Counted from the stretch's first letter, positions 1-64,000 are shown. The stretch is 64,000 nt of DNA from an uncultured cyanobacterium (GCA_963803805.1 CAWDOD010000003.1:603771-667770); one strand, 5' to 3'. Numbers and translations: made by a program. Notes: generated by a model not told the origin, from the sequence alone.

Positions 1-184
1 GTCCAACAAAGCGAATAGTAATCCAGGATGATACCAGTAAGCCTATACCAATCCAAGCCCCTTTTGTCGTTATTTTCACAAACTGCTCTGCTTGAGTTTT
101 GGTAATAGGGACTAAAGGAAGAACGCTTTTTTCTTGACCGTATTTATCTCCTAAAGCTTCTTTGCGCCGTTTTGCTTCACCCAT
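1..184 (-). CDS. DUF2839-family small membrane protein (partial, runs off window start)
   Basis: Manual translation from ATG at 184: MGEAKRRKEALGDKYGQEKSVLPLVPITKTQAEQFVKITTKGAWIGIG...; the MGEAKRRK start is characteristic of this cyanobacterial family. Confidence 0.8.
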   Translation of the reverse strand, partial: MGEAKRRKEALGDKYGQEKSVLPLVPITKTQAEQFVKITTKGAWIGIGLLVSSWITIRFVG

Positions 185-413
185 AATTCTCAGTAGAAGT
201 TACTCAATTTATACTCTATGGCAAGATCATAGCGCTTTCTGTGGGGGATTTTGGCAGGTTGTTTATTTTCTGCAACAGTGGCGAAGAGAGGAGGAAGCCT
301 TTTTCCCTTAAGTTCCCTTGCCTCGGTCATCTGACTAGAAATGATTTACTTTTTTTATACTTTAGTTCAGAAAAATTAATGGGCTTGAGGTATTGACATT
401 AAGTTTGATTTCT

Positions 414-427
414 GTAAGTATTAATGC
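414..427 (+). promoter_or_regulatory. Putative NtcA-like site overlapping a promoter (TTGACA at 393-398)
   Basis: GTA-AGTATTAA-TGC, one mismatch to GTA-N8-TAC and nearly identical to the ntcB site GTA-AGTATTGA-TAC. Confidence 0.4.
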
Positions 428-439
428 GTAACCGGACAA

Positions 440-518
440 ATCGTTCATCTCTCTTTTTTCTCATAAATATGAAGATATATGGAGAGACGGAAGTAGAGAT
501 TGCTCTCGAAGGAACGCA
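440..518 (+). ncRNA. Glutamine riboswitch (glnA RNA motif)
   Basis: P1 CGTTC(442-446)/GAACG(512-516), P2 TCTCT...GGAGA, core CGGAAGTA-GAGATTGCTCTC-GAAGGAACGC matching the glnA motif consensus. Confidence 0.85.
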
Positions 519-546
519 CCGCATCCAAAATCAAGAGGTAGTTTTG

Positions 547-765
547 ATGCTCGTGCCGCTATTAATATCCATTTTGCTTACCTCAGTAGCTGTTTATTTC
601 AGCGTTAATGCTGAAGAAGAAATAGTCCAAGTAGCAGCAGCTTTTTGCGCTTTACTCTGTCTATTTTTAAGTCTTTTTTTCGCTCCCCTGGCTATCAAGT
701 TACTGATCGTGACAGTTCCTTTTCTCGGCAAAAAAATCAACTATGTGCTACCCCGCCAAAGGTAA
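547..765 (+). CDS. Small hydrophobic membrane protein (72 aa) downstream of the Gln riboswitch
   Basis: ATG 547 with GAGG RBS at 535-538; 2-3 hydrophobic segments; the longer 424 start would run through the riboswitch. Confidence 0.75.
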   Translation: MLVPLLISILLTSVAVYFSVNAEEEIVQVAAAFCALLCLFLSLFFAPLAIKLLIVTVPFLGKKINYVLPRQR

Positions 766-855
766 TTTAATAGACAGTAAATTTTTTAGTTGTTAGTTGT
801 TGCTTCCCTAATAACCAGTATCAAGCTCAGCAACCACTCTTTTGTAGCTGATAGC

Positions 856-1329
856 CTATTTACTCTCTGGGTTGAGGCGACTCATTTCCCAAGTGGTATA
901 TGTGCCAATAGGACTCCAAATGATATAAGGGAATAGCAAAAAAGCTCCAGTATGGGAGACTGGGAAAACAAGCAAAGTTAGAATAATACCTAATAAAAAG
1001 CCAATTGCCCCAATAATCGTACCAACTCTCAAGCTACGAGAAAAACACATCACTGGAGTATAGGCAACTATAGCTATTTCTACCAAAAGATAGAAAGCCA
1101 TCAAGAACCAAGTATAGCTATCACCTGGGTTTTCTCGCCAAACTAAAGTTGCAGAGATAGCGCCACAGATAAAGACAAAAATCCAAATAATTGGAATGGC
1201 TTTCTCAAAGGTTAACCATTGGGGGCGACGCAGGTGCTTAAACCACTTTTTGTCTTGGGATCTCAAAAGACTTCCTGCTGAACCCACGATAAAAGTAACC
1301 GCACCGATTATCATCCAAGGTTTAATCAT
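856..1329 (-). CDS. tspO: TspO/MBR tryptophan-rich sensory protein
   Basis: WFKHLRRPQWLTFE..IPIIWIFVF and LLFPYIIWSPIGTYTTW motifs; start set at MIKPWMII. Confidence 0.85.
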   Translation of the reverse strand: MIKPWMIIGAVTFIVGSAGSLLRSQDKKWFKHLRRPQWLTFEKAIPIIWIFVFICGAISATLVWRENPGDSYTWFLMAFYLLVEIAIVAYTPVMCFSRSLRVGTIIGAIGFLLGIILTLLVFPVSHTGAFLLFPYIIWSPIGTYTTWEMSRLNPESK

Positions 1330-1498
1330 ATTTGAAAATCTATTATTGTGTATTTCTACCAATACCTCTAAAAGTTTGCTCTTCGCCTCTTTCATTATGA
1401 TGAAAGTATGTTAAGGTCAGATATATCTTTCGTCCTAATTAATTTATTGTTAGGAATATTTAAACAAATTTACTGAAGAGAAAGAATAATAAAATTTA

Positions 1499-1717
1499 AT
1501 GAATCCAGTCAAAATGCCTCCTGTCCAATTGCTACCTGGCGCTATTTCAGAAATTTTGGCTTCTAGTAGCCAAACAGGTAGACTGACTAAAGCAGATCGT
1601 TATGGATTAATGGCAGCAGCTTTTGATGAACTCTTAGTAGAAGAGGAGAGGAGAGCGATTAATAGGTTATTGAGGGCAGTTGTGAAAGGTAGGGTTAAGA
1701 TTACAAATGAGCTTTAG
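1499..1717 (+). CDS. Conserved cyanobacterial small hypothetical protein
   Basis: LLPGAISEILAS...LTKADRYGLMAA...EEERRAINRLLRAVVKGRVKI pattern recalled from cyanobacterial small proteins. Confidence 0.75.
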   Translation: MNPVKMPPVQLLPGAISEILASSSQTGRLTKADRYGLMAAAFDELLVEEERRAINRLLRAVVKGRVKITNEL

Positions 1718-1932
1718 TTCTATTTTTTCGGTTGAAAATTAATTAGTTGGTTTGGCATATTACCAACTAATGTTTGTTTGCTAGAGAAAAGTTGTAACTG
1801 AAATCACTTAGTCTCAGTTTTCTTTATCACCCTTTAGACTGATTGCTTTCACCCTTGTCAAGGGGGAGAAATCACTTAGGTTTGCTCTAAAAAAAGTGAT
1901 ACTAATCTTGTAGAAAGTAATTAGTAAGCATT

Positions 1933-2100
1933 ATGATTTTAATTAGAGAAATGGCTAAACAAGCTTTTAATCAAGGTATTTCAAACCAGTCCCTTGAAAA
2001 ACAGGTAAGCCAAAACCCAACTTCAGTCGTCACTATGGATAACAGTTATTCTGGTTTACAGCAAGCTATTAAAATAAATCAGATGAAGCCTAAAAACTGA
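1933..2100 (+). CDS. Small hypothetical protein (55 aa), below ORF-track cutoff
   Basis: MILIREMAKQAFNQG...LEKQV...LQQAIKINQMK; resembles a cyanobacterial MxLIRExxxQA family. Confidence 0.5.
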   Translation: MILIREMAKQAFNQGISNQSLEKQVSQNPTSVVTMDNSYSGLQQAIKINQMKPKN

Positions 2101-2315
2101 AGTTAGTTAACTGTGGTTAATTCTTCAAGGTTATGTATATTTAAACACTGTTTTTCTCAAATAAAAATGCTTATGAAATTTCTAGGTTAATAAAGGGGAA
2201 GTTATACGAAAATCAAACTCTAAGACAACATCAGCGCAAAGCCTAACTTTAGATACTTAAGAGAGTAGCTTTCTAAGTTACAACATCTTACTCTTTTGTA
2301 GAAAGGTTAAAATCA

Positions 2316-2489
2316 ATGAATGTATCATGGAAGCAGCTAGCAGTCAGACTAGTTATTTGGCTATTTGCTGAGGCACTCCTTAACTTCCTGGGATTAGATA
2401 GTATTGCTGACTATAGTGAATTTATATTTGAACCCAGACACTACACTATACAAATTGCTCCAGCCCGCTTCTTGGAGACAAAAATTTAA
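2316..2489 (+). CDS. Small conserved membrane protein (57 aa), below ORF-track cutoff
   Basis: MNVSWKQLAVRLVIWLFAEALLNFLGLDSIADYSEFIFE..., with the WLxxExxLNxLGLDxxADYSEF motif; AAAGG RBS upstream. Confidence 0.7.
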   Translation: MNVSWKQLAVRLVIWLFAEALLNFLGLDSIADYSEFIFEPRHYTIQIAPARFLETKI

Positions 2490-2651
2490 AAACAGTATTA
2501 TAGTCCTTTAACTACTTATTCTAGAAGCATAAACAAATTAATATTTTGTTGTGAAAGTTTACCCTTTAGTTCAGTTGTTAATTAAATAATCACTATAATC
2601 CTAAAAATTTTAGACATTATTAAATATCTAACCTTGAATAACCTTCATACC

Positions 2652-3137
2652 ATGTCTAAAAGCAAATTCAATAATCCTTTTAATAGTTATGATACTTATC
2701 CCTGTCCCATTTGTCGTCGGGGCAAGGTTTCTAGTATGCCTTTGATGGAAGCTTTTGCTTGTGACTTTTGCAGCCATATTTTTACGGTGGATTTTGAGAA
2801 ACAGTTAATAAAAATTGCTGACAGGCAGCTACCCCTAAGTTGGCATTGGAATGGTAAAAGTTGGCACAGCTTGCAGCAACAGAAGACAGAGGCTGCTTGG
2901 ATTTATACTATAGCCGGATTTATTTTTCTGATTCTGCCTACTACTATTGTGGGTTTGGGAGCTTATCTATTTCCTCCTCTGCCTGGAAGCCCTTTGGCTT
3001 GGTTTCCTGTTTTTTGGACTGGGTTAACTTTTTTAGCCCATTTAAGTTTTATACTCTGGATTACTGTTGAATATTATCAGTTTCCCATCTTTTTATATTT
3101 AAGGGCTACAGGAAGGAATTTGTTGCACTTGAGATAG
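2652..3137 (+). CDS. Zn-ribbon plus two-TM hypothetical protein
   Basis: CPICRRG...CDFCSHIF followed by two hydrophobic helices. Confidence 0.75.
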   Translation: MSKSKFNNPFNSYDTYPCPICRRGKVSSMPLMEAFACDFCSHIFTVDFEKQLIKIADRQLPLSWHWNGKSWHSLQQQKTEAAWIYTIAGFIFLILPTTIVGLGAYLFPPLPGSPLAWFPVFWTGLTFLAHLSFILWITVEYYQFPIFLYLRATGRNLLHLR

Positions 3138-3199
3138 TGACAACTTGCTACAAGTTGATGCTTCTTGGTAAAATTTAACTCTATAATGTAGCAAGGTAT

Positions 3200-3271
3200 G
3201 CGGGTATAGTTCAGTGGTAGAACGTCACCTTCCCAAGGTGAATGTCGTGGGTTCGAGTCCCATTACCCGCT
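3200..3271 (+). tRNA. tRNA-Gly(CCC)
   Basis: Acceptor stem GCGGGTA/TACCCGC, anticodon arm TCACC-TTCCCAA-GGTGA, T-loop GTTCGAGTCC; CCA not encoded. Confidence 0.97.
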
Positions 3272-3398
3272 TATTTGATAAGTTGTGATTGCTTCTTTAA
3301 GCATAGTTGCAAGCTTAGCATTGAAAAGTTAAGAGTGCGATCACTTCAAAAAATTCTTTAAGACTTTTTCCAATTAAGCTTTTTTTGCTCAACTAAAC

Positions 3399-3560
3399 GG
3401 TTCTACCGAACTTAGAATGTAAGATTAGCAAAAGAACAATGCCAAGTCAAGAAGCTTAGAAGAGAAAAGTTTTCAAAGTTTCTGAATCCATAAGCTCTCC
3501 TTTTAATCAACTTCAACTTGTTGTTAATTCCTTCCACTACTCCTTGAGTTGTACCCTTAA
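3399..3560 (-). mobile_element. ISL3-family transposase C-terminal remnant with right end
   Basis: TTQGVVEGINNKLKLIKRRAYGFRNFENF is the ISL3 C-terminal motif; GGTTCT terminus at 3399. Confidence 0.8.
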
Positions 3561-3662
3561 TCGGTGAGACTATATTTGATATAGAAGAGTTTATCATAGC
3601 TGTCTATGTTGAAATTAACGGGGGTGAAGGGGTGAAAACTATTTCCTATTACTTAAGTTCCC

Positions 3663-4659
3663 ATGACTGCCACTTGGACAAAAAAACATATCCTTTCCTT
3701 AGCTGACTTTTCTCCTGGGGAGTACAACACTGTGTTGCAAACCGCAGCAAGTTTTCGAGAAGTACTTTCCCGACGAATGAAGAAAGTTCCTACCTTACAA
3801 GGACAAGTAGTAGCCAACCTCTTCTTTGAACCTTCTACTCGCACCCGTAGCAGTTTTGAACTAGCCGCTAAACGCCTATCCGCCGATACCCTCAATTTTG
3901 CCCCAGGCAGCTCTTCTCTGACTAAAGGCGAAACCATTCTTGATACAGCCAAAACTTATCTGGCTATGGGTGCAAACATGATGGTTATTCGTCATCGCGA
4001 AGCAGGAGTTCCCCAAACCATTGCTGAAGAAATGGATCATTTAGGAGTACAAGTTGGTATCCTCAATGCTGGAGACGGACAACATGAACATCCTTCCCAA
4101 GCTTTATTGGACTTATTTACCATCTGCTGCTGTTTAGATCATCACCAACCTCACCTCGAACTACTTAAGGGTAAAAAGGTTGCTATTGTGGGAGATATTA
4201 TTCACTCACGAGTCGCTAGATCCAACCTTTGGAGTTTAACGGCTGCGGGGGCAGAAGTACATTTGGCTGGCCCTCCTACCCTTGTTCCCAAACTATTCGC
4301 CGATGGTGCTTACTTCGGCGATAATTTCCTTGCCCCTCAATTACACTGGCAAGTTGAACCTGCTTTGCAAGATGCAGATTTTGTGATGACTCTACGTTTG
4401 CAAAAAGAACGTATGACTCAAAACCTCCTACCCAGTTTACGAGAATACCATCAACGTTACGGTATTACCCGCGATCGCCTCAAGTTATGCCAGCCAGAAG
4501 TTAAAATCTTGCATCCTGGCCCCACTAACCGGGGAGTAGAAATAAGTTCCGATCTTATGGATGACCCCCAATACAGCTTGATTCCTCACCAAGTTACTAG
4601 TGGCGTAGCGGTAAGGATGCGCCCTACTATATCTGATGGGAAGTGGTAGAAATCTTTAG
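3663..4659 (+). CDS. pyrB: Aspartate carbamoyltransferase catalytic subunit (apparent +1 indel near 4620)
   Basis: [21 protein letters not shown] and HPGP motifs; expected end [17 protein letters not shown] continues in a shifted frame to TAG 4657-4659. Confidence 0.95.
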
Positions 4660-4689
4660 TAATCTATCTATTAGTAATTACTTTGATTG

Positions 4690-5081
4690 TCATAGAACAC
4701 CCAAAGCATAAAAAATAAGTAAACAGATAGCCGCGCCTACAAGGGCGGTAAAAGTCATGGCCATCCCAAAGACACGATACCGATAATTTTCTAAAGTCTT
4801 GCTAACACCATAGGCGTGGGAAAGCCGGCTAGAAGCAAAAAGATACATAGCGCGTGTGTAAGGAAGTGGTGTCCACCTTGCAATTCAAGCATAAAGATCA
4901 GCAGAAGAGTAAAAGGTGTATACTCAGCAAAGTTTGAGTGGACACGCATTGCACGGAGCATTTTTTGATTACCTGCATCCCCAATGGTGATCTTTAGGTT
5001 GCCGCGTAGAACCAAAGTACGCAAGCTAAGTAAGAAGAAAACCAGACTCAGAATCGCTGCATAGAAGGGCGTGATGTACAT
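4690..5081 (-). CDS. MAPEG-family membrane protein (frameshift near 4825)
   Basis: RAMRVHSNFAEYTP motif; C-terminus SHAYGVS...YRYRVFGMAMTF continues in another frame to TGA at 4690. Confidence 0.75.
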
Positions 5082-5472
5082 GATTATCAAAGCCTAAATT
5101 ATGAATTCAATCGGTCTTGAAATTAATTTTCTTGGGCAATCTATTATTCTCTAGTTCTTCCCGATTGCTTTTTACTTCAGTAATCAATTAAGACATGACG
5201 AAGGATAAGAGATAAAAATTATTGTCTTGATTGTCGTTGGCTTAAGGAAGATTAATACTTCTACATCTGAACAAATTAACTCAATAGACTCATATAACTT
5301 TTCTAATTCTGGGTTTTGGCGATCACATTCATTCAACTAACGGGTTTAGGTATAATCGCTAACTATCTCTAAAAGCAGATAATTCCTTCAAAGATTTCTA
5401 ACAAAAAACCCCCTCTTAACCAAGAATAGAAGCATACTTGAGGTTAATAGAAGCTAGGTCAGGGGAAATATT

Positions 5473-5967
5473 ATGAACTATAGCAAAATTCTACTTGCTC
5501 TTGACCGCTTGCCCCAAGCCTCCATTATATTTGAACAAGCCCTAGTTATAGCTCAAAAATTTGACAGCAGTTTGATGATTTTTCATAATCTGAACTGCGA
5601 TACAGATGAAGAGGATAGCGTTGAGATTGGGACTTTTGGAGATGTTGATGTACGCGGTAGTAAATTAGGATATCGACAAGAACGTTTAGAAAAGAAAATC
5701 GAGGAAGTAAAAACTTGGTTAACAGGTTATTGTGAACAGGCCAAAGCTTTGCAAGTTAACACAGAATTCCATTATCAAGGAGGGATACCAGGTAGGCGAA
5801 TCTGCGATTTAGCAACTAGTTGGAATGCAGATTTAATTATTGTTGGTCACAGAGGATATACAGGCATATCAGAAGCTTGGTTAGGAAGTGTTAGTAGCTA
5901 TGTTCTCCACCACGCCAATTGTTCAGTTTTGGTGGTGCAAGGTCGTCAAGCAATTGAGAATATGTAA
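5473..5967 (+). CDS. Universal stress protein (UspA family)
   Basis: KILLALD...ADLIIVGHRG...LGSVSSYVLHHANCSVLVV. Confidence 0.92.
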   Translation: MNYSKILLALDRLPQASIIFEQALVIAQKFDSSLMIFHNLNCDTDEEDSVEIGTFGDVDVRGSKLGYRQERLEKKIEEVKTWLTGYCEQAKALQVNTEFHYQGGIPGRRICDLATSWNADLIIVGHRGYTGISEAWLGSVSSYVLHHANCSVLVVQGRQAIENM

Positions 5968-6023
5968 CCAGCTTAGATTATCTAAGTCTTTGACAATTCA
6001 CAGGCATTTGCCCTATTCGGTCT

Positions 6024-6629
6024 ATGAACAATGAAGTAGTTAAGTCTCAATATCTACAAATTCAAGGGACAAAAATTCATTACCTGGAAACAGTAGAAAT
6101 AAACACGCAGCCTATACTATTTTTGCATGGAGCAAGTTTTTGCGCTCAAACTTGGCAGGATATTGGTAGTTTGCAGGTTGTCCCCGAGAAAGGATATCGG
6201 GGAGTTGCTTTAGATTTACCAGGATATGGTGAGTCGGAGATATCATCGGGTTCTCGCGAAGAATTTTTATTAGAGTTTATTGAAACCTTAAAACTCAATT
6301 TACCCATAGTTATTTCCCCTTCTATGAGTGGTAGTTACAGTTTACCTTTTGTGGTCAACCACTCCCAAAAACTGCGGGGTTTTGTTCCTGTTGCCCCGGT
6401 GGGTATTTCTCGCTATGGTGAACAACTTAGAGGTATAGAACTACCAACTCTAGCAATTTGGGGTAGCAATGACCGCATTGTACCAGTTGCCCAAGCTGAT
6501 TTTTTGGTAGAAATTATGCCTAATGCCAAGAAGTTAGTTTTAGAAAATGCTGGTCATGCTTGTTATATGCGGGCGACTGCTGATTTTCATAAGCATTTAC
6601 TGGATTTTATTAAGGAATGCTGTACATAA
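6024..6629 (+). CDS. Alpha/beta hydrolase (ABHD14-like)
   Basis: LFLHGA, DLPGYG, SPSMSG nucleophile motif, WGSND, AGHACY. Confidence 0.88.
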   Translation: MNNEVVKSQYLQIQGTKIHYLETVEINTQPILFLHGASFCAQTWQDIGSLQVVPEKGYRGVALDLPGYGESEISSGSREEFLLEFIETLKLNLPIVISPSMSGSYSLPFVVNHSQKLRGFVPVAPVGISRYGEQLRGIELPTLAIWGSNDRIVPVAQADFLVEIMPNAKKLVLENAGHACYMRATADFHKHLLDFIKECCT

Positions 6630-6711
6630 TTAATTTGCTATTTTATTTCTTTAACCTGTATTAAAGTTTGTTAAACTCCTTTTAAGTTAAGATAGCTAGC
6701 TAGTTTTACCC

Positions 6712-7089
6712 ATGCTCAAGGAAATATTCCCTTTTCAAGTTAATCTAAATACAGTTGCGATCGCCGGGGCTTGTTTATGGTCTTTGGCATTGTATCTTGG
6801 TTTCGCAACCACAAGGGAGTGGATAACTCTGCAATTAGAACGTTGGTTTAATTTTGCTGAGCGATCGCTGTATACTTCAGCAGAGGAGTTTGAAAGAACT
6901 CGCCCCGCCAGGGAATCACAAAATGCTTTTTACGCTTCTTTATTTAGTATTTTGCCTTTCTTATTAATGGGATGTCTTTTTAATTTTGGTGTGGAATGGA
7001 GTTTAGGCCCTAGTTGGGGCATAAGTATGGGAATTTTGGCTTGTATGGGTTGTGGTGTTTTTGAGTTGGGGCGCAGGGATGCCCAATAG
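6712..7089 (+). CDS. Conserved cyanobacterial membrane protein
   Basis: RWFNFAERSLYTSAEEFERTR..RESQNAFYAS; three hydrophobic segments. Confidence 0.8.
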   Translation: MLKEIFPFQVNLNTVAIAGACLWSLALYLGFATTREWITLQLERWFNFAERSLYTSAEEFERTRPARESQNAFYASLFSILPFLLMGCLFNFGVEWSLGPSWGISMGILACMGCGVFELGRRDAQ

Positions 7090-7182
7090 CAGTTAATTAC
7101 TGATAGCATTTCTCAGACTCATAAATTAATAAGACCAGCCCTTTCAAGGTGTAGGTTTTAATTGTTAGTTTTGGGACAGAAT

Positions 7183-7367
7183 CTTAGTAGTAGAGACATG
7201 AGGTCGTTAAAATGACTTTGACACGCCGAATTTTTGATAAATAGCCCTCATCGTCACTAACTTTAACAGTTTGCTACAAAGATAGTTCCTCCTTCGACTG
7301 AACCCATAGGGCGGAATGTATCAGCGTCATGCCAAGGAAAACATTAGTAACCTCATCAGCTAGGTCA
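7183..7367 (-). ncRNA. ssaA: 6S RNA
   Basis: Minus strand forms a long interrupted rod: ATGAGGT/ACCTCAT, CTTGGCATGACGCTGA/TTCGGCGTGTCAAAG; about 185 nt; resembles cyanobacterial 6S; ends approximate. Confidence 0.85.
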
Positions 7368-7391
7368 ATCAAAATCACATAAAATAACCAA

Positions 7392-7841
7392 CTAGTGTTT
7401 AGTCAAGGAAAGAAATTAGGATAGAGAAAGAAAAGAAAATATAGAGAAAAAAGATGCAAAAAAAGTATATTGTGAGACTAACTGAGGAAGAAAGGAAAAT
7501 CCTGCATCAGGTAATACCGCCCAAAGCAGAGAGTGAATTTGTCGCTCAAATGGAAGAAATGCGGAGGTGGCGCGGTCAATTCTGGAGCGTCTTGAGTTTC
7601 ATTACACTCCTAAACACGGTAGTTGGTTGAATATTGCTGAGTGTGAATTGAGTGTCCTGACTCGTCAGTGTTTAAAAGGACGGCGCTTTGAAGATATTGA
7701 GAGGCTTCTTGGTAAACTCTTGCCCTGGGCTGCAAGTAACAATCAATCTCAACGAGCAGTAGACTGGCAGTTTACCACAGATGATGCTCGTGATAAGCTC
7801 AAGTCTCTTTACCCTAAAATTGTGCTTTGACAGAACACTAG
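7392..7841 (+). mobile_element. Internally deleted IS630-family element (about 450 bp, both IRs present)
   Basis: IRs CTAGTGTTTAGTCA / TGACAGAACACTAG; N-terminus MQKKYIVRLTEEER (7454) joined to C-terminus FHYTPKHGSWLNIAECELSVL...WQFTTDDAR. Confidence 0.88.
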
Positions 7842-7867
7842 ATTTCCCAACTAATAATTGATAAAAT

Positions 7868-7926
7868 GGGCAACCCAATCTAAATCTAGGCTTATCAACA
7901 ATACATAGGAAATGGGTTACTTCTAC
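7868..7926 (-). repeat. REP-like element, degenerate copy 1 (GTAG..GCGACCC family)
   Basis: GGGCAACCCAATCTAAA...GAAATGGGTTACTTCTAC, similar to 21630-21692 and 34607-34669. Confidence 0.65.
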
Positions 7927-7940
7927 CATTGATAACTGAT

Positions 7941-7999
7941 GCCTAACGGCAACGGCAAGCTGTACATTGATAACTGTAGGGCTTGCCATTGTCGAAGAC
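7941..7999. repeat. Two oppositely oriented copies of a ~25 bp dispersed repeat (TGTACGGCTTGCCGTTGTCGTAGAC family)
   Basis: GCCTAACGGCAACGGCAAGCTGTACA (7941-7966) and TGTAGGGCTTGCCATTGTCGAAGAC (7975-7999). Confidence 0.7.
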
Positions 8000-8100
8000 A
8001 TTATTGATCATTGAGAAGATTTGCTAGACTAAGGAGTGAGAAGTAGATTTCCTTAATTGGAATTTGTTTCTCGGCAGCGAGACATCATTTCATCCTTTGG

Positions 8101-8124
8101 AAGTGGGTCATACCCGCTTTTTTT
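8101..8124 (+). promoter_or_regulatory. rimP leader terminator-like hairpin
   Basis: AAGTGGGT-CAT-ACCCGCTT followed by a T-run just before rimP, as widely seen upstream of rimP. Confidence 0.7.
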
Positions 8125-8139
8125 GTTGCTAAAAATTCC

Positions 8140-8607
8140 ATGACTCATCCTCTCATTCCCCAAATTATCGATTTAGCTACACCTATTGCCGAAGAAATTG
8201 GTTTAGATGTAGTTGATGCGGTTTTCCAAACTAACAAAAACCCTCCTGTGTTACGAGTGGACATTCGCAACCTAAAAAGTGAAACCAGTGTTGATGATTG
8301 CGAAAAGATGAGTCGTGCTTTAGAACAGCAGCTAGATACCATAGGAATCATCCCTAACTCTTACGCTTATGTCCTAGAGATTTCGAGTCCTGGTATCTCC
8401 AGACAACTAACCACAGACAGGGAATTTATTTCTTTTAAAGGATTTCCCATCGCTATTAAAACCTATGCTCCCTATGAAGGAAAAAAAGAGTGGCGAGGCA
8501 GACTGAACCAAAGAGACGACCAAGCTGTGTATTTGAATCAAAAAGGTCGGGAAGTAAAAATTCCTCGTCAACTAATAGCTAAGGTGCAGTTAGACGATAG
8601 CGGTTAG
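8140..8607 (+). CDS. rimP: Ribosome maturation factor RimP
   Basis: MTHPLIPQI, DDCEKMSR, YVLEISSPG; position upstream of nusA. Confidence 0.95.
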   Translation: MTHPLIPQIIDLATPIAEEIGLDVVDAVFQTNKNPPVLRVDIRNLKSETSVDDCEKMSRALEQQLDTIGIIPNSYAYVLEISSPGISRQLTTDREFISFKGFPIAIKTYAPYEGKKEWRGRLNQRDDQAVYLNQKGREVKIPRQLIAKVQLDDSG

Positions 8608-8680
8608 ATAGTCCTAAATCAATTGATCATCTTGCTAAAACCAAACAACTAAATTAGAAAAAGATTAAGGAGTTCTGCTC

Positions 8681-10009
8681 ATGTCCATCGTCAACTTGCC
8701 TGGACTGAGGAATATGATTGACGACATTAGTCAAAGGCATAATTTGCCTAAATCAGCCGTCCAGCAAGCATTGCGAGAAGCATTACTCAAAGGTTACGAA
8801 CGTTATCGCCGCGCTCAAAATCTTGACCGCGACCATTTTAGTGAAGAATACTTTGAGAATTTTGAAATTGAACTAGATACAGAAGAGGAAGAAGAAGGTT
8901 TCCGCATCTTAGCCACTAAAGAAATTGTTGAAGAGGTAAGTAATACAGACCACCAAATTTCTCTTAAGGAAGTTCAAGAAGTTGCCGCAGAAGCAATGTC
9001 AGGAGACTCTGTGGTTTTAGATGTAACCCCAGATCAAAGAGACTTTGGTCGTATGGCGGCGATTCAAACCAAACAAGTCCTACTACAAAAGTTGCGAGAT
9101 CAACAACGGAAACTGGTTCAGGAGGAATTCCAAGACTTAGAAAATGAAGTACTCCAAGCTAGAGTACTAAGATTTGAAAGACAGTCCATTATTATGGCTG
9201 TTAATAGTGGTTTTGGACAGCCAGAAGTAGAAGCAGAATTACCAAAGCGAGAGCAGTTACCCAATGATAATTATCGGGCTAATGCGACTTTTCGGGTCTT
9301 TTTGAAAAAAGTTAGAGAAGGGCCCCATCGGGGACCGCAACTACTAGTTTCTCGTGCTTCGGCCGGTTTGGTAGTATATTTATTTGCTAACGAAGTCCCA
9401 GAAATAGAAGATGAAGTTGTTCGCATTGTTGCTGTTGCTAGGGAAGCTAGCCCACCTTCTCGTCAAGTTGGACCCCGAACTAAAATTGCTGTTGATACTT
9501 TAGAACGGGATGTAGATCCTGTTGGGGCTTGTATTGGTGCGAGGGGTTCACGCATTCAAGCAGTGGTAAATGAGTTGCGGGGAGAGAAAATCGACGTAAT
9601 TCGTTGGTCGCCTGATCCTTCTACTTATATATCTAATGCCCTTTCTCCTGCCCGTGTCGACCAAGTTTTGTTGGTCAATCCTGATGAACGCCAAGCCATG
9701 GTTTTGGTGGCAGAAAATCAACTCAGTTTGGCCATTGGCAAAGAAGGACAAAATGTTCGACTCGCCGCCCGCTTAACAGGTTGGAAAATTGATATTAAAG
9801 ATTCTGCTAAGTATGACGAAGAGTTAGCCAGACAAGCAGAAATGGAGAAGGAAGAGTCCGAATTAACTGAGGATCTAGAAGCTGAGGAAGATTGGTTAGA
9901 ACCTGAAGAAGAAGCTGAAACAGAAGAAGAAGTCGTTTCTACAGATGATGAAGAATCAGAATCAGAAGCAAGTTTAGAAAAGGAGGAACAGGAAGAAACT
10001 GAGCAATGA
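8681..10009 (+). CDS. nusA: Transcription termination/antitermination factor NusA
   Basis: FGRMAAIQTKQV, S1 and KH domains (DPVGACIGARGSRI, AIGKEGQNVRLAA); acidic tail. Confidence 0.98.
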   Translation: MSIVNLPGLRNMIDDISQRHNLPKSAVQQALREALLKGYERYRRAQNLDRDHFSEEYFENFEIELDTEEEEEGFRILATKEIVEEVSNTDHQISLKEVQEVAAEAMSGDSVVLDVTPDQRDFGRMAAIQTKQVLLQKLRDQQRKLVQEEFQDLENEVLQARVLRFERQSIIMAVNSGFGQPEVEAELPKREQLPNDNYRANATFRVFLKKVREGPHRGPQLLVSRASAGLVVYLFANEVPEIEDEVVRIVAVAREASPPSRQVGPRTKIAVDTLERDVDPVGACIGARGSRIQAVVNELRGEKIDVIRWSPDPSTYISNALSPARVDQVLLVNPDERQAMVLVAENQLSLAIGKEGQNVRLAARLTGWKIDIKDSAKYDEELARQAEMEKEESELTEDLEAEEDWLEPEEEAETEEEVVSTDDEESESEASLEKEEQEETEQ

Positions 10010-10013
10010 GATA

Positions 10014-10253
10014 ATGATTAACCAACGACGTTGTATAAGCTGTCGTAAGTTGGGGCAAAAAGAAGAATTTTGGCGCGTCGTCAGAGTTCATCCTACTAGA
10101 GAAATCAAATTAGATGAAGGTATGGGACGTTCTGCTTATCTTTGCTCCCAAGCTGAATGTCTTCAGCTAGCCCAAAAAAAGAATCGCTTAGGACGTTCCC
10201 TACGGGCTAAAGTTTCTGAAGACATTTATCAAAGTTTGTGGCAGCGTTTGTAA
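10014..10253 (+). CDS. ylxR: YlxR/RnpM family RNA-binding protein
   Basis: RRCISCRK...GRSAYLC; follows nusA. Confidence 0.92.
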   Translation: MINQRRCISCRKLGQKEEFWRVVRVHPTREIKLDEGMGRSAYLCSQAECLQLAQKKNRLGRSLRAKVSEDIYQSLWQRL

Positions 10254-10275
10254 GTAAATTAATAAGTTTAGATGG

Positions 10276-10354
10276 AGGGCTGGTTTTTGTAGATTTTGGC
10301 TCATAATATAGCTTCTACTAGAACCCGCCCTTACAGAGATTTTGGCTCACAATA
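10276..10354. repeat. REP-like palindrome plus short direct repeat
   Basis: AGGGCTGGTTTTTGTAGA...TCTACTAGAACCCGCCCTTAC; AGATTTTGGCTCA(T/C)AATA at 10291 and 10337. Confidence 0.6.
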
Positions 10355-10536
10355 CAATTTCCGGTTTTATGAATTACTGCTTAAAACACTGAAGAAGCCT
10401 TTTGGTGATGAGCAACAACTCTGTTAAAAGGGTTTCTAACTCTGTAGTGGTTTTCAAATTTGCATGACATAATAAAGTTGACCTGTAATCAATATTTAAC
10501 TTTAAGAAAATATTAATTATTGAGGATATTTTATTA

Positions 10537-11436
10537 ATGAATTGGTTTTCTCAGACTATCAACGACTTGCGAATAAAAAAACATTATTTGATGCAGGAAT
10601 ATGCAAATAATTCGCGTTTTTATAGGAACGTTCTTTCTCCATCAACAGAAGTAATTAATCAAAAAGAGATCAGAATTGTCGGGATACGCCGTACGGGAAA
10701 TCATGCCATTGTTGGCTGGATCAGAGCGCAACATCCAGAATATGCTTTTCATATCAATCATCCTCCGGCGGGAAAAAATCCATATCAGTTTCTTTATACT
10801 CATTTCAAAAAGCCTGAACAATATCAAGAAGCAATAGGAAATTTTTCTAAAAAGAGTCTACTAATTCTTAGTTATGAAGATCAAGAAATAGAAAAAATTT
10901 GTTCTGCTAAGTTTGAAAAGTTCCATGATACATATGTTGGAATTTCAGCAAGCAGATTTGATGTTCTCATACTCAGAGATCCTTTCAATTTACTTGCTAG
11001 CAGAATAAAATCAAATAAGTCTAGCCTGACTGATGGTACTGCCCTAGAAGCTATCCAGTTTTGGAAATCCTACGCACGAGAGTTTTTAGGAGAAACACAA
11101 TTTCTCATCCATAATAAGTTGTGTATAAACTTCAATAAGTGGCATTATGATGCCCAATATCGAGAAGAAATAGCTAAACATTTGAATCTTGAATTTACTG
11201 ATGCTGGTCGAGAGAGGGTTAGAGATTATGGAGGAGGAAGTTCTTTTGATGGTCGCCAACTTGATGGACAAGCTTCACAGCTTAAAATCCTCAATCGCTG
11301 GGAATTATTTGAAGATGTAGATTGGTTTTGGAATCTATTTAAAGATGAAGAATTACTAGATTATACAGAACGCATTTTTGACAAGGAAACTCTCCCCTTT
11401 GATAAAATACAACGCGAGGTTTCCCAACTTGCTTAA
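10537..11436 (+). CDS. Sulfotransferase-like protein
   Basis: VGIRRTGNHAIVGWI (5'-PSB-like) and VLILRDPFNLLAS (3'-PB-like) motifs. Confidence 0.65.
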   Translation: MNWFSQTINDLRIKKHYLMQEYANNSRFYRNVLSPSTEVINQKEIRIVGIRRTGNHAIVGWIRAQHPEYAFHINHPPAGKNPYQFLYTHFKKPEQYQEAIGNFSKKSLLILSYEDQEIEKICSAKFEKFHDTYVGISASRFDVLILRDPFNLLASRIKSNKSSLTDGTALEAIQFWKSYAREFLGETQFLIHNKLCINFNKWHYDAQYREEIAKHLNLEFTDAGRERVRDYGGGSSFDGRQLDGQASQLKILNRWELFEDVDWFWNLFKDEELLDYTERIFDKETLPFDKIQREVSQLA

Positions 11437-11466
11437 GCTGACTAACTTAAATTCAACTCAATCAAG

Positions 11467-11943
11467 ATGAAAAAAATTCTGGCGATTACCTGTTTAATTA
11501 TTTCTATTTTAATTTCACCTGGTTTTACTCAAATTGCCCAAGCCGCTAGGGGAGTTGACCTTCTCGATAAATATGTTTATGAAACTCTCCAAGAATATGC
11601 CCAGGCTTGGGATCAACAAAGCCCAGAACAAGTGATTTCCACCTTCACTTCGGAGGGAACATATCAAGAAAATGAAGGCGGTTTTTCGGCGGCTAACCCT
11701 GAAGAAGCCAAAAAGTTCCTCGAAGAGATTTTCACCTCTCTTCCTGGTAGTAACTTTAAGATATTAACCCTGACCACAGATGGTCAAGACTCTGTGGATC
11801 TTCACTGGGAAATAAGTGGTTATTTTCAGGGCAAACCCTACGCTGTACAAGGAGTAGATGCTATGGAAATCGCAGGCAACAAAATTAAGTCCGTGCGAGG
11901 TTATTCCAATCCAGAAGATTGGGAAAAAATTTTCAACCCTTGA
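11467..11943 (+). CDS. Secreted SnoaL/NTF2-like protein
   Basis: Signal peptide ending AQA; YAQAWD...FTSEGTY...GVDAMEIAGNKIKSVRGY. Confidence 0.8.
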   Translation: MKKILAITCLIISILISPGFTQIAQAARGVDLLDKYVYETLQEYAQAWDQQSPEQVISTFTSEGTYQENEGGFSAANPEEAKKFLEEIFTSLPGSNFKILTLTTDGQDSVDLHWEISGYFQGKPYAVQGVDAMEIAGNKIKSVRGYSNPEDWEKIFNP

Positions 11944-11985
11944 ATTTCCCACTTGTTACTTTCTTGTTACTTGACTTTTTTCCCA

Positions 11986-14900
11986 TCATCCCGTATTACG
12001 CATCCCTGCCGCAATACCGTTAATAGTTAACAAAGCCCCTCGCAACAATTCTTCCTTACTGTAACGGAAGTGTATTGTTCCTGAGATACCTTGGTTACTA
12101 TATTCTCGTAGTCGCTTAAGCAAAGCTACCTGCAAAAAACCCAGGGGAACAATAGTACCATTGCGTAGTTGAACTGAACGCTGCAATCCTGGGTCACTAT
12201 CTAAAAGGCGTTTGTGACCAGTAATAACCAAAACCAGATCGCGAGTAAGATTATATTCTTTGGTTATTTGAGCAGATACCTTAGCAAAACGTTCCCGATC
12301 TTCTGGTGCTGAGAGTTCATTAACATAATGACTAGCCATTTGTAAATCTACTTTAGCTAAGGTCATTTCTACTTTAGAAATAGCTATTTTGAAAAAAGGC
12401 CACTTAAAGTAGAAATAACGTAACAGTTTTAAGTTTTCTTCTGGTTCTTTATCAAGAAACTCTCTGAGTGCCGTACCCACGCCATACCAAGCGGGCAAAA
12501 GAAAGCGGCTTTGAGTCCAGCTAAAGACCCAAGGAATAGCCCGCAAACTACTTAGATCCTTTTTACCCTTTTTGCGTCGGGCAGGGCGAGAACTAATTTG
12601 CAGTTGACTAATTTCTTGGATTGGTGTGACGGACATAAAAAAGTCCAGGAAGTCTGGCTGTTCGTAAATTAAGGCGCGGTAAGAAGCCCTGGCATTGGCT
12701 GCTAATTCCTCCATAATTTCGTTCCAAGGCTCAATATCGTCAAAGCCACTTCCGAGTAAGCTAGCTTGAATTACTGCGGTTGTGACGGATTCGAGGTGAT
12801 AAAGAGCTAAATCCGGTAAGGAGTATTTAGAAGCAAGAACTTCTCCTTGTTCGGTAATTTTAATTCTGCCGTTAACAGTGGAATTAGGTTGAGCTAAGAT
12901 AGCTTCGTAGGCAGGGCCACCACCGCGACCAACAGACCCACCTCGACCATGGAAGATGCGTAAAGCAATATTAAATTTTTTGGCAATGTTTTCTAGGGCT
13001 TTTTGAGCTTTATGAATTTCCCAGTTACTGCTTAAAAATCCTGAGTCTTTATTGCTGTCGGAGTAACCCAGCATTACTTCCTGGAGGTTGGGAGGTTGGA
13101 GTCCTGCGGGTTGGGAGTCGTGGCTATAACCTCCTGTTAAAGCGGCATTGTATAAAGGTAACTCAAACAAGGATTTCATGACCGCAGGGGCGCGTTTGAG
13201 GTCATCTACGGTTTCAAATAAAGGAACTACCCTAATGGTACTAATTCCTGTAGCTGGGTCGTAGAGTCCTGATTCTTTGGCTAAGAGTAATACTTCGAGA
13301 ATATCGCTGACATCATTGCTCATACTAATAATGTAGGTATGGCAAATGTTTACCCCAAATTCCTGTTGCATTTTCCGCAGCATTCGGAAAGTTTCAATAG
13401 TTTCGCAGGTTCTCTCGGAAAAAGGCATTTCCGCCGGAATTAAGGGGCGGCGAGTTTGTAATTCTGTGGTTAACCAAATTGAACGTTCTGATTCGGAAAG
13501 TTCGTTATATTTTTTGGGAAGAACTTGCAGATATTCCGCAATTTCTTCTAAAGAATCAGAATGTCGCGAAGATTCTTGGCGCATATCCAATCGCGCTAAG
13601 TTGAAGCCATATATTTCCGCTTGGGAGATTAAACGGTCTAAATCACGACAACTTAAACCTGTTTCCACTAGATTGCGTTGAATCAATGCCAATTCAGCCA
13701 GAAATTCTTCCCCGGACTGATATAAACTTTGGGGAGCAATATCTTTCAATCCTTGCTGTTGGGATAAGTCATTAGTGGCTAAAATATTGTTGCGTTTGCG
13801 GGTATTAATCAGACGCTTGGTGATATAAGCTAGTTTCAAGCGATAGGGTTCTTGGCGATAGCGAATAGCCAACTGCTCATAAATCTCTGGCATATGCAAG
13901 CGGTCTTGTTCTAACGAATCAAGTAACTCTGGTAAGACATTGCTCCAATGTAGAGATAAGCTCAAAGAACTAGTCAGCTTTTCTACTGAATCTATATACT
14001 TGCTCAAAACCGAATCTCTTTGGTAACAAGCCGTTGACCAAGTGACTTCCGGAGTTACTGAAGGGTTCCCATCGCGGTCAGAACCAACCCAAGAACCAAA
14101 GCAACAAAAGTTATTGTGGGGAGGGCGTATATTGGGGAAAGCCGACTTTAGGGCTTGCTTAAGCCTAGTTGAAAGTTCTGGGATAACATCAAATAAAACC
14201 GTATCAAAGTAGTGGAGAGCATAATCTACCTCATCTAAAACTTGAGGTTTAAATTGATGCAACTCATCAGTACGCCACCAAAGACGAATTTCCTCCATAA
14301 TTTGTTCTGTAGCAGCATCAACTTCCCAAGACGTTGCTGTTGCCCAAGCATTGTTGGGTAACTTCGCTTGCAAGCCTTCTTCTGCTTGGTCAAGTTGCTG
14401 GAGAATGCCGGAAATACAGCGCTGTTTTTTACGAATTGTGTGACGGACAATTTCTGTGGGATGTGCTGTAAAAACGAGGCGAACATCTAGCTGTTCTAGC
14501 AATCTTTGAATAGTTTGAGGGGGCATATTCACCTTTTTGAGGTGAGGAAAAAGCCAGTAGAAAGTACCTGCTTGGTAAAGGTGATCTTCTTCGCTATCTT
14601 GCCAGCTTTTTTCTAAGCGATTAACTCCTAGAGGCGAATCTTTAGTAGTTCCATTTTCTAAATCATCGGAGTTGGGTGCAGATTCTCCCTTTTGCTCTTT
14701 GTAGGTAACTTGACGAGAAATTTGTTGATCTTTTTGTTCGTAGTGTTGCTCAACGATATTAATTAATTGGAAATAAAGAGCAAAAGCACGAGCTGCTTTA
14801 ATGGCATCATCAAGCTCTAATTTAGCAATTAATTTCGGTACAGATGACTCCGGTAACTCTGTGGTTAAACCTTCTGGAGAACACATTGACCGTAGTTGCT

Positions 14901-15048
14901 TTAGTAAATCTAATAACTCCTGACCACATTCATACCGCAGAACCGATTCCCATAAATCTTCTACTAGCTTGAGTCGCCGACGTAACAAAAGTTCAGACGT
15001 AGAAGGGAGCCTAATTTCTTGCTCAGAAAATTGTAGAAGCGAACTCAT
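11986..15048 (-). CDS. ppc: Phosphoenolpyruvate carboxylase
   Basis: [50 protein letters not shown]-terminal MRNTG. Confidence 0.99.
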
Positions 15049-15274
15049 AACTGTCTGTTCCCACTAAAAAAACTATAACCCACTTACAAAAAACACCTAC
15101 TATATTGCGCCCCTAGATGATTTTGGTGTTTTTTGATTTAGATCAAAAATGTCAAGGGCGTTTGGGTAGCGCTTTTATGATTGTATGGGTTCGTGGTTTA
15201 CTTTGTAGCACAAGTGAACACTGAATAAAGAATTCATACTCTAGTAAGATGAAAGATTTGGGCTTAAATATAAG

Positions 15275-15517
15275 CTACTTGCCTTTTTCTTGTTCCTGAT
15301 TTAGTTGGGAAAAATGGAGTAAGGGCAAATGGTCACCTCGAAAAATTTCTTCGCTAGCTTTGCCAATCTCGATTAATGATTCAACCAGCTTCTCCGTTGC
15401 CATAACGCTAAGTAAGAAAGGCCCTGTCGCAAAACTCAAGACATTTTCTGCGTTGATTGGTAATTTAGAAAGATTCCAAGCTGCATTTTGCGAGGAATTT
15501 TTGTATTCTGGTGGCAT
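15275..15517 (-). CDS. Conserved cyanobacterial hypothetical protein
   Basis: LSFATGPFLL...IGKASEEIFRGDHLPLLHF motif. Confidence 0.7.
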   Translation of the reverse strand: MPPEYKNSSQNAAWNLSKLPINAENVLSFATGPFLLSVMATEKLVESLIEIGKASEEIFRGDHLPLLHFSQLNQEQEKGK

Positions 15518-15612
15518 TGCTTGTCTATTATATAGTTTATAAAATTGCTTACTTACATGATATTTTAATACCCTTTGTCCTTAATCAATTGCTAATCCCA
15601 GATTTGTAAACA

Positions 15613-18589
15613 GTGATGTTGGATGTAGATCGACACCACCCTAAAACTCGCAACCCTTCTTTTTCTGAATGGTTGTATCAGGCGCTTCAAAAATCTGAAC
15701 AAGTGCCGTTGAATATGCGCTTGCGAGTCCGTTTGAAGGGTAATAATCTTTTAGTTCTTTGCGAAGATCGTTCCTGTCCCCAGGCTACTAAGCTTGTACC
15801 TCGATTGGCTAAGATTCTTAAATCGACTCAGGGGCAACAGAAAATTTTAGCTTTGGGACATAAAGATTCCATTTACCAAGTGGTTGTTTATGGTAAGGAA
15901 GTTGGTCAAAATAGTTTTGCTTGGATCAAAACTATTACCCTCAATCCAGAGAAATCATCTCTACCTGAAGGAAAAAAGCACTCCCTAGACTCCCATAAAA
16001 ATTTAGCCCGTTCTGGTTATCCTACTGCTATTGCTCGCTATCTCAGTGCCGTTCTTTCTCACTTAGGCGTTAGTGTCAAGGTTGTCCTGCAAAAGCTTTC
16101 TGAGGCTGACGAACTAGCAGAAACCTCTGACCGCAGGCTTTGGGTGATTTGCAGTTGTAACTATAGTCCTGACCCCTCTTTACTTGCTGAACCCATTGCC
16201 CAAAAGCTACGAGCCTTAGAACTAGAAGGTCATAGAGAAGCTATTGTTAGAGCACAGGTAAGGGGTGAAGAACTCCCTGACTGGACTTTACGGGTAGATT
16301 TAACATCTTCAAAGCAGATGCTCAAAAATTGGGCTAAGTGGGGAGATATTCAGGCTTTAACCCGCTTACTTAATGAAGAATTGCAAGACCAAGGCATGGA
16401 AGTCAGGGCTGTTCTTAAAGATGTAACCTTACATCTATTTGCGAGGGTTCTATCTCCAACTCAGGAAGCTCATCAAGACAGTCCTAACCAGGATAACGTC
16501 GTAGGGGTAATTTTGCCAATTTTAGAGCTTCTCAAGCCCCAAGGAATTGAGTCTGCTACGGTTTATGGTATCCAAAATCCCAAGCTTAATAGGGCAACCA
16601 TAAATAATGACCCTGGTATGGTTAATTTTGCTAATATTAATCATCCTGTTAATGCCCATGGTTCAGAAGTACCTGTTTGGATTAAATGGTTAAGTTTGAT
16701 GCCACCAGGAGAGGGGACTTCGGCTTATTCTCTTGCTCAACAAGGTGATAAAAAATCCCTTACTTTCCTACTGCAAAGATTACTCAATCCTGACATTGAT
16801 GAACGCTCACGGTTAGGAGGAGTTAGGGTTAAGCTGTGTCGCAAACAAAATCTTCTCCACATTATGTGTGAGGGTATCATCTGCCCTTCTCAAGAAGTTG
16901 TCCCCCCAATAGAAAGCTTACTGCGTCAACTTTCTATTCCTCAAATTGTCGGGGTAAGAATTTATGGTCGTCGTGCTGGTAAATCGTCGGCGACTTGGAG
17001 TCGGGGTGTTGATTTTGTTAGTCGTAAAAGTTTGGCGGTTGAAGTAACTCCGGAATTTGAGGAGACAGAAAATTATCCTCCTAAAGTGGAAACTGCTACC
17101 AATGATGAAGCTTTACTTCCTCAACAAGAGGAGGAAAGCAACCCCACTATTCTTAGTCAAATAGGTTCAGGAACTGGTCAGTTCCTCAAGCAAATTCTCT
17201 GTTTATCGAGGTTTTTTGTTCCTGACCAACAACCAACTTTGGCTCCTACCTTAACAAATAAAGGCATAAGAGCAACGGTTGCTTGGGCTACTTTAGGGTT
17301 GATCTGCGCTTTGACAACAGATAGCTTATTGGGATTATGGCTGCAAAATAGTTCTCAAGTAGAAGAACAGGAAAAAAATTTGTTAGCTGATTTTGAAGAC
17401 GAACTCCTGCCCACTTCTCCAACTTCTGGGGAAGTTTCTGGAGAAGCCGATGGAGTTTTTAATGGGGAACAATTTACCCAAAAAGGACAAAAGCAAATTG
17501 GCTCGGAAGGTATATCTCGCCCCAATGCTACCACCGCCGCCATACTAGCTTCTGCCCGTTCTGATAATCCTTCTTTTAATAACCGACTATTAGATGAAAA
17601 GTTAGCCCTTTACCAACAACAGGTTAAAGAAAAAGGGGGTCCTCCCGATGTTTTGATTGTGGGAAGTTCTCGGGCTTTGCGAGGAGTAGATCCTCAAAGG
17701 TTGCAAGAAACTCTAGCTCAACAAGGTTATGAAGATTTAAAGGTATTTAATTTTGGTGTTAATGGTGCGACTGCTCAAGTAGTAGATTTTATTCTGCGTC
17801 GTCTTTTAAGTCTGGAGGAATTACCGAAACTAATTATTTGGGCAGATGGGGCTAGGGCTTTTAATAGTGGCAGGGAAGATTTGACTTACCAAGCTATTGC
17901 TAATTCGGCAGGTTATCAAAAATTAAATGCAGGAAATTTTGCTAACACTTCCCAAGAAGATACTTCTGATCAAGCAAGTTTAAACAATAGCTATGAGGTA
18001 GCTAATGATTGGGTTAATGAATTATTAGGTAATATTTCTAGAGTTTATTCCCAGCGCGATCGCCTCAAAGCTTTATTTCGAGATCAATTTGCTAACTTAG
18101 TTGATTCTGCTTCTTCTCAAGAAGAAATTGAGAGGTTAACTCAAGAAGAAGGAAGGATGGCTATTGATATTGATGGTTTTCTACCTCTGTCGGAACGCTT
18201 CGATCCCCAAACCTATCATCAAGAACATCCTCTAGTTTCAGGGAGCTATGATGGAGACTATAATTCTTTTCGTTTAGACGGAAAACAAGACCAAGCTATC
18301 CGAAATCTTTTGCAATTTCTAGCAACTCAAAATAGTAGTTTGGTTTTTGTTAATTTGCCTTTGACGGAGCAGTATTTACAATCCGGTTCGTCGCAAATAT
18401 GAGAAGGAATTTGCTCAATATATGAATCGTACTGAGGCAGAAACAGGTTTGATTTTTCTAGATTTTGCTAATATCTGGACTGGACAAAATCAGCTTTTTT
18501 CCGATCCTAGTCACCTTAACCGATATGGGGCTTTTGAAGTATCTCAAGAGTTGGGGAAAGAAGATGAAATTCCTTGGTCAAAGAAATAG
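15613..18589 (+). CDS. Large membrane protein with C-terminal SGNH-like (DUF1574-type) domain; frameshift near 18378
   Basis: VLIVGSSRALRGVDP, FNFGVNGATAQV; FSDPSHLNRYGA lies in the shifted frame, ending TAG 18587-18589. Confidence 0.75.
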
Positions 18590-19201
18590 ATTTTGCCTTG
18601 ATTTACTAATCATCGGATTTTTAATTGGGTAATTACCCTACAAACCCAATCTGTCCAGGGGCTAATTGTAAAGCTTTCAATTCTCTTCATTTTCTTCAAA
18701 TGTTTTAAGAGCTAGTCCCCATACACCTAGAATGTTATATTTGTCAAAAAAACTTTTAAAATCACCTCAAAATTTGTTCACCCTTACACTCTTCATGGTT
18801 AATATTTTGAGGGGAATTGCTATGAAATGAACGATTTATCTAGCTTGTAGAGACTCGCTTTTAATTTTTGACACTACAATAGGAGTGTGATTTTTTCTAC
18901 TTTACCATAAAAGTACACAAATGCGTTGTTTGAAGAATTTTTTTAGACTTGACATTTGGTAAGTTGAAGTTATGTTAATTTTAAATATTTAATAGAAAGC
19001 TGAATTTAGTTAAACTGATGCTTATACTATCGCTTTAACGTTTCGGACGCTTTCCCCACCGTAATAAAATCTTAGATCGAGAAACTACTCCCCAAGAAGA
19101 AGAGTTTCTCTCTCAACCTAGCTCATCTTTTTAAAAGATAAGAGCAACAAGTCCAAGGAAAAATAGTAAAATGACATTCCTAAACTAACTCCTTTCTCTC
19201 C

Positions 19202-20384
19202 ATGAAACTTGTTTGCTCTCAAAGCGATCTCAGCACCAATCTTTCTTTAATCAGCCGTGCTGTACCTTCTCGCCCAACCCATCCCGTCCTTGGCAATGTT
19301 TTGTTAGTTGCCGACGAAAAAACCCAGCGAGTTAGTCTTACCGCTTTTGATTTAAGTCTTGGTATTCAAACCAGTTTCCCTGCCCAGGTAATCGAAGGCA
19401 GTACCATTACCTTGCCAGCTAAGCTACTAAACGACATCATTTCTCGACTTCCAGAAGGAGAAATCACCCTACTCTATGAAGAGGGAGAGGGGGAGGAAGG
19501 AAATGAAGGATCTTCTAGTTACCCTAACTTCAGCTTCCGGACGCTATCAGGTGAGAGGTATGGGGGCAGAGGAGTTTCCTGATTTACCTGTGATTGAAGA
19601 AGGACTTGCCCTTCACTTGCCTGGAAATGCTTTAGTAGAAGGTTTGCGAGGTAGTATTTTCGCTGCCAGTACTGATGAGACTAAGCAGATATTAACGGGT
19701 ATACATTTGGGTTTGCAACAAGATAGCCTCGAATTTGCCGCTACCGATGGACATCGTTTGGCAGTGGTAGAAACTAGTACCGAAGGGGAGGAAGAAGCCG
19801 AAGAAACCTCAGCAATTAAAAATAATGTCGAAGAATTTGCTGCAACTATTCCGGCTAGGGCGTTAAGGGAATTGGAGAGAATTTTGGCAACTCGCCAAAG
19901 TAAAGAACCTGTGGCACTTTATGCTGATGATGGGCAAGTGGTTTTTGAATTAGGGGAACAACGCTTAACTAGTCGCAAGTTAGATGGACAATACCCCGCT
20001 TACGAACAATTGCTCCCCTCACAATTTGCAATTACTTTAACCGTAGAACGCAAACGATTATTAAGCAGCTTAGAATTAGTGGCGGTACTAGCAGAGCAGA
20101 AAAATAGTATCGTTAAATTTAGTTTAGATAGCGAGGCGCAACAACTTTCTCTTTCTGTAGATGCCCAAGATGTAGGTAGTGCTAAAGAGTCTATGCCCGC
20201 ACAAATTTCTGGGGAAAGTATTGAGATTGCTTTTAATGTTAAGTATGTTTTGGATTCCTTAAAAGTACTCAACGCCGCAGAAATTACCATGCAAATGAAT
20301 ACTTCAGATAGTCCGGTGATTTTGACTCCTTTGAGTGGGGTAAAGATGACTCATTTGGTCATGCCAGTACAGATAAGGGGATAA
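19202..20384 (+). CDS. dnaN: DNA polymerase III beta clamp (split by an apparent +1 indel near 19508)
   Basis: SRAVPSRPTHPVLGN...AFDLSLGI in ORF1; AATDGHRLA, IAFNVKY, LVMPVQ in ORF2; removing one G in GAAGGATCTT restores the frame. Confidence 0.95.
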
Positions 20385-20387
20385 TGT

Positions 20388-20429
20388 CAGTGAACAGTAA
20401 ACAGTAAACAGTTATCAGTTACCAGTTAG
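20388..20429 (+). repeat. Heptameric tandem repeat (CAGTWAN)x6
   Basis: CAGTGAA CAGTAAA CAGTAAA CAGTTAT CAGTTAC CAGTTAG. Confidence 0.8.
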
Positions 20430-20440
20430 CTTAATTATCT

Positions 20441-20473
20441 CGTAGGTTGGGTTAAACGAAGAGCAACCCAACG
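20441..20473 (+). repeat. GTAG-type REP hairpin
   Basis: CGTAG-GTTGGGTT-AAACGAAGAGC-AACCCAAC. Confidence 0.75.
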
Positions 20474-20590
20474 AAACATTGCGATAGTAATATCCGTTTT
20501 AATAGTTAATAGGTAAGAAATACAGCTTAATGATTGTTACATAATAGTCTTGGAGCAAAAATTGCTAGATTCCCTAGCTTTAGCGAGCAA

Positions 20591-21001
20591 ATGAGAGATA
20601 AATTTCACAATGCGGTAAGACACGGGCTAGAAAAGGATGGTTGGACAATCACCGAAGATCCTCTCAGGATTCGGTCTGGTCGAGTTGATATGCAAATAGA
20701 CTTGGGGGCTGAGAGGTTACTAGCGGCAATAAGAGGAAAGGAAAAAATTGCTGTTGAGGTGAAAAGCTTTACCAATCCATCTAATATTTCTGAGTTTCAC
20801 ACTGCTTTGGGACAATTTTTGAATTATCAAGTTGCTTTAGAAGAACAGAAGCCCGAATTTAAGCTGTTTCTGGCTATACCTATGGGGACATTCAAAACAT
20901 TTTTTAATCTACCATTCGTACAAACGGTAGTTGAGCGTTTTCAACTTAGTCTCTTAGTTTATAATCCATCTGAAGAGGTGATTTTAGAATGGAAAAGGTA
21001 A
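20591..21001 (+). CDS. xisH: XisH family protein (restriction-endonuclease-like fold)
   Basis: RDKFHNAVRHGLEKDGWTITEDP...IDLGAE...IAVEVKSF...FHTALGQFLNY. Confidence 0.93.
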   Translation: MRDKFHNAVRHGLEKDGWTITEDPLRIRSGRVDMQIDLGAERLLAAIRGKEKIAVEVKSFTNPSNISEFHTALGQFLNYQVALEEQKPEFKLFLAIPMGTFKTFFNLPFVQTVVERFQLSLLVYNPSEEVILEWKR

Positions 21002-21324
21002 GTCAATATCGCCAATATATTAAACAACTTCTGAGTGACTATGCTAGTAAAAGTCCATCTGATGAAGATGTAGAAGCTGCCTTAATCTTTGATACAGAGC
21101 GTGACCATTATCAAGTTGTTTACACTGGCTGGAAGAATCACCAACCAATGTACGGTTGTGTTCTCCACTTTAGTATCAAAAATGCCAAAGTTTGGATACA
21201 TCATGATGGCACGGAAGTTGGTTTCGCTAACGAACTTGTTAAGTTAGGAGTACCGAAGACGGATATTGTACTAGCATTTCAAGAGCCTGCTGTGCGGCAA
21301 TATACTGACTTTGCTGTAGGTTAA
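20989..21324 (+). CDS. xisI: XisI family protein
   Basis: IFDTERDHYQ...KVWIHHDGTEVGFANELVKLGVPKTDIVLAF; overlaps xisH end. Confidence 0.93.
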   Translation: MEKVSQYRQYIKQLLSDYASKSPSDEDVEAALIFDTERDHYQVVYTGWKNHQPMYGCVLHFSIKNAKVWIHHDGTEVGFANELVKLGVPKTDIVLAFQEPAVRQYTDFAVG

Positions 21325-21629
21325 AGCAAAAGCTTATCTCTCCCTCTGTTTACTGATAACTCTACAAACAGGACTTACGTAGTGAGGGCATAGGGAATAG
21401 TCAATAGTCAATAGGGAAAAGGCATTGAGAAAAATTGAGCTAGACGCAACAAATACCATTTTGAATGCGTTTCAGCTTAGCTGTTTCTCTTTAAGAAAAT
21501 TACCCAAAAGTTAGTAGTCATCTTTAAGATGCCGATCGCTGTTAGCCAGGGATTTTAATCCTTGGCGGTTTAATTGAATAGACTGAGAACTGCATAAAGT
21601 AGCCGTTGCCGCAGGTTAAACTGATGGGA

Positions 21630-21692
21630 TAGGGCGACCCAATTTAAACTTTGGTTGGTTGGAAATACTTCGGAAACGGGTCGCCTCTACAA
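21630..21692 (-). repeat. REP-like element copy 2
   Basis: TAGGGCGACCCAATTTAAAC...GAAACGGGTCGCCTCTACAA. Confidence 0.8.
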
Positions 21693-21714
21693 CTGATAAG
21701 GTTACAACTGAAAA

Positions 21715-24700
21715 ATGGCAAAAGATGAGGCGTATCGCGAAGCGGAAAAGAGAATTGAGGTAGCGAAGCAAGACGGGGCGACGGAACTTGATCTTAGAAA
21801 CTTGGGGTTGAGTGAGTTGCCAGAAACAATTGGTGAACTTGTTGACCTGAAAGTTCTTGATCTTGGTTATAAAGACGATAAGGAAGGTGAGAGAAACAAA
21901 CTAACTGAGTTGCCAGAGTCTTCAGGCAATCTCACCCAGTTACAGAGACTTGACCTCGATTCTAACCAACTAACCACAGTACCGGAATTTCTCGGCAACT
22001 TCACCCAGCTACACTGGCTTTACCTCGATTCTAACCAACTAACCACAGTACCAGAATCTCTCGGCAACCTCACCCAGTTACAGGGGCTTTCCCTCTCCTC
22101 CAACCAACTAACCACAGTACCGGAATTCCTCGGCAACCTCACCCAGTTACAGGGGCTTTCCCTCTCCTCCAACCAACTAACCACAGTACCGGAATTCCTC
22201 GGCAACCTCACCCAGTTAAAGATTCTTGCCCTCTCCTCTAACCAACTAACCACAGTACCAGAATTTCTCGGCAACTTCACCCAGCTACACTGGCTTTACC
22301 TCTACTCCAACCAATTAACTGACATACCAATTTCACTGGCACAGCTCAAGCATCTAAAAACACTTACACTTAATAACAATCCCCTAAACCCCGAACTAGC
22401 CGCAGCCAACGAACAAGGACTAGATGCAATCAAAGCCTACCTACAAGCCAAAGCGGAAGGAGAAGTTGTCCTCAACGAAGCCAAACTCATCATAGTAGGA
22501 GAAGGGGACGTAGGCAAAAGCTGCTTACTAGGGGCATTGCGGGGTGATCCTTGGCTAAAAGACTGCCCCACTACCCACGGTATAGAAATCAAGCCTGTCA
22601 CCCTCACTGACACCACTAACAATACAGAAATCATCCTCAACGGTTGGGACTTTGGAGGGCAGCGAGTCTATCGCCCTACCCATCAGCTTTTCTTCTCTGC
22701 CCCAGCCGTTTACCTCGTAGTCTGGAAGCCCAGGGAAGGGCCGCAACAGGGCTTTGTGCGGGAGTGGATCACCCTAATCAAACATCGTGAACCCGATGCT
22801 AAGGTGATAGTGGTGGCTACCCACGGAGGGCCGCAACAGCGTCAACCGGATATAGATAGGCAAGAGTTGACGGACCTGTTTGGAGAAGATACGGTGCAGG
22901 GCTTCTTCTTTGTGGACAGTAAACCCCATGAAGCTACCACAGAATGTAAAAATGTTAGTTCCCTCAAGGAGAAGATTACCGAAGTTGCAACGGCTTTACC
23001 AGGTATGGGGCGTACTATCCCGGCGAAATGGCATCAAGTCCGGGAGGCATTGAAAGCAACGGGTAAGCCCTATCTGTCCTATCAAGATGTCTTAGCTATT
23101 TGTGCCGCACAAGGAGTAACCGGGTTTCTCGCTGAACAATGTATCCGCGTTTATCATACCTTGGGTAACATTGTTCACTACCACTACGACACTGTCTTAA
23201 AAGATATTGTCATCCTCAAACCCGACTGGCTGACTAAAGCGATTAGCTTTGTTTTAGACGACGAACAAACCCGCCATAACAACGGTTTAGTTGAGTTTGC
23301 CCATCTCAGCCAACTATGGAGTAATCCCCCCGTTGCTGGAGAGGAAGGTTATCCCCTTGACTTACATCCTGTCTTCCTCCGTTTGATGGAAAAGTTCGAC
23401 CTTTCCTACAAGGTGGTACTCGATGCCGCTTCAACGGAAGAAAGTACCACTAGCCTCATCGCCCAACTTGTCCCCGACAATCGCCCCCATCCCTTACCCT
23501 GGCGTGAAGAAGAGGGGGAACGACAACAAATCCAAATCTGTCGCATCGTCGATAAAAGGGGACAACTTGCCAACGCTGAAGGGTTGTTTTATCGCTTAAT
23601 TGTGCGTCTCCATAAATACTCCTTAGGGCGCAACGATTACAGAAAGAGTATTCACTGGCAACGGGGGCTAATGCTTGACGACGAATACAACGGCCGTGCT
23701 TTATTAGAACATATTGGTACAAATGTGCAAATTACTGTTAGGGCTGCCTATCCGAGGCATTTTTTGCATCAACTTACCCAGGAGGTTAAGTGGCTAGTGG
23801 AAAGTTGGAAAGGATTAAAGTGTAAGATTTTTGTCCCCTGTATTGCTCCCTGCGGTATGAACCAGCCTGGTTTAGCTAAGTTCGAGGTTAAGAAACTAAT
23901 CGTCACCAAGCAGAGAAACCAGACAGAATACCTTTGTAATGTTTCCGGTTGCGACGAATGGCAAAATATTGATAAGTTGATGCTGAATGCCCCAGTTATT
24001 AAGACTAGAGAGAATGAGGAAATCTCCGAGATGCAAAGGGAGATAAGAGGAATCCGCCAAGATATTCGGGTTTTAGATCAGCGCAATCAGAAAGGCTTCC
24101 AAGGGCTTAAGCAAGGGCAAAAGGTGATTTTGAGTAAGGTTGATGAACAATTTACCAACTTGATGCAAACCTTCACCGACGAAGCAAAGGAAGGGCCACG
24201 TTTGTTTAGTTTTAAACCCGTTGAACCCAGTTTCTTTGATAGCCCGAAATGGCTAAAAGCAAAGTTTCAGCTTACCCTCTGGTGTGAACATTCCCGCCAA
24301 CCTCTACCCACTCTCAACCCTGGTAATAGTAAGCAAGGTGTCTACGAAATTGAGTTAAGCCGTGAATGGTTTACCAAGGCGGCCCCCTACCTCAAGCTGA
24401 TGACTACCACCATCGGTTTAGTGTTACCCGTAGGGGCATCGGCGACAAAGTTGCTGTTAGAAGAGAATGTTTATAAAGGTATTGAAGAAGAGTTAGATTT
24501 TGCCCAAAAGGCTATTGAGTTTTCCACTAAAAGCACTGATTTAGTAGTAGACGGGTTGAGGGAAAACAACGCCCCCGACTTTGAATACGGGAAAGATATC
24601 CGCGCCGAAGGTGCGATGTTGCGGCAACTCCACGCTATCCTCAAGGAAGAAGATCCCAGTTTTGGAGGTTTGGCAAGAGTACCGAATAAACGTCAAGAGT

Positions 24701-24738
24701 TTGTTTGGGTTCATCCTCAGTTTGTTAAGGAGTATTGA
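21715..24738 (+). CDS. Roco protein: LRR-Roc GTPase-COR with Cys-rich, coiled-coil and uncharacterised C-terminal regions
   Basis: 23-aa LRRs; G1 GEGDVGKS, TTHGIE, WDFGGQ, G4 VATH; COR segment VILKPDWLTKAI. Confidence 0.92.
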   Translation: MAKDEAYREAEKRIEVAKQDGATELDLRNLGLSELPETIGELVDLKVLDLGYKDDKEGERNKLTELPESSGNLTQLQRLDLDSNQLTTVPEFLGNFTQLHWLYLDSNQLTTVPESLGNLTQLQGLSLSSNQLTTVPEFLGNLTQLQGLSLSSNQLTTVPEFLGNLTQLKILALSSNQLTTVPEFLGNFTQLHWLYLYSNQLTDIPISLAQLKHLKTLTLNNNPLNPELAAANEQGLDAIKAYLQAKAEGEVVLNEAKLIIVGEGDVGKSCLLGALRGDPWLKDCPTTHGIEIKPVTLTDTTNNTEIILNGWDFGGQRVYRPTHQLFFSAPAVYLVVWKPREGPQQGFVREWITLIKHREPDAKVIVVATHGGPQQRQPDIDRQELTDLFGEDTVQGFFFVDSKPHEATTECKNVSSLKEKITEVATALPGMGRTIPAKWHQVREALKATGKPYLSYQDVLAICAAQGVTGFLAEQCIRVYHTLGNIVHYHYDTVLKDIVILKPDWLTKAISFVLDDEQTRHNNGLVEFAHLSQLWSNPPVAGEEGYPLDLHPVFLRLMEKFDLSYKVVLDAASTEESTTSLIAQLVPDNRPHPLPWREEEGERQQIQICRIVDKRGQLANAEGLFYRLIVRLHKYSLGRNDYRKSIHWQRGLMLDDEYNGRALLEHIGTNVQITVRAAYPRHFLHQLTQEVKWLVESWKGLKCKIFVPCIAPCGMNQPGLAKFEVKKLIVTKQRNQTEYLCNVSGCDEWQNIDKLMLNAPVIKTRENEEISEMQREIRGIRQDIRVLDQRNQKGFQGLKQGQKVILSKVDEQFTNLMQTFTDEAKEGPRLFSFKPVEPSFFDSPKWLKAKFQLTLWCEHSRQPLPTLNPGNSKQGVYEIELSREWFTKAAPYLKLMTTTIGLVLPVGASATKLLLEENVYKGIEEELDFAQKAIEFSTKSTDLVVDGLRENNAPDFEYGKDIRAEGAMLRQLHAILKEEDPSFGGLARVPNKRQEFVWVHPQFVKEY
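21964..22320 (+). repeat. 69-bp near-identical tandem repeats encoding LRRs
   Basis: AACCAACTAACCACAGTACC at 21964, 22033, 22102, 22171, 22240 and a variant at 22309. Confidence 0.95.
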
Positions 24739-24789
24739 TTTAAGTAATAAGTAATAAGTAAGTAGTCGTACAAAAAAAGAGGAGAAGAT

Positions 24790-25884
24790 TTGGTTAATAC
24801 TGTCGGAATCGCCAAGCAATTTTTCCCAGCAGAAAAAGTTAGAGATGTCCAACCTTGGGGCAACGGTAATGTTAACGATACTTTCCTCGTTACCCTCGAT
24901 ACCCCCCAAGCAAGTTTTATTCTGCAACGCATCAACACTAATGTATTTCGCCAACCAGAATTGGTGATGCAAAATCTTCGTCTGTGTACAGAACATATTA
25001 GCCAACGTCGCCAAGAATCTGCCCTCTTAAAGTCTGACAGACGTTGGGAGATGCCCAAAGTGCAGTTAACTCATGATGGGCAAGAGGGCTATGTTGATGC
25101 TGAGGGGAATTTCTGGCGGGGACTTAGCTTCATTGAAGGTGAGTCTTTTGATACTATCAAAAATACTAATTTAGCCCAGGAAGTTGGTTATGCTTTGGGG
25201 ATGTTTCATAATCTCCTTAGTGATTTACCAACTGAGAAATTAGCTGATACTTTGCCAGGGTTTCATATTACTCCTTTATATCTCCAACAATACGATCAGG
25301 TATTAGAAAAAGTAGAAATAGAAATTTCTACTGAGGTAGCATATGGCTTGAAATTCATCAGCGATCGCAGAATTTGGGTAGAGGTTTTAGAAAATGCCAA
25401 ACAACAGGGAAAGTTACCTCTACGGGCAATTCACGGCGATCCGAAGGTTAATAACGTTATGGTTGATCGTAGTACCGGGCAAGCTATTTCTATTATTGAT
25501 CTTGATACTGTTAAACCAGGTTTAGTTCACTACGACATTGGCGACTGTTTGCGTTCAGGATGTAATCCTACTGGGGAAGAAACCCAAAACTGGCAAAATG
25601 TTCATTTTGAGGTGGATCTTTGTCAAGCAATTTTACGAGGTTATTTTCTTTTGGCAAAAGGTTTCCTTAAGGAAAATGATTACGAATATATTTATAACGC
25701 TATTCACTTAATTACCTTCGAGTTAGGGTTAAGATTTTTTAGTGACTATTTGGCAGGAAACGTTTACTTTAAAGTCAAATATCCAGAACATAATCTCGCT
25801 AGGGCGTTAGTGCAGTTTAAACTCACAGAAAGTATTGAATCCCAAGAAGATGCTATTCAAGCCATAATTAAGGACTTGAAATGA
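24790..25884 (+). CDS. APH-family phosphotransferase (N-acetylhexosamine-kinase-like)
   Basis: GNGNVNDTF, ILQRIN, IHGDPKVNN, IIDLDTV. Confidence 0.85.
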   Translation: MVNTVGIAKQFFPAEKVRDVQPWGNGNVNDTFLVTLDTPQASFILQRINTNVFRQPELVMQNLRLCTEHISQRRQESALLKSDRRWEMPKVQLTHDGQEGYVDAEGNFWRGLSFIEGESFDTIKNTNLAQEVGYALGMFHNLLSDLPTEKLADTLPGFHITPLYLQQYDQVLEKVEIEISTEVAYGLKFISDRRIWVEVLENAKQQGKLPLRAIHGDPKVNNVMVDRSTGQAISIIDLDTVKPGLVHYDIGDCLRSGCNPTGEETQNWQNVHFEVDLCQAILRGYFLLAKGFLKENDYEYIYNAIHLITFELGLRFFSDYLAGNVYFKVKYPEHNLARALVQFKLTESIESQEDAIQAIIKDLK

Positions 25885-26411
25885 ATAAACAAAAATTTTC
25901 TCTGCAACCTTTTAACTCTAGAACTAATATTGATATTTCAGGACAAATCAATCGCTATAAAAACAACTTAACGATTAAATATACCCTCGCTGGCAAAATA
26001 ACAGAAATCTTGATTTCTGAACCAAAAAATAAACCAAACCGCCAACATAACCTTTGGCAAACCACTTGTTTTGAATTCTTTCTGGCTATCAAAGATTCTC
26101 TTCAATATTGGGAATTCAACCTTTCTCCTAACGGTGATTGGAATATTTATCGCTTTGACAATTATCGCCAGGGAATGAAGGAAGAAACTGCTTTTAGGTC
26201 TTTGCCATTTTTAGTTAGAAAAGATTTAAACTCGTTCAACTTATACCTAGAATTTGAGCTTGCTAAAATTGTTAATAAAGAGCAGGAAATAGAAGTAGCG
26301 ATCGCAACTGTTATTAAAACAAAAGATAGTGAAATAACTTACTGGGCTTTAAATCATCCTAGTCAAGAAGCTGATTTTCATCATAGAGATAGCTTTTTGA
26401 TGGCATTTTAA
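25881..26411 (+). CDS. DOMON-like domain protein
   Basis: LWQTTCFEFF...YWEFNLSPNGDWN...YWAL.HP...DFH; ATGA overlap with the kinase gene. Confidence 0.8.
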   Translation: MNKQKFSLQPFNSRTNIDISGQINRYKNNLTIKYTLAGKITEILISEPKNKPNRQHNLWQTTCFEFFLAIKDSLQYWEFNLSPNGDWNIYRFDNYRQGMKEETAFRSLPFLVRKDLNSFNLYLEFELAKIVNKEQEIEVAIATVIKTKDSEITYWALNHPSQEADFHHRDSFLMAF

Positions 26412-26557
26412 ACTCAGTAATTCACGAAAATCATCTAGAAATTCCTAAGTGGCTGAGGTATATTCCTAAATTAGCCAAAGGGCAAAAAAGCGAGTCTAGA
26501 CTGTACCTAATAGTACTAATAATTGCTATAGTTATTTTTATAATAATAAAGAATAAA

Positions 26558-27022
26558 ATGAATTTTAAAATTATTGTTGCTCTATTTTTGCTAACTAGTC
26601 TTGTAGCTTGTAGCGATCCCAAAACAAGAAACAAAAGCGGTGATCCCAAGAAAGACGCTAATATAGCCAAAGCAATGGATTGCCCTAACTGTACACTAGA
26701 ACAAATTGACTTAAGCGGAGCTAATCTCAGAAAAGCTAACTTAAAGGGGGCTGACTTAAGCAAAGCTAACTTAAGTGGTGCAAATTTGAGTAGTGCTAAC
26801 TTAAAAGGTGCTAACTTAACAGAGGCAGATTTAAACAGCATAAACCTTAATCAAGCTAATCTTGAAGAAGCAAATTTAAGCGATGCTAAGTTAATTAATG
26901 CTAGTTTGATGAATGCTAAATTGAAAGGAGCTAAAAAAATCAAAACAGCGAACCTTTTCAATGCTAACCTGTGTGGAGCAATTATGCCGACGGGGATTAT
27001 TTCTGTTCAAGGCTGCATTTAA
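26558..27022 (+). CDS. Pentapeptide-repeat lipoprotein
   Basis: Lipobox LVAC; CPNC followed by A(N/D)Lxx repeats. Confidence 0.9.
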   Translation: MNFKIIVALFLLTSLVACSDPKTRNKSGDPKKDANIAKAMDCPNCTLEQIDLSGANLRKANLKGADLSKANLSGANLSSANLKGANLTEADLNSINLNQANLEEANLSDAKLINASLMNAKLKGAKKIKTANLFNANLCGAIMPTGIISVQGCI

Positions 27023-27046
27023 TCAGTTATCGGTTATGAGTTATCA

Positions 27047-27778
27047 ATGAGCAACAATATTCGTTTGGCTGTAGTATTGAAGACTTTGGCCCTTGCTTTG
27101 AGTTTCTTTAGTTTGGTGGGTGTTAACCCAGTTTTGGCACAGGAAATTATGCGTACTTTAACTGTAACCGGGCAAGGAGAAGTTGAGATTCCCACCACCA
27201 TAACTCAAGTGCGTTTAGGAGTAGAGGTAAAAGGAGAAACTGCCACCCAGGTGCAACAAGAAGTTGCCCAGAGGACAACTGCGGTAGTAAATTTATTGCG
27301 ATCGCGGAGTGTAGAAAAACTCGAAACCACTGGTGTTAATCTCCGCCCCGAATATAACTATAACAATCAACAAAGAGATTTAATCGGTTACGTTGGCAGC
27401 AATATAGTTAGTTTTCGCCTCGCCACAGCACAAACGGGAGATTTGATTGATGCTGCGGTTAATGCCGGGGCAACTCGTATAGACAGCATCAACTTTATCG
27501 CCTCAGATACCGCTATAAGCACCGCTAAGCAAGAAGCTTTAAGGGAAGCAACTGAGGATGCACAAAAACAGGCGGATACAGTTTTAGGGATGCTCAACTT
27601 AACCCGCCAAGAAATTGTTAATATAGTTCTAGATGGAGCGATGATTTCTCCACCTCAACCAATTCCAGTTAATGCCAATCTACGTTCGGCTTCTCCAGAA
27701 GCTGATTCATTTAGTTCTCCTATTATTGGTGGGGAACAAAAAGTAACAGCCAACGTCACCTTGCAAATAACTTACTAA
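27047..27778 (+). CDS. SIMPL/DUF541 periplasmic protein
   Basis: Signal peptide; RTLTVTGQGEV...AGATRIDSINF...EQKVTANVTLQITY. Confidence 0.9.
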   Translation: MSNNIRLAVVLKTLALALSFFSLVGVNPVLAQEIMRTLTVTGQGEVEIPTTITQVRLGVEVKGETATQVQQEVAQRTTAVVNLLRSRSVEKLETTGVNLRPEYNYNNQQRDLIGYVGSNIVSFRLATAQTGDLIDAAVNAGATRIDSINFIASDTAISTAKQEALREATEDAQKQADTVLGMLNLTRQEIVNIVLDGAMISPPQPIPVNANLRSASPEADSFSSPIIGGEQKVTANVTLQITY

Positions 27779-28143
27779 AACTCGGAATTTCCCCCATAGT
27801 CATCTACCATACCTGGGTTGTTATCCCGCTTAGAACCTAATAAATCTAACCGTTCTACCTTAATCACTGGCTTAGAACGGCTAGCACCGGTACTGCGATC
27901 GCTCCAAGTTTCGATTTTCAAGTTACCTTGAATACCAATCAAACTACCTTTACGAACGTAATTACCAGCTATTTCTGCGGTTCGTCCCCAAATTTCCAGA
28001 TTAAACCAATCTGGTTGGTCACTATTTTTGCTTCTACGTCGGACAGCCAAAGTTAAATTACAAACTACACTCCCAGACTCAAAATACTTGACATCTGGAT
28101 CTGTACCGGCGTGTCCTACTAAATTGACAACATTAATATTCAT
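27775..28143 (-). CDS. ssb: Single-stranded DNA-binding protein
   Basis: NVVNLVGHAGTDPDVKYFESG...WFNLEIWGRTAE...KGSLIGIQG. Confidence 0.95.
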   Translation of the reverse strand: MNINVVNLVGHAGTDPDVKYFESGSVVCNLTLAVRRRSKNSDQPDWFNLEIWGRTAEIAGNYVRKGSLIGIQGNLKIETWSDRSTGASRSKPVIKVERLDLLGSKRDNNPGMVDDYGGNSEF

Positions 28144-28419
28144 GAGACTACACTAAAAAATAGTACAAAGGTACTTTAATGATTTTAACTCCTAAGAAAC
28201 AATTTTAGGAATTTTCTACTTCAAGTCTAGCTTTCTCCGGAAGGTACTCCCATAGGCTTGAACTCTTCTTTAGACAACGTGTCATCAGAAATTTTTAACC
28301 ATAAAATGTTATATTGCACTAGACGTAGGAAAGAAAACATAATAGAATCCTCCTCGATTGCAGTTTGGTTACATTTTCAGTTACACACCGCAGATTTCAT
28401 TTTGGAGGCGTAGAAGCTA

Positions 28420-29460
28420 GTGGGTTTTTTTAGTCGTTTTTCCCTGTCTAGGGACATGGGTATCGACCTTGGTACAGCTAATACGTTAGTTTACGTTTCT
28501 GGCAAAGGTATAGTTCTCCAAGAACCCTCTGTAGTTGCCATAGACCGAGACGAAAAAATACCATTAGCTGTAGGGGAAGATGCAAAGAAAATGCTGGGTA
28601 GAACTCCCGGAAACGTATTTGCAGTTCGACCTTTACGAGATGGTGTTATCGCCGACTTTGATACTGCTGAGTTAATGCTCAAGCACTTTATCCGGCAAGT
28701 ACACGGAGGTAGGGCTTTAGTTTCTCCCCGTATCGTTATTGGTATTCCTAGTGGCGTAACTGGAGTAGAACGCCGCGCAGTCATGGATGCAGCAGAACAA
28801 GCAGGTGCTAGTACAGTTTATTTAATAGACGAACCTGTAGCTGCCGCTATTGGCGCTGGTCTTCCAGTAGCAGAACCAACTGGTAACATGATTATTGACA
28901 TCGGTGGTGGTACGACTGAAGTAGCCGTATTGAGTCTACAAGGAACAGTATTAAGCGAATCTGTAAGAGTCGCCGGTGATGAGCTAAGCGACTCCATTAC
29001 CCAATACATGAAGAAGGTACACAACCTAGTCATTGGGGAACGTACTTCAGAAGAAATTAAAATTAAGGTAGGTTCAGCTTATCCTACCGCAGATGACGAG
29101 CCAAGCATGGAAGTAAGAGGCTTACATCTACTCTCTGGCTTACCCCGCACTGTCACCATTAAAGGGGCAGAAATTCGTGAAAGTATGTCAGAACCTCTTT
29201 CTGTAATTGTTGATGCTGTCAAGCGCACTCTAGAGCGCACACCTCCGGAGTTAGCAGCAGATATTATTGACCGGGGCATCATGTTAGCCGGAGGCGGCGC
29301 ATTATTAAGGGGGCTAGATACCCTCATCAGCCACGAAACAGGCATTGTTACTCACGTAGCCGCAGATCCCCTTAGCTGTGTAGTTTTAGGGACAGGTCGA
29401 GTTCTCGAAAACTTCAAGCAATTAGAACGAGTATTTAGTGGACGTTCTCGCGGACTCTAG
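28420..29460 (+). CDS. mreB: Rod shape-determining protein MreB
   Basis: GIDLGTANT, EPSVVA, DIGGGTTE, AGGGALL. Confidence 0.98.
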   Translation: MGFFSRFSLSRDMGIDLGTANTLVYVSGKGIVLQEPSVVAIDRDEKIPLAVGEDAKKMLGRTPGNVFAVRPLRDGVIADFDTAELMLKHFIRQVHGGRALVSPRIVIGIPSGVTGVERRAVMDAAEQAGASTVYLIDEPVAAAIGAGLPVAEPTGNMIIDIGGGTTEVAVLSLQGTVLSESVRVAGDELSDSITQYMKKVHNLVIGERTSEEIKIKVGSAYPTADDEPSMEVRGLHLLSGLPRTVTIKGAEIRESMSEPLSVIVDAVKRTLERTPPELAADIIDRGIMLAGGGALLRGLDTLISHETGIVTHVAADPLSCVVLGTGRVLENFKQLERVFSGRSRGL

Positions 29461-29574
29461 TTCTCAAGCGAATCAGGATAGAGGCAGAAAGAATATCCTT
29501 TCCCCTTTTGCTGTCAATTGTTAATTGACAGACCATAAACAGCCAACCATAACTAACCTAAAATATATAGACCT

Positions 29575-30321
29575 ATGTTTTCATCGCGTCGTATCTGGCG
29601 CAAGTACGGCACTCGAACCCTACTCACGGGGCTAGTGATCACCACTGCTTGGGTAATTCGCCAAACTCAAGGTGCTTTGGTCACTGAATTATATAGTTCT
29701 GCTGTCCGACCTTTTCGGAATGGCCCCACTCAAGAAGAGCAACTTACTAACGCCAAAATCCAGCAACTTAATCAAGAGTTGGCTGAAATAAAAGTCCAGA
29801 ACGAGAAATTCAAACAACTACTAGGTTACGTTGAAAAACAAGACAAAGAAAGTATTGTTGCTCCTGTAATCGGCCGCAGTGCAGACCACTGGTGGCATCA
29901 AGTAACCTTAGCTAGGGGTAGTAAAGATGGTGTAGAGGTGGGCTATGTAGTGGTCGGTATTGGGGGACTCGTCGGTCGAGTAACTAGCGTTACTGCTCAT
30001 ACCAGTAGAGTATTACTTATTAGCGATCCTAAAAGTAAAATTGGTGTCACCGTTAGCCGTACTCGTGACATGGGAGCAATGAAAGGGGTTGGTACAGACA
30101 GAGCCTTAATGCACTTTTTTGAAAAAGTACCTAATATTCGTAAAGGAGATGTAGTTACTACTTCTCCAGTGAGCCGCGTTTTGCCCGCAGGTATACCTAT
30201 TGGCGTTATCGAATCTATAGACACAGAAAGTGGTCCTGCTCCCCAAGCTACAGTAAAGCTATCAGCACCAATGGGGCAGTTAGAGTGGTTAGCCATTCAC
30301 CCTTTTAAGCCCAAGTCTTAG
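29575..30321 (+). CDS. mreC: Rod shape-determining protein MreC
   Basis: TM plus coiled coil; GLVGRV...SRVLLISD; position after mreB. Confidence 0.93.
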   Translation: MFSSRRIWRKYGTRTLLTGLVITTAWVIRQTQGALVTELYSSAVRPFRNGPTQEEQLTNAKIQQLNQELAEIKVQNEKFKQLLGYVEKQDKESIVAPVIGRSADHWWHQVTLARGSKDGVEVGYVVVGIGGLVGRVTSVTAHTSRVLLISDPKSKIGVTVSRTRDMGAMKGVGTDRALMHFFEKVPNIRKGDVVTTSPVSRVLPAGIPIGVIESIDTESGPAPQATVKLSAPMGQLEWLAIHPFKPKS

Positions 30322-30372
30322 GTTCTTGTTGCCAACAAAACTAGAATAAACCCCACGAAAGAACCTCCTGTT

Positions 30373-30915
30373 GTGATTAAGGTTTCTGAATTATCACCCC
30401 ATTTCCGTTCTACCCTTAACTGGTTAATAATTATCGGTTCGGTGCTTCTGTGCGCGATGTTTTCCTTAACTCGCTTACCAGGGATGCAGTTACAAGATAT
30501 TGGCCCTCAGTGGTTGCTAATTTGGGTAGTAGCTTGGAGTGTCAAGCGAACTCCTTTTCAAGGGGCGATCGCTGGTCTTGCGTTAGGAGCAATTCAAGAC
30601 GGTTTAACCTCCTCCTATCCTTCCCACATTATTTCCCTGACTTTAATCGGCTTCCTCACCGCTCGTTTACAAAAACAAAGGTATATACAAGAAGATTTTA
30701 TTTCTATTGCTTTAATAGTGTTTGCGATGACAGCGATCGCAGAAACTATAACGGCTATTCAATATAGTTTATATGGCTTTGTCAGTCTAGAAAAAATTTG
30801 GGTAACTCACCAAAGGGCTGTGCTACTCTCAGCAACTCTTAGCAGTCTTTGGGGTCCCATTGTTTATTGGCCTCTTAATCGCTGGTGGCAGCAAATAGAA
30901 GCGTTTGAACAGTGA
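30373..30915 (+). CDS. mreD: Rod shape-determining protein MreD
   Basis: Polytopic membrane protein after mreC; GPQWLLIWVVAWS...GAIQDGLT. Confidence 0.9.
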   Translation: MIKVSELSPHFRSTLNWLIIIGSVLLCAMFSLTRLPGMQLQDIGPQWLLIWVVAWSVKRTPFQGAIAGLALGAIQDGLTSSYPSHIISLTLIGFLTARLQKQRYIQEDFISIALIVFAMTAIAETITAIQYSLYGFVSLEKIWVTHQRAVLLSATLSSLWGPIVYWPLNRWWQQIEAFEQ

Positions 30916-31988
30916 ACAGTGATCAATGTTTAATGATGCACAAGTGCCTTGAACTTGCTCTTTGTGCCTTGGGAAAGACCTCTCCTAATCCTTTAGTTGG
31001 TGCGGTTGTAGTTAAGGATGGTAAGGTTGTAGGAACTGGTTTTCATCCTGGTGCTGGTCAACCCCATGCAGAGGTTTTTGCACTAAGAGAAGCAGGAGAA
31101 CAGTCCCAGGGTGCTACAGTGTATGTTAACCTTGAACCTTGTAATCATTATGGTCGTACACCCCCTTGTTCTCAAGCTTTAATTAAAGCGGGAGTCGCTA
31201 AGGTGGTGGTAGGTATTATTGACCCTGATCCCCGTGTTTCTGGAGAAGGGATTAAAACCCTAAGAAATGCTGGCATCGAAGTTGTGGTTGGGGTGGAAGA
31301 AGCAGCTTGTCGCCGCATTAACGAAGCTTTTATTCATCGCATTTTGCACCAACGTCCCTTTGGTATTTTAAAATATGCTATGACCTTAGATGGGAAAATT
31401 GCGACCAATACAGGTCATAGTAGTTGGGTAACTAGTAAAGCTGCCCGTCAGCGGGTACACCAAATCAGGGCAGCTTGTGATGCGGTTATTGTTGGGGGTA
31501 ATACGGTACGTCGTGATAATCCCCATTTAACTACCCACGGTATTAGCAAACACAACCCTTTACGAGTAGTAATGAGTCGCCGTTTAAATTTACCCAAATC
31601 AGCTCATTTGTGGAATCAAGCAGAGGCAGAGACTTTGGTATTTACTGAAGCAGGGGCAGATTTGGAGAGGCAAGAGTTGTTAGAAAAACAAGGGGTAGAA
31701 GTGATCAATTTTGCTACTTTAACTCCGGGGTTGGTTATGGCAAATTTATATGAGCGGGGAATGTGTAGCGTGATTTGGGAATGTGGTGGTGTTTTGGCAG
31801 CAGAGGCGATCGCTGATGGTGCTGTTCAAAAGGTGATGGCTTTTATTGCTCCTAAAATTATTGGTGGTAGCGATGCCCCTTCTCCTGTGGGTTCCCTCGG
31901 TTTTACGAAGATGACAGAAGCTTTATCCCTGAAAAAAATCAGTTTAACCCAGGTAGAATCGGATTTTTTGCTTGAGGGGTATTTTTGA
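30912..31988 (+). CDS. ribD: Riboflavin biosynthesis deaminase/reductase RibD
   Basis: PNPLVGAV, HAE, LEPCNHYGRTPPC, KYAMTLDGKIA. Confidence 0.97.
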   Translation: MNSDQCLMMHKCLELALCALGKTSPNPLVGAVVVKDGKVVGTGFHPGAGQPHAEVFALREAGEQSQGATVYVNLEPCNHYGRTPPCSQALIKAGVAKVVVGIIDPDPRVSGEGIKTLRNAGIEVVVGVEEAACRRINEAFIHRILHQRPFGILKYAMTLDGKIATNTGHSSWVTSKAARQRVHQIRAACDAVIVGGNTVRRDNPHLTTHGISKHNPLRVVMSRRLNLPKSAHLWNQAEAETLVFTEAGADLERQELLEKQGVEVINFATLTPGLVMANLYERGMCSVIWECGGVLAAEAIADGAVQKVMAFIAPKIIGGSDAPSPVGSLGFTKMTEALSLKKISLTQVESDFLLEGYF

Positions 31989-32185
31989 AGCTAGTTGCTA
32001 AACCGCTATTGGCGAAGCCTTGTCGTCAGACTACAACAATTGATGCGAGTGCATTATTCTTTCTATTTCATATTAGTATTGATAAGCAAAACCTTACTTC
32101 TTTGTAGTAAAGCTTTAAATTATTTAAACATCAGCACTTTTTTAGACTTTTTACGAAGTTATATTAAGAACGACTTGATAGGGTC

Positions 32186-32213
32186 TTGACATTGCTTTTT
32201 TTCATAGTAGAAT
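32186..32213 (+). promoter_or_regulatory. Sigma70-type promoter with no obvious downstream gene
   Basis: TTGACA-N16-TAGAAT. Confidence 0.4.
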
Positions 32214-32408
32214 AAATCAAGATTTATAAACAATGATAAGATTGCCTTTTTATATCTAAAACAGCCTTTAACTAAAGAATTCCACGAAAAAATGAGGCTT
32301 GGCCTTAAGTTGGAAAAGTGAAGAGAAGAGATTCTGCAACAAGAGAATAACTTGTTTTTAGAAGGTAAATTTTATTACCTATTGACAAAACGCAGCTTCA
32401 ATGGCGTT

Positions 32409-33467
32409 TTACTTAGTTAACTCTGTAGTTAAATCTGATAGACTCTCTAATTTAGCAGCCGCTTCACCTTTAGTTAAAATTGCTTCTGCTTGGGCAAAAC
32501 CTGAATTAAGATCCGGGCAAAAGCCACTATGCCACAAATAGAAGCCCCCATTTAAGATGGCGGCTGACATTAATTCTCCTGGTTTACCTTGCAACACTTC
32601 CTTAATTTGTTTAATTAATAGTTCAGTGGATTCTAAAAGAACATCTTGCCCCCCTAAATCGTAGTCGCGAGGGTGGAGATGGAAGCGTTGAAAGTTAGGT
32701 TGGTTAGATTTGTTGATACCAATAATGGCAGTGCGACTCTGGGCAAGATCGCAACTTCCTTCTAATCCTTTGACCGTAGTAAAATTATTTATGCCCTTCA
32801 ATGCAAAAGCTTTCTGAAAACGTTCTTCACTAGGAGGATGGACGAAGCCGGAAATTAAATGACCATCTCCTGAGTAAGGAAACCAGACTAATTCTAGGGT
32901 AGCAATGGTAGGACGTTTACCAATTTGCTCTCGGTAAGGAACTAGACCGTTTGCGGTGGGAAAATGTTGAGGTAAATAGACAAAACCAATACCTGTATTA
33001 GCAAAGATTTGTTGGCTTTGGGGAAGAGTCAGGGGAGAAAAGTCTACACCTAACCCCTGCCAAATTTCAACGAGAGGGATTCCGTACTTAGTGGGCATAC
33101 AATCTCCCCCGTGCATAATAAGCGGGATTCCTGCTGTAGCGAGAATTAGGGCTGTTATGGGCATGACAGGGGCATTACGGGATCGCCCATCATAAGGATT
33201 GCTAAAAACATTAACTGGATAGGGAGAAGCATCTATGGCTTCCAGTTTGGGACCAAAGGAATCATAGGCATCCAACATCCCTGCCAACTCTTCAGGAGTA
33301 GGGCGTTTGATGCGGTGGGCAATCATAAAAGCGCCAATTTGGGCAGGAGTGGCTTCTTGCAACAACATCATTTTCGTAGCGGTTGCTGCCTCTGAACGAG
33401 TCAAATCTTTACTAGTGTGAGTACCACTACCAACTTTTTTAAGTAATTCTCTAAATATTTCGCTCAT
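32409..33467 (-). CDS. cnaT: Anthranilate phosphoribosyltransferase-like protein CnaT
   Basis: TrpD/YbiB-like N-terminus (QIGAFMIAHRIKR), PYDGRSR; directly downstream of ntcB as in Anabaena. Confidence 0.75.
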   Translation of the reverse strand: MSEIFRELLKKVGSGTHTSKDLTRSEAATATKMMLLQEATPAQIGAFMIAHRIKRPTPEELAGMLDAYDSFGPKLEAIDASPYPVNVFSNPYDGRSRNAPVMPITALILATAGIPLIMHGGDCMPTKYGIPLVEIWQGLGVDFSPLTLPQSQQIFANTGIGFVYLPQHFPTANGLVPYREQIGKRPTIATLELVWFPYSGDGHLISGFVHPPSEERFQKAFALKGINNFTTVKGLEGSCDLAQSRTAIIGINKSNQPNFQRFHLHPRDYDLGGQDVLLESTELLIKQIKEVLQGKPGELMSAAILNGGFYLWHSGFCPDLNSGFAQAEAILTKGEAAAKLESLSDLTTELTK

Positions 33468-33493
33468 TTTTACAGCCAGTCAAAATTTCCCCA

Positions 33494-34471
33494 TTAACCA
33501 TTACCTATTACTTTTTCTACCTCCCTATTTGCCCAACTCCCTACTTCCATTACCGGAGGTTGGGCAACTTTTTTCACTAATTCGCAAAACTTTTGAATGG
33601 GAGGAATTTGCAGGCGATCGCGAGTTGTCACTAGAACAACTTCCCTGGTGAAATTATACTCTCCATTGCCATTTGAGGAGGGATGTTTGGCAATAGGACG
33701 AATAGCTAAGGTTATATCTGTGGTGGCATCTAGTAGGGCAGCATGGGGTAATAAAGCAATCATTTCTCCTTGTCTGACTACCCCTCGAAAAGCATCTAAG
33801 GTATTTAATTCCACCGCAGCATTGAGGTTAGCTTCGACAGCGAACAATCGTTGTACTAAACGCTGCATCCCATAGCCGTCTTTAAAGACAACTTGGGGAT
33901 ATTTAGCTAATTCTGACCAAGGTATTTTTTCATATTTGGTTAAGGGATGGTTCGCCCCCATGAGTACTTCAATGGATTCATGATAAAGGGTATCTACTAC
34001 CATTTCTGGGTTGGCAGTTAGTAAGCGGTTATTCATCACCACCGCTACATCTACTAAACCATCTCGGAGTACTTTAAGGGCGCGATCGCTACCCAAGGCT
34101 GTGACTCGTAGTTGTACTTCTGGGTAGTGGGTACAAAATTGCTGTAGTACTGGAGGTAAGTAATGGGAACAGACAGAATGGATGGCTGCGACGCAAAGTT
34201 CTGGTTGTTTCCCGGCTATTAAGTCTGCTATTTCTTGGCTAGCAGCTTGCCACTCCTTACAAATTTTTGTGGCACGAGGTAGTAAGTTTTCCCCGGCTAA
34301 AGTCAGTTTCGCTTGGGCCAAACGATGGAATAAAGGCAAACCCAATTCCATTTCCAAAGCTTGTATCTGGCGACTGATAGTAGATTGAGTGACACCGCAT
34401 TTCCGGGCAGCTTGTCCGAAGCTTCCGGTTTCGGATACAGCCAAAAAAGCCTGTAACTGCTCAATCCTCAT
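33494..34471 (-). CDS. ntcB: LysR-family nitrate assimilation regulator NtcB
   Basis: MRIEQLQAFLAV..TGSF..AA...VTQSTISRQIQ; ALGSDRALKVLRDG; VFKDGYGMQRLV; upstream NtcA promoter. Confidence 0.88.
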   Translation of the reverse strand: MRIEQLQAFLAVSETGSFGQAARKCGVTQSTISRQIQALEMELGLPLFHRLAQAKLTLAGENLLPRATKICKEWQAASQEIADLIAGKQPELCVAAIHSVCSHYLPPVLQQFCTHYPEVQLRVTALGSDRALKVLRDGLVDVAVVMNNRLLTANPEMVVDTLYHESIEVLMGANHPLTKYEKIPWSELAKYPQVVFKDGYGMQRLVQRLFAVEANLNAAVELNTLDAFRGVVRQGEMIALLPHAALLDATTDITLAIRPIAKHPSSNGNGEYNFTREVVLVTTRDRLQIPPIQKFCELVKKVAQPPVMEVGSWANREVEKVIGNG

Positions 34472-34483
34472 AATGATTTATCT

Positions 34484-34497
34484 GTAATCCAGATTAC
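34484..34497. promoter_or_regulatory. NtcA site in the ntcB 5' leader
   Basis: TGTAATC-CA-GATTACA, i.e. GTA-N8-TAC, 12 nt upstream of the ntcB ATG. Confidence 0.7.
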
Positions 34498-34515
34498 ATT
34501 GTTACCCAAGAGCTA

Positions 34516-34557
34516 ATCCTAGAGAACTTTAGTAGATAGTTCCGTAAGTATTGATAC
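34516..34557 (-). promoter_or_regulatory. NtcA-activated promoter of ntcB-cnaT
   Basis: GTA-AGTATTGA-TAC (34544-34557), 22-nt spacer, -10 TAGGAT (34521-34516). Confidence 0.85.
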
Positions 34558-34570
34558 TAAAATTGATAAT

Positions 34571-34669
34571 TGTACGGCTTGCCGTTGTCGTAGACTGAAT
34601 TGATAATAGGGCGACCCAATTTAAACCTTAGTTTGTCAGAAATATTGGGAAAACGGGTCGCCTCTACAA
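34571..34669. repeat. 25-bp dispersed repeat (34571-34595) plus REP-like element copy 3 (34607-34669)
   Basis: TGTACGGCTTGCCGTTGTCGTAGAC inside AATTGAT repeats; TAGGGCGACCCAATTTAAAC...AAACGGGTCGCCTCTACAA. Confidence 0.8.
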
Positions 34670-34675
34670 TTGCTT

Positions 34676-36370
34676 CTAGAAGGTGAAGGTTGTTCTCAGT
34701 GTACCGATAAAGACATCTTCAGCATCGGAGTCTTGACCAACACTAGGCAACCAAATTATGCCAGGAGTAATGAGAATATTATTGCTTAACTTGTACTTGT
34801 AGAAAGCTTCTGCGTGATAAGCCCAATCTCGATTTGCTAAGGGTACTGTTGCCCCTTCAAATTCTAGGCCTCGCAAAGTTGGTTCAGCGCCAAAAGCTAA
34901 CCCAAGCATATTACCTTCTCCACCCAGATCCAAGAAGCCGAGGTTAGCATTAAATGTCCAAATATCCGCATCCCCTTTGCCGATTAAGCGAGCATCCATT
35001 TTGCCTACCCAACCATTAAGAATTAAGCTTTCGCTAAATCTTAAGGATGTTTCGATGCCGTAAGCATTGGTAGAAACAGCAGTAGCATCAGTAGTTGCGC
35101 TAACACCAGTCCAAGGAGAATTTGCTAAATTAGTGCCAACTCCTCCCAAGAAGAAGCCCCGTTGCTGTCCTGTTCCAGAATTTGCGATACCAGCATAAGA
35201 ATTGACATAGGTAAAAGCAACCTTGTAGCGATCGCCCAATGCAACTTGCGCTATACCTGAATAGTTGCCATCAAATAAACCTGCGCCTTCAGCAGGGTTA
35301 CTAGCTTCATTGCTGATGTAACCTAGGTCAACTCTGACTCCTTTAGTCGGTCTGAGAGAGATTGCAGCCCCTGCACCAAGGGGGCCAAGGCGATAGATGG
35401 GGTTACGTTCAGCATTAGTAGAAAGCGCCCCTGTCCCCCCTGCACCACTCTCAAAGTAAGGGTTGAGAGTATCGGTATAGTAGTGGTGTAAACCATTATT
35501 AGCAATGATTTGCACGGTAGCTTTATCGCCTACAGGAGTGATGTAACGCAGGATATCTATAGCAACGTTGTTATCATTATCCGCGCTGCCAGGAAAGTAG
35601 GTAAAGCGACCTTCATTAGTTGCTGTTGGAGCAAGAAGAGGTACAACATTACCAGCCTGGAGGCGAGTTTGTAAAGTATCTCTACCGGTGAAACTGGTCA
35701 TGAAGTTAAGGCGTACTCTATCTTGGAAGACAGTACTTTTACTATCACCAATGCCACCAAAGGCATCGGAAAGACCGAAAATAACCTCACCGGCTAACTT
35801 GGTAGTGGTAGAAAATTGATGATCTTCAACAAAAGCAACTCTACCTTCTAAATCGTCTACCCTAGCCCCTAATACAGCTAATTCTGCTTCAAACTCCTGG
35901 ACTAAACGACGTAAAGTCGCCAAGTCTCCATCTTCTACATCACCATAATTGGCTTCTACCCACTCCATACAACGACTTAAAGCGGCTGCAAACTCATAGC
36001 GGGTAATGTTGCGGTTGCCTTTGAAAGTTCCGTCAGGATAGCCCACAATACAGCCATACTTGTCAACCATTTTCTGTACAGCCTGAAACCAAAAAGGATC
36101 GATGTCAGAAAGTTGGGTAACACTGGTTACTTGTTCGAGAGGGTCAATGTCTCCTTGCCCTTCGGTACTGTATTCATTCAGTTGGTTGAGGATTTGGCCA
36201 TCTTCGGTTGGAGTTTGGGCTAGATAGTTTTCTGGGGTTAATTCCTGTTCAGAAATTTCTGAAACTAATGATTCTTCCGCGCCAACCAACGGAGAAATGA
36301 AGAAAGCTAAAGCTACCATAGCGGGGTAACTTAACCAAGAAATTCTATTGATTTTTTGAGAAGTATTCAA
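34676..36370 (-). CDS. Cyanobacterial outer-membrane porin (SLH + OprB-like)
   Basis: QVTSVTQLSD, YGCIVGYPDGTF..NRNITRYEFAA, QFSTTTKLAGEVIF, C-terminal GTLRTTFTF; TTG start after GAGGA RBS. Confidence 0.93.
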   Translation of the reverse strand: MNTSQKINRISWLSYPAMVALAFFISPLVGAEESLVSEISEQELTPENYLAQTPTEDGQILNQLNEYSTEGQGDIDPLEQVTSVTQLSDIDPFWFQAVQKMVDKYGCIVGYPDGTFKGNRNITRYEFAAALSRCMEWVEANYGDVEDGDLATLRRLVQEFEAELAVLGARVDDLEGRVAFVEDHQFSTTTKLAGEVIFGLSDAFGGIGDSKSTVFQDRVRLNFMTSFTGRDTLQTRLQAGNVVPLLAPTATNEGRFTYFPGSADNDNNVAIDILRYITPVGDKATVQIIANNGLHHYYTDTLNPYFESGAGGTGALSTNAERNPIYRLGPLGAGAAISLRPTKGVRVDLGYISNEASNPAEGAGLFDGNYSGIAQVALGDRYKVAFTYVNSYAGIANSGTGQQRGFFLGGVGTNLANSPWTGVSATTDATAVSTNAYGIETSLRFSESLILNGWVGKMDARLIGKGDADIWTFNANLGFLDLGGEGNMLGLAFGAEPTLRGLEFEGATVPLANRDWAYHAEAFYKYKLSNNILITPGIIWLPSVGQDSDAEDVFIGTLRTTFTF

Positions 36371-36458
36371 TTTGTTCCTCACACCTACATAAAACCACAC
36401 TTCATTTTTTGGGCATAGATAAAGATTCAGGGATTCTACTATGCTCCGTTACTTAAAG

Positions 36459-36500
36459 AAGTTAAATATATCCCTCAAAATAATTTGTATTCTTGGCTAC
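36459..36500 (-). promoter_or_regulatory. NtcA-activated promoter of the porin gene
   Basis: TGTA-TTCTTGGC-TACA (core 36487-36500), 22-nt spacer, -10 TAACTT (36464-36459). Confidence 0.8.
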
Positions 36501-36553
36501 AGTAAACCAAATTCTCATGCGGTTAATACATAGTTTTATACAAAAAGGTGATT

Positions 36554-37837
36554 TCAGCCCTGAAGTTTCGGTATAAAAGTACTGGAATTATGAAGCTGGA
36601 GACTTTCAACTGTAATTATATCTTGGGAGGATTGAGGGATTTTTTTGAGGGCAGATAAAGCGTGTAATCGCGTAGCTTGTTCTGGATCTTGGCATAGTTT
36701 GGTTAACAATGGAACCGCGCTTTTCTCTCCTAAAAATCCTAAAGAAGTTGTTAAAGTTTGTTTGATTAGGGGTTGCTCAATATGACTTTGTTGAGAATAA
36801 AAGAAGTGAATGAGGATTCTAGCAGCTTGAGGTTTTAATTCTGGTTTAGATATACGTCCTAAGTTGGCAATAATCTCCTGACAAACTGATACTCCACTTT
36901 GACTTAATCCTTGTTGAAAATAAGCTAGTACTTTTTCTGTTTCAATCCAACCTAAAGCGCGGACAATATCTATTTTCAGCAAGTCTGGAGTAGTAGGAGA
37001 TTGCAAAACCTCAAATAAAGCTTTTCCTGCTGCTTCGCTTCCTGCTTTTCCTACTCTTCCTAGGGCGATCGCGCTTTGTTTGCAGACTTCCCAAGAAAGA
37101 TCATAAAGTAAAGGACTCAGGTTTTTAACTAAATCAAATTGTTTCAATTGTTTAGCACGAATTCCTAAAGCTTTAACTGCTTCTTTCCTCACTTTTGCTG
37201 TTTCATCTCGCAGTGCTTCAATTAAAATTGATGGTATTTGAGGGTTATGAAAACTACTTAATGCTTCTATGGCGATGGCTCTGATTTCTGGATTTGGGTC
37301 GTTTGTTACTGTTAGTAAAGGTTGAATAGTTCCTGAGCGTCGAATATAAGCAAGGGAGCGTACTGCTAAGAGGCGAAATTTTTCTTCTAATAATAATTTA
37401 CTCAAAGCTTCTATGGCTGAGCTACCAATATTGATTAAAGCTTCAGCTACTGGTTCTAATAATTCTTCGTCGCTGCTATTGTGAAGTAATTCAATTAAAG
37501 CAATGACTACCTGGGGGTCACTATATTTACCTAAAATATTAATCGCAAACCAGCGAGTTTCCCAATCTTCTGCTTCGTTGTGTAGTATTTCTACCAAAGG
37601 GGCAATAGTTTTTGTTCCTAATTTCGGAAAAGTTTTAGCTACTTCCCAACGTTGTTGAAAGCTACTTTCTTTCAACACCCGTAGGGCTATATTAATTGCT
37701 TCATTTAAGTCAGGTTCACTTAGTTTAACTAGTTGAGATTTCTTGTTATCCAGGGGTAATTGTTGCAAATAGTGGTTAGCTAAAGTCCAGTTTCTAGCTT
37801 CGACAGTTAAACTAGCTTTTTCTAAAATAGTTGGCAT
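36554..37837 (-). CDS. nirB: HEAT-repeat (PBS-lyase-like) protein, probable NirB
   Basis: Multiple HEAT repeats (FQQRWEVAK, RWFAINILG, VRKEAVKALG); synteny with ntcB and cnaT as in Anabaena/Synechococcus nirB-ntcB clusters. Confidence 0.6.
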   Translation of the reverse strand: MPTILEKASLTVEARNWTLANHYLQQLPLDNKKSQLVKLSEPDLNEAINIALRVLKESSFQQRWEVAKTFPKLGTKTIAPLVEILHNEAEDWETRWFAINILGKYSDPQVVIALIELLHNSSDEELLEPVAEALINIGSSAIEALSKLLLEEKFRLLAVRSLAYIRRSGTIQPLLTVTNDPNPEIRAIAIEALSSFHNPQIPSILIEALRDETAKVRKEAVKALGIRAKQLKQFDLVKNLSPLLYDLSWEVCKQSAIALGRVGKAGSEAAGKALFEVLQSPTTPDLLKIDIVRALGWIETEKVLAYFQQGLSQSGVSVCQEIIANLGRISKPELKPQAARILIHFFYSQQSHIEQPLIKQTLTTSLGFLGEKSAVPLLTKLCQDPEQATRLHALSALKKIPQSSQDIITVESLQLHNSSTFIPKLQG

Positions 37838-38029
37838 AATTTTATGTCTGCACTTTGATAGTTAGTTTGCTGGTAACATTTTCTTGATATTTGTAATTAC
37901 CCCAAATAAATAAGCAATTTCTTGAACTTGTAGATGTAAGCTTGCGGATAATTTTATTCAAGATGCTTGAAATTTTGAATACTTAACTTCTAGTTTGAGC
38001 AAACTTTACTGTTTTTAACAAGTTTTGGG

Positions 38030-38094
38030 ATGCACTATGTGCATAATTATAATGCGATTAATGATTATGTTGGTGCTTCTGTAACTAAAGTTAC
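38030..38094 (+). promoter_or_regulatory. nirA-type NtcB + NtcA site pair
   Basis: ATGC-ACTATGT-GCAT (38030-38044) and GTA-ACTAAAGT-TAC (38081-38094), centres about 50.5 bp apart. Confidence 0.7.
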
Positions 38095-38100
38095 TATTTT

Positions 38101-38156
38101 GCTAATTGCTAGTGGCTAGTGGCTAGTGGCTAGTTGCTAGTTGCCAATGGTCAATT
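38101..38156 (+). repeat. Heptamer tandem array (GCTAGTG/GCTAGTT-like)x8
   Basis: GCTAATT GCTAGTG x3 GCTAGTT x2 GCCAATG GTCAATT. Confidence 0.85.
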
Positions 38157-38188
38157 TTCAATAGGGAAGAAGAAATGGTTTGTTTAAT

Positions 38189-39016
38189 TTAGTGGGAGTT
38201 AAGCCAAGTAGCAAAGTTGTAGTCATAGAAGCGATAAACTTCCTCTTGGTTAACCAAAAGAAACTCGTACCATTTTTCTAAAACCTCTTCAATGTCAAAT
38301 TCATCTTCTTTTAACTCTAGGGCTAATTGACTTAAGGTTAAGCCCTTGGGATGTTGGGAGAGGGCTTGTTTAACTTGCAGGGCTAGGGGAGAGTTGCTTC
38401 TCTGTTGCATTTGTTGCCAATGTTGGTGATAAAGTTCCTCCTTCTCCCCATTTCCCCAATTCCCCATCTCGCCAATCTCAACACTTCCACAGGGAGTTTC
38501 CGTTAGCAAGTGGGACTTGCCAGGGGGGAAGGGACGGCGTGTTAGGAGGAAGTAAACGCCGTCAGGGAGGTAGCGGGGCAGATAAAGGAGATTAGATCCG
38601 GGGGGTTGTTGGTGGTAGTTGAGTCTGTCTAGTCCGTCGATGGCGATGATTAGTTTTTGCTGGGGTTGGAGTTGTTGGCTGAGTTGTTGCAGCAATAGGG
38701 AGAGGGAGGCAGCGTTATGGTGGGGCAGGAGGGCATTGAGGGAGGGAAGAAACTGGTTAGGATCACGGTTAAGTTCAACAGGATAAAACAAGGTCACAAC
38801 CTCCCCATCTCCCCATGCCACCAGGTTAGCCACAACAGCACTTTTGCCGCTACCAGGAGGCCCAACAAGGGTGAAGTAACCTTTGCTGTGGCGTTGCCGG
38901 AAGTTGTCAAAGGCGGTGACAACAAGGTTACGAGGGACGAAGTTGCTGCGTTTGGCGGTGAGGAAGTTTTGCCAAGCAGGGGGATAAGGGTTAATGGCGA
39001 TGTTGCTTAGCTTCAT
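38189..39016 (-). CDS. Short STAND/AAA-type ATPase paralog with altered Walker B
   Basis: Walker A GPPGSGKS; Walker B IIAIDGLDR; LLYLPRYLPDGVYFLLTRRP shared with 39831-41198; C-terminal wHTH-like segment. Confidence 0.85.
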   Translation of the reverse strand: MKLSNIAINPYPPAWQNFLTAKRSNFVPRNLVVTAFDNFRQRHSKGYFTLVGPPGSGKSAVVANLVAWGDGEVVTLFYPVELNRDPNQFLPSLNALLPHHNAASLSLLLQQLSQQLQPQQKLIIAIDGLDRLNYHQQPPGSNLLYLPRYLPDGVYFLLTRRPFPPGKSHLLTETPCGSVEIGEMGNWGNGEKEELYHQHWQQMQQRSNSPLALQVKQALSQHPKGLTLSQLALELKEDEFDIEEVLEKWYEFLLVNQEEVYRFYDYNFATWLNSH

Positions 39017-39714
39017 TGGCTGATCACCATTTCTTGGGTTGTTTGTGATTCTTGGTTATTTGCCAACTCCTGTAGGCGTAAGAAATGCAATTGTCCTGAT
39101 GCTTCTCCGGCGATGATGGTTGAACCATCGGGAGTGATGGCACAACAGGGGATGTAACTATCTCCTGTGAAACTATTGATTAGTCTGCCGTTGTTGATAT
39201 CCCACACCTTCACTGTCTTGTCACGGGAACCAGAAATCACCTTCTCTCCATCAGGGCTAACTGCCACTGCATTTACCCAGTTGCTATGACCAGTAAAAGT
39301 ACGCAGCAAATTCCCACCAGGAGGAGTAAAGCTAGTGGTTAAGGGTTTTAACCAAGGCTGACTTTGCTGTTGTTCTGCTGCTTGCAACAAAGACTGTATC
39401 GCAGGAATGGCAAAACCTTGCATTCTCCCCCATAATTGCGTTGCTAATTGTTCCGGTTCCGCAATGAGAATATGGGCCGCAAGGCGTAGGGTTCCTTGAA
39501 TCAGTTTTAGGGTGTGACTTTCTTCGTCGTTGAAAGTATCCGAGGGGGCTAAGTCATAATCTTCAATGAGGGCTTGAATACCGAAGTTGGGGTGATGGAG
39601 TTTAGTTTTGAGGAAATTGAAGTCGGTGAGAAGTTGGTAGTATTTGGGGTATTTCCCAGCCTTAATGAGGTTGGATAAACAGCTTAAGTAGGCGCGTTGT
39701 TGGGCGGGGGACAT
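39013..39714 (-). CDS. APAF1-helical-like domain plus WD40 protein (only about 2 WD repeats)
   Basis: LLTDFNFLKTKL...QALIEDYD...LRLAAHIL...QLWGRM, then GHSNWVNAVAVSPDG...SGSRDKTVKVWD. Confidence 0.85.
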   Translation of the reverse strand: MSPAQQRAYLSCLSNLIKAGKYPKYYQLLTDFNFLKTKLHHPNFGIQALIEDYDLAPSDTFNDEESHTLKLIQGTLRLAAHILIAEPEQLATQLWGRMQGFAIPAIQSLLQAAEQQQSQPWLKPLTTSFTPPGGNLLRTFTGHSNWVNAVAVSPDGEKVISGSRDKTVKVWDINNGRLINSFTGDSYIPCCAITPDGSTIIAGEASGQLHFLRLQELANNQESQTTQEMVISQ

Positions 39715-39768
39715 TTTTTGAGTAAGGGGTAAGGAGTAAGGGCATGGCTAATCCGATGTATGATTTGG

Positions 39769-39829
39769 TCCCCCAAGTCTGGGGGGAACATATCTCTCAA
39801 AGTCCCCCAATTTGGGGGATTTAGGGGGC
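39769..39829. repeat. Double C/G-run hairpin dispersed repeat
   Basis: TCCCCCAAGTCTGGGGGGAA and GTCCCCCAATTTGGGGGATTTAGGGGGC. Confidence 0.65.
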
Positions 39830-39830
39830 A

Positions 39831-41198
39831 TTAACATTCATAAACACATTGGCTAATACGTTCATTCACCTCCTGAAATAACTTCCTGGTTTTCTTTAAC
39901 TCTCTTTGTTTGCTCAAAAACTGTTGGAAACTAGCATGATAAATGCTGTAACAGGTTTCTCCTTCTATGACTTGCTGCTTGATATATTCCACCCATTGTT
40001 CCTCAAGAATCTTCTCCGTCTCGTATGCCTCACAATCGGCGATCGCCGTAATCATTTCGCAGGTGGGAGGGGTTGCCATTTCCACCAGAATAAACAGGAT
40101 AATCGCCATCAGTTTCTGCCCCGCCTCCTCCATGCCCATACGCTGCCAATGGGTTTGATAATATTCTTGCAAACCTTGGGGTAACTGTTGCAAGGAAAGA
40201 TTATCATAATATCCTTCTGCTAGGGCAGGGATGACGTAGCGGAGATACATGAAGTTGTTTTCACTTTTCTCGGCTAGCTGGGTAATAAATTCTGCTTCTG
40301 TTAACTGCTTGGTGGTTAACCAAGTTTGCAAAATGTTTTGATAATCGGGATCTTCATGGAGGAAGAAACGAATATAAGCCTGAATATCCTGCCTATTAAA
40401 ATCCTGATACTCAGCAGCCCCTAAATCTAACTCTTGCATCGGCACTCCTGGATCTACCCGTAAACGTTTCTTACCTTGGTTGTAGGGACGGCGGGTTAAT
40501 AAAAAATAGATGTTTGGGGGCAAGGTTGTGGGAAGATGGAGTAAGTTACTGCTGGGTTCTTGTTCCACTTCATCTAAGGCATCAACCACAATCACTACCT
40601 TCTCCCCTGGGGTAAGCTTTGTAGCCACCTTTCCCAACAAAGTGGCCAAGTCATCCCGTTCCACATTTGGTAATTGATAACGCCGTTGCAGTTGTGGCCG
40701 CAAACTGTTTAAACATAATTCTGGGCGGTTGCGCCCTTCCACGAGGATATTAAAAAAGCAAGGGGCATAATAATCATCAACATATTTAGCTGCGATCGCA
40801 CTTTTCCCCATACCCGCATCGCCAATCACCGTAAAATAACCACAATCATTCTCTTTAATAAAAGTTTGCAAACCCTGCCGTACAAAATCTCGCCCCACAA
40901 AGATACGAGTTTTTTCCTTAATTAAAGCCTCAAATTCAGCAGGCAAACTTTCACCATACCAATCTCGATGAGCAACAATATCTATCGGTTCAAGTTTAAC
41001 CACTTGTGCAATACGGCGAATCATCCGCCTTTCTATACCCTTGGTACAAGCTTTTGTTCCTAGCAAACGTTTAATAGTATCAGTAGAAACCCCAGCTTTT
41101 GTCGCCAAGCTTTCTTGAGTAAGCCCAGCTTCTTTGTAAGCAGCAATTAATCTCTGTTTTCCGGCGGGACTTGCTTCTAATTTATCTGATTCCAACAT
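39831..41198 (-). CDS. HTH(XRE-like)-STAND/NACHT-like ATPase-wHTH protein
   Basis: N-terminal GLTQESLATKAGVSTDTIKRLL HTH; FVGRDF; Walker A GDAGMGKS; Walker B VIVVDALDE; ENNFMYL, LPQGL, IYHASFQQFL. Confidence 0.88.
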   Translation of the reverse strand: MLESDKLEASPAGKQRLIAAYKEAGLTQESLATKAGVSTDTIKRLLGTKACTKGIERRMIRRIAQVVKLEPIDIVAHRDWYGESLPAEFEALIKEKTRIFVGRDFVRQGLQTFIKENDCGYFTVIGDAGMGKSAIAAKYVDDYYAPCFFNILVEGRNRPELCLNSLRPQLQRRYQLPNVERDDLATLLGKVATKLTPGEKVVIVVDALDEVEQEPSSNLLHLPTTLPPNIYFLLTRRPYNQGKKRLRVDPGVPMQELDLGAAEYQDFNRQDIQAYIRFFLHEDPDYQNILQTWLTTKQLTEAEFITQLAEKSENNFMYLRYVIPALAEGYYDNLSLQQLPQGLQEYYQTHWQRMGMEEAGQKLMAIILFILVEMATPPTCEMITAIADCEAYETEKILEEQWVEYIKQQVIEGETCYSIYHASFQQFLSKQRELKKTRKLFQEVNERISQCVYEC

Positions 41199-41257
41199 CA
41201 GGGTTTAGTTATTACAGTATTTTCAATTAGAATAACCGGAAGTATTTAGTAGAGTCT

Positions 41258-41421
41258 AGGGCAGTAAAGTTTATGGATGCTGCCCTATTTGCCCTCTTGA
41301 GAGATAGGAAGTTGTAGAAATTAAACGTTATTTGCCTACCATAAAGGGAGTTTACATTTTCATCATTTTATACTCTTTAAAACAGGGCAGGCGATCGCAC
41401 TTAAGAAAATCCATTTGCCCT
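41258..41421. promoter_or_regulatory. Two candidate operators AGGGCA-N26-TGCCCT in a divergent promoter region
   Basis: 41258-41295 and 41384-41421 have identical half-sites and spacing; -10-like TATTCT (minus, 41234-41229) and TAAGAT (plus, 41429-41434) adjacent. Confidence 0.6.
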
Positions 41422-41447
41422 GGATAGTTAAGATTTGATTGCTTAGC

Positions 41448-41783
41448 ATGAAAACATCAAGTAACCAAGTAACTAAGCAACAAGCAACCATGAAACTCTT
41501 TAGCAAAAGACAACCAGTTACTCAATCTTCCTTACTAGAAAAAGAAGTAATTGAAGAGTTATTAAGACAAACACGCCTCACCTTTAACTTAGCTTTAGTA
41601 GTAAGTGCAGTCTCTTCTATGATTACTTTATCGGGAGTAGGTTTACTTTACTCAAACAAAATAACCGCAGCTAGCTTAACCACTGGAGTAGGCGTTTTAG
41701 CCACCGCAAGTAGCCTTCAATTCGCCAAACAAGCCAAAGGGGATCTCAAAGATATAACATCATGTTTGGAAAATAAGCATTAA
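41448..41783 (+). CDS. Small two-TM protein, resembling cyanobacterial TRADD-N-associated membrane domain
   Basis: ELLRQTRLTFNLALVVSAVS...GVGLLYSNKITAASLTTGVG...QFAKQAKGDL; start could also be 41490. Confidence 0.65.
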   Translation: MKTSSNQVTKQQATMKLFSKRQPVTQSSLLEKEVIEELLRQTRLTFNLALVVSAVSSMITLSGVGLLYSNKITAASLTTGVGVLATASSLQFAKQAKGDLKDITSCLENKH

Positions 41784-41785
41784 TT

Positions 41786-41886
41786 GCTAATGGCTAATGG
41801 CTAATGGCTAGTGGCTAGTTGCTAATGGCTAATGGCTAATTGCTAGTGGCTAATTGAGCATTGTAGGGCTTGCCCTTGTCGTAGAC
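41786..41886 (+). repeat. Heptamer array (GCTAATG/GCTAGTG-like)x10 followed by the 25-bp dispersed repeat
   Basis: Units run 41786-41855; TGTAGGGCTTGCCCTTGTCGTAGAC at 41862-41886. Confidence 0.85.
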
Positions 41887-41981
41887 ATCATTGATAACTG
41901 ATAATTAATGTGCAAAGTAACAATATTTTGCTACTCTAAGTAACCGACCCTTCCAAAGCAACTATCTTCAAATCACTGGCT

Positions 41982-43784
41982 ATGCGAACCCATTATTGCG
42001 GCGAACTTCGTGCAGAATATCTAGACAAAACCGTCACCCTTTGCGGTTGGGTAGATCGATATCGCGATCATGGGGGGGTTATTTTTCTGGATTTGCGCGA
42101 TCGCACAGGGATAATTCAAATCGTTAGTGATCCTGAAAGAACCCCGGATTCCTACCCTATGGCAGAGTCTTTACGGAATGAATATGTGGTGCAAATCTCA
42201 GGAAGGGTTAGTAAACGCCCGGAAGACTCCCTTAATCCCAAATTGCCTACCGGAGAGGTAGAAATCTATGCTGATAGTATTGAACTTCTTAATGGGGTAA
42301 CGAAGCAATTACCTTTTCAAGTTTCTAGTACCGACACAGAAACTGTTAAAGAAGAATTGCGGTTGAAATATCGCTATTTAGATATGAGGCGGAATCGTCT
42401 CAACAAAAACCTACACCTCCGCCATCAGGTACTCAAAACTATTCGTCGCTTCCTCGAAGATGAATACAACTTTGTAGAGGTAGAAACCCCCATTCTTACC
42501 AGATCTACCCCTGAAGGGGCGAGGGACTATCTCGTACCTTCTAGGGTTAACCCAGGAGAATGGTACGCCTTACCCCAATCTCCTCAACTATTTAAACAGC
42601 TTTTGATGGTATCTGGCTTAGATAGATATTATCAAATTGCCCGTTGCTTCCGAGACGAAGACTTGCGGGCAGATCGACAACCAGAATTTACGCAATTGGA
42701 TATGGAAATGAGTTTCATGTCCCAAGAAGAAATCCTAGAATTAAATGAAGCTTTAGTTTGTCAAATTTTCCGAACCGTTAAAGGTATAGAAATACCTCGT
42801 CCGTTTCCCCGTCTTACCTATGCTGAAGCCATGAATCGCTACGGCACAGATAAACCAGACACTCGTTTTGCTCTAGAGTTGGTAGATGTAGCCGATATTG
42901 TCCAAGACTCTGGTTTTAAAGTCTTTTCTGGGGCTGTCAAGCAAGGGGGAACAGTGAAAGTTTTACCTATCCCGGAAGGAAGTAAAACCATCTCCAACGT
43001 TCGCATCAAACCAGGGGGAGATTTATTTAAAGAAGCTAGTGCAGCAGGTGCAAAGGGTATTGCTTATATTAGAGTCCGGGAAGAGGGGGAAATTGACACC
43101 ATCGGCGCAATTAAAGATAATCTTTCCCCAGAACAGAAACAGGAACTTTTGCAACGTACCAACGCTAAAGCTGGGCATCTCCTTTTATTTGGGGCGGGGG
43201 ACACAGCTACAGTAAATAAATCTTTAGATCGTTTGCGCTTGGTTATTGGGGAACAACTAGGTTTAATTGATGTTAATCAAAATAACTTATTGTGGGTAAC
43301 AGACTTCCCCATGTTTGAGTGGAACGAACAGGAAAAACGCCTAGAAGCCTTACACCATCCTTTCACTGCCCCCAACCCAGAGGATATTAAAGATTTAACA
43401 ACAGCCCGCGCCCTTGCTTACGACTTAGTTTACAATGGCGTAGAATTAGGAGGGGGTAGTCTACGCATCTACCAACGAGAGGTTCAAGAACAGGTGTTTG
43501 CTGCTATTGGCTTGTCTATAGAAGAAGCCTATGATAAGTTTGGTTTCTTACTAGAGGCTTTTGAATACGGAACACCGCCCCACGGCGGCATTGCCTATGG
43601 CTTAGATCGTTTGGTGATGTTATTGGCACAAGAAGATTCTATTCGAGAAGTAATTGCTTTCCCAAAAACCCAACAAGCGCGTTCTTTACTCACAGATGCT
43701 CCTGCTAAAGTAGACAAAAAGCAGCTTAAGGAGTTACACGTCGCTTCCACCATAAATCAAAATCATAGCCAAAAAAATCCTTAA
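41982..43784 (+). CDS. aspS: Aspartate-tRNA ligase
   Basis: [55 protein letters not shown]. Confidence 0.99.
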
Positions 43785-44011
43785 ATTTTTACCGTAGCAC
43801 ATCCCTGTTTTGGTAACGAAAGCTACAGCAAATTATATTTGTTGACTGATTTGTCTTCCCAAGTAGTGAATAAACTTATAACTGCTACGGGGAAATCTAG
43901 TCGTATGGCATCAGGTGTATCTAGATATATTCCCAGTACTTTAACGTAACTGGGAACTTTCGCGATACCGAAAGGTAAAACTATCGGTGCAGTAATTGAG
44001 ATGAACTTGAG

Positions 44012-46090
44012 ATGACTGACTTAACCAGGAGTAATAATCCAGATATGTTCTTTGCGAGATACAACCGCATTATTAGTCTCACTTTTATTGTTGTTATTGT
44101 TATTTCTCTCGGCGTATTTTTCTGGCAAATTAACTCACAATATAAGTACGAAATTAGTTTAATTCAAGACCATTTTGAAGAAGAAGTTATTTCTTTAGAT
44201 GAAATCTTAAAAACTAATACAGATTACATAGAAGCTTTGCGAATTAGAGCTAATTCTTTTTATGAAGTAAGCAAAGAAGATACTGACCATTCTCAACTTT
44301 TTAATAGCCTGCAATATAATCCTCAAGAAGACATTTATAGCTTAGATAATATTCCTTTTCCTTACAAAAGCCAATTAGTTGGTAACTTAACGGGTAAAGG
44401 TTCACTACAAGGTCGTTCCCCAGAATTTTACCGCGAGATTGAAATGGCTCTTGCCCTCAATCCTCTTTTAAATATTGCTTTACATATTATCCCTAATGAT
44501 GTCTGGGCTTTTTATATTTCTCGTAATAACTTTATCAACGCTTATCCTTGGAGAGATTCTCAAATAGCTAGTTTAAGTCAGGATTTTTATAACTACGAAT
44601 TTTATACTTTAGGTTTACCAGAAAACAACCCACAAGGGGAATTATTTTGGACAGAAATATATCAAGATCCTGTCAGCGATCGCTTGTTAGTAACCTCTGG
44701 GGCCCCTGTATATGAAGGGGAAGAATTTCGTGGCACAGTGGATCTTGATGTGGATTTGGCTATTTTCAATCAAATACTAACTAAGTTTAATTACAAAATA
44801 GGTGACAGTTTTTTAATTAATCAACATCAACAAATAATTGCTCCTCAAAATCAAGATTCAGCTATTCAATTAATCCAAAACACCCTGCCTCAAGCCCTTC
44901 AAGAAGAAGTTAGCTCTCTGCTAGAAAGCCAAGAAAAAGAAGTCCAAAGTATTGGTGCTTATCTATTTTTCCATCGTAACTTAGAGCAGTCACCTTGGAA
45001 GCTAATTTTCTTCAGCAAGAAATCAGCAATTATGATACCAATCATTAGTAAGAATATGCTGGTTTTAGGTATTCTCTACTCAAGCCTAATTTTAATGCTT
45101 TTAATTGCTAATTACCTGATTAAAAGAGAATTTATCGATCCTACTCGCCAATTAATTAATCACATTGAAGCTGAAAGTAAAAATCTTCATCCAGAAGTAC
45201 CTAAAATCCCCACTTGTTGGAATCCTTGGTTCCAAACTATTACCAAAACATTTGAAGAAAATCGCAAAATTACGGCTGAATTGATCCAAAGAGAAAAAAT
45301 GTCTAGCTTGGGTCAGTTAGTAGCAGGAGTTGCCCATGAAATTAATAATCCAGTTAACTTTATTTATGGCAACTTGAGCCATGCGAAGGAATATACAGAC
45401 GATTTAATAGAACTAGCTAAAGTTTATCAACTAAATTATCCTTATCCTAAACCGGCAGTTAAAAATAAAATCGAAGAAATTGACTTAGAGTTTCTCTTAG
45501 AAGATTTACCCAAAATTTTTGAATCTATGCAAGTAGGAACTAAACGCATTCGACAAATTGTCCTTTCCTTACAAAGTTTCTCTCGCCAAGACCAAGTAAA
45601 ATTAAAAGCTGTTGATATTCACGAAGGTATTGATAATACCTTAATGATTTTAGAAACTCGCTTAAAACCTCAAGGTAGCTTCCCCGGTATTAAAATTATC
45701 AAAGAATATAGTCAACTTCCTTTAACTGAATGTTTTTCTGGGCAATTAAACCAGGTATTCATGAACCTAATTTGTAATGCCATAGATGCCTTAGAAGAAA
45801 CCCATCAAGATTGCCATAAAATAACAATTCAAACGAGTTACGAAGAAAATAGTCATATCTTAGTGACTATTGCTGATAATGGGCCTGGATTAACAGAAGA
45901 AATCAAGCAACATTTATTTGAACCTTTTTTTACTACTAAACCTGTAGGTAAAGGAACAGGTTTGGGTTTGTCGATTAGTTTCCAGATCATGGAAAAATTG
46001 GGCGGCAAATTAGATTATCATTCTGTATTAGGAGAAGGAACAAAGTTTTTTATTGAGATTCCTATGCAATGTCAACTAATTGAGCATTAA
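44012..46090 (+). CDS. Membrane sensor histidine kinase with Cache-like periplasmic domain
   Basis: Two TMs, FWTEIYQD Cache-like motif, H-box AGVAHEINNP, N-box LNQVFMNL, KGTGLGL. Confidence 0.92.
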   Translation: MTDLTRSNNPDMFFARYNRIISLTFIVVIVISLGVFFWQINSQYKYEISLIQDHFEEEVISLDEILKTNTDYIEALRIRANSFYEVSKEDTDHSQLFNSLQYNPQEDIYSLDNIPFPYKSQLVGNLTGKGSLQGRSPEFYREIEMALALNPLLNIALHIIPNDVWAFYISRNNFINAYPWRDSQIASLSQDFYNYEFYTLGLPENNPQGELFWTEIYQDPVSDRLLVTSGAPVYEGEEFRGTVDLDVDLAIFNQILTKFNYKIGDSFLINQHQQIIAPQNQDSAIQLIQNTLPQALQEEVSSLLESQEKEVQSIGAYLFFHRNLEQSPWKLIFFSKKSAIMIPIISKNMLVLGILYSSLILMLLIANYLIKREFIDPTRQLINHIEAESKNLHPEVPKIPTCWNPWFQTITKTFEENRKITAELIQREKMSSLGQLVAGVAHEINNPVNFIYGNLSHAKEYTDDLIELAKVYQLNYPYPKPAVKNKIEEIDLEFLLEDLPKIFESMQVGTKRIRQIVLSLQSFSRQDQVKLKAVDIHEGIDNTLMILETRLKPQGSFPGIKIIKEYSQLPLTECFSGQLNQVFMNLICNAIDALEETHQDCHKITIQTSYEENSHILVTIADNGPGLTEEIKQHLFEPFFTTKPVGKGTGLGLSISFQIMEKLGGKLDYHSVLGEGTKFFIEIPMQCQLIEH

Positions 46091-46123
46091 TAATCTATAG
46101 CAATTTGATTCCCATGACAGCTT

Positions 46124-46540
46124 ATGAATGAGTTCAATTCAAATATTGATAGTTGGTTAGCAATTATTATTTTTTTAGCTGTTGTTAGCTCTATTGTAAT
46201 TGGCATCTTTCAAGCCAACTCATCAATAACGGCAATGCTAATTTCTTTTTCCTCTGCTGGGTTTATTATCTCCTTAATTATTGCCCTAGCTTTTCCTTGC
46301 AAGTATGTCTTAAAACAAGATCATCTACTTATTAAGTCAGGTTTATTCTATCGACAACATATACCTTACAGCAGAGTTGAAAATATTGAGTTAAGTTCAA
46401 ACCCAATTTCTGCTCCGGCACTGTCCCTCAAGAGAGTTAAAATAACTTTTGGGAGACGATTTCAGCTTGTATCTCCCCAAAATAGAGAAGAGTTCATAAT
46501 AGCTTTGAGGGAAAGAGTTTTTCTGGCCCGCCAGGAATAA
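46124..46540 (+). CDS. Membrane protein with bacterial PH domain
   Basis: Two TMs then YVLKQDHLLIKSG...IPYSRV...SAPALSLKRVKI...VSP. Confidence 0.8.
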   Translation: MNEFNSNIDSWLAIIIFLAVVSSIVIGIFQANSSITAMLISFSSAGFIISLIIALAFPCKYVLKQDHLLIKSGLFYRQHIPYSRVENIELSSNPISAPALSLKRVKITFGRRFQLVSPQNREEFIIALRERVFLARQE

Positions 46541-46662
46541 AAGCAAGGGAAACTTATTGGTATTGATAGCCAATTTTCTGCTTCTCCATTAGACTGTTTG
46601 ACTACCAGTTTATCGTCATTTCATCAAGAAATGGAATAGCAAAACCATGGCCGTTTGCCCCT

Positions 46663-47448
46663 TTAAATTCCTGCAAACTCATACTCCTCAAATACTGCTT
46701 TCGCTTCAGCAGAAAAGAGAAATTCTACTAATTCCTTAGCTGCTTCAGGGTTGGCACTACCAGTCACCACAGCAATAGGATAAACAATTGCAGAATGGCT
46801 ATTTGCTGGGGCGGTGGCCACTATTTTCACCCTAGGGGATACTTTCGCATCAGTTAGATAAACAATTCCTGCATCGGCGTTACCGGTGGCAACATAATAC
46901 AAAACCTGCCTGACATCTTTGCCGTAAACAACTTTAGATTGAATAGCATTGCTAATTTGTAAACTTCTAAGAATTTCCTGGGCATACTTACCTGCGGGGA
47001 CGCTTGCCGCTTCTCCTAATGCAATCTTCTTGACTGCATCCGTGGTTAAATCTGCAAAACTATTAATTTTTTGGTTATCTTGCTGAACAACTAACACCAT
47101 TTGGTTTTTAAGTAAGTTGCGGCGAGTTCCTTCAAGCAGTAAACCTTGATTTTGCAAAGCATCCATCTGTTGACTTGCCGCAGCCAGAAAAACATCTATC
47201 GGCGCACCCTGTTCAATTTGTCGTTGCAGGGAACCAGAAGCAGCAAAGTTATAAGTGATAGTAACTTGAGGATGTTTTTGTTCATACAACGGCTTGATTG
47301 TTTCTAAAGCATCCTTAAGGCTAGCTGCGGCGGAAACGATTAGTTCTTTTTTGGGGGAAGAATTATCTTGACTACAGCCAATCAATAAAGCAATTAAGCA
47401 GATTCCCAAAAGTGCCAATCGCCAAACAGATTTTTTGTTACGAGTCAT
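46663..47448 (-). CDS. modA: Molybdate ABC transporter substrate-binding lipoprotein
   Basis: Lipobox LIGC; SAAASLKDA, FAASGSLQRQIEQGAP, VPAGKYA, ADAGIVY. Confidence 0.95.
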   Translation of the reverse strand: MTRNKKSVWRLALLGICLIALLIGCSQDNSSPKKELIVSAAASLKDALETIKPLYEQKHPQVTITYNFAASGSLQRQIEQGAPIDVFLAAASQQMDALQNQGLLLEGTRRNLLKNQMVLVVQQDNQKINSFADLTTDAVKKIALGEAASVPAGKYAQEILRSLQISNAIQSKVVYGKDVRQVLYYVATGNADAGIVYLTDAKVSPRVKIVATAPANSHSAIVYPIAVVTGSANPEAAKELVEFLFSAEAKAVFEEYEFAGI

Positions 47449-47618
47449 AAATCCAATTTAACAATCCAAAATCAACAATCTGTCAATTGAACATTAACGG
47501 GTATAGGGATGGTGAGAGTACAAGGAATAGTAACAAGTGATAATACAACTAGCAACTAGCAATTAGCAATTGACCAAATAAAAGGTAAAATAGTGAGTCT
47601 CAACAATCTGCTCTACTA

Positions 47619-48953
47619 ATGCCAACTCAACCTACTAAAATTATTGTCTTAGATGATGATCCCACAGGTTCTCAAACCGTCCACAGTTGTTTGCTATTGA
47701 TGCACTGGGATGTAGAAACCTTGAGGTTAGGTATTCAGGATCAATCCCCGATCTTTTTTATCCTCACTAATACCCGTGCCTTAACTCCCCAGAAAGCAGA
47801 GGCTGTGACGCGAGAAGTTTGCCAAAATCTTAACCAAGCTTTAAAAGCAGAAGGGGTCAAAGATTTTCTGGTGGTTAGTCGTTCTGATTCTACTTTACGA
47901 GGGCATTATCCGGTGGAAACTGATGTGATTGCTGAGGAATTGGGGCCTTTTGATGCCCATTTTCTGACCCCAGCTTTTTTTGAAGGGGGAAGAATCACCC
48001 GTGATAGTGTACATTACCTCTTAGTTGACGGTAAAGAAGTACCCGTCCATGAAACAGAGTTTGCCCAGGATTCTGTTTTTGCCTACCAACATAGCTATCT
48101 ACCAGATTATGTGGCTGAAAAAACCCAAGGTAGAATTAAGAGTGAGGAAGTAGAGCGCTTTTTGTTAGGGGATATTCGTCAAGGCTGTCAGGAAACCTTA
48201 AGGAAATTAACCAATAATTGTTGTGGTGTGGTAGACGGGGAAAGCCAAGCCGACTTAGATCACTTTGCTGCCGATGTCTTAGCCGTAGCCACAGAGGGGA
48301 AACGCTTTTTGTTTCGTAGTGCCGCTAGTTTATTAACTTCCTTAGCGAATTTACCTCAACAGCCCGTTGCAGCCGAAGATATGGCCCAGTATACACCCAC
48401 AGATCAACCTGGTGTAGTTTTGGTGGGTTCCCATGTTAAGAAAACCACTCAACAATTAAAGCAATTACTGAAAGAATCAGAAGTGGTTGGTATAGAGTTA
48501 GAAGTAGCTAAGTTAAGGGACAATCGGTCAATTAAAGATGAATTGCGACAACAAATCGCCGCGGAGGTAAAAAAAGTTCACTCCCAAGGTAAAACTCCCG
48601 TTATTTATACTAGTCGAGAAGAATTAACCTTTGAAAATGTTCAGAAACGTTTAGATTTTGGTGCAGATGTTTCTCAACTATTAATGGAGATCGTTAAAGG
48701 ATTACCTGAAGAAATTAGCTTTTTGATTAGTAAAGGAGGAATCACTTCCAACGATGTTCTTAGTACTGGTTTAAACTTAAGATCTGCTAGACTATTAGGT
48801 CAAATTTTACCCGGATGTTCTTTGGTTAAAACAAGTTCTGATCATTCACTATTCCCCAATCTTCCTGTAGTTTTATTTCCTGGCAACGTCGGCGATGATC
48901 AAGGGCTAGCAACGGCTTACAAACGATTAAGGAGTAACAAGGTGACGGGGTGA
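47619..48953 (+). CDS. Four-carbon acid sugar kinase family protein (DUF1537)
   Basis: VLDDDPTGSQTV, SRSDSTLRGH, SKGGITS, FPGNVG. Confidence 0.9.
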   Translation: MPTQPTKIIVLDDDPTGSQTVHSCLLLMHWDVETLRLGIQDQSPIFFILTNTRALTPQKAEAVTREVCQNLNQALKAEGVKDFLVVSRSDSTLRGHYPVETDVIAEELGPFDAHFLTPAFFEGGRITRDSVHYLLVDGKEVPVHETEFAQDSVFAYQHSYLPDYVAEKTQGRIKSEEVERFLLGDIRQGCQETLRKLTNNCCGVVDGESQADLDHFAADVLAVATEGKRFLFRSAASLLTSLANLPQQPVAAEDMAQYTPTDQPGVVLVGSHVKKTTQQLKQLLKESEVVGIELEVAKLRDNRSIKDELRQQIAAEVKKVHSQGKTPVIYTSREELTFENVQKRLDFGADVSQLLMEIVKGLPEEISFLISKGGITSNDVLSTGLNLRSARLLGQILPGCSLVKTSSDHSLFPNLPVVLFPGNVGDDQGLATAYKRLRSNKVTG

Positions 48954-48983
48954 CTAGTGAAGTAATAAGTACAATGATAAAGT

Positions 48984-49113
48984 GGTGCGTTACGTGCTGA
49001 ACTAAACCTTCTGAAGCTAGTTTGAGATCTTGAAATGCACTAACACCCCCTACTCAATTTACGTTAAATAACCAAACCAAGTAGGGTGCTGTTAGCCCTA
49101 GGCGTAACGCACC
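48984..49113. repeat. Pair of oppositely oriented GTAG-type REP elements (..GTAACGCACC family)
   Basis: GGTGCGTTACG...CTAACACCCCCTAC (48984-49053) and GTAGGGTGCTGTTAG...CGTAACGCACC (49081-49113); partial copy near 61856. Confidence 0.75.
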
Positions 49114-49141
49114 ATTAAATCTGATAAATGTTAAATGTTAA

Positions 49142-49909
49142 ATGTTAAATGTAAAACGTTTCCAGGTTAGTTTAAAAAGTCAAGGAGAACAGCTACAGTT
49201 AATTTTACCTAGCCAACCTGTAAAACCTGGGGAGAATGATTGGTCTGAAGTTTGGTTGCAATTGAAGCATCGCTTAAATGGTAGCGAAAAGTTTTGGCAA
49301 CCAGGTACAAAAGTCCATTTAGAAGCGAAAAATCAGTTACTTGATAGTAGACAACTCCAAGCTATTTCTGATGCTTTGCAAGCAGTAGAACTCAAGTTGG
49401 CAAGGGTTTATACCTCAAGGCGACAAACGGCGGTAGCAGCAGCGACTGTGGGTTATTCTGTTGAACAAAATATTCCTGCTTCCTCTTTAACTTCTACTAC
49501 CAAAATAAATGATAGCCAACCTTGGGCAGAACCATTATATTTACAAACTACCATCCGTTCGGGAGTGGAAATACGTCACCCTGGTACGGTAATTATTTTA
49601 GGAGATGTTAATCCAGGAGGAGCAATTATTGCCGCAGGAGATATTTTTGTTTGGGGCCACTTACGGGGTATTGCCCACGCCGGTTCCCAAGGCGATCGCC
49701 AATGTCGGATTATGGCTTTACAAATGAAGCCTACCCAGTTACGAATCGCTGATGCTATAGCTAGGGCCCCAGCACAAAATCCTCAACAACTTGAACCTGA
49801 ATTAGCCTATGTAACAAAATCGGGTATTCGTCTTACCAAAGCCATTGATTTTATGAGAACTCATTCTTTTGCTGATCAAAAAATTGGTTGGACAGATTCT
49901 GAGAATTAA
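49142..49909 (+). CDS. minC: Septum site-determining protein MinC
   Basis: TIRSGVEIRHPGTVIILGDVNPGG...VWGHLRGIAHAG...PTQLRIA; start lies in a (TAAATGT)4 array. Confidence 0.93.
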   Translation: MLNVKRFQVSLKSQGEQLQLILPSQPVKPGENDWSEVWLQLKHRLNGSEKFWQPGTKVHLEAKNQLLDSRQLQAISDALQAVELKLARVYTSRRQTAVAAATVGYSVEQNIPASSLTSTTKINDSQPWAEPLYLQTTIRSGVEIRHPGTVIILGDVNPGGAIIAAGDIFVWGHLRGIAHAGSQGDRQCRIMALQMKPTQLRIADAIARAPAQNPQQLEPELAYVTKSGIRLTKAIDFMRTHSFADQKIGWTDSEN

Positions 49910-49968
49910 AAATTATTGTGTAAGCCTTCTGGCAAGAGTAAGTTAAAAATTAAAAGTTAAAAATTAAG

Positions 49969-50763
49969 ATGGTTAGAACTATTGTAATTACTTCCGGTAA
50001 GGGAGGGGTGGGTAAAACTACTGTCACGGCTAATTTAGGGGCGGCGATCGCGAAAAGGGGTCATAAAGTAGCCTTGGTTGATGCCGATTTTGGACTAAGG
50101 AACTTAGATTTACTCCTCGGTTTAGAAAATCGGGTTGTTTATACGGCAGTGGAAGTTATTGCTGGGGAGTGTCGCATTGAACAAGCATTAGTCAAAGATA
50201 AACGCCAACCGGGACTAGTTTTGTTGCCAGCAGCCCAAACTCGCAACAAAGAAGCTGTCACCCCAGAACAAATGAAAGCAACTATTGCCCAATTGAGTAA
50301 AAAATATGATTATATTCTCGTTGATAGTCCCGCCGGTATTGAATTAGGTTTTCGGAATGCGATCGCTGCTGCTGATGAAGCTATCATAGTGACTACCCCA
50401 GAAGTATCTGCTGTGCGAGATGCTGATCGGGTGATTGGTTTAATTGAAGCCAATAACATCAAGAAAATCAACCTCATCGTCAACCGCCTCAAACCATCTA
50501 TGGTACAGGTAAACCAGATGATGAGTGTCGAAGATGTATTAGAAATTCTCGCTGTACCTTTAATTGGTGTTATTCCCGATGATGAGAGGGTTATTGTTGC
50601 CAGCAACAAAGGTGAACCCTTAGTGTTATCAGAACAAACCACCTTGCCAGGCATGGCATTTGACAATATTGCCCGTCGTTTAGAAGGAGAGAAAGTAGCA
50701 TTTTTAGATTTAATGGCTGCCCACGACAACATACTCAACCGGGTTAAAAGGTGGTTTCAGTAG
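49969..50763 (+). CDS. minD: Septum site-determining ATPase MinD
   Basis: SGKGGVGKTT, DFGLRNLD, DSPAGIE, VRDADR. Confidence 0.98.
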   Translation: MVRTIVITSGKGGVGKTTVTANLGAAIAKRGHKVALVDADFGLRNLDLLLGLENRVVYTAVEVIAGECRIEQALVKDKRQPGLVLLPAAQTRNKEAVTPEQMKATIAQLSKKYDYILVDSPAGIELGFRNAIAAADEAIIVTTPEVSAVRDADRVIGLIEANNIKKINLIVNRLKPSMVQVNQMMSVEDVLEILAVPLIGVIPDDERVIVASNKGEPLVLSEQTTLPGMAFDNIARRLEGEKVAFLDLMAAHDNILNRVKRWFQ

Positions 50764-50856
50764 TTGATAGGAAAAAGGGAAAAGGGAACAGGGAATAGTG
50801 AATAGGAACTTAACAATTTATATTGATTGGCAAATGGCAACTAAGGGATCACCATT

Positions 50857-51132
50857 ATGATTAGCGAACTTCTCGAACGACTTTTTAACTTTAAAAACTC
50901 TAGTAGTCGTAGCCAAGCGAAAAGTCGGCTTAAGCTGATTATTGCCCATGATCGCGCGGGTTTAAGTCCAGAAACCCTCAACTCTATGCGGCAAGAAATC
51001 CTGGAAGTTGTAGCCCGTTATGCAGAAATAGACATGGATCATTCCGAGTTTTCCTTAGAAAGCGATCAAAGGGCTACAGCCTTGATTGCCAGTTTACCTA
51101 TTAGACGCATTAAAGGACAGTCAACTAATTAG
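50857..51132 (+). CDS. minE: Cell division topological specificity factor MinE
   Basis: [13 protein letters not shown]...[12 protein letters not shown]. Confidence 0.96.
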
Positions 51133-51499
51133 TTTTCTCATCTACAATTAAGCTCTTTTTAGATAAAATTCGCTAAAATATATTTTATCGTTGGGAATTA
51201 TCTTAGCTATAAGAACAAAAACTGAGGCAAATGATAAATGCTATTGGGAACTTTATTAAATTTACCTAAGTCAAAACCGACTAAATAGGCAAAAGTTTAC
51301 AACTAAAAAGCTAAAGCAATTAGCCAGCTTGGCAAAAAATCATGTCCTTAAAAAGCTTTATCAAGAAGACTTTTTTAAAGGCTTATTTTTCTTTTTTTTC
51401 TGCTTCATATCTCTAATTAACTCTTAAGAGTTTTATAGCTACTTATTCTTAAGTTAGTTAATCAGCTTATTAATCTACCAGGTAACGAGTCTCTATTCT

Positions 51500-53062
51500 A
51501 TGAACATCTCTTTTTATAAACATTTCTCAACCTATTTAGTTAGTGCCGCAACATTATTTGTTGGTACAACCTTTATTCCATCAGCCCAAGCAACCACTCT
51601 TACTGGCTTCTCCACTAGTGGCAGTCAAATGGGCGGAATGAAAATAACAGCCAATTTCTTTAATGGTACTTCTCAAAGTCTAACTTGGGGGCTTCTAGAA
51701 GGAGGTTCTTGGGGGGTTTCTAATTCTGATTGGTCACTTACTCAAAATGGTAATACTTATGGTGGTTTAATATTTGAACCAGTAAATCCATGGTATTTTG
51801 AGTACAAAGGTAGTAGTAGCGTAGCTGCCCTGTTTATTGATACTATTGATGGCAATACAGTCTTTGATACTATCAAAGGTACAACGTCAAACCAACATAC
51901 ACCAAATTCTGCTGAAGGTTGGCCATTTCAACTCGTCTCTGGAACTAGTCCTGACCGTTATGGTTACTCGGTTCCCATTGATATTTCCAAAGGAGACTTA
52001 TTTGGGAGACTATCTCTATTTTGGGATAGTGGTTTCTCGGGTAAGATGAGCTTTCTTGCTGATACAGACAGTGGCGAAGACAATGATGATGGTCGTGTAA
52101 AAGCAAGAGATACTGTTATACCTGCTTTACCTCCGCCGCCTAACGTCAAACCAACAGTAGGTATATCTATCCTCGCCATTGATGAAGGAACAAAAGCTTC
52201 TGCTTCCTTATCTGCCACCGATCCTAACGCTGGTGCAATTGAGTTTTTCCTTGATGATGTTTCTGTAGGGACAGATGCGACTACTTCCGGTACTCGCACT
52301 TTCACCAAGGACTTAGGCTTATTTACCGATAATGGTACTAAGACATATACCGCTAAGGCTAAAGATGCTCAAGGAAATGTGAGTGATGTTGTTTCTGCTA
52401 ATCTGATTGTGAACAATGTTGCCCCAAAGTTAACTCAATTTGACCTTTCTGCCTATACAATCAACGAGGGTGATCCTTTATCAGCATCATTCACTAGTAC
52501 AGATCCTGGGGCAGACTCTATTAAATTCTTCCTAAATGGCATTGAGGTGGGAACGGACTTAGCCACTTCCGGCGATCGCACTCTTAATTATGATTTGGGA
52601 ACTTTTGTTGATGAAGGAGTAGGAACATATACTTATAAAGCAATTTCTCAAGACAAGGATAGCGCTTTTAGTAATGAAATAGAGCAAATTTTAACTGTTT
52701 TAAATGTTGCCCCAACTATAGTTAGTTTGACATCAGATTTGGAAATTTACCAAGAAGAATTCTTCATGTTTGATGCTTTGGCTACTGACCCAGGAGTTAA
52801 TGACATTTTGACTTATATGTGGGATTTAGATGGGGATGGTGAATATAATGATTTCCTTGGCAATAGCGGCAATTGGTCTTTTGCTGATGTAGGGATTCAA
52901 ACTGTTGGTTTAAAAGTAACTGATGGCGATGGTGGCGAGGCTTTTTCTTCTTTTAATGTCACCGTTAATCAAGTACCTGAACCCTCTTCTATGCTCGGAA
53001 TTTTGGCGTTAGGGGCGGGAGGCTTTTTGATGAAACGTAAAAAGAATCCGTCTTCTAATTAG
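51500..53062 (+). CDS. PEP-CTERM surface protein with three Ig/PKD-like repeats
   Basis: Signal peptide AQA; repeats NV(K/A)P...(A/S)TDP; WDLDGDG; C-terminal VPEPSSMLGILALGAGGFLMKRKK. Confidence 0.9.
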   Translation: MNISFYKHFSTYLVSAATLFVGTTFIPSAQATTLTGFSTSGSQMGGMKITANFFNGTSQSLTWGLLEGGSWGVSNSDWSLTQNGNTYGGLIFEPVNPWYFEYKGSSSVAALFIDTIDGNTVFDTIKGTTSNQHTPNSAEGWPFQLVSGTSPDRYGYSVPIDISKGDLFGRLSLFWDSGFSGKMSFLADTDSGEDNDDGRVKARDTVIPALPPPPNVKPTVGISILAIDEGTKASASLSATDPNAGAIEFFLDDVSVGTDATTSGTRTFTKDLGLFTDNGTKTYTAKAKDAQGNVSDVVSANLIVNNVAPKLTQFDLSAYTINEGDPLSASFTSTDPGADSIKFFLNGIEVGTDLATSGDRTLNYDLGTFVDEGVGTYTYKAISQDKDSAFSNEIEQILTVLNVAPTIVSLTSDLEIYQEEFFMFDALATDPGVNDILTYMWDLDGDGEYNDFLGNSGNWSFADVGIQTVGLKVTDGDGGEAFSSFNVTVNQVPEPSSMLGILALGAGGFLMKRKKNPSSN

Positions 53063-53287
53063 TAATAAGAAGTCTGTTTAAACGGACTTGATTGTATTAG
53101 CCAGAGAATTAATTCTCTGGCTTGCTTGCATAATTTTCCCTTGACATGGTATTATGTATACGGTGGAAAAGGTGCGCTCTTAAAATCAGTTTTCAAAGAC
53201 ACTTTCTAATCTTCGGTAACTTTCACCTTAAAAAAGTTTATAACAATCTGTTAATAAGTCGGAAACGGTATTTCTGGATGCTATGTC

Positions 53288-55003
53288 ATGAAACTTGCCT
53301 GGAACTCACTACTGCTTAGTTTAACTTTCCTACTACCTCATTCTGCTGTTCTCGCCGAACCATATAAACAAGTAGAAGAAAATATTGAAGTAGCTGAGGA
53401 ATTATTTTTACCTCAAGAGTTTATTGAGTTAGAAAAACAAGAAGATCTGAATCCAGAATTAATTTTAGTTCAAGAAAGCGAGTCGGATTCTCCCCCTGAA
53501 ACAATCGTTATTCCTGATGTTACTCCCACTGAAGAAGAAGAGGAAGTAACCGCAGAGGAAGAAGTTGTTGAAGAAGAAGAGGAAGTTGCAGAAACTGAAG
53601 AAGGGGAAGAAGAAACTGAAAAATTAACGCCAGAAGAACTTGCCCGCCTAGAATTATTAAAAGAAGGAGACGAACTTTACTTATCAGGGGAGTTTGCAGC
53701 AGCAGCAGAGAAATATCGTCAAGGAAAAGAACCCTTTGCAGCGGAAGTAGAATCAGAGTTAGTCAGCAAACCAGAAGCCATTTATGAACCTACTCAATTG
53801 CCTCCTGGGGGTGCTATTTACTGGCGAAATGCTCAACAAGGTGTAGAACAAGAATTAGATAGCAAAACCTTAATTTCCCTAGATTTTTTAGTTGATCAAT
53901 ATCCAGAATTCATCCCCGGTTATTTACTTTATGCCCAGGAATTGCAAAAAGCTAACCGGGAAGAAGAAATCTTACCTTTGTTGGAAAGGGCAACAACTTT
54001 ATATCCCCAGGAACCAGATTTAATTGCGGCTAAGGTTACAGCCTATGGGGAACAAAAGCAATGGTTAGAAGCCTCCCTAGCTGCCCGTCAGTTTGCCTTA
54101 ATTAATCCTGAACATGAACGCTCAGCAGAGTTTCTGCTTTTAGCAGAAGAAAATTTAGATCGCTACACAAGTAATCTACGGGCTACTATTCGGGGTAATG
54201 GCATCGCTAATATTATCACAGGGATAGTAGGTTTTGTAGTCACCGGAGGATTATTTGGCCCCTTTTCTGCGGCGGAAACCACCTTACTTTTAATTGAAGG
54301 GGAATCGGCGGTAGGGGAAAAAATTTCTAACCGAGTGGAAAGATACGCACCCATGGTAGAAGATGAAGAAATTTTGGCTTATGTTAACGATATTGGCTAC
54401 AAGTTAGCACAATTTGCAGGGCGCGATGAATTTGACTATCGCTTTTATGTGATCATGGATGATAGCCTCAACGCCTTCGCCTTACCAGGAGGAAAAATCT
54501 TTCTCCATGCAGGTGCGATCGCCGATAGTAACTCAGAAGCAGAATTGGCGGGTTTAATTGCCCATGAACTTTCCCATGCTGTCCTTTCCCACGGTTTCCA
54601 GCTAGTTACCCAAGGCAATTTAACTGCTAACTTAGCTCAGTTTATCCCTTTTGGTGGCACTGCGGCTCAACTCCTGGTTCTCAACTACAGTCGTGACATG
54701 GAAAGGCAAGCTGATGTTTTAGGGACAAGAATTCTTGCTGGTAGCAACTATGCCGCAGACGGTTTACGCAACCTCATGGTAATTCTGGATGAGAAAGATT
54801 TACCTCGCCCTCCCGCTTGGTTATCTAGTCACCCAGGTACAGGAGAAAGAGTTAATTATTTAGAGAGTTTGATTATTGATAATGGCTATGATCGCTACAG
54901 CTACGAAGGGGTTTTACGCCATAGTGAAATCAAAGAAAAGATAAAAAAGTTGATTGAAGAATATAAAGAAACTGATGAGTATAAGAATCGGCGTAGACGT
55001 TAA
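53288..55003 (+). CDS. M48-family metallopeptidase with TPR-like region
   Basis: NAFALPGG, AHELSH, YSRDMERQAD, WLSSHP; signal peptide and acidic linker. Confidence 0.92.
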   Translation: MKLAWNSLLLSLTFLLPHSAVLAEPYKQVEENIEVAEELFLPQEFIELEKQEDLNPELILVQESESDSPPETIVIPDVTPTEEEEEVTAEEEVVEEEEEVAETEEGEEETEKLTPEELARLELLKEGDELYLSGEFAAAAEKYRQGKEPFAAEVESELVSKPEAIYEPTQLPPGGAIYWRNAQQGVEQELDSKTLISLDFLVDQYPEFIPGYLLYAQELQKANREEEILPLLERATTLYPQEPDLIAAKVTAYGEQKQWLEASLAARQFALINPEHERSAEFLLLAEENLDRYTSNLRATIRGNGIANIITGIVGFVVTGGLFGPFSAAETTLLLIEGESAVGEKISNRVERYAPMVEDEEILAYVNDIGYKLAQFAGRDEFDYRFYVIMDDSLNAFALPGGKIFLHAGAIADSNSEAELAGLIAHELSHAVLSHGFQLVTQGNLTANLAQFIPFGGTAAQLLVLNYSRDMERQADVLGTRILAGSNYAADGLRNLMVILDEKDLPRPPAWLSSHPGTGERVNYLESLIIDNGYDRYSYEGVLRHSEIKEKIKKLIEEYKETDEYKNRRRR

Positions 55004-55023
55004 GCTAAATTGCCTGGGGATAT

Positions 55024-56218
55024 TCAGCTTTTAATCTGAATTTTGCTTTCTTGTTGAACTTTAAAATATATCTCTTCAAAAAGTTTTTCTTGATGTTCAA
55101 AACTAAAATTTCCAGAAAAATCTTTTGCTAATTTTGATAGTTCTAAATACTTTTCTTCTGACATTTCCAATTTTTGACTAACAATCGCAGCAAAATCTTT
55201 TGGTGAAGTTTCTTTAGGTAAAACTTCAATAAATTCTTTACCTTTAAATTCTGTTGTAGTTTCATTTTCTAAGGCAACAATGGGAATTCCTGATGCAATT
55301 GCTTCCAAAATAACTAAACTTTGAACTTCGACTTTTGAAGCACTTAAAAATAATTTTGTATCTTCTAAAATTTCAGGAATTTGACGGTGAGCTACTTCAC
55401 TTACAAATTCAACATTTAAGTGGTTTTTCTTGACTATTTCTTTAAGTTTAAAATATTCTTTTCTTTCAAAATCTTTACCTACTAATTTTAATTTATATCT
55501 TTTATCAACAAATTTCATTGATTCAATCAAAAACTCTTGATTTTTTCTTTTAGAAATATGGCCAATAAAAGTCAAATTTCTAGCTTGAAATGATTTTGAA
55601 TTCTTGGAATTCTTAAACTTTTCTAAATCTCTGGCATTAGGCATAATAAAAATCGGGCCTTTATAGCCAATATTTCTAAAACTTTGGACATTTGCTTTAT
55701 TTATAGCAATAACACCAGAAATTTGTTTACAAAATGCTAAGAATCAGAAATCGAGTAGCAAGTTTACTTAGTATCCTCAGTATTTTTTTGTTTTCTTGAT
55801 GAAATTCATGCACTCTATCAACTAATAAATGAGGCCAATACAAAACTTTCTTATTACTTTTACTTGCCCAATTTAAAGCAAAATATCCAAGTGCTGTATT
55901 GAAATGCAAAACAATTACTTCAGGTTGATTTTGAGCCAAAAATTCAGATATCTTTTTTAGATTTGAATTACTGAAGATCGGAATTCTCTCTTCTCCAGTT
56001 TTGCCATTTGCATCTATTTGACCATCAACAGGAGTACTTTCTATTTCTAAATTTTCATAGCCATTTAGTTTGACAATTTGTGTTTTATTACCGAGGGAAA
56101 TAAATGATACTTGGTGATTTTTAGCTAGAAATTCACCTGTATTTTTAACTGCATTTAACAATCCTCCTCCAACTGTCTCATTTAAGTTATATTCTGTTAA
56201 AAAACAAATCTTCATCAT
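55024..56218 (-). CDS. GT4-family glycosyltransferase, very AT-rich, frameshift near 55735
   Basis: MKICFLTE..GGG N-terminus; FIGHISKRKNQ and EVQSLVILEAIASGIPIV; linker AFCKQISGVIAINK joins the two ORFs. Confidence 0.8.
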
Positions 56219-56319
56219 GTTTTTTCTACTGTGATGATGACATTGGTAGGATTTTCTACAAACTGTTGTCTAGACTCATGGCATTTGAAGCGTTGTTTAC
56301 CATTGTGGATATGACCATC
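56214..56319 (-). mobile_element. IS1-family (InsA-like) transposase fragment
   Basis: Minus-strand translation DGHIHNGKQRFKCHESRQQFVENP resembles the IS1 motif NGxxxxGKQRxxCxxCxRQFVENP. Confidence 0.7.
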
Positions 56320-56465
56320 GCTTGGTGCGCTTTCCAGCCCTCATCTGCGAATGGTTGAGTCGCATCCGCTTTTTGATTAGGTGCTGAGAATTAGACTAAT
56401 GACAGGATTTTCGCTCTTAACTTCTCTTCTTAAACTTAATTACTTCTCCCCATTTCCCTGTCTAT

Positions 56466-56490
56466 GGGCAACTTGTTAGATAAGTTGCCC
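56466..56490. terminator. Hairpin downstream of pdhC
   Basis: GGGCAACTT-GTTAGAT-AAGTTGCCC. Confidence 0.55.
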
Positions 56491-56503
56491 CGTATAACTC
56501 TTT

Positions 56504-57796
56504 TTACAAAGTTAAAGATTGAGGATTAGTCTCAATTAAAATTGCTAAATCCTTCAAGAAAGCAGCCGCATCAGCGCCATAAATAATGCGATGATCACTA
56601 GTCATATTAACCTGCATTTGATTCTTCACTCCCATCATGCCATCTGGAGTTGCTACCACCGTAGGACGAGATGCACCAATAGCGAGGATTGAACCCTGCC
56701 CAGCAGGTAAAATTGCATCAAAGCGATCTACACCGAACATACCCAAATTAGAAAGGGTGAAAGTACCACTGTTGTACTCTTCCGGTTGCAGTTGCTTAGA
56801 ACGAGAACGGTTAACCAGATCCTTCCAATTGCGGGAAAGAGAGTAAATATCCATCTCATCAGCCCTCTGCAAAACGGGGGTGATCAGCCCTCCATCGGGC
56901 ATTGCTACCGCCACAGCAACGTTAATTGCGGAACTATATTGAATCGCTTGTTCACCGTAGCTAGCGTTAACCACAGGATGGTTTTTCAAGGTGACAGCGA
57001 CTGCTTTCGCTAACAAGGCAGTCATGGTGACTCCCTTGGGTTTTATTTGTTTGTAAAGCTTATCTAACTCATTGGTGGTGATGGTATAACCAACTCGAAA
57101 TACAGGAGTTTGCAAGCTAGCTACCATATTATTAACCACCGCTTTTTGCAGGGTATTCATGGCTACCTGTTCCCCAGCAGCTACCGCTGGTTTAGGAGTT
57201 TGAGGTGCTGCTGTAGTTACCGCTGGGGTAGGAGGGGTGGCAACAGGAGTAGGAGAGACAGAAGGTGCAGAGGAAGGTTTACCAACAGCCGATTCTACAT
57301 CAGCAGCAACAATTCTGCCATAGGGGCCGCTACCTTGCAATCCCTTAAGTTCTACTCCCAACTGTTTAGCCAATTTGCGGGCGCGAGGAGAAGCCACAGT
57401 CCGGCCATTTTGATTGGCTGGAGAGGTCCCAAGGGCAGCAGTTGGGGGTACTGAAACAGGTTCAGAAGCTTCTGGAGTAGGAGACTTGGTTGTAGTAGGG
57501 GCAGAGGCACTAGGACTGCTAGCCTTAGCTTGTTGTTTGGCTGCTTCAATCTCTTCTTGAGTTTCTGCTAATAAGGCGATCGCATTCCCGACAGGGGCAT
57601 CATCTCCTGCAGCGACTATGATCGTCGCCAAATAACCTTCATAGAAAGATTCAACGTCCATATCGGCTTTATCCGATTCAACAACCACCACGGTTTCACC
57701 TTTTTCCACTTTATCTCCTGGGGATTTTTCCCAGGAAACAATTTTACCTTCGGTCATGGTGGAACTCAGGGCGGGCATGAAAATTTCGTGAATCAT
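56504..57796 (-). CDS. pdhC: Pyruvate dehydrogenase E2, dihydrolipoamide acetyltransferase
   Basis: MPALSSTMTEG, VESDKA lipoyl site, ASPRARKLA, GTFTLSNLG, DHRIIYGA; start at MIHEIF. Confidence 0.97.
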   Translation of the reverse strand: MIHEIFMPALSSTMTEGKIVSWEKSPGDKVEKGETVVVVESDKADMDVESFYEGYLATIIVAAGDDAPVGNAIALLAETQEEIEAAKQQAKASSPSASAPTTTKSPTPEASEPVSVPPTAALGTSPANQNGRTVASPRARKLAKQLGVELKGLQGSGPYGRIVAADVESAVGKPSSAPSVSPTPVATPPTPAVTTAAPQTPKPAVAAGEQVAMNTLQKAVVNNMVASLQTPVFRVGYTITTNELDKLYKQIKPKGVTMTALLAKAVAVTLKNHPVVNASYGEQAIQYSSAINVAVAVAMPDGGLITPVLQRADEMDIYSLSRNWKDLVNRSRSKQLQPEEYNSGTFTLSNLGMFGVDRFDAILPAGQGSILAIGASRPTVVATPDGMMGVKNQMQVNMTSDHRIIYGADAAAFLKDLAILIETNPQSLTL

Positions 57797-58076
57797 GAGG
57801 TGGTTTTCCGAGTTGAGGTTAAGTAAGGTTAAACAATTAAAACCAGATCGTATTTTATCTCGATCTGGCTTTAATTGGGGAAGAAGGGAGTCGGGAATAG
57901 GGAACAGTGTCAAGTAAAAATTGAAAATTCAAAATTGACACATACTTTTAGGAAACACTTCTCGACAAGAATCGTGATTTCACAAGGATTTTGGCTAGTG
58001 TTTCTGTATAGGGACTAGGCAATAGTCGTCAAGTCTCATCTCCATTAGCAACTAGCCATTAGCAACTAGCCATTGA

Positions 58077-58526
58077 TTAAATGTCCCCACGAATTTCTTC
58101 TACCACCCCGTCACGAACAAGGATTTCGACGTTCAATTTAGAAACGAGGTTATCTCCTACTTCAAGGCGAAAAAAGCTTTCCATTTGTCCTTGGGCTACT
58201 TCTTGGTCTAATTCTAAAACCTGTATTTGTTGCAGTTGCTGAAGAAACTGATTTTTTTGTTCGAGTATTTCACTCTTTTTTTGGTTAACTTGGTTTTGAA
58301 TACTATCAATTTGCTGATTTACTTGAGGTCCAGGGGGTTGGATGCTTTGTTTTTTGATTTCGGCGATCGCCTTTTGCCCTTGCATATCCAACTGCTGGAG
58401 TTGATTATCAATTTTATTAATTTGGTCTTGCAGTTGTCGCTGCACTTCTTCTTTCCACCGGGGGGTAACAATTACTTTAAGGTTAATTGGGCGCTTTAAT
58501 AGTAAATTCGATTTAGTTTCATCCAT
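58077..58526 (-). CDS. YlqD-family protein
   Basis: LLLKRPINLKVIVTPRWKEE...VEILVRDGVVEEIRG. Confidence 0.88.
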   Translation of the reverse strand: MDETKSNLLLKRPINLKVIVTPRWKEEVQRQLQDQINKIDNQLQQLDMQGQKAIAEIKKQSIQPPGPQVNQQIDSIQNQVNQKKSEILEQKNQFLQQLQQIQVLELDQEVAQGQMESFFRLEVGDNLVSKLNVEILVRDGVVEEIRGDI

Positions 58527-58609
58527 TAGTTTGTATCCTTTGTAATCATTTTCGAGGTGGCGATTGGTAAACTGGGAGCATATTAACCAGTAACCAAAAA
58601 CTACTTAAA

Positions 58610-60561
58610 TTAATTAAACATCCCGTCAATCATATCGCGATAGCGTTCGCTGGCAACGGGACGGCGAATTTTTAGGGTTTGGGTCATTAAACCATTTTCC
58701 TGGGAAAATGGCTCTACAATCAGCTTAAAAGGGCCGATGCGGTCATCGGCACGATAGCCTGGACGATCTTTAACCTCTCTGTTTAATTCTTGTCTAATTA
58801 ATTTACTTACTTCTTCAACTTCATTTAGGTCAATTTTGACTTCCTGGGGAGATTCGGGTATTTCTAGGGAGAGGTTTTCTCCCTTTGCCCATTGTTGTAA
58901 AGCTTCTAGGTTCGGAACAATCAAAGCACCCAGAGAACGTTGATCTTGTCCTACTAACATAATTTGGTCGATATAAGCACTTCTAGCACAGGCATCTTCG
59001 ATGGGTTGGGGTTCAATGTTTTCTCCGTTGGTGAGGACGATGGTATCTTTTGCCCTTCCGGTGAGGACGATACTATTATTGGGGGTTAAAAAGCCTAAGT
59101 CCCCGGTATCAAACCAACCTTCGGGATCAATAGCTTTGGCGGTAGCTTCGGGTTTTTTGTAGTAGCCCTGCATAATTTGGGGCCCTCTGACTAAAACTAA
59201 GCCCTGTTGACCTGTGGGTAATTCCTGGCGGGTGGTAGGATCGACAATGCGGGTTTCTGTACCGGGTATAGGTAAGCCTGATGAGTAACGCAGATTTCCC
59301 CACAAACGACGGGCGTGGGTGACAGGGGAAGTTTCTGTTAAACCGTAACCTACTAGGATAGGAACATCAACAATTTCAAAAAAGTCTTCTAAATGCCTAG
59401 GTAAAGAACCGCCACCACTAATAATCGCTTTAAATTCTCCCCCGGTGGCTTGACGAACTTTTTCATAAACAATTTTTTTACCTAAGCTATGAACGGGAAG
59501 CAATAACAAAGATTTGATTTTCGCACTGAAGCGTTCCCAGGTAGAGTATTGAGATTTTTTTAAACTTAGTCCTTGGACTATTCTTTTAGCCAGGATATAT
59601 TGTTGAGAAATTTTGAAAAAGAAGTTAATTAATTTTTGCTTACTTTCTGGTTGTTGGCGAAACTGTTTTTGTACCCCTTCGTAAATAGATTCCCATAACC
59701 GAGGTACAGCCACCATATAATTGGGTTTGATTTTTTGTAGGTCTGTTTTAATAGAGCGTTTATTAGTATAAAATTGCGTACAACCTTGGGAAAGTAAAAA
59801 GTATTCGGCGCTACGTTCGTAGGTATGCCAAGTAGGAAGAATACTTAAAACTCTGTCTCCTGCTTGGGGTTGAATTACTGTTCCTAATGTAGTTACTTGG
59901 TGTAGGAGGTTATCATGAGAAAGCATCACTCCTTTAGGTTTTCCTGTGGTTCCGGAGGTATAAAGTAAGGTGGCTAAGTCGCTTCTTTTTTTGGAGATAA
60001 GTTCAAAATTGTGACCTTCTCCGGCCGCCATTACTTGAGAGAAATTAAGAATTTTATCAGGGGTTTCTTCAGGGATAGTTTCATCACTAAGTAAGACAAT
60101 AAAATCTAGATTAAAGTTAGCAATTTCTGGTTGCAATTGAGCCAACGCTTTTTTATTTTCAATAATTAAGCTTCGGCTATCACTATCTTCGAGAATATAA
60201 AGTAACTCTTGGGAATCTGCTTGAGAAGAACGAGCTACATTAGAAGCCCCGGCCATCATACTACCTTGATCAGCAATAAACCATCGGGGACTATTGTCAG
60301 CAAATAGAGCCAGCCGAGAATCTCCGTTAATTCCTAAACTCTGTAAACCTGCGGCAAATTGTTTTAAGTTCTGGTATAACTCCCTGTAGGTTAGAATTAC
60401 CTCCGGTTTGCTATGGGGGTCATGAAGAGCTACAGTATCAGCAAACTTTTGGGCAGCTAGGGCGAAACTTCCGGGAGATATTCAACAGAAAAGTAATCTG
60501 TCATATCTCGTAGCAAGTTTTGTTCCTGGGGGGTAAGTTTAATCCTATCAGCGGGTAACAT
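58610..60561 (-). CDS. aas: Long-chain acyl-ACP/CoA synthetase (frameshift near 60465)
   Basis: YTSGTTGKPKG, GYGLTE, WFDTGD, GENIEP; frame stays open upstream of the 60259 start; N-terminus MLPADRIKLTPQEQ from 60561 in another frame. Confidence 0.88.
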
Positions 60562-60714
60562 AATCAACTCGAACTTATGGTTATCTGGTTTTTACCATAT
60601 CTTCCCAAGAGGTAAAAAGGGGCAGTTGGACAGACACCTTTACTTTTGTCTCTATGCCAGTGTACGGCAGTGAGATTGGCATAGTCTTTAAATTTTGATA
60701 AAGGAGCAACTACC

Positions 60715-61155
60715 ATGAATTCATTACCACCTTATCTATCCTACATTGGTATTGGCATTGCCGGAATTTTGAGTCTAATTGTCATTATTTGGATTATTAT
60801 TGCTGCTAGAGTTTTTCTGCTTACTCAAGGGCTTCCCAAAGTAATTACTGCTTTTTTTGCTTTAATTGTAGAAGATAAAATTGACGAAGCATACCAAAGT
60901 ACTACGGATGATTTTAAAGCTAAAGTATCGAAAAAGAAGTTTATTAAATTAATTAAAAATCATAAATTTAAACAATTTAAACGCACAACAATGACTATGC
61001 CCAAGGTAGAAGGGGATTCTCCTACGGAGACGCTTCGTGATCGCGAAACTATTGGTGTTAACTTAATCCTTAGTTCTGGTCGAGAAATTCCTTTAGAAAT
61101 GGCCTTTGCAAAAGAAGGTAAGGTTTGGAAGGTGGATGATTTGAAGTTGAAGTGA
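60715..61155 (+). CDS. Membrane-anchored hypothetical protein (DUF4864/NTF2-like)
   Basis: N-terminal TM; FF..I....IDEAYQSTT..F...VS...F and KEGKVWKVD; AAGGAG RBS. Confidence 0.7.
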   Translation: MNSLPPYLSYIGIGIAGILSLIVIIWIIIAARVFLLTQGLPKVITAFFALIVEDKIDEAYQSTTDDFKAKVSKKKFIKLIKNHKFKQFKRTTMTMPKVEGDSPTETLRDRETIGVNLILSSGREIPLEMAFAKEGKVWKVDDLKLK

Positions 61156-61240
61156 ATTAGGGTATAAGGGTAAGGTGCAGATACCGCCTTGTGGCTGGTA
61201 CTAAGGATTCTGTTAGTGATGGTGGGAAGTTGTGGGGCGA

Positions 61241-61813
61241 TCACTTTGTTGTTTCCTTCTGATCAAAAACAGATGCACAAGTGAGAAGATGGCCTAAAAA
61301 CTCTGCTGCGGTGCAACGAGAACGACATCCAAAGTCCGAATGCCACCATCCTGTAACTGTGTGGGGCGATCGCCAAAGTTCTAAATGTTCAACCCCAGGC
61401 TCAGCATAAAAACTTTCTTTTCCTGCCCCCAATAGAGCAGAACTCCAGTGAGTAAAATAATCATGGCTGAGGCGATAAATTGGAAAATTTCCCCACAAAG
61501 GCATTCCCCAGCCATCCAGGGCAATAAAAGCTTTGATCAAGCCCCCCTCATTTTGCCATGCTTGGGCAGCCCCAAACGCACCTACAACCCCCGCACTGAA
61601 AGCAATAAATACAATTGGTGGTGCGGTTTTAGGTAAACCGAAGTTAGTTTTTAAAAACTTCTCAATATTTTTAATTGAGTAAGCAGGATAGTTGTGAGTA
61701 GGAAATACTACTAAATCTTTCCCTAAATTAGATTCTATTTGCCTCAATTCTTGTAGAAAGTCATCTGTCAAATGGGAAGAATGAATTCCCGGACAAACTA
61801 TTACATTGCTCAT
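61241..61813 (-). CDS. Conserved alpha/beta-hydrolase-like protein
   Basis: VCPGIH, FIAFSAGVVGA, IALDGWG, SHDYFTHWSS. Confidence 0.75.
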   Translation of the reverse strand: MSNVIVCPGIHSSHLTDDFLQELRQIESNLGKDLVVFPTHNYPAYSIKNIEKFLKTNFGLPKTAPPIVFIAFSAGVVGAFGAAQAWQNEGGLIKAFIALDGWGMPLWGNFPIYRLSHDYFTHWSSALLGAGKESFYAEPGVEHLELWRSPHTVTGWWHSDFGCRSRCTAAEFLGHLLTCASVFDQKETTK

Positions 61814-61920
61814 TTATTATTGATCATTCCAAACCAGATTATTCAAAGCTATTTGTAGTAGGGTAACGCACCATGTTGTATTCTTAGTATCGGAAGATTA
61901 GGGAATTAAAATTCATCCCC

Positions 61921-63211
61921 TTACAACAAACGCAATTGAGTTTTCTTGCCTTGAACTCCCACCAGAATTTCTTCTTCTAAAACGCCTTCTAAATCATTAT
62001 TCATCAAAAGTTGAGCCGCTTCTAACATATCTTTAGCAATATCTCCTAAATCTTCTCGATTACTTAAATAAGTTTGTAACGCTGCCAAAGGATCTAAACT
62101 GTTACCTTCCCCTAGTTCTGGAACACGAGGACGGGCTAATTGACTAACTAGTTCAGGACGAATTGTATAACTATGGGCATCATCCAATGCTGAATGTAGT
62201 GAGCTAGTATTAATTAAGTCTAATTGTTCAGAACGAAGTCGGTAAATTAGCCTGACTACAGCTTGAGATATTTCATTTTTACGGATAGCTTTTAAAATAG
62301 CTGTCTCCGGTTCTTCTGCTTGGGAAACATCCACATCAATGGTACAAAAACTTCGTACTTGTAGAGGGCAGAATTGCCACTTTACTTGCCCTTTCTCTAT
62401 TTCAATAAATACATAACCCTTATCTTCTTTTTCCTCGGAAAAATCTACTCTTTCAATACTACCAGGATAGACAACCGGAGGATTATTGGACTTATTCAAG
62501 TTTTGGTGCTTGTGGACATGACCCAAGGCTACATACTCAAATTCAGGACGAGTCAGCAAAGAAATAGGCAGGGTAAAACCTTTACCTACTGCCAAAAGAC
62601 GTTCTGCCCCTAAATTCGCTCAATCTGCCATTAAATGCCCTAACAAAATTGTTGGCACTTCAGGGATTGAGACGCCGTATTTCTCCTTCTAAAACAGGTT
62701 CAAGGCGTTTTAATTAATAGTTCATTAACTTCTGCTTAAAGATAGAGTCCTTCAGTTTCTGGGCGAGTAATTAAAGTTGAATGAGTTAACCAAGGCAAAG
62801 TGATAATTTGAATTGCCCGTTAGGAGTATTAATGCAATGGGTTTTAATACTATCTCCAACGATAAGTCCTGGGACACCCAAAGTACGATAAATACATGGA
62901 CTATCACCGCCGTTTCCTTGGAATGTTGGTCATGGTTTCCTACTCATAAAACCGTAGGAATTTGGGCATCTGCTAAGCGACGAAATTGTGTTGCAAAGGC
63001 TTCTTAAGATAACCAGGAGGAGTAGCATCAGGAAAAGCATCTCCTCCGAATAATACTAAGTCGACTGACTCTTAATCGCCCGATCTGAGCACTTACTTAA
63101 GGTGGAAATAAAATCTTCTAACCTGGTGTTTAGACCAGTGTCTGGGTTAACTTTTCCTTGAGAAAAGCCACTTCCCATATGAATATCTGACAAGTGCAGA
63201 ATTTTTATCAT
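61921..63211 (-). CDS. sbcD: Exonuclease SbcCD subunit D (multiple indels)
   Basis: MIKILHLSDIHMG start; GGDAFPDATPP and GNHDQHS in shifted frames; YVALGHVHKHQ and YPGSIERVDFSE. Confidence 0.88.
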
Positions 63212-63350
63212 TGTTATGGGAAAATAGAACGGGCCAGACACTATCGTATTTAAAAAACAAGGAAGAAACACAGTCCACAGGAGAAAAATTGTAGTATATT
63301 TTTTACTTAACCACTTATTACTTCCCTTATCACCCAGTCATACTCTGTCC

Positions 63351-63677
63351 ATGTCTCCCTTAGTCGCCACAACAAAAATGCAAGGCTGGATTCGCAGCAG
63401 ACATCTGATTTATTCGGGTAATTTTGTTATTTTAGAAACTTTAGAATATTCGATGGTAGACAGTTTTTGTGAATGTGTAGAAGCTTTAGGAGGAATATTA
63501 ATTAGTGTAGGACCTTTTAGAAAAGCGTTGATCAGCAACCATAGAAAAGCTATTCTTTATCAAGGGAAAGCAAGCTTGCCTAACCCTCACTACGATTTAA
63601 AACAATATTGGCTTAATCACGGTAGCCCCTCTAGTCGCTTTGATGGTCAAAGATGCCTAGCGGCAACGGCAAGTTGA
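63351..63677 (+). CDS. cpeR: CpeR-family regulator
   Basis: KMQGWIRSRHLIYSGNF..ET.EYS....F..CV..LGG.LISV...NHR..ILY..KASL..P...LKQYW...GS...RFD. Confidence 0.8.
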   Translation: MSPLVATTKMQGWIRSRHLIYSGNFVILETLEYSMVDSFCECVEALGGILISVGPFRKALISNHRKAILYQGKASLPNPHYDLKQYWLNHGSPSSRFDGQRCLAATAS

Positions 63678-63725
63678 ACAGTCATCAATTATTAATCTAT
63701 CAATTAACTACTCCCTTCTTAAAAA

Positions 63726-63966
63726 ATGAAAGAACAAATACTCATCTGGCTTAATAGATTGTTAGTTGCTAATATTTTCCGAGGATTTTGAGCTTTTTTT
63801 GGTTCGTTATTGGTTTAATTGGGCCGTCTGTGAATATTCCTTTGGGTTTTGATATTTGGTTTAGTCTTTGGGAACCAGTTTATCCCCCGCCATTGGTATA
63901 TTAATGGCGGGGGCAATTATGGTTGGTTTAGTTAATCAAATTAATAAACAATTAAACCGCAGCTAA
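63726..63966 (+). CDS. Small conserved membrane protein, frameshifted
   Basis: MKEQILIWLNRLLVANIF / FFWFVIGLIG...PLGFDIWFSLWEPV / PAIGILMAGA pieces in different frames. Confidence 0.5.
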
Positions 63967-64000
63967 CTCTCTTTCAGCAGGACGCTTACGATTCACGAAT

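Follow-up and report, generated by a model that had tools for sequence, protein, structure and literature searches.

A window of 64,000 nucleotides of DNA from an uncultured cyanobacterium was analyzed, and within it a module of four genes (A to D) was delineated, together with two putative operators located between the divergent genes A and D (Table 1). A first-pass annotation had described the four reading frames and their domains, and both observations were confirmed: all four frames are open (ORF check), the domains were recovered with Pfam (the HTH of A above its cut-off in orthologs only), and the gene order recurs in 78 of the 80 related loci that we surveyed (Microcoleus, Nostoc, Scytonema, Tolypothrix, Crocosphaera, Trichodesmium, Moorena and others), loci that are kin, so that the counts overstate their independence. 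Given this recurrence over many genera, the module is not a chance arrangement.

Table 1. Features of the four-gene module, with positions counted from the first nucleotide of the window
Feature	Position	Strand	Description
Gene C	38189-39016	-	275 aa; NACHT paralog without output or sensor domain
Gene B	39013-39714	-	233 aa; Apaf-1-HD2-like helical domain (~1-133), one canonical WD40 repeat, terminal cap blade
A-B spacer	39715-39830	-	116 nt
Gene A	39831-41198	-	455 aa; XRE-like HTH (~11-74), NACHT NTPase, lid, winged helix, C-terminal helix
Operator 2 (putative; adjoins A)	41256-41297		half-sites like TAGGGCAG; GGGCA to TGCCC spacing 31 nt
Operator 1 (putative; adjoins D)	41382-41423		good half-site CCAGGGCAAATGG and degenerate partner with GCGATCGC palindrome
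Gene D	41439-41783	+	114 aa from TTG; CyanoTRADDas_TM; divergent from A

The assignment of a STAND-type ATPase and a winged helix to gene A was borne out by Pfam, the homolog alignment, the structural model and Foldseek. The Walker A (GDAGMGKS) and Walker B (DALDE) motifs are invariant in the homolog alignment, and in a motif census DALDE was present in 77 of 79 family copies of A. The NACHT domain scored 29.5 bits in Pfam (cut-off 26.7), NPHP3_N and AAA_22 exceeded their cut-offs as well, and AAA_lid_TANC1 (25.2 bits) stayed under its cut-off of 29.1. Two features place the protein in the NACHT clade: the combination of a GxxGxGK[ST] Walker A with D[GAS]hDE, the sequence given as the NACHT Walker B signature in the text of Kibby et al. 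(bioRxiv 10.1101/2022.07.19.500537), and a NACHT match above the gathering score with a lid and a winged helix behind it. In the AlphaFold model (pLDDT 88.3), the lid/winged-helix region (residues 362-429) consists of helices and a beta-hairpin. Foldseek retrieved Apaf-1 (top), CED-4, MalT (7th), Avs3 and NLRs, the link to MalT being a general STAND fold match only. With respect to the N-terminal XRE-like HTH, the orthologs support the annotation, scoring 28.7, 30.3 and 38.7 bits against the HTH_26 cut-off of 22, and a helical bundle was modelled at residues 11-74, but the window copy itself remains below the cut-offs (HTH_31, 19.7 against 27; HTH_3, 18.5 against 23).

Gene B had been described as an APAF1-like helical domain followed by WD40. 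Both domains are there (APAF1_C, residues 13-89, 25.2 bits against a cut-off of 22.8; WD40 behind it, 64.2 bits), and the HD2-like helical domain lies directly ahead of the WD40 as in an Apaf-1-type arm, but the latter amounts to just one canonical repeat plus the cap blade of the family. The propeller thus has two blades instead of seven or more; in relatives the array reaches 20 repeats and often numbers ~13. With these two blades, window B is unable to close a propeller alone and may no longer sense; its sensor array has collapsed. Nineteen homologs of 196-920 aa were compared, one of them shortened by a contig end; all kept the helical head, and 15 ended in the cap blade. The alignment also showed that window B starts ~10 residues later than its homologs. 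Upstream of this start, the A-B spacer opens, in gene orientation, with a dispersed GC-hairpin repeat of 35 nt (39796-39830), of which the genome contains about ten further copies. In 58 of 78 related loci the A-B gap is at most 11 nt, and the stop of A and the start of B usually abut or overlap. Both the two-blade sensor and the repeat at the A-B junction had gone unnoticed before.

The proposed sensor/switch complex of A and B was approached by predicting the fold of A (residues 86-455) together with the helical domain of B (residues 1-135), using our own alignments. The prediction passed its controls (median 0.71, against 0.00 for the best of three controls). Of the solved complexes 58 of 80 came up to this mark, and of the mismatched pairs 2 of 110. 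A and B are the halves of a chain that has been solved whole in Apaf-1, and the pass may reflect that likeness. Over the runs at least 89% of the contacts agreed, with a partner pLDDT of at least 80. In the modelled interface the winged helix and last helix of A pack against the first helices of B (residues 2-24).

The coupling of gene C to B via an ATGA overlap of stop and start is present in the sequence, as reported earlier. C scored above the cut-offs for AAA_22 and NACHT. Its description as a degenerate ATPase paralog holds for the paralogy and for the Walker B, which reads DGLDR, has lost the terminal Glu and does not match D[GAS]hDE; the Walker A, on the other hand, is intact. The same pattern marks the family, as the motif census found the Walker A in 49 of 50 C genes, the Glu at the fifth position in 0 of 49 and an Asn instead of the Asp at the fourth position in 9. 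C is probably a NACHT-derived paralog with impaired hydrolysis, and A would represent the active NTPase of the pair. In addition, the alignment revealed that window C lacks ~90 residues of the lid region, a deletion shared by the C gene of one other locus (L036).

The two blades of B, its late start, the repeat in the widened A-B spacer and the lid deletion of C could also mean that the family is as described here but that the window copy is an eroding relic: its frames would still be open, and sensing and signalling would be lost with the collapse of the WD40 array and the disturbance of the junctions. The absence of the module from the closest genomes fits such a history. Nevertheless, no stops or frameshifts occur across the 3.6 kb of the module, A retains intact Walker A and B motifs, short B genes (266-327 aa) recur in six other loci (L033, L044, L045, L046, L108 and L118), and the shared deletion in L036 indicates that short forms may be tolerated variants. 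We regard an eroding copy as rather unlikely.

In the survey, a separate helical/WD40 gene directly follows A in all loci but two, which stop at a contig edge; a first set, drawn from same-order genomes, comprised 20 loci, and in 18 of these B adjoined A. Fusion of A to B was not found in any of the 80 genomic loci. True A-B fusions are restricted to 4 of 22 longer homologs (P0001, P0005, P0006 and P0017), and B is fused to C in L066, L110 and L112. A and B are normally separate in this family, which is widespread in cyanobacteria, and the split does not mark a broken gene; the rare A-B fusions act as Rosetta-stone support, and fusions of both kinds tie the components to each other. The paralog C was recovered downstream in 51 of the 55 loci for which at least 5.5 kb of downstream DNA was available. 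The A-B-C operon is conserved in many, mostly filamentous, cyanobacteria.

The N-terminus of A varies between loci. An XRE-like HTH was found in 20, a class matching LuxR-type domains in 16 (N-terminus of 125-133 aa; profile match to ChrA with an E-value of 0.0045) and NNH5 in 38, and EAD4 or HEPN_Swt1 heads occurred in the first locus set. The sensor varies too: the internal repeats of long B proteins are 74-86% identical with changes concentrated at few positions, and B genes are multiplied two- to fourfold in 12 of the 80 loci. The distribution of the module is patchy: of 60 further genomes from the order, 22 contain it, and among these 60 it was not found in the genus or family of the host. 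A search for an A homolog in a same-genus genome gave no hit, and there the slot between aspS (ORF check) and the gene for a HEAT-repeat protein (Pfam), the housekeeping genes that flank the module in the window, holds 10.6 kb of unrelated genes. The module thus appears to be accessory.

The combination of a STAND NTPase with an HTH domain is a classic design of transcription activators, and one might consider A an ordinary STAND transcription factor of the MalT/AfsR type that responds to an endogenous metabolite or a developmental cue, controls a membrane protein and plays no part in conflict or cell death. The rank of MalT in the fold search, the housekeeping flanks and the lack of a match to a named defence system are in line with this. 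However, the same NTPase core bears HEPN_Swt1, EAD4 and NNH5 heads elsewhere, longer relatives have further domains (by their Pfam accessions probably caspase and EAD10), and the near-identical repeats with focused variation, the multiplied B genes and the patchy distribution argue for conflict, as does the name of the domain family of D. An ordinary regulator seems quite improbable to us.

Gene D matched CyanoTRADDas_TM (PF20712) with 56.7 bits (cut-off 24.3; 57.4 bits in a genome search) and is single copy in the genome. Its frame had been started at the ATG at 41448, which is in frame, but the ORF already opens at the TTG at 41439 and the ATG at 41490 is at least as likely according to the alignment with four orthologs. 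Two transmembrane helices were claimed: one segment is strongly hydrophobic, and the second only weakly. By its Pfam name the domain is presumably tied to TRADD-N conflict proteins. We rejected such an association for the module itself, as no TRADD-N domain was detected by Pfam in A, B, C or 18 A homologs scanned over their whole length. D might be toxic. A divergent D accompanies 16 of 20 loci of the XRE type (in one of them an additional A-like gene intervenes), 3 of 16 LuxR-like loci and none of 38 NNH5-type loci. Both C and D are conserved neighbours, C in general and D specifically beside HTH-bearing A genes. This tie of D solely to the HTH subtypes of a larger effector-swapping family was not noticed in the earlier work. 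Considering the four XRE-type loci without D (L055, L060 and L095, which retain the operator, and L074, which does not), D is not obligatory. At LuxR-like loci the divergent position is mostly taken by a HATPase_c_2 gene.

The A-D intergenic region (240 nt) contains two inverted repeats, the putative operators to which A would bind. The half-site of the family (cTAGGGCAGATAGGt) occurs in inverted pairs 30-31 nt apart, usually as two pairs at a distance of 45 nt; in the window this distance is 126 nt, thus ~81 nt extra. Operator 2 has half-sites of 15.7 and 14.9 bits and a third, overlapping one. The degenerate partner in operator 1, whose coordinates were derived from the half-site orientation, is under the threshold of the matrix scan. 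The wide spacing and the half-degenerate operator 1 would suit an eroding copy, and the scores of operator 2 speak against one. Within 430 nt upstream of A, the matrix scan recovered operator pairs in 19 of 22 XRE-type loci (3 lacked them), a count that is partly circular since 12 of the 22 were used to build the matrix; outside this set the pair was found in 7 of 10. The pairs were recovered at 2 of 16 LuxR-like loci and at 0 of 42 NNH5 or other loci. A locus with a diverged HTH (L037) keeps this layout, but its half-site is altered. When a matrix built from other genomes was run against the 5.3-Mb host genome, exactly one pair was obtained, in the A-D spacer, among 2379 matches to single half-sites. 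A generic scan for promoters gave no sigma-70 consensus in the spacer, and -10 boxes were placed beside the operators by eye alone. The conserved operator pair between D and A, which occurs nowhere else in the genome, independently supports the transcriptional output that had been proposed for the module.

XRE heads autoregulate in many toxin-antitoxin and defence loci, and the HTH could act on the A-B-C operon alone. D would then be a neighbour with no link to the module, a protein for immunity or anchoring, or a membrane sensor that acts upstream. Operator 2 abuts the upstream region of A, three of the four XRE-type loci without D retain the operator, and the HATPase_c_2 gene takes the place of D at LuxR-like loci, all of which would suit autoregulation. 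Yet D lies beside two HTH classes and never at the 38 NNH5 loci, and in the canonical layout of many loci the second operator is on the side of D, ~70 nt from its start. Furthermore, A proteins of the HTH type lack any other effector domain and would have no output unless D or a substitute gene were present. On balance autoregulation alone is improbable.

We consider it fairly probable that A, B and C together make up a split switch, NLR-like and of the NACHT-clade STAND type, with the XRE-like HTH as an output that acts on the operators and changes the transcription of D; the DNA-binding head of A probably switches on this neighbouring gene for a small membrane protein. Gene order, domains, fusions and the operator with its tie to the HTH subtype have been shown here, whereas binding of A to DNA, the direction in which transcription changes, a toxicity of D, the ligand and the role of the module (defence or cell death) are what we infer. 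In the proposed mechanism, A would supply the active NTPase and the output domain, and B would dock on the winged helix of A with its Apaf-1-type helical domain and present the WD40 array as the ligand sensor. C would probably bind nucleotide, hydrolyse it poorly and likely be co-assembled as a regulatory or scaffold subunit. In the XRE-like subtype the HTH would recognise the two inverted repeats between A and D, and assembly driven by ligand and NTP would change the transcription of D and of the A-B-C operon, D being a small two-TM protein and likely a membrane effector. The swapping of output domains, the diversifying repeats and the patchy distribution would fit a role in conflict, be it defence or regulated cell death.

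The first-pass reading of a split switch with transcriptional output is supported by these data, and none of the three findings that it had listed as contrary evidence was made: A-B fusions are rare, C and D are conserved neighbours to the extent given above, and PADLOC 2.0 and NCBIfam named no system at the locus. What they returned were fragmentary matches to Avs1b, with 40.9 bits over positions 308-544 of 1924 in PADLOC 2.0 and 28.5 bits in NCBIfam, far below the cut-off of 1500, and membership of the Avs/AVAST systems was rejected. The module resembles these in having a STAND NTPase and a C-terminal sensor, with Avs3 among the fold matches of A, whereas an Avs protein is one continuous chain headed by a nuclease or protease domain. 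The module follows Apaf-1 and CED-4 in its succession of NTPase, winged helix, HD2 and WD40, but Apaf-1 belongs to the AP-ATPase clade, is unsplit and has a CARD as its output, and here a NACHT-clade chain with an HTH output is split between winged helix and HD2. The MalT, LAL and AfsR regulators, as NTP- and ligand-gated STAND oligomers on repeated DNA sites, are likely the working analogy, though they are single chains of another STAND clade with TPR-like sensors. MalT and LAL regulators have a C-terminal LuxR HTH. Membership of the MalT/LAL group was rejected: the HTH is N-terminal, the NTPase has the signature of NACHT, and the WD40 sensor is encoded by a gene of its own. Pfam gives such membership no support either. 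Among eukaryotes, two NLR paralogs act together in NAIP-NLRC4 and in the sensor/helper pairs of plants, CIITA is an NLR with transcription as its output, and the fungal HET-E/NWD proteins have near-identical WD40 repeats with few hypervariable positions. These are single chains, and beyond the shared domains no homology is claimed.

The bNACHT proteins, enriched and multiplied in cyanobacteria, are described in the text of Kibby et al. (bioRxiv 10.1101/2022.07.19.500537) as a NACHT module with variable N-terminal heads (NNH, EAD and HEPN, with HTH in a figure legend) and repeat sensors. The module shares the D[GAS]hDE NACHT module, the variable heads and the repeat sensors with them, but unlike these single chains, as that text presents them, it has its sensor in a separate gene, sometimes in 2-4 tandem copies, a second NACHT gene with a degenerate Walker B, and a DNA-binding head with a conserved operator as output; the A-B-C layout was not found in that text. 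The ternary/EAD conflict systems of Kaur et al. (PMC7159879, PMC8195603), which are enriched in filamentous cyanobacteria, are described there as a constant NTPase with swapped effectors and pairs of active and inactive STANDs, and the HTH of some TRADD-N systems as a hint at a transcriptional response. The swapped effectors, the active/inactive pairing and the filamentous-cyanobacterial enrichment recur in our family. However, the systems in those texts centre on vWA-MoxR, GTPase, EACC or TRADD-N components, and the A-B-C(+D) layout was not found in these texts or in the supplementary files that were searched.

Bacterial NLR-like proteins are known as single chains with their own effector. 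It is possible, and we propose this tentatively, that the family represents a modular NLR in which WD40 sensor genes (1-4 hypervariable ones per NTPase) are swappable, a weakened NACHT partner is obligatory, and, in the HTH subtypes, the assembled receptor doubles as the transcription factor and turns on a small membrane-toxin gene via a dedicated operator. If true, this would bring together three further options of NLR design, namely a sensor in trans that is multiplied as gene cassettes, a pair of an active and a degenerate NACHT, and a transcriptional output via a defined operator. It would be a prokaryotic counterpart of the sensor/helper NLR pairs and of CIITA-type transcription control within one operon. 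Since the operator (~42 bp) is unique in the genome and the target gene is small, the activation state of an NLR would become readable with a simple reporter, which may make the hunt for the ligands of the numerous and uncharacterised cyanobacterial WD40 sensors tractable.

The four open frames described by the first-pass annotation, which had read them as a split STAND/NLR-like module, were all confirmed in the sequence, and the stop codon of B and the start codon of C indeed share an ATGA. In Pfam, gene A (HTH + NACHT ATPase) matched NACHT above the cut-off (29.5 versus 26.7 bits) as well as NPHP3_N and AAA_22; its TANC1-type lid (25.2 versus 29.1 bits) and N-terminal HTH matches were under the cut-off. 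The NACHT signature consists of GDAGMGKS and DALDE, the latter present in 77 of 79 family members. An AlphaFold model of A (19-row alignment; pLDDT 88.3, pTM 0.80) predicted a helical bundle (residues 11-74), NTPase, lid, winged helix and last helix, and its Foldseek matches included Apaf-1, CED-4, MalT, Avs3, ZAR1, NLRPs and NOD2. Gene B, the separate sensor, matched APAF1_C at residues 13-89 (25.2 versus 22.8 bits) followed by WD40 (64.2 bits), as had been annotated. Gene C matched AAA_22 and NACHT and is the sole paralog of A in the window's own genome, headless as proposed. Gene D, single-copy in this genome, matched CyanoTRADDas_TM (56.7 versus 24.3 bits); of the two transmembrane helices assigned to it, one corresponds to a strong hydrophobic segment and the other is only weakly hydrophobic. 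Neither PADLOC nor NCBIfam assigned the locus to a named defence system, in keeping with the earlier reading, and Avs1b matches were fragmentary.

Coordinates of the module, its surroundings and selected features of related loci (window positions unless a locus number, L, or the same-genus genome, G001, is given)
Feature	Position	Strand	Remark
Gene A	39831-41198	-	open frame
Gene B	39013-39714	-	open frame
Gene C	38189-39016	-	open frame
Gene D	41439-41783	+	open frame, divergent
Operator 1 (pair next to D)	~41382-41423		one good and one degenerate half-site
GCGATCGC	41385-41396		in degenerate half of operator 1
Operator 2 (pair next to A)	41256-41297
Heptamer tandem repeats	38100-38150		downstream of C; unit like CCACTAG (minus strand)
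HEAT-repeat gene	36554-37837	-	427 aa, HEAT/PBS-lyase-type; HEAT_2 148.7 bits
Slot between aspS and HEAT-repeat gene	37838-41981		4.1 kb, holds A-D
Same slot, same-genus genome	L129, G001:C7:942900-953700		10.6 kb
B-C fusions	L066:8176-11745; L110:2005-5388; L112:8324-11182; L073:6473-8437		one polypeptide
Tandem A-like genes	L054:5450-6913; L054:6974-8356		D divergent from first
Divergent HATPase_c_2 genes	L064:5801-6424; L077:6057-6680; L041:3217-3849	-; -; +	~208 aa, anti-sigma-kinase-like
Tandem-B loci	L056, L058, L062, L065, L067-L069, L073, L074, L077, L099, L114

A search of 60 other genomes of the same order (E 1e-10 or better) recovered a homolog of A in 22, none of them among the same-genus and same-family genomes searched. 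In 18 of the 20 loci of this first set, a separate gene with the helical head of B and WD40 directly followed A (of the other two, one was rearranged and one stopped at a contig edge); a C-like gene came after B in 8 and a divergent D-like gene was present in 4. A scan of species-representative genomes then yielded 274 relatives, of which the best 80 loci, from Microcoleus, Nostoc, Scytonema, Tolypothrix, Brasilonema, Crocosphaera, Trichodesmium, Moorena, Okeania and others, were taken as a second set and scored with HMMs made from the first. Here B directly followed A in 78 of the 80 loci, the other two being cut by a contig edge, and an A-B fusion was found in none. The stop of A and the start of B abutted or overlapped, with a gap of at most 11 nt, in 58 of the 78 (first-start ORF calls), and C came next in 51 of the 55 loci whose downstream DNA extends for 5.5 kb or more. 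That the A/B split is a frameshifted pseudogene is ruled out by its recurrence in 18/20 and 78/80 loci. Given this recurrence and the rarity of A-B fusions, the split is the standard form.

Rare fusions do occur, and they link A with B and B with C. Among 22 longer A homologs, four (P0001, P0005, P0006 and P0017) continue into the helical head and WD40 of B, although P0001 lacks part of the winged helix; in 11 a larger protein ends with the A module, and 7 carry other C-terminal parts. B and C form one polypeptide at L066, L110 and L112, and also at L073, in the order helical head, WD40, C-type NACHT; a sensor N-terminal to the NTPase is unusual. Furthermore, two to four tandem B genes lie between A and C in 12 of the 80 loci, mostly of Microcoleus, which resembles a set of alternative sensors arrayed behind one common NTPase.

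In the B proteins a common head of around 130 residues precedes 42-residue WD40 units, whose number varies, and a conserved cap blade terminating in a motif like HFLRL. Identity between the units of one protein is 74-86% in four long B proteins, and the changes are concentrated at positions 4-5, 7, 23 and 25. Fungal HET-E/NWD receptors likewise carry near-identical repeats with changes at few positions, and the long B proteins resemble them in this pattern of repeat variation. C lacks a head, a sensor and the last helix of A. It had been called a degenerate ATPase, which holds for its Walker B signature, where the last Glu is found in 0 of 49 sequences and Asn replaces the fourth-position Asp in 9, and does not hold for Walker A, which is kept in 49 of 50.

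Folding A(86-455) with B(1-135), one of the AlphaFold checks proposed earlier, gave a median of 0.71, while the best of three controls gave 0.00; the mark was attained by 58 of 80 solved complexes and 2 of 110 mismatched pairs; as the two parts are halves of a chain solved whole in Apaf-1 and our own alignments served as input, this demonstrates likeness, short of proof of binding. At least 89% of contacts agreed between runs and partner pLDDT was at least 80, the predicted contacts joining A 373-382, 411-416 and 441-455 to B 2-24 and 43, at the winged-helix/HD2 junction. The model supports A-B binding.

The heads of A in the first set were XRE-type HTH, NNH5, EAD4, HEPN_Swt1 and unassigned. 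A census of 77 of the best 80 loci (L063, L080 and L094 left out) gave 20 XRE-type heads, 16 of a 125-133-aa class, 38 NNH5 and 3 others (L108, L111 and L113). The 125-133-aa class showed weak GerE matches at most, and its profile matched the LuxR-type DNA-binding domain of ChrA (E 0.0045). D was divergent upstream of A in 16/20 XRE-type, 3/16 LuxR-like and 0/38 NNH5 loci, and was also present in L113 and L063, XRE-like by homology; in L054, one of the 16, a second A-like gene intervenes between the two. Of the two neighbours expected to be conserved, C was kept in general and D only beside the HTH forms. In LuxR-like loci (L064, L077, L041) the divergent gene encodes a HATPase_c_2 protein, at the Microcoleus loci followed by a response regulator. 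In the Microcoleus loci checked its N-terminus (motif like MNFNLF) resembles that of the D orthologs, as though a divergent gene had retained its beginning and exchanged its body. In L054, the locus with tandem A-like genes, no operator pair was found.

The D-A spacers of XRE-type loci have common inverted half-sites, consensus cTAGGGCAGATAGGt, with GGGCA/TGCCC cores 30-31 nt apart, usually as two pairs 45 nt apart of which the A-side pair has a third overlapping half-site. A matrix made from 42 half-sites, taken at 14 loci other than that of the window, was scored for paired matches, and in the window's own 5.3-Mb genome gave 2379 single matches and exactly one pair, operator 2. Pairs were found at 19 of 22 XRE-type loci, 12 of these 22 being training loci of the matrix, and no pair there lay more than 430 nt upstream of A; the untrained loci contributed 7 of 10. 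LuxR-like loci had pairs in 2 of 16, around 1 kb upstream, and NNH5 or other loci in 0 of 42 (525 kb scanned). A locus with a diverged HTH (L037) has the same layout with an altered half-site, TAGGGAATTT, and three of four LuxR-like loci examined have direct repeats at 22-23 nt spacing instead. The degenerate half of operator 1 holds GCGATCGC, which we take to be the highly iterated palindrome of cyanobacteria. No sigma-70 consensus sites were found in the A-D spacer, the region's count being no higher than in shuffles. Visual inspection places -10-like hexamers immediately outside each operator, D-ward and A-ward; since the consensus scan called no promoter there, these are putative promoter elements.

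The window copy departs from the family in several respects. Its B comprises a single canonical blade and the cap, with a start around 10 residues later than in relatives; A and B are separated by 116 nt, and a dispersed hairpin repeat, of which the genome has around ten other copies, makes up the first 35 nt of this spacer; and the operators are 126 nt apart versus the usual 45. Its C lacks around 90 lid residues, which may or may not mean erosion, since the C of another locus (L036) has the same deletion. All frames are open, but the copy may no longer sense. The G+C content is 0.47-0.51 over B-C (38000-39500) versus 0.36-0.38 in the flank (36000-38500), and the G-C skew over 38000-39500 is strong, which is consistent with a foreign origin. 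In the same-genus genome the slot has completely different contents (a hydrolase, an AI-2E transporter, LPG synthase parts and a permease), which marks the module as an accessory insert. The neighbouring HEAT-repeat gene has an ortholog in that genome with one in-frame TAA. Heptamer tandem repeats lie downstream of C; such short tandem repeats are common in filamentous cyanobacteria.

In the best-supported reading, A and B would reconstitute an NLR non-covalently, and a ligand would be bound by the propeller(s) of B. NTP-dependent assembly would follow, probably with C as a hydrolysis-poor subunit, and could put several HTH heads on the paired operators, altering transcription of D and the operon; D, a small protein, is the likely membrane effector. 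The data show the order of the genes, their domains, the fusions, and an operator linked to the HTH subtype. DNA binding by A, the sign of regulation, a toxicity of D, the ligand, and a role in defence or cell death are inferred, on the grounds that effectors are swapped, repeats diversify and the distribution is patchy, and from the literature on conflict systems as far as the available parts of PMC7159879 and PMC8195603 go.

Cyanobacterial NACHT proteins with NNH, EAD, HEPN and HTH heads are catalogued in the available part of the Kibby preprint (bioRxiv 10.1101/2022.07.19.500537), a range of heads that the window family shares. Active/inactive STAND pairs and HTH-based transcriptional responses are discussed for other systems in the accessible text of PMC8195603, and that of PMC13581612 mentions cyanobacterial Apaf-1-like WD40 STANDs; term searches of the available supplementary files of both found nothing. 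In the article texts accessible to us, nothing was found on an operon split into A, B and C, on sensor genes in tandem, on fusions of B with C or on a 2TM gene linked to an operator, and no paper for 'CyanoTRADDas' or 'PF20712'; the clade tables of the Kibby preprint may list the family. The window copy is a reduced example of the family.
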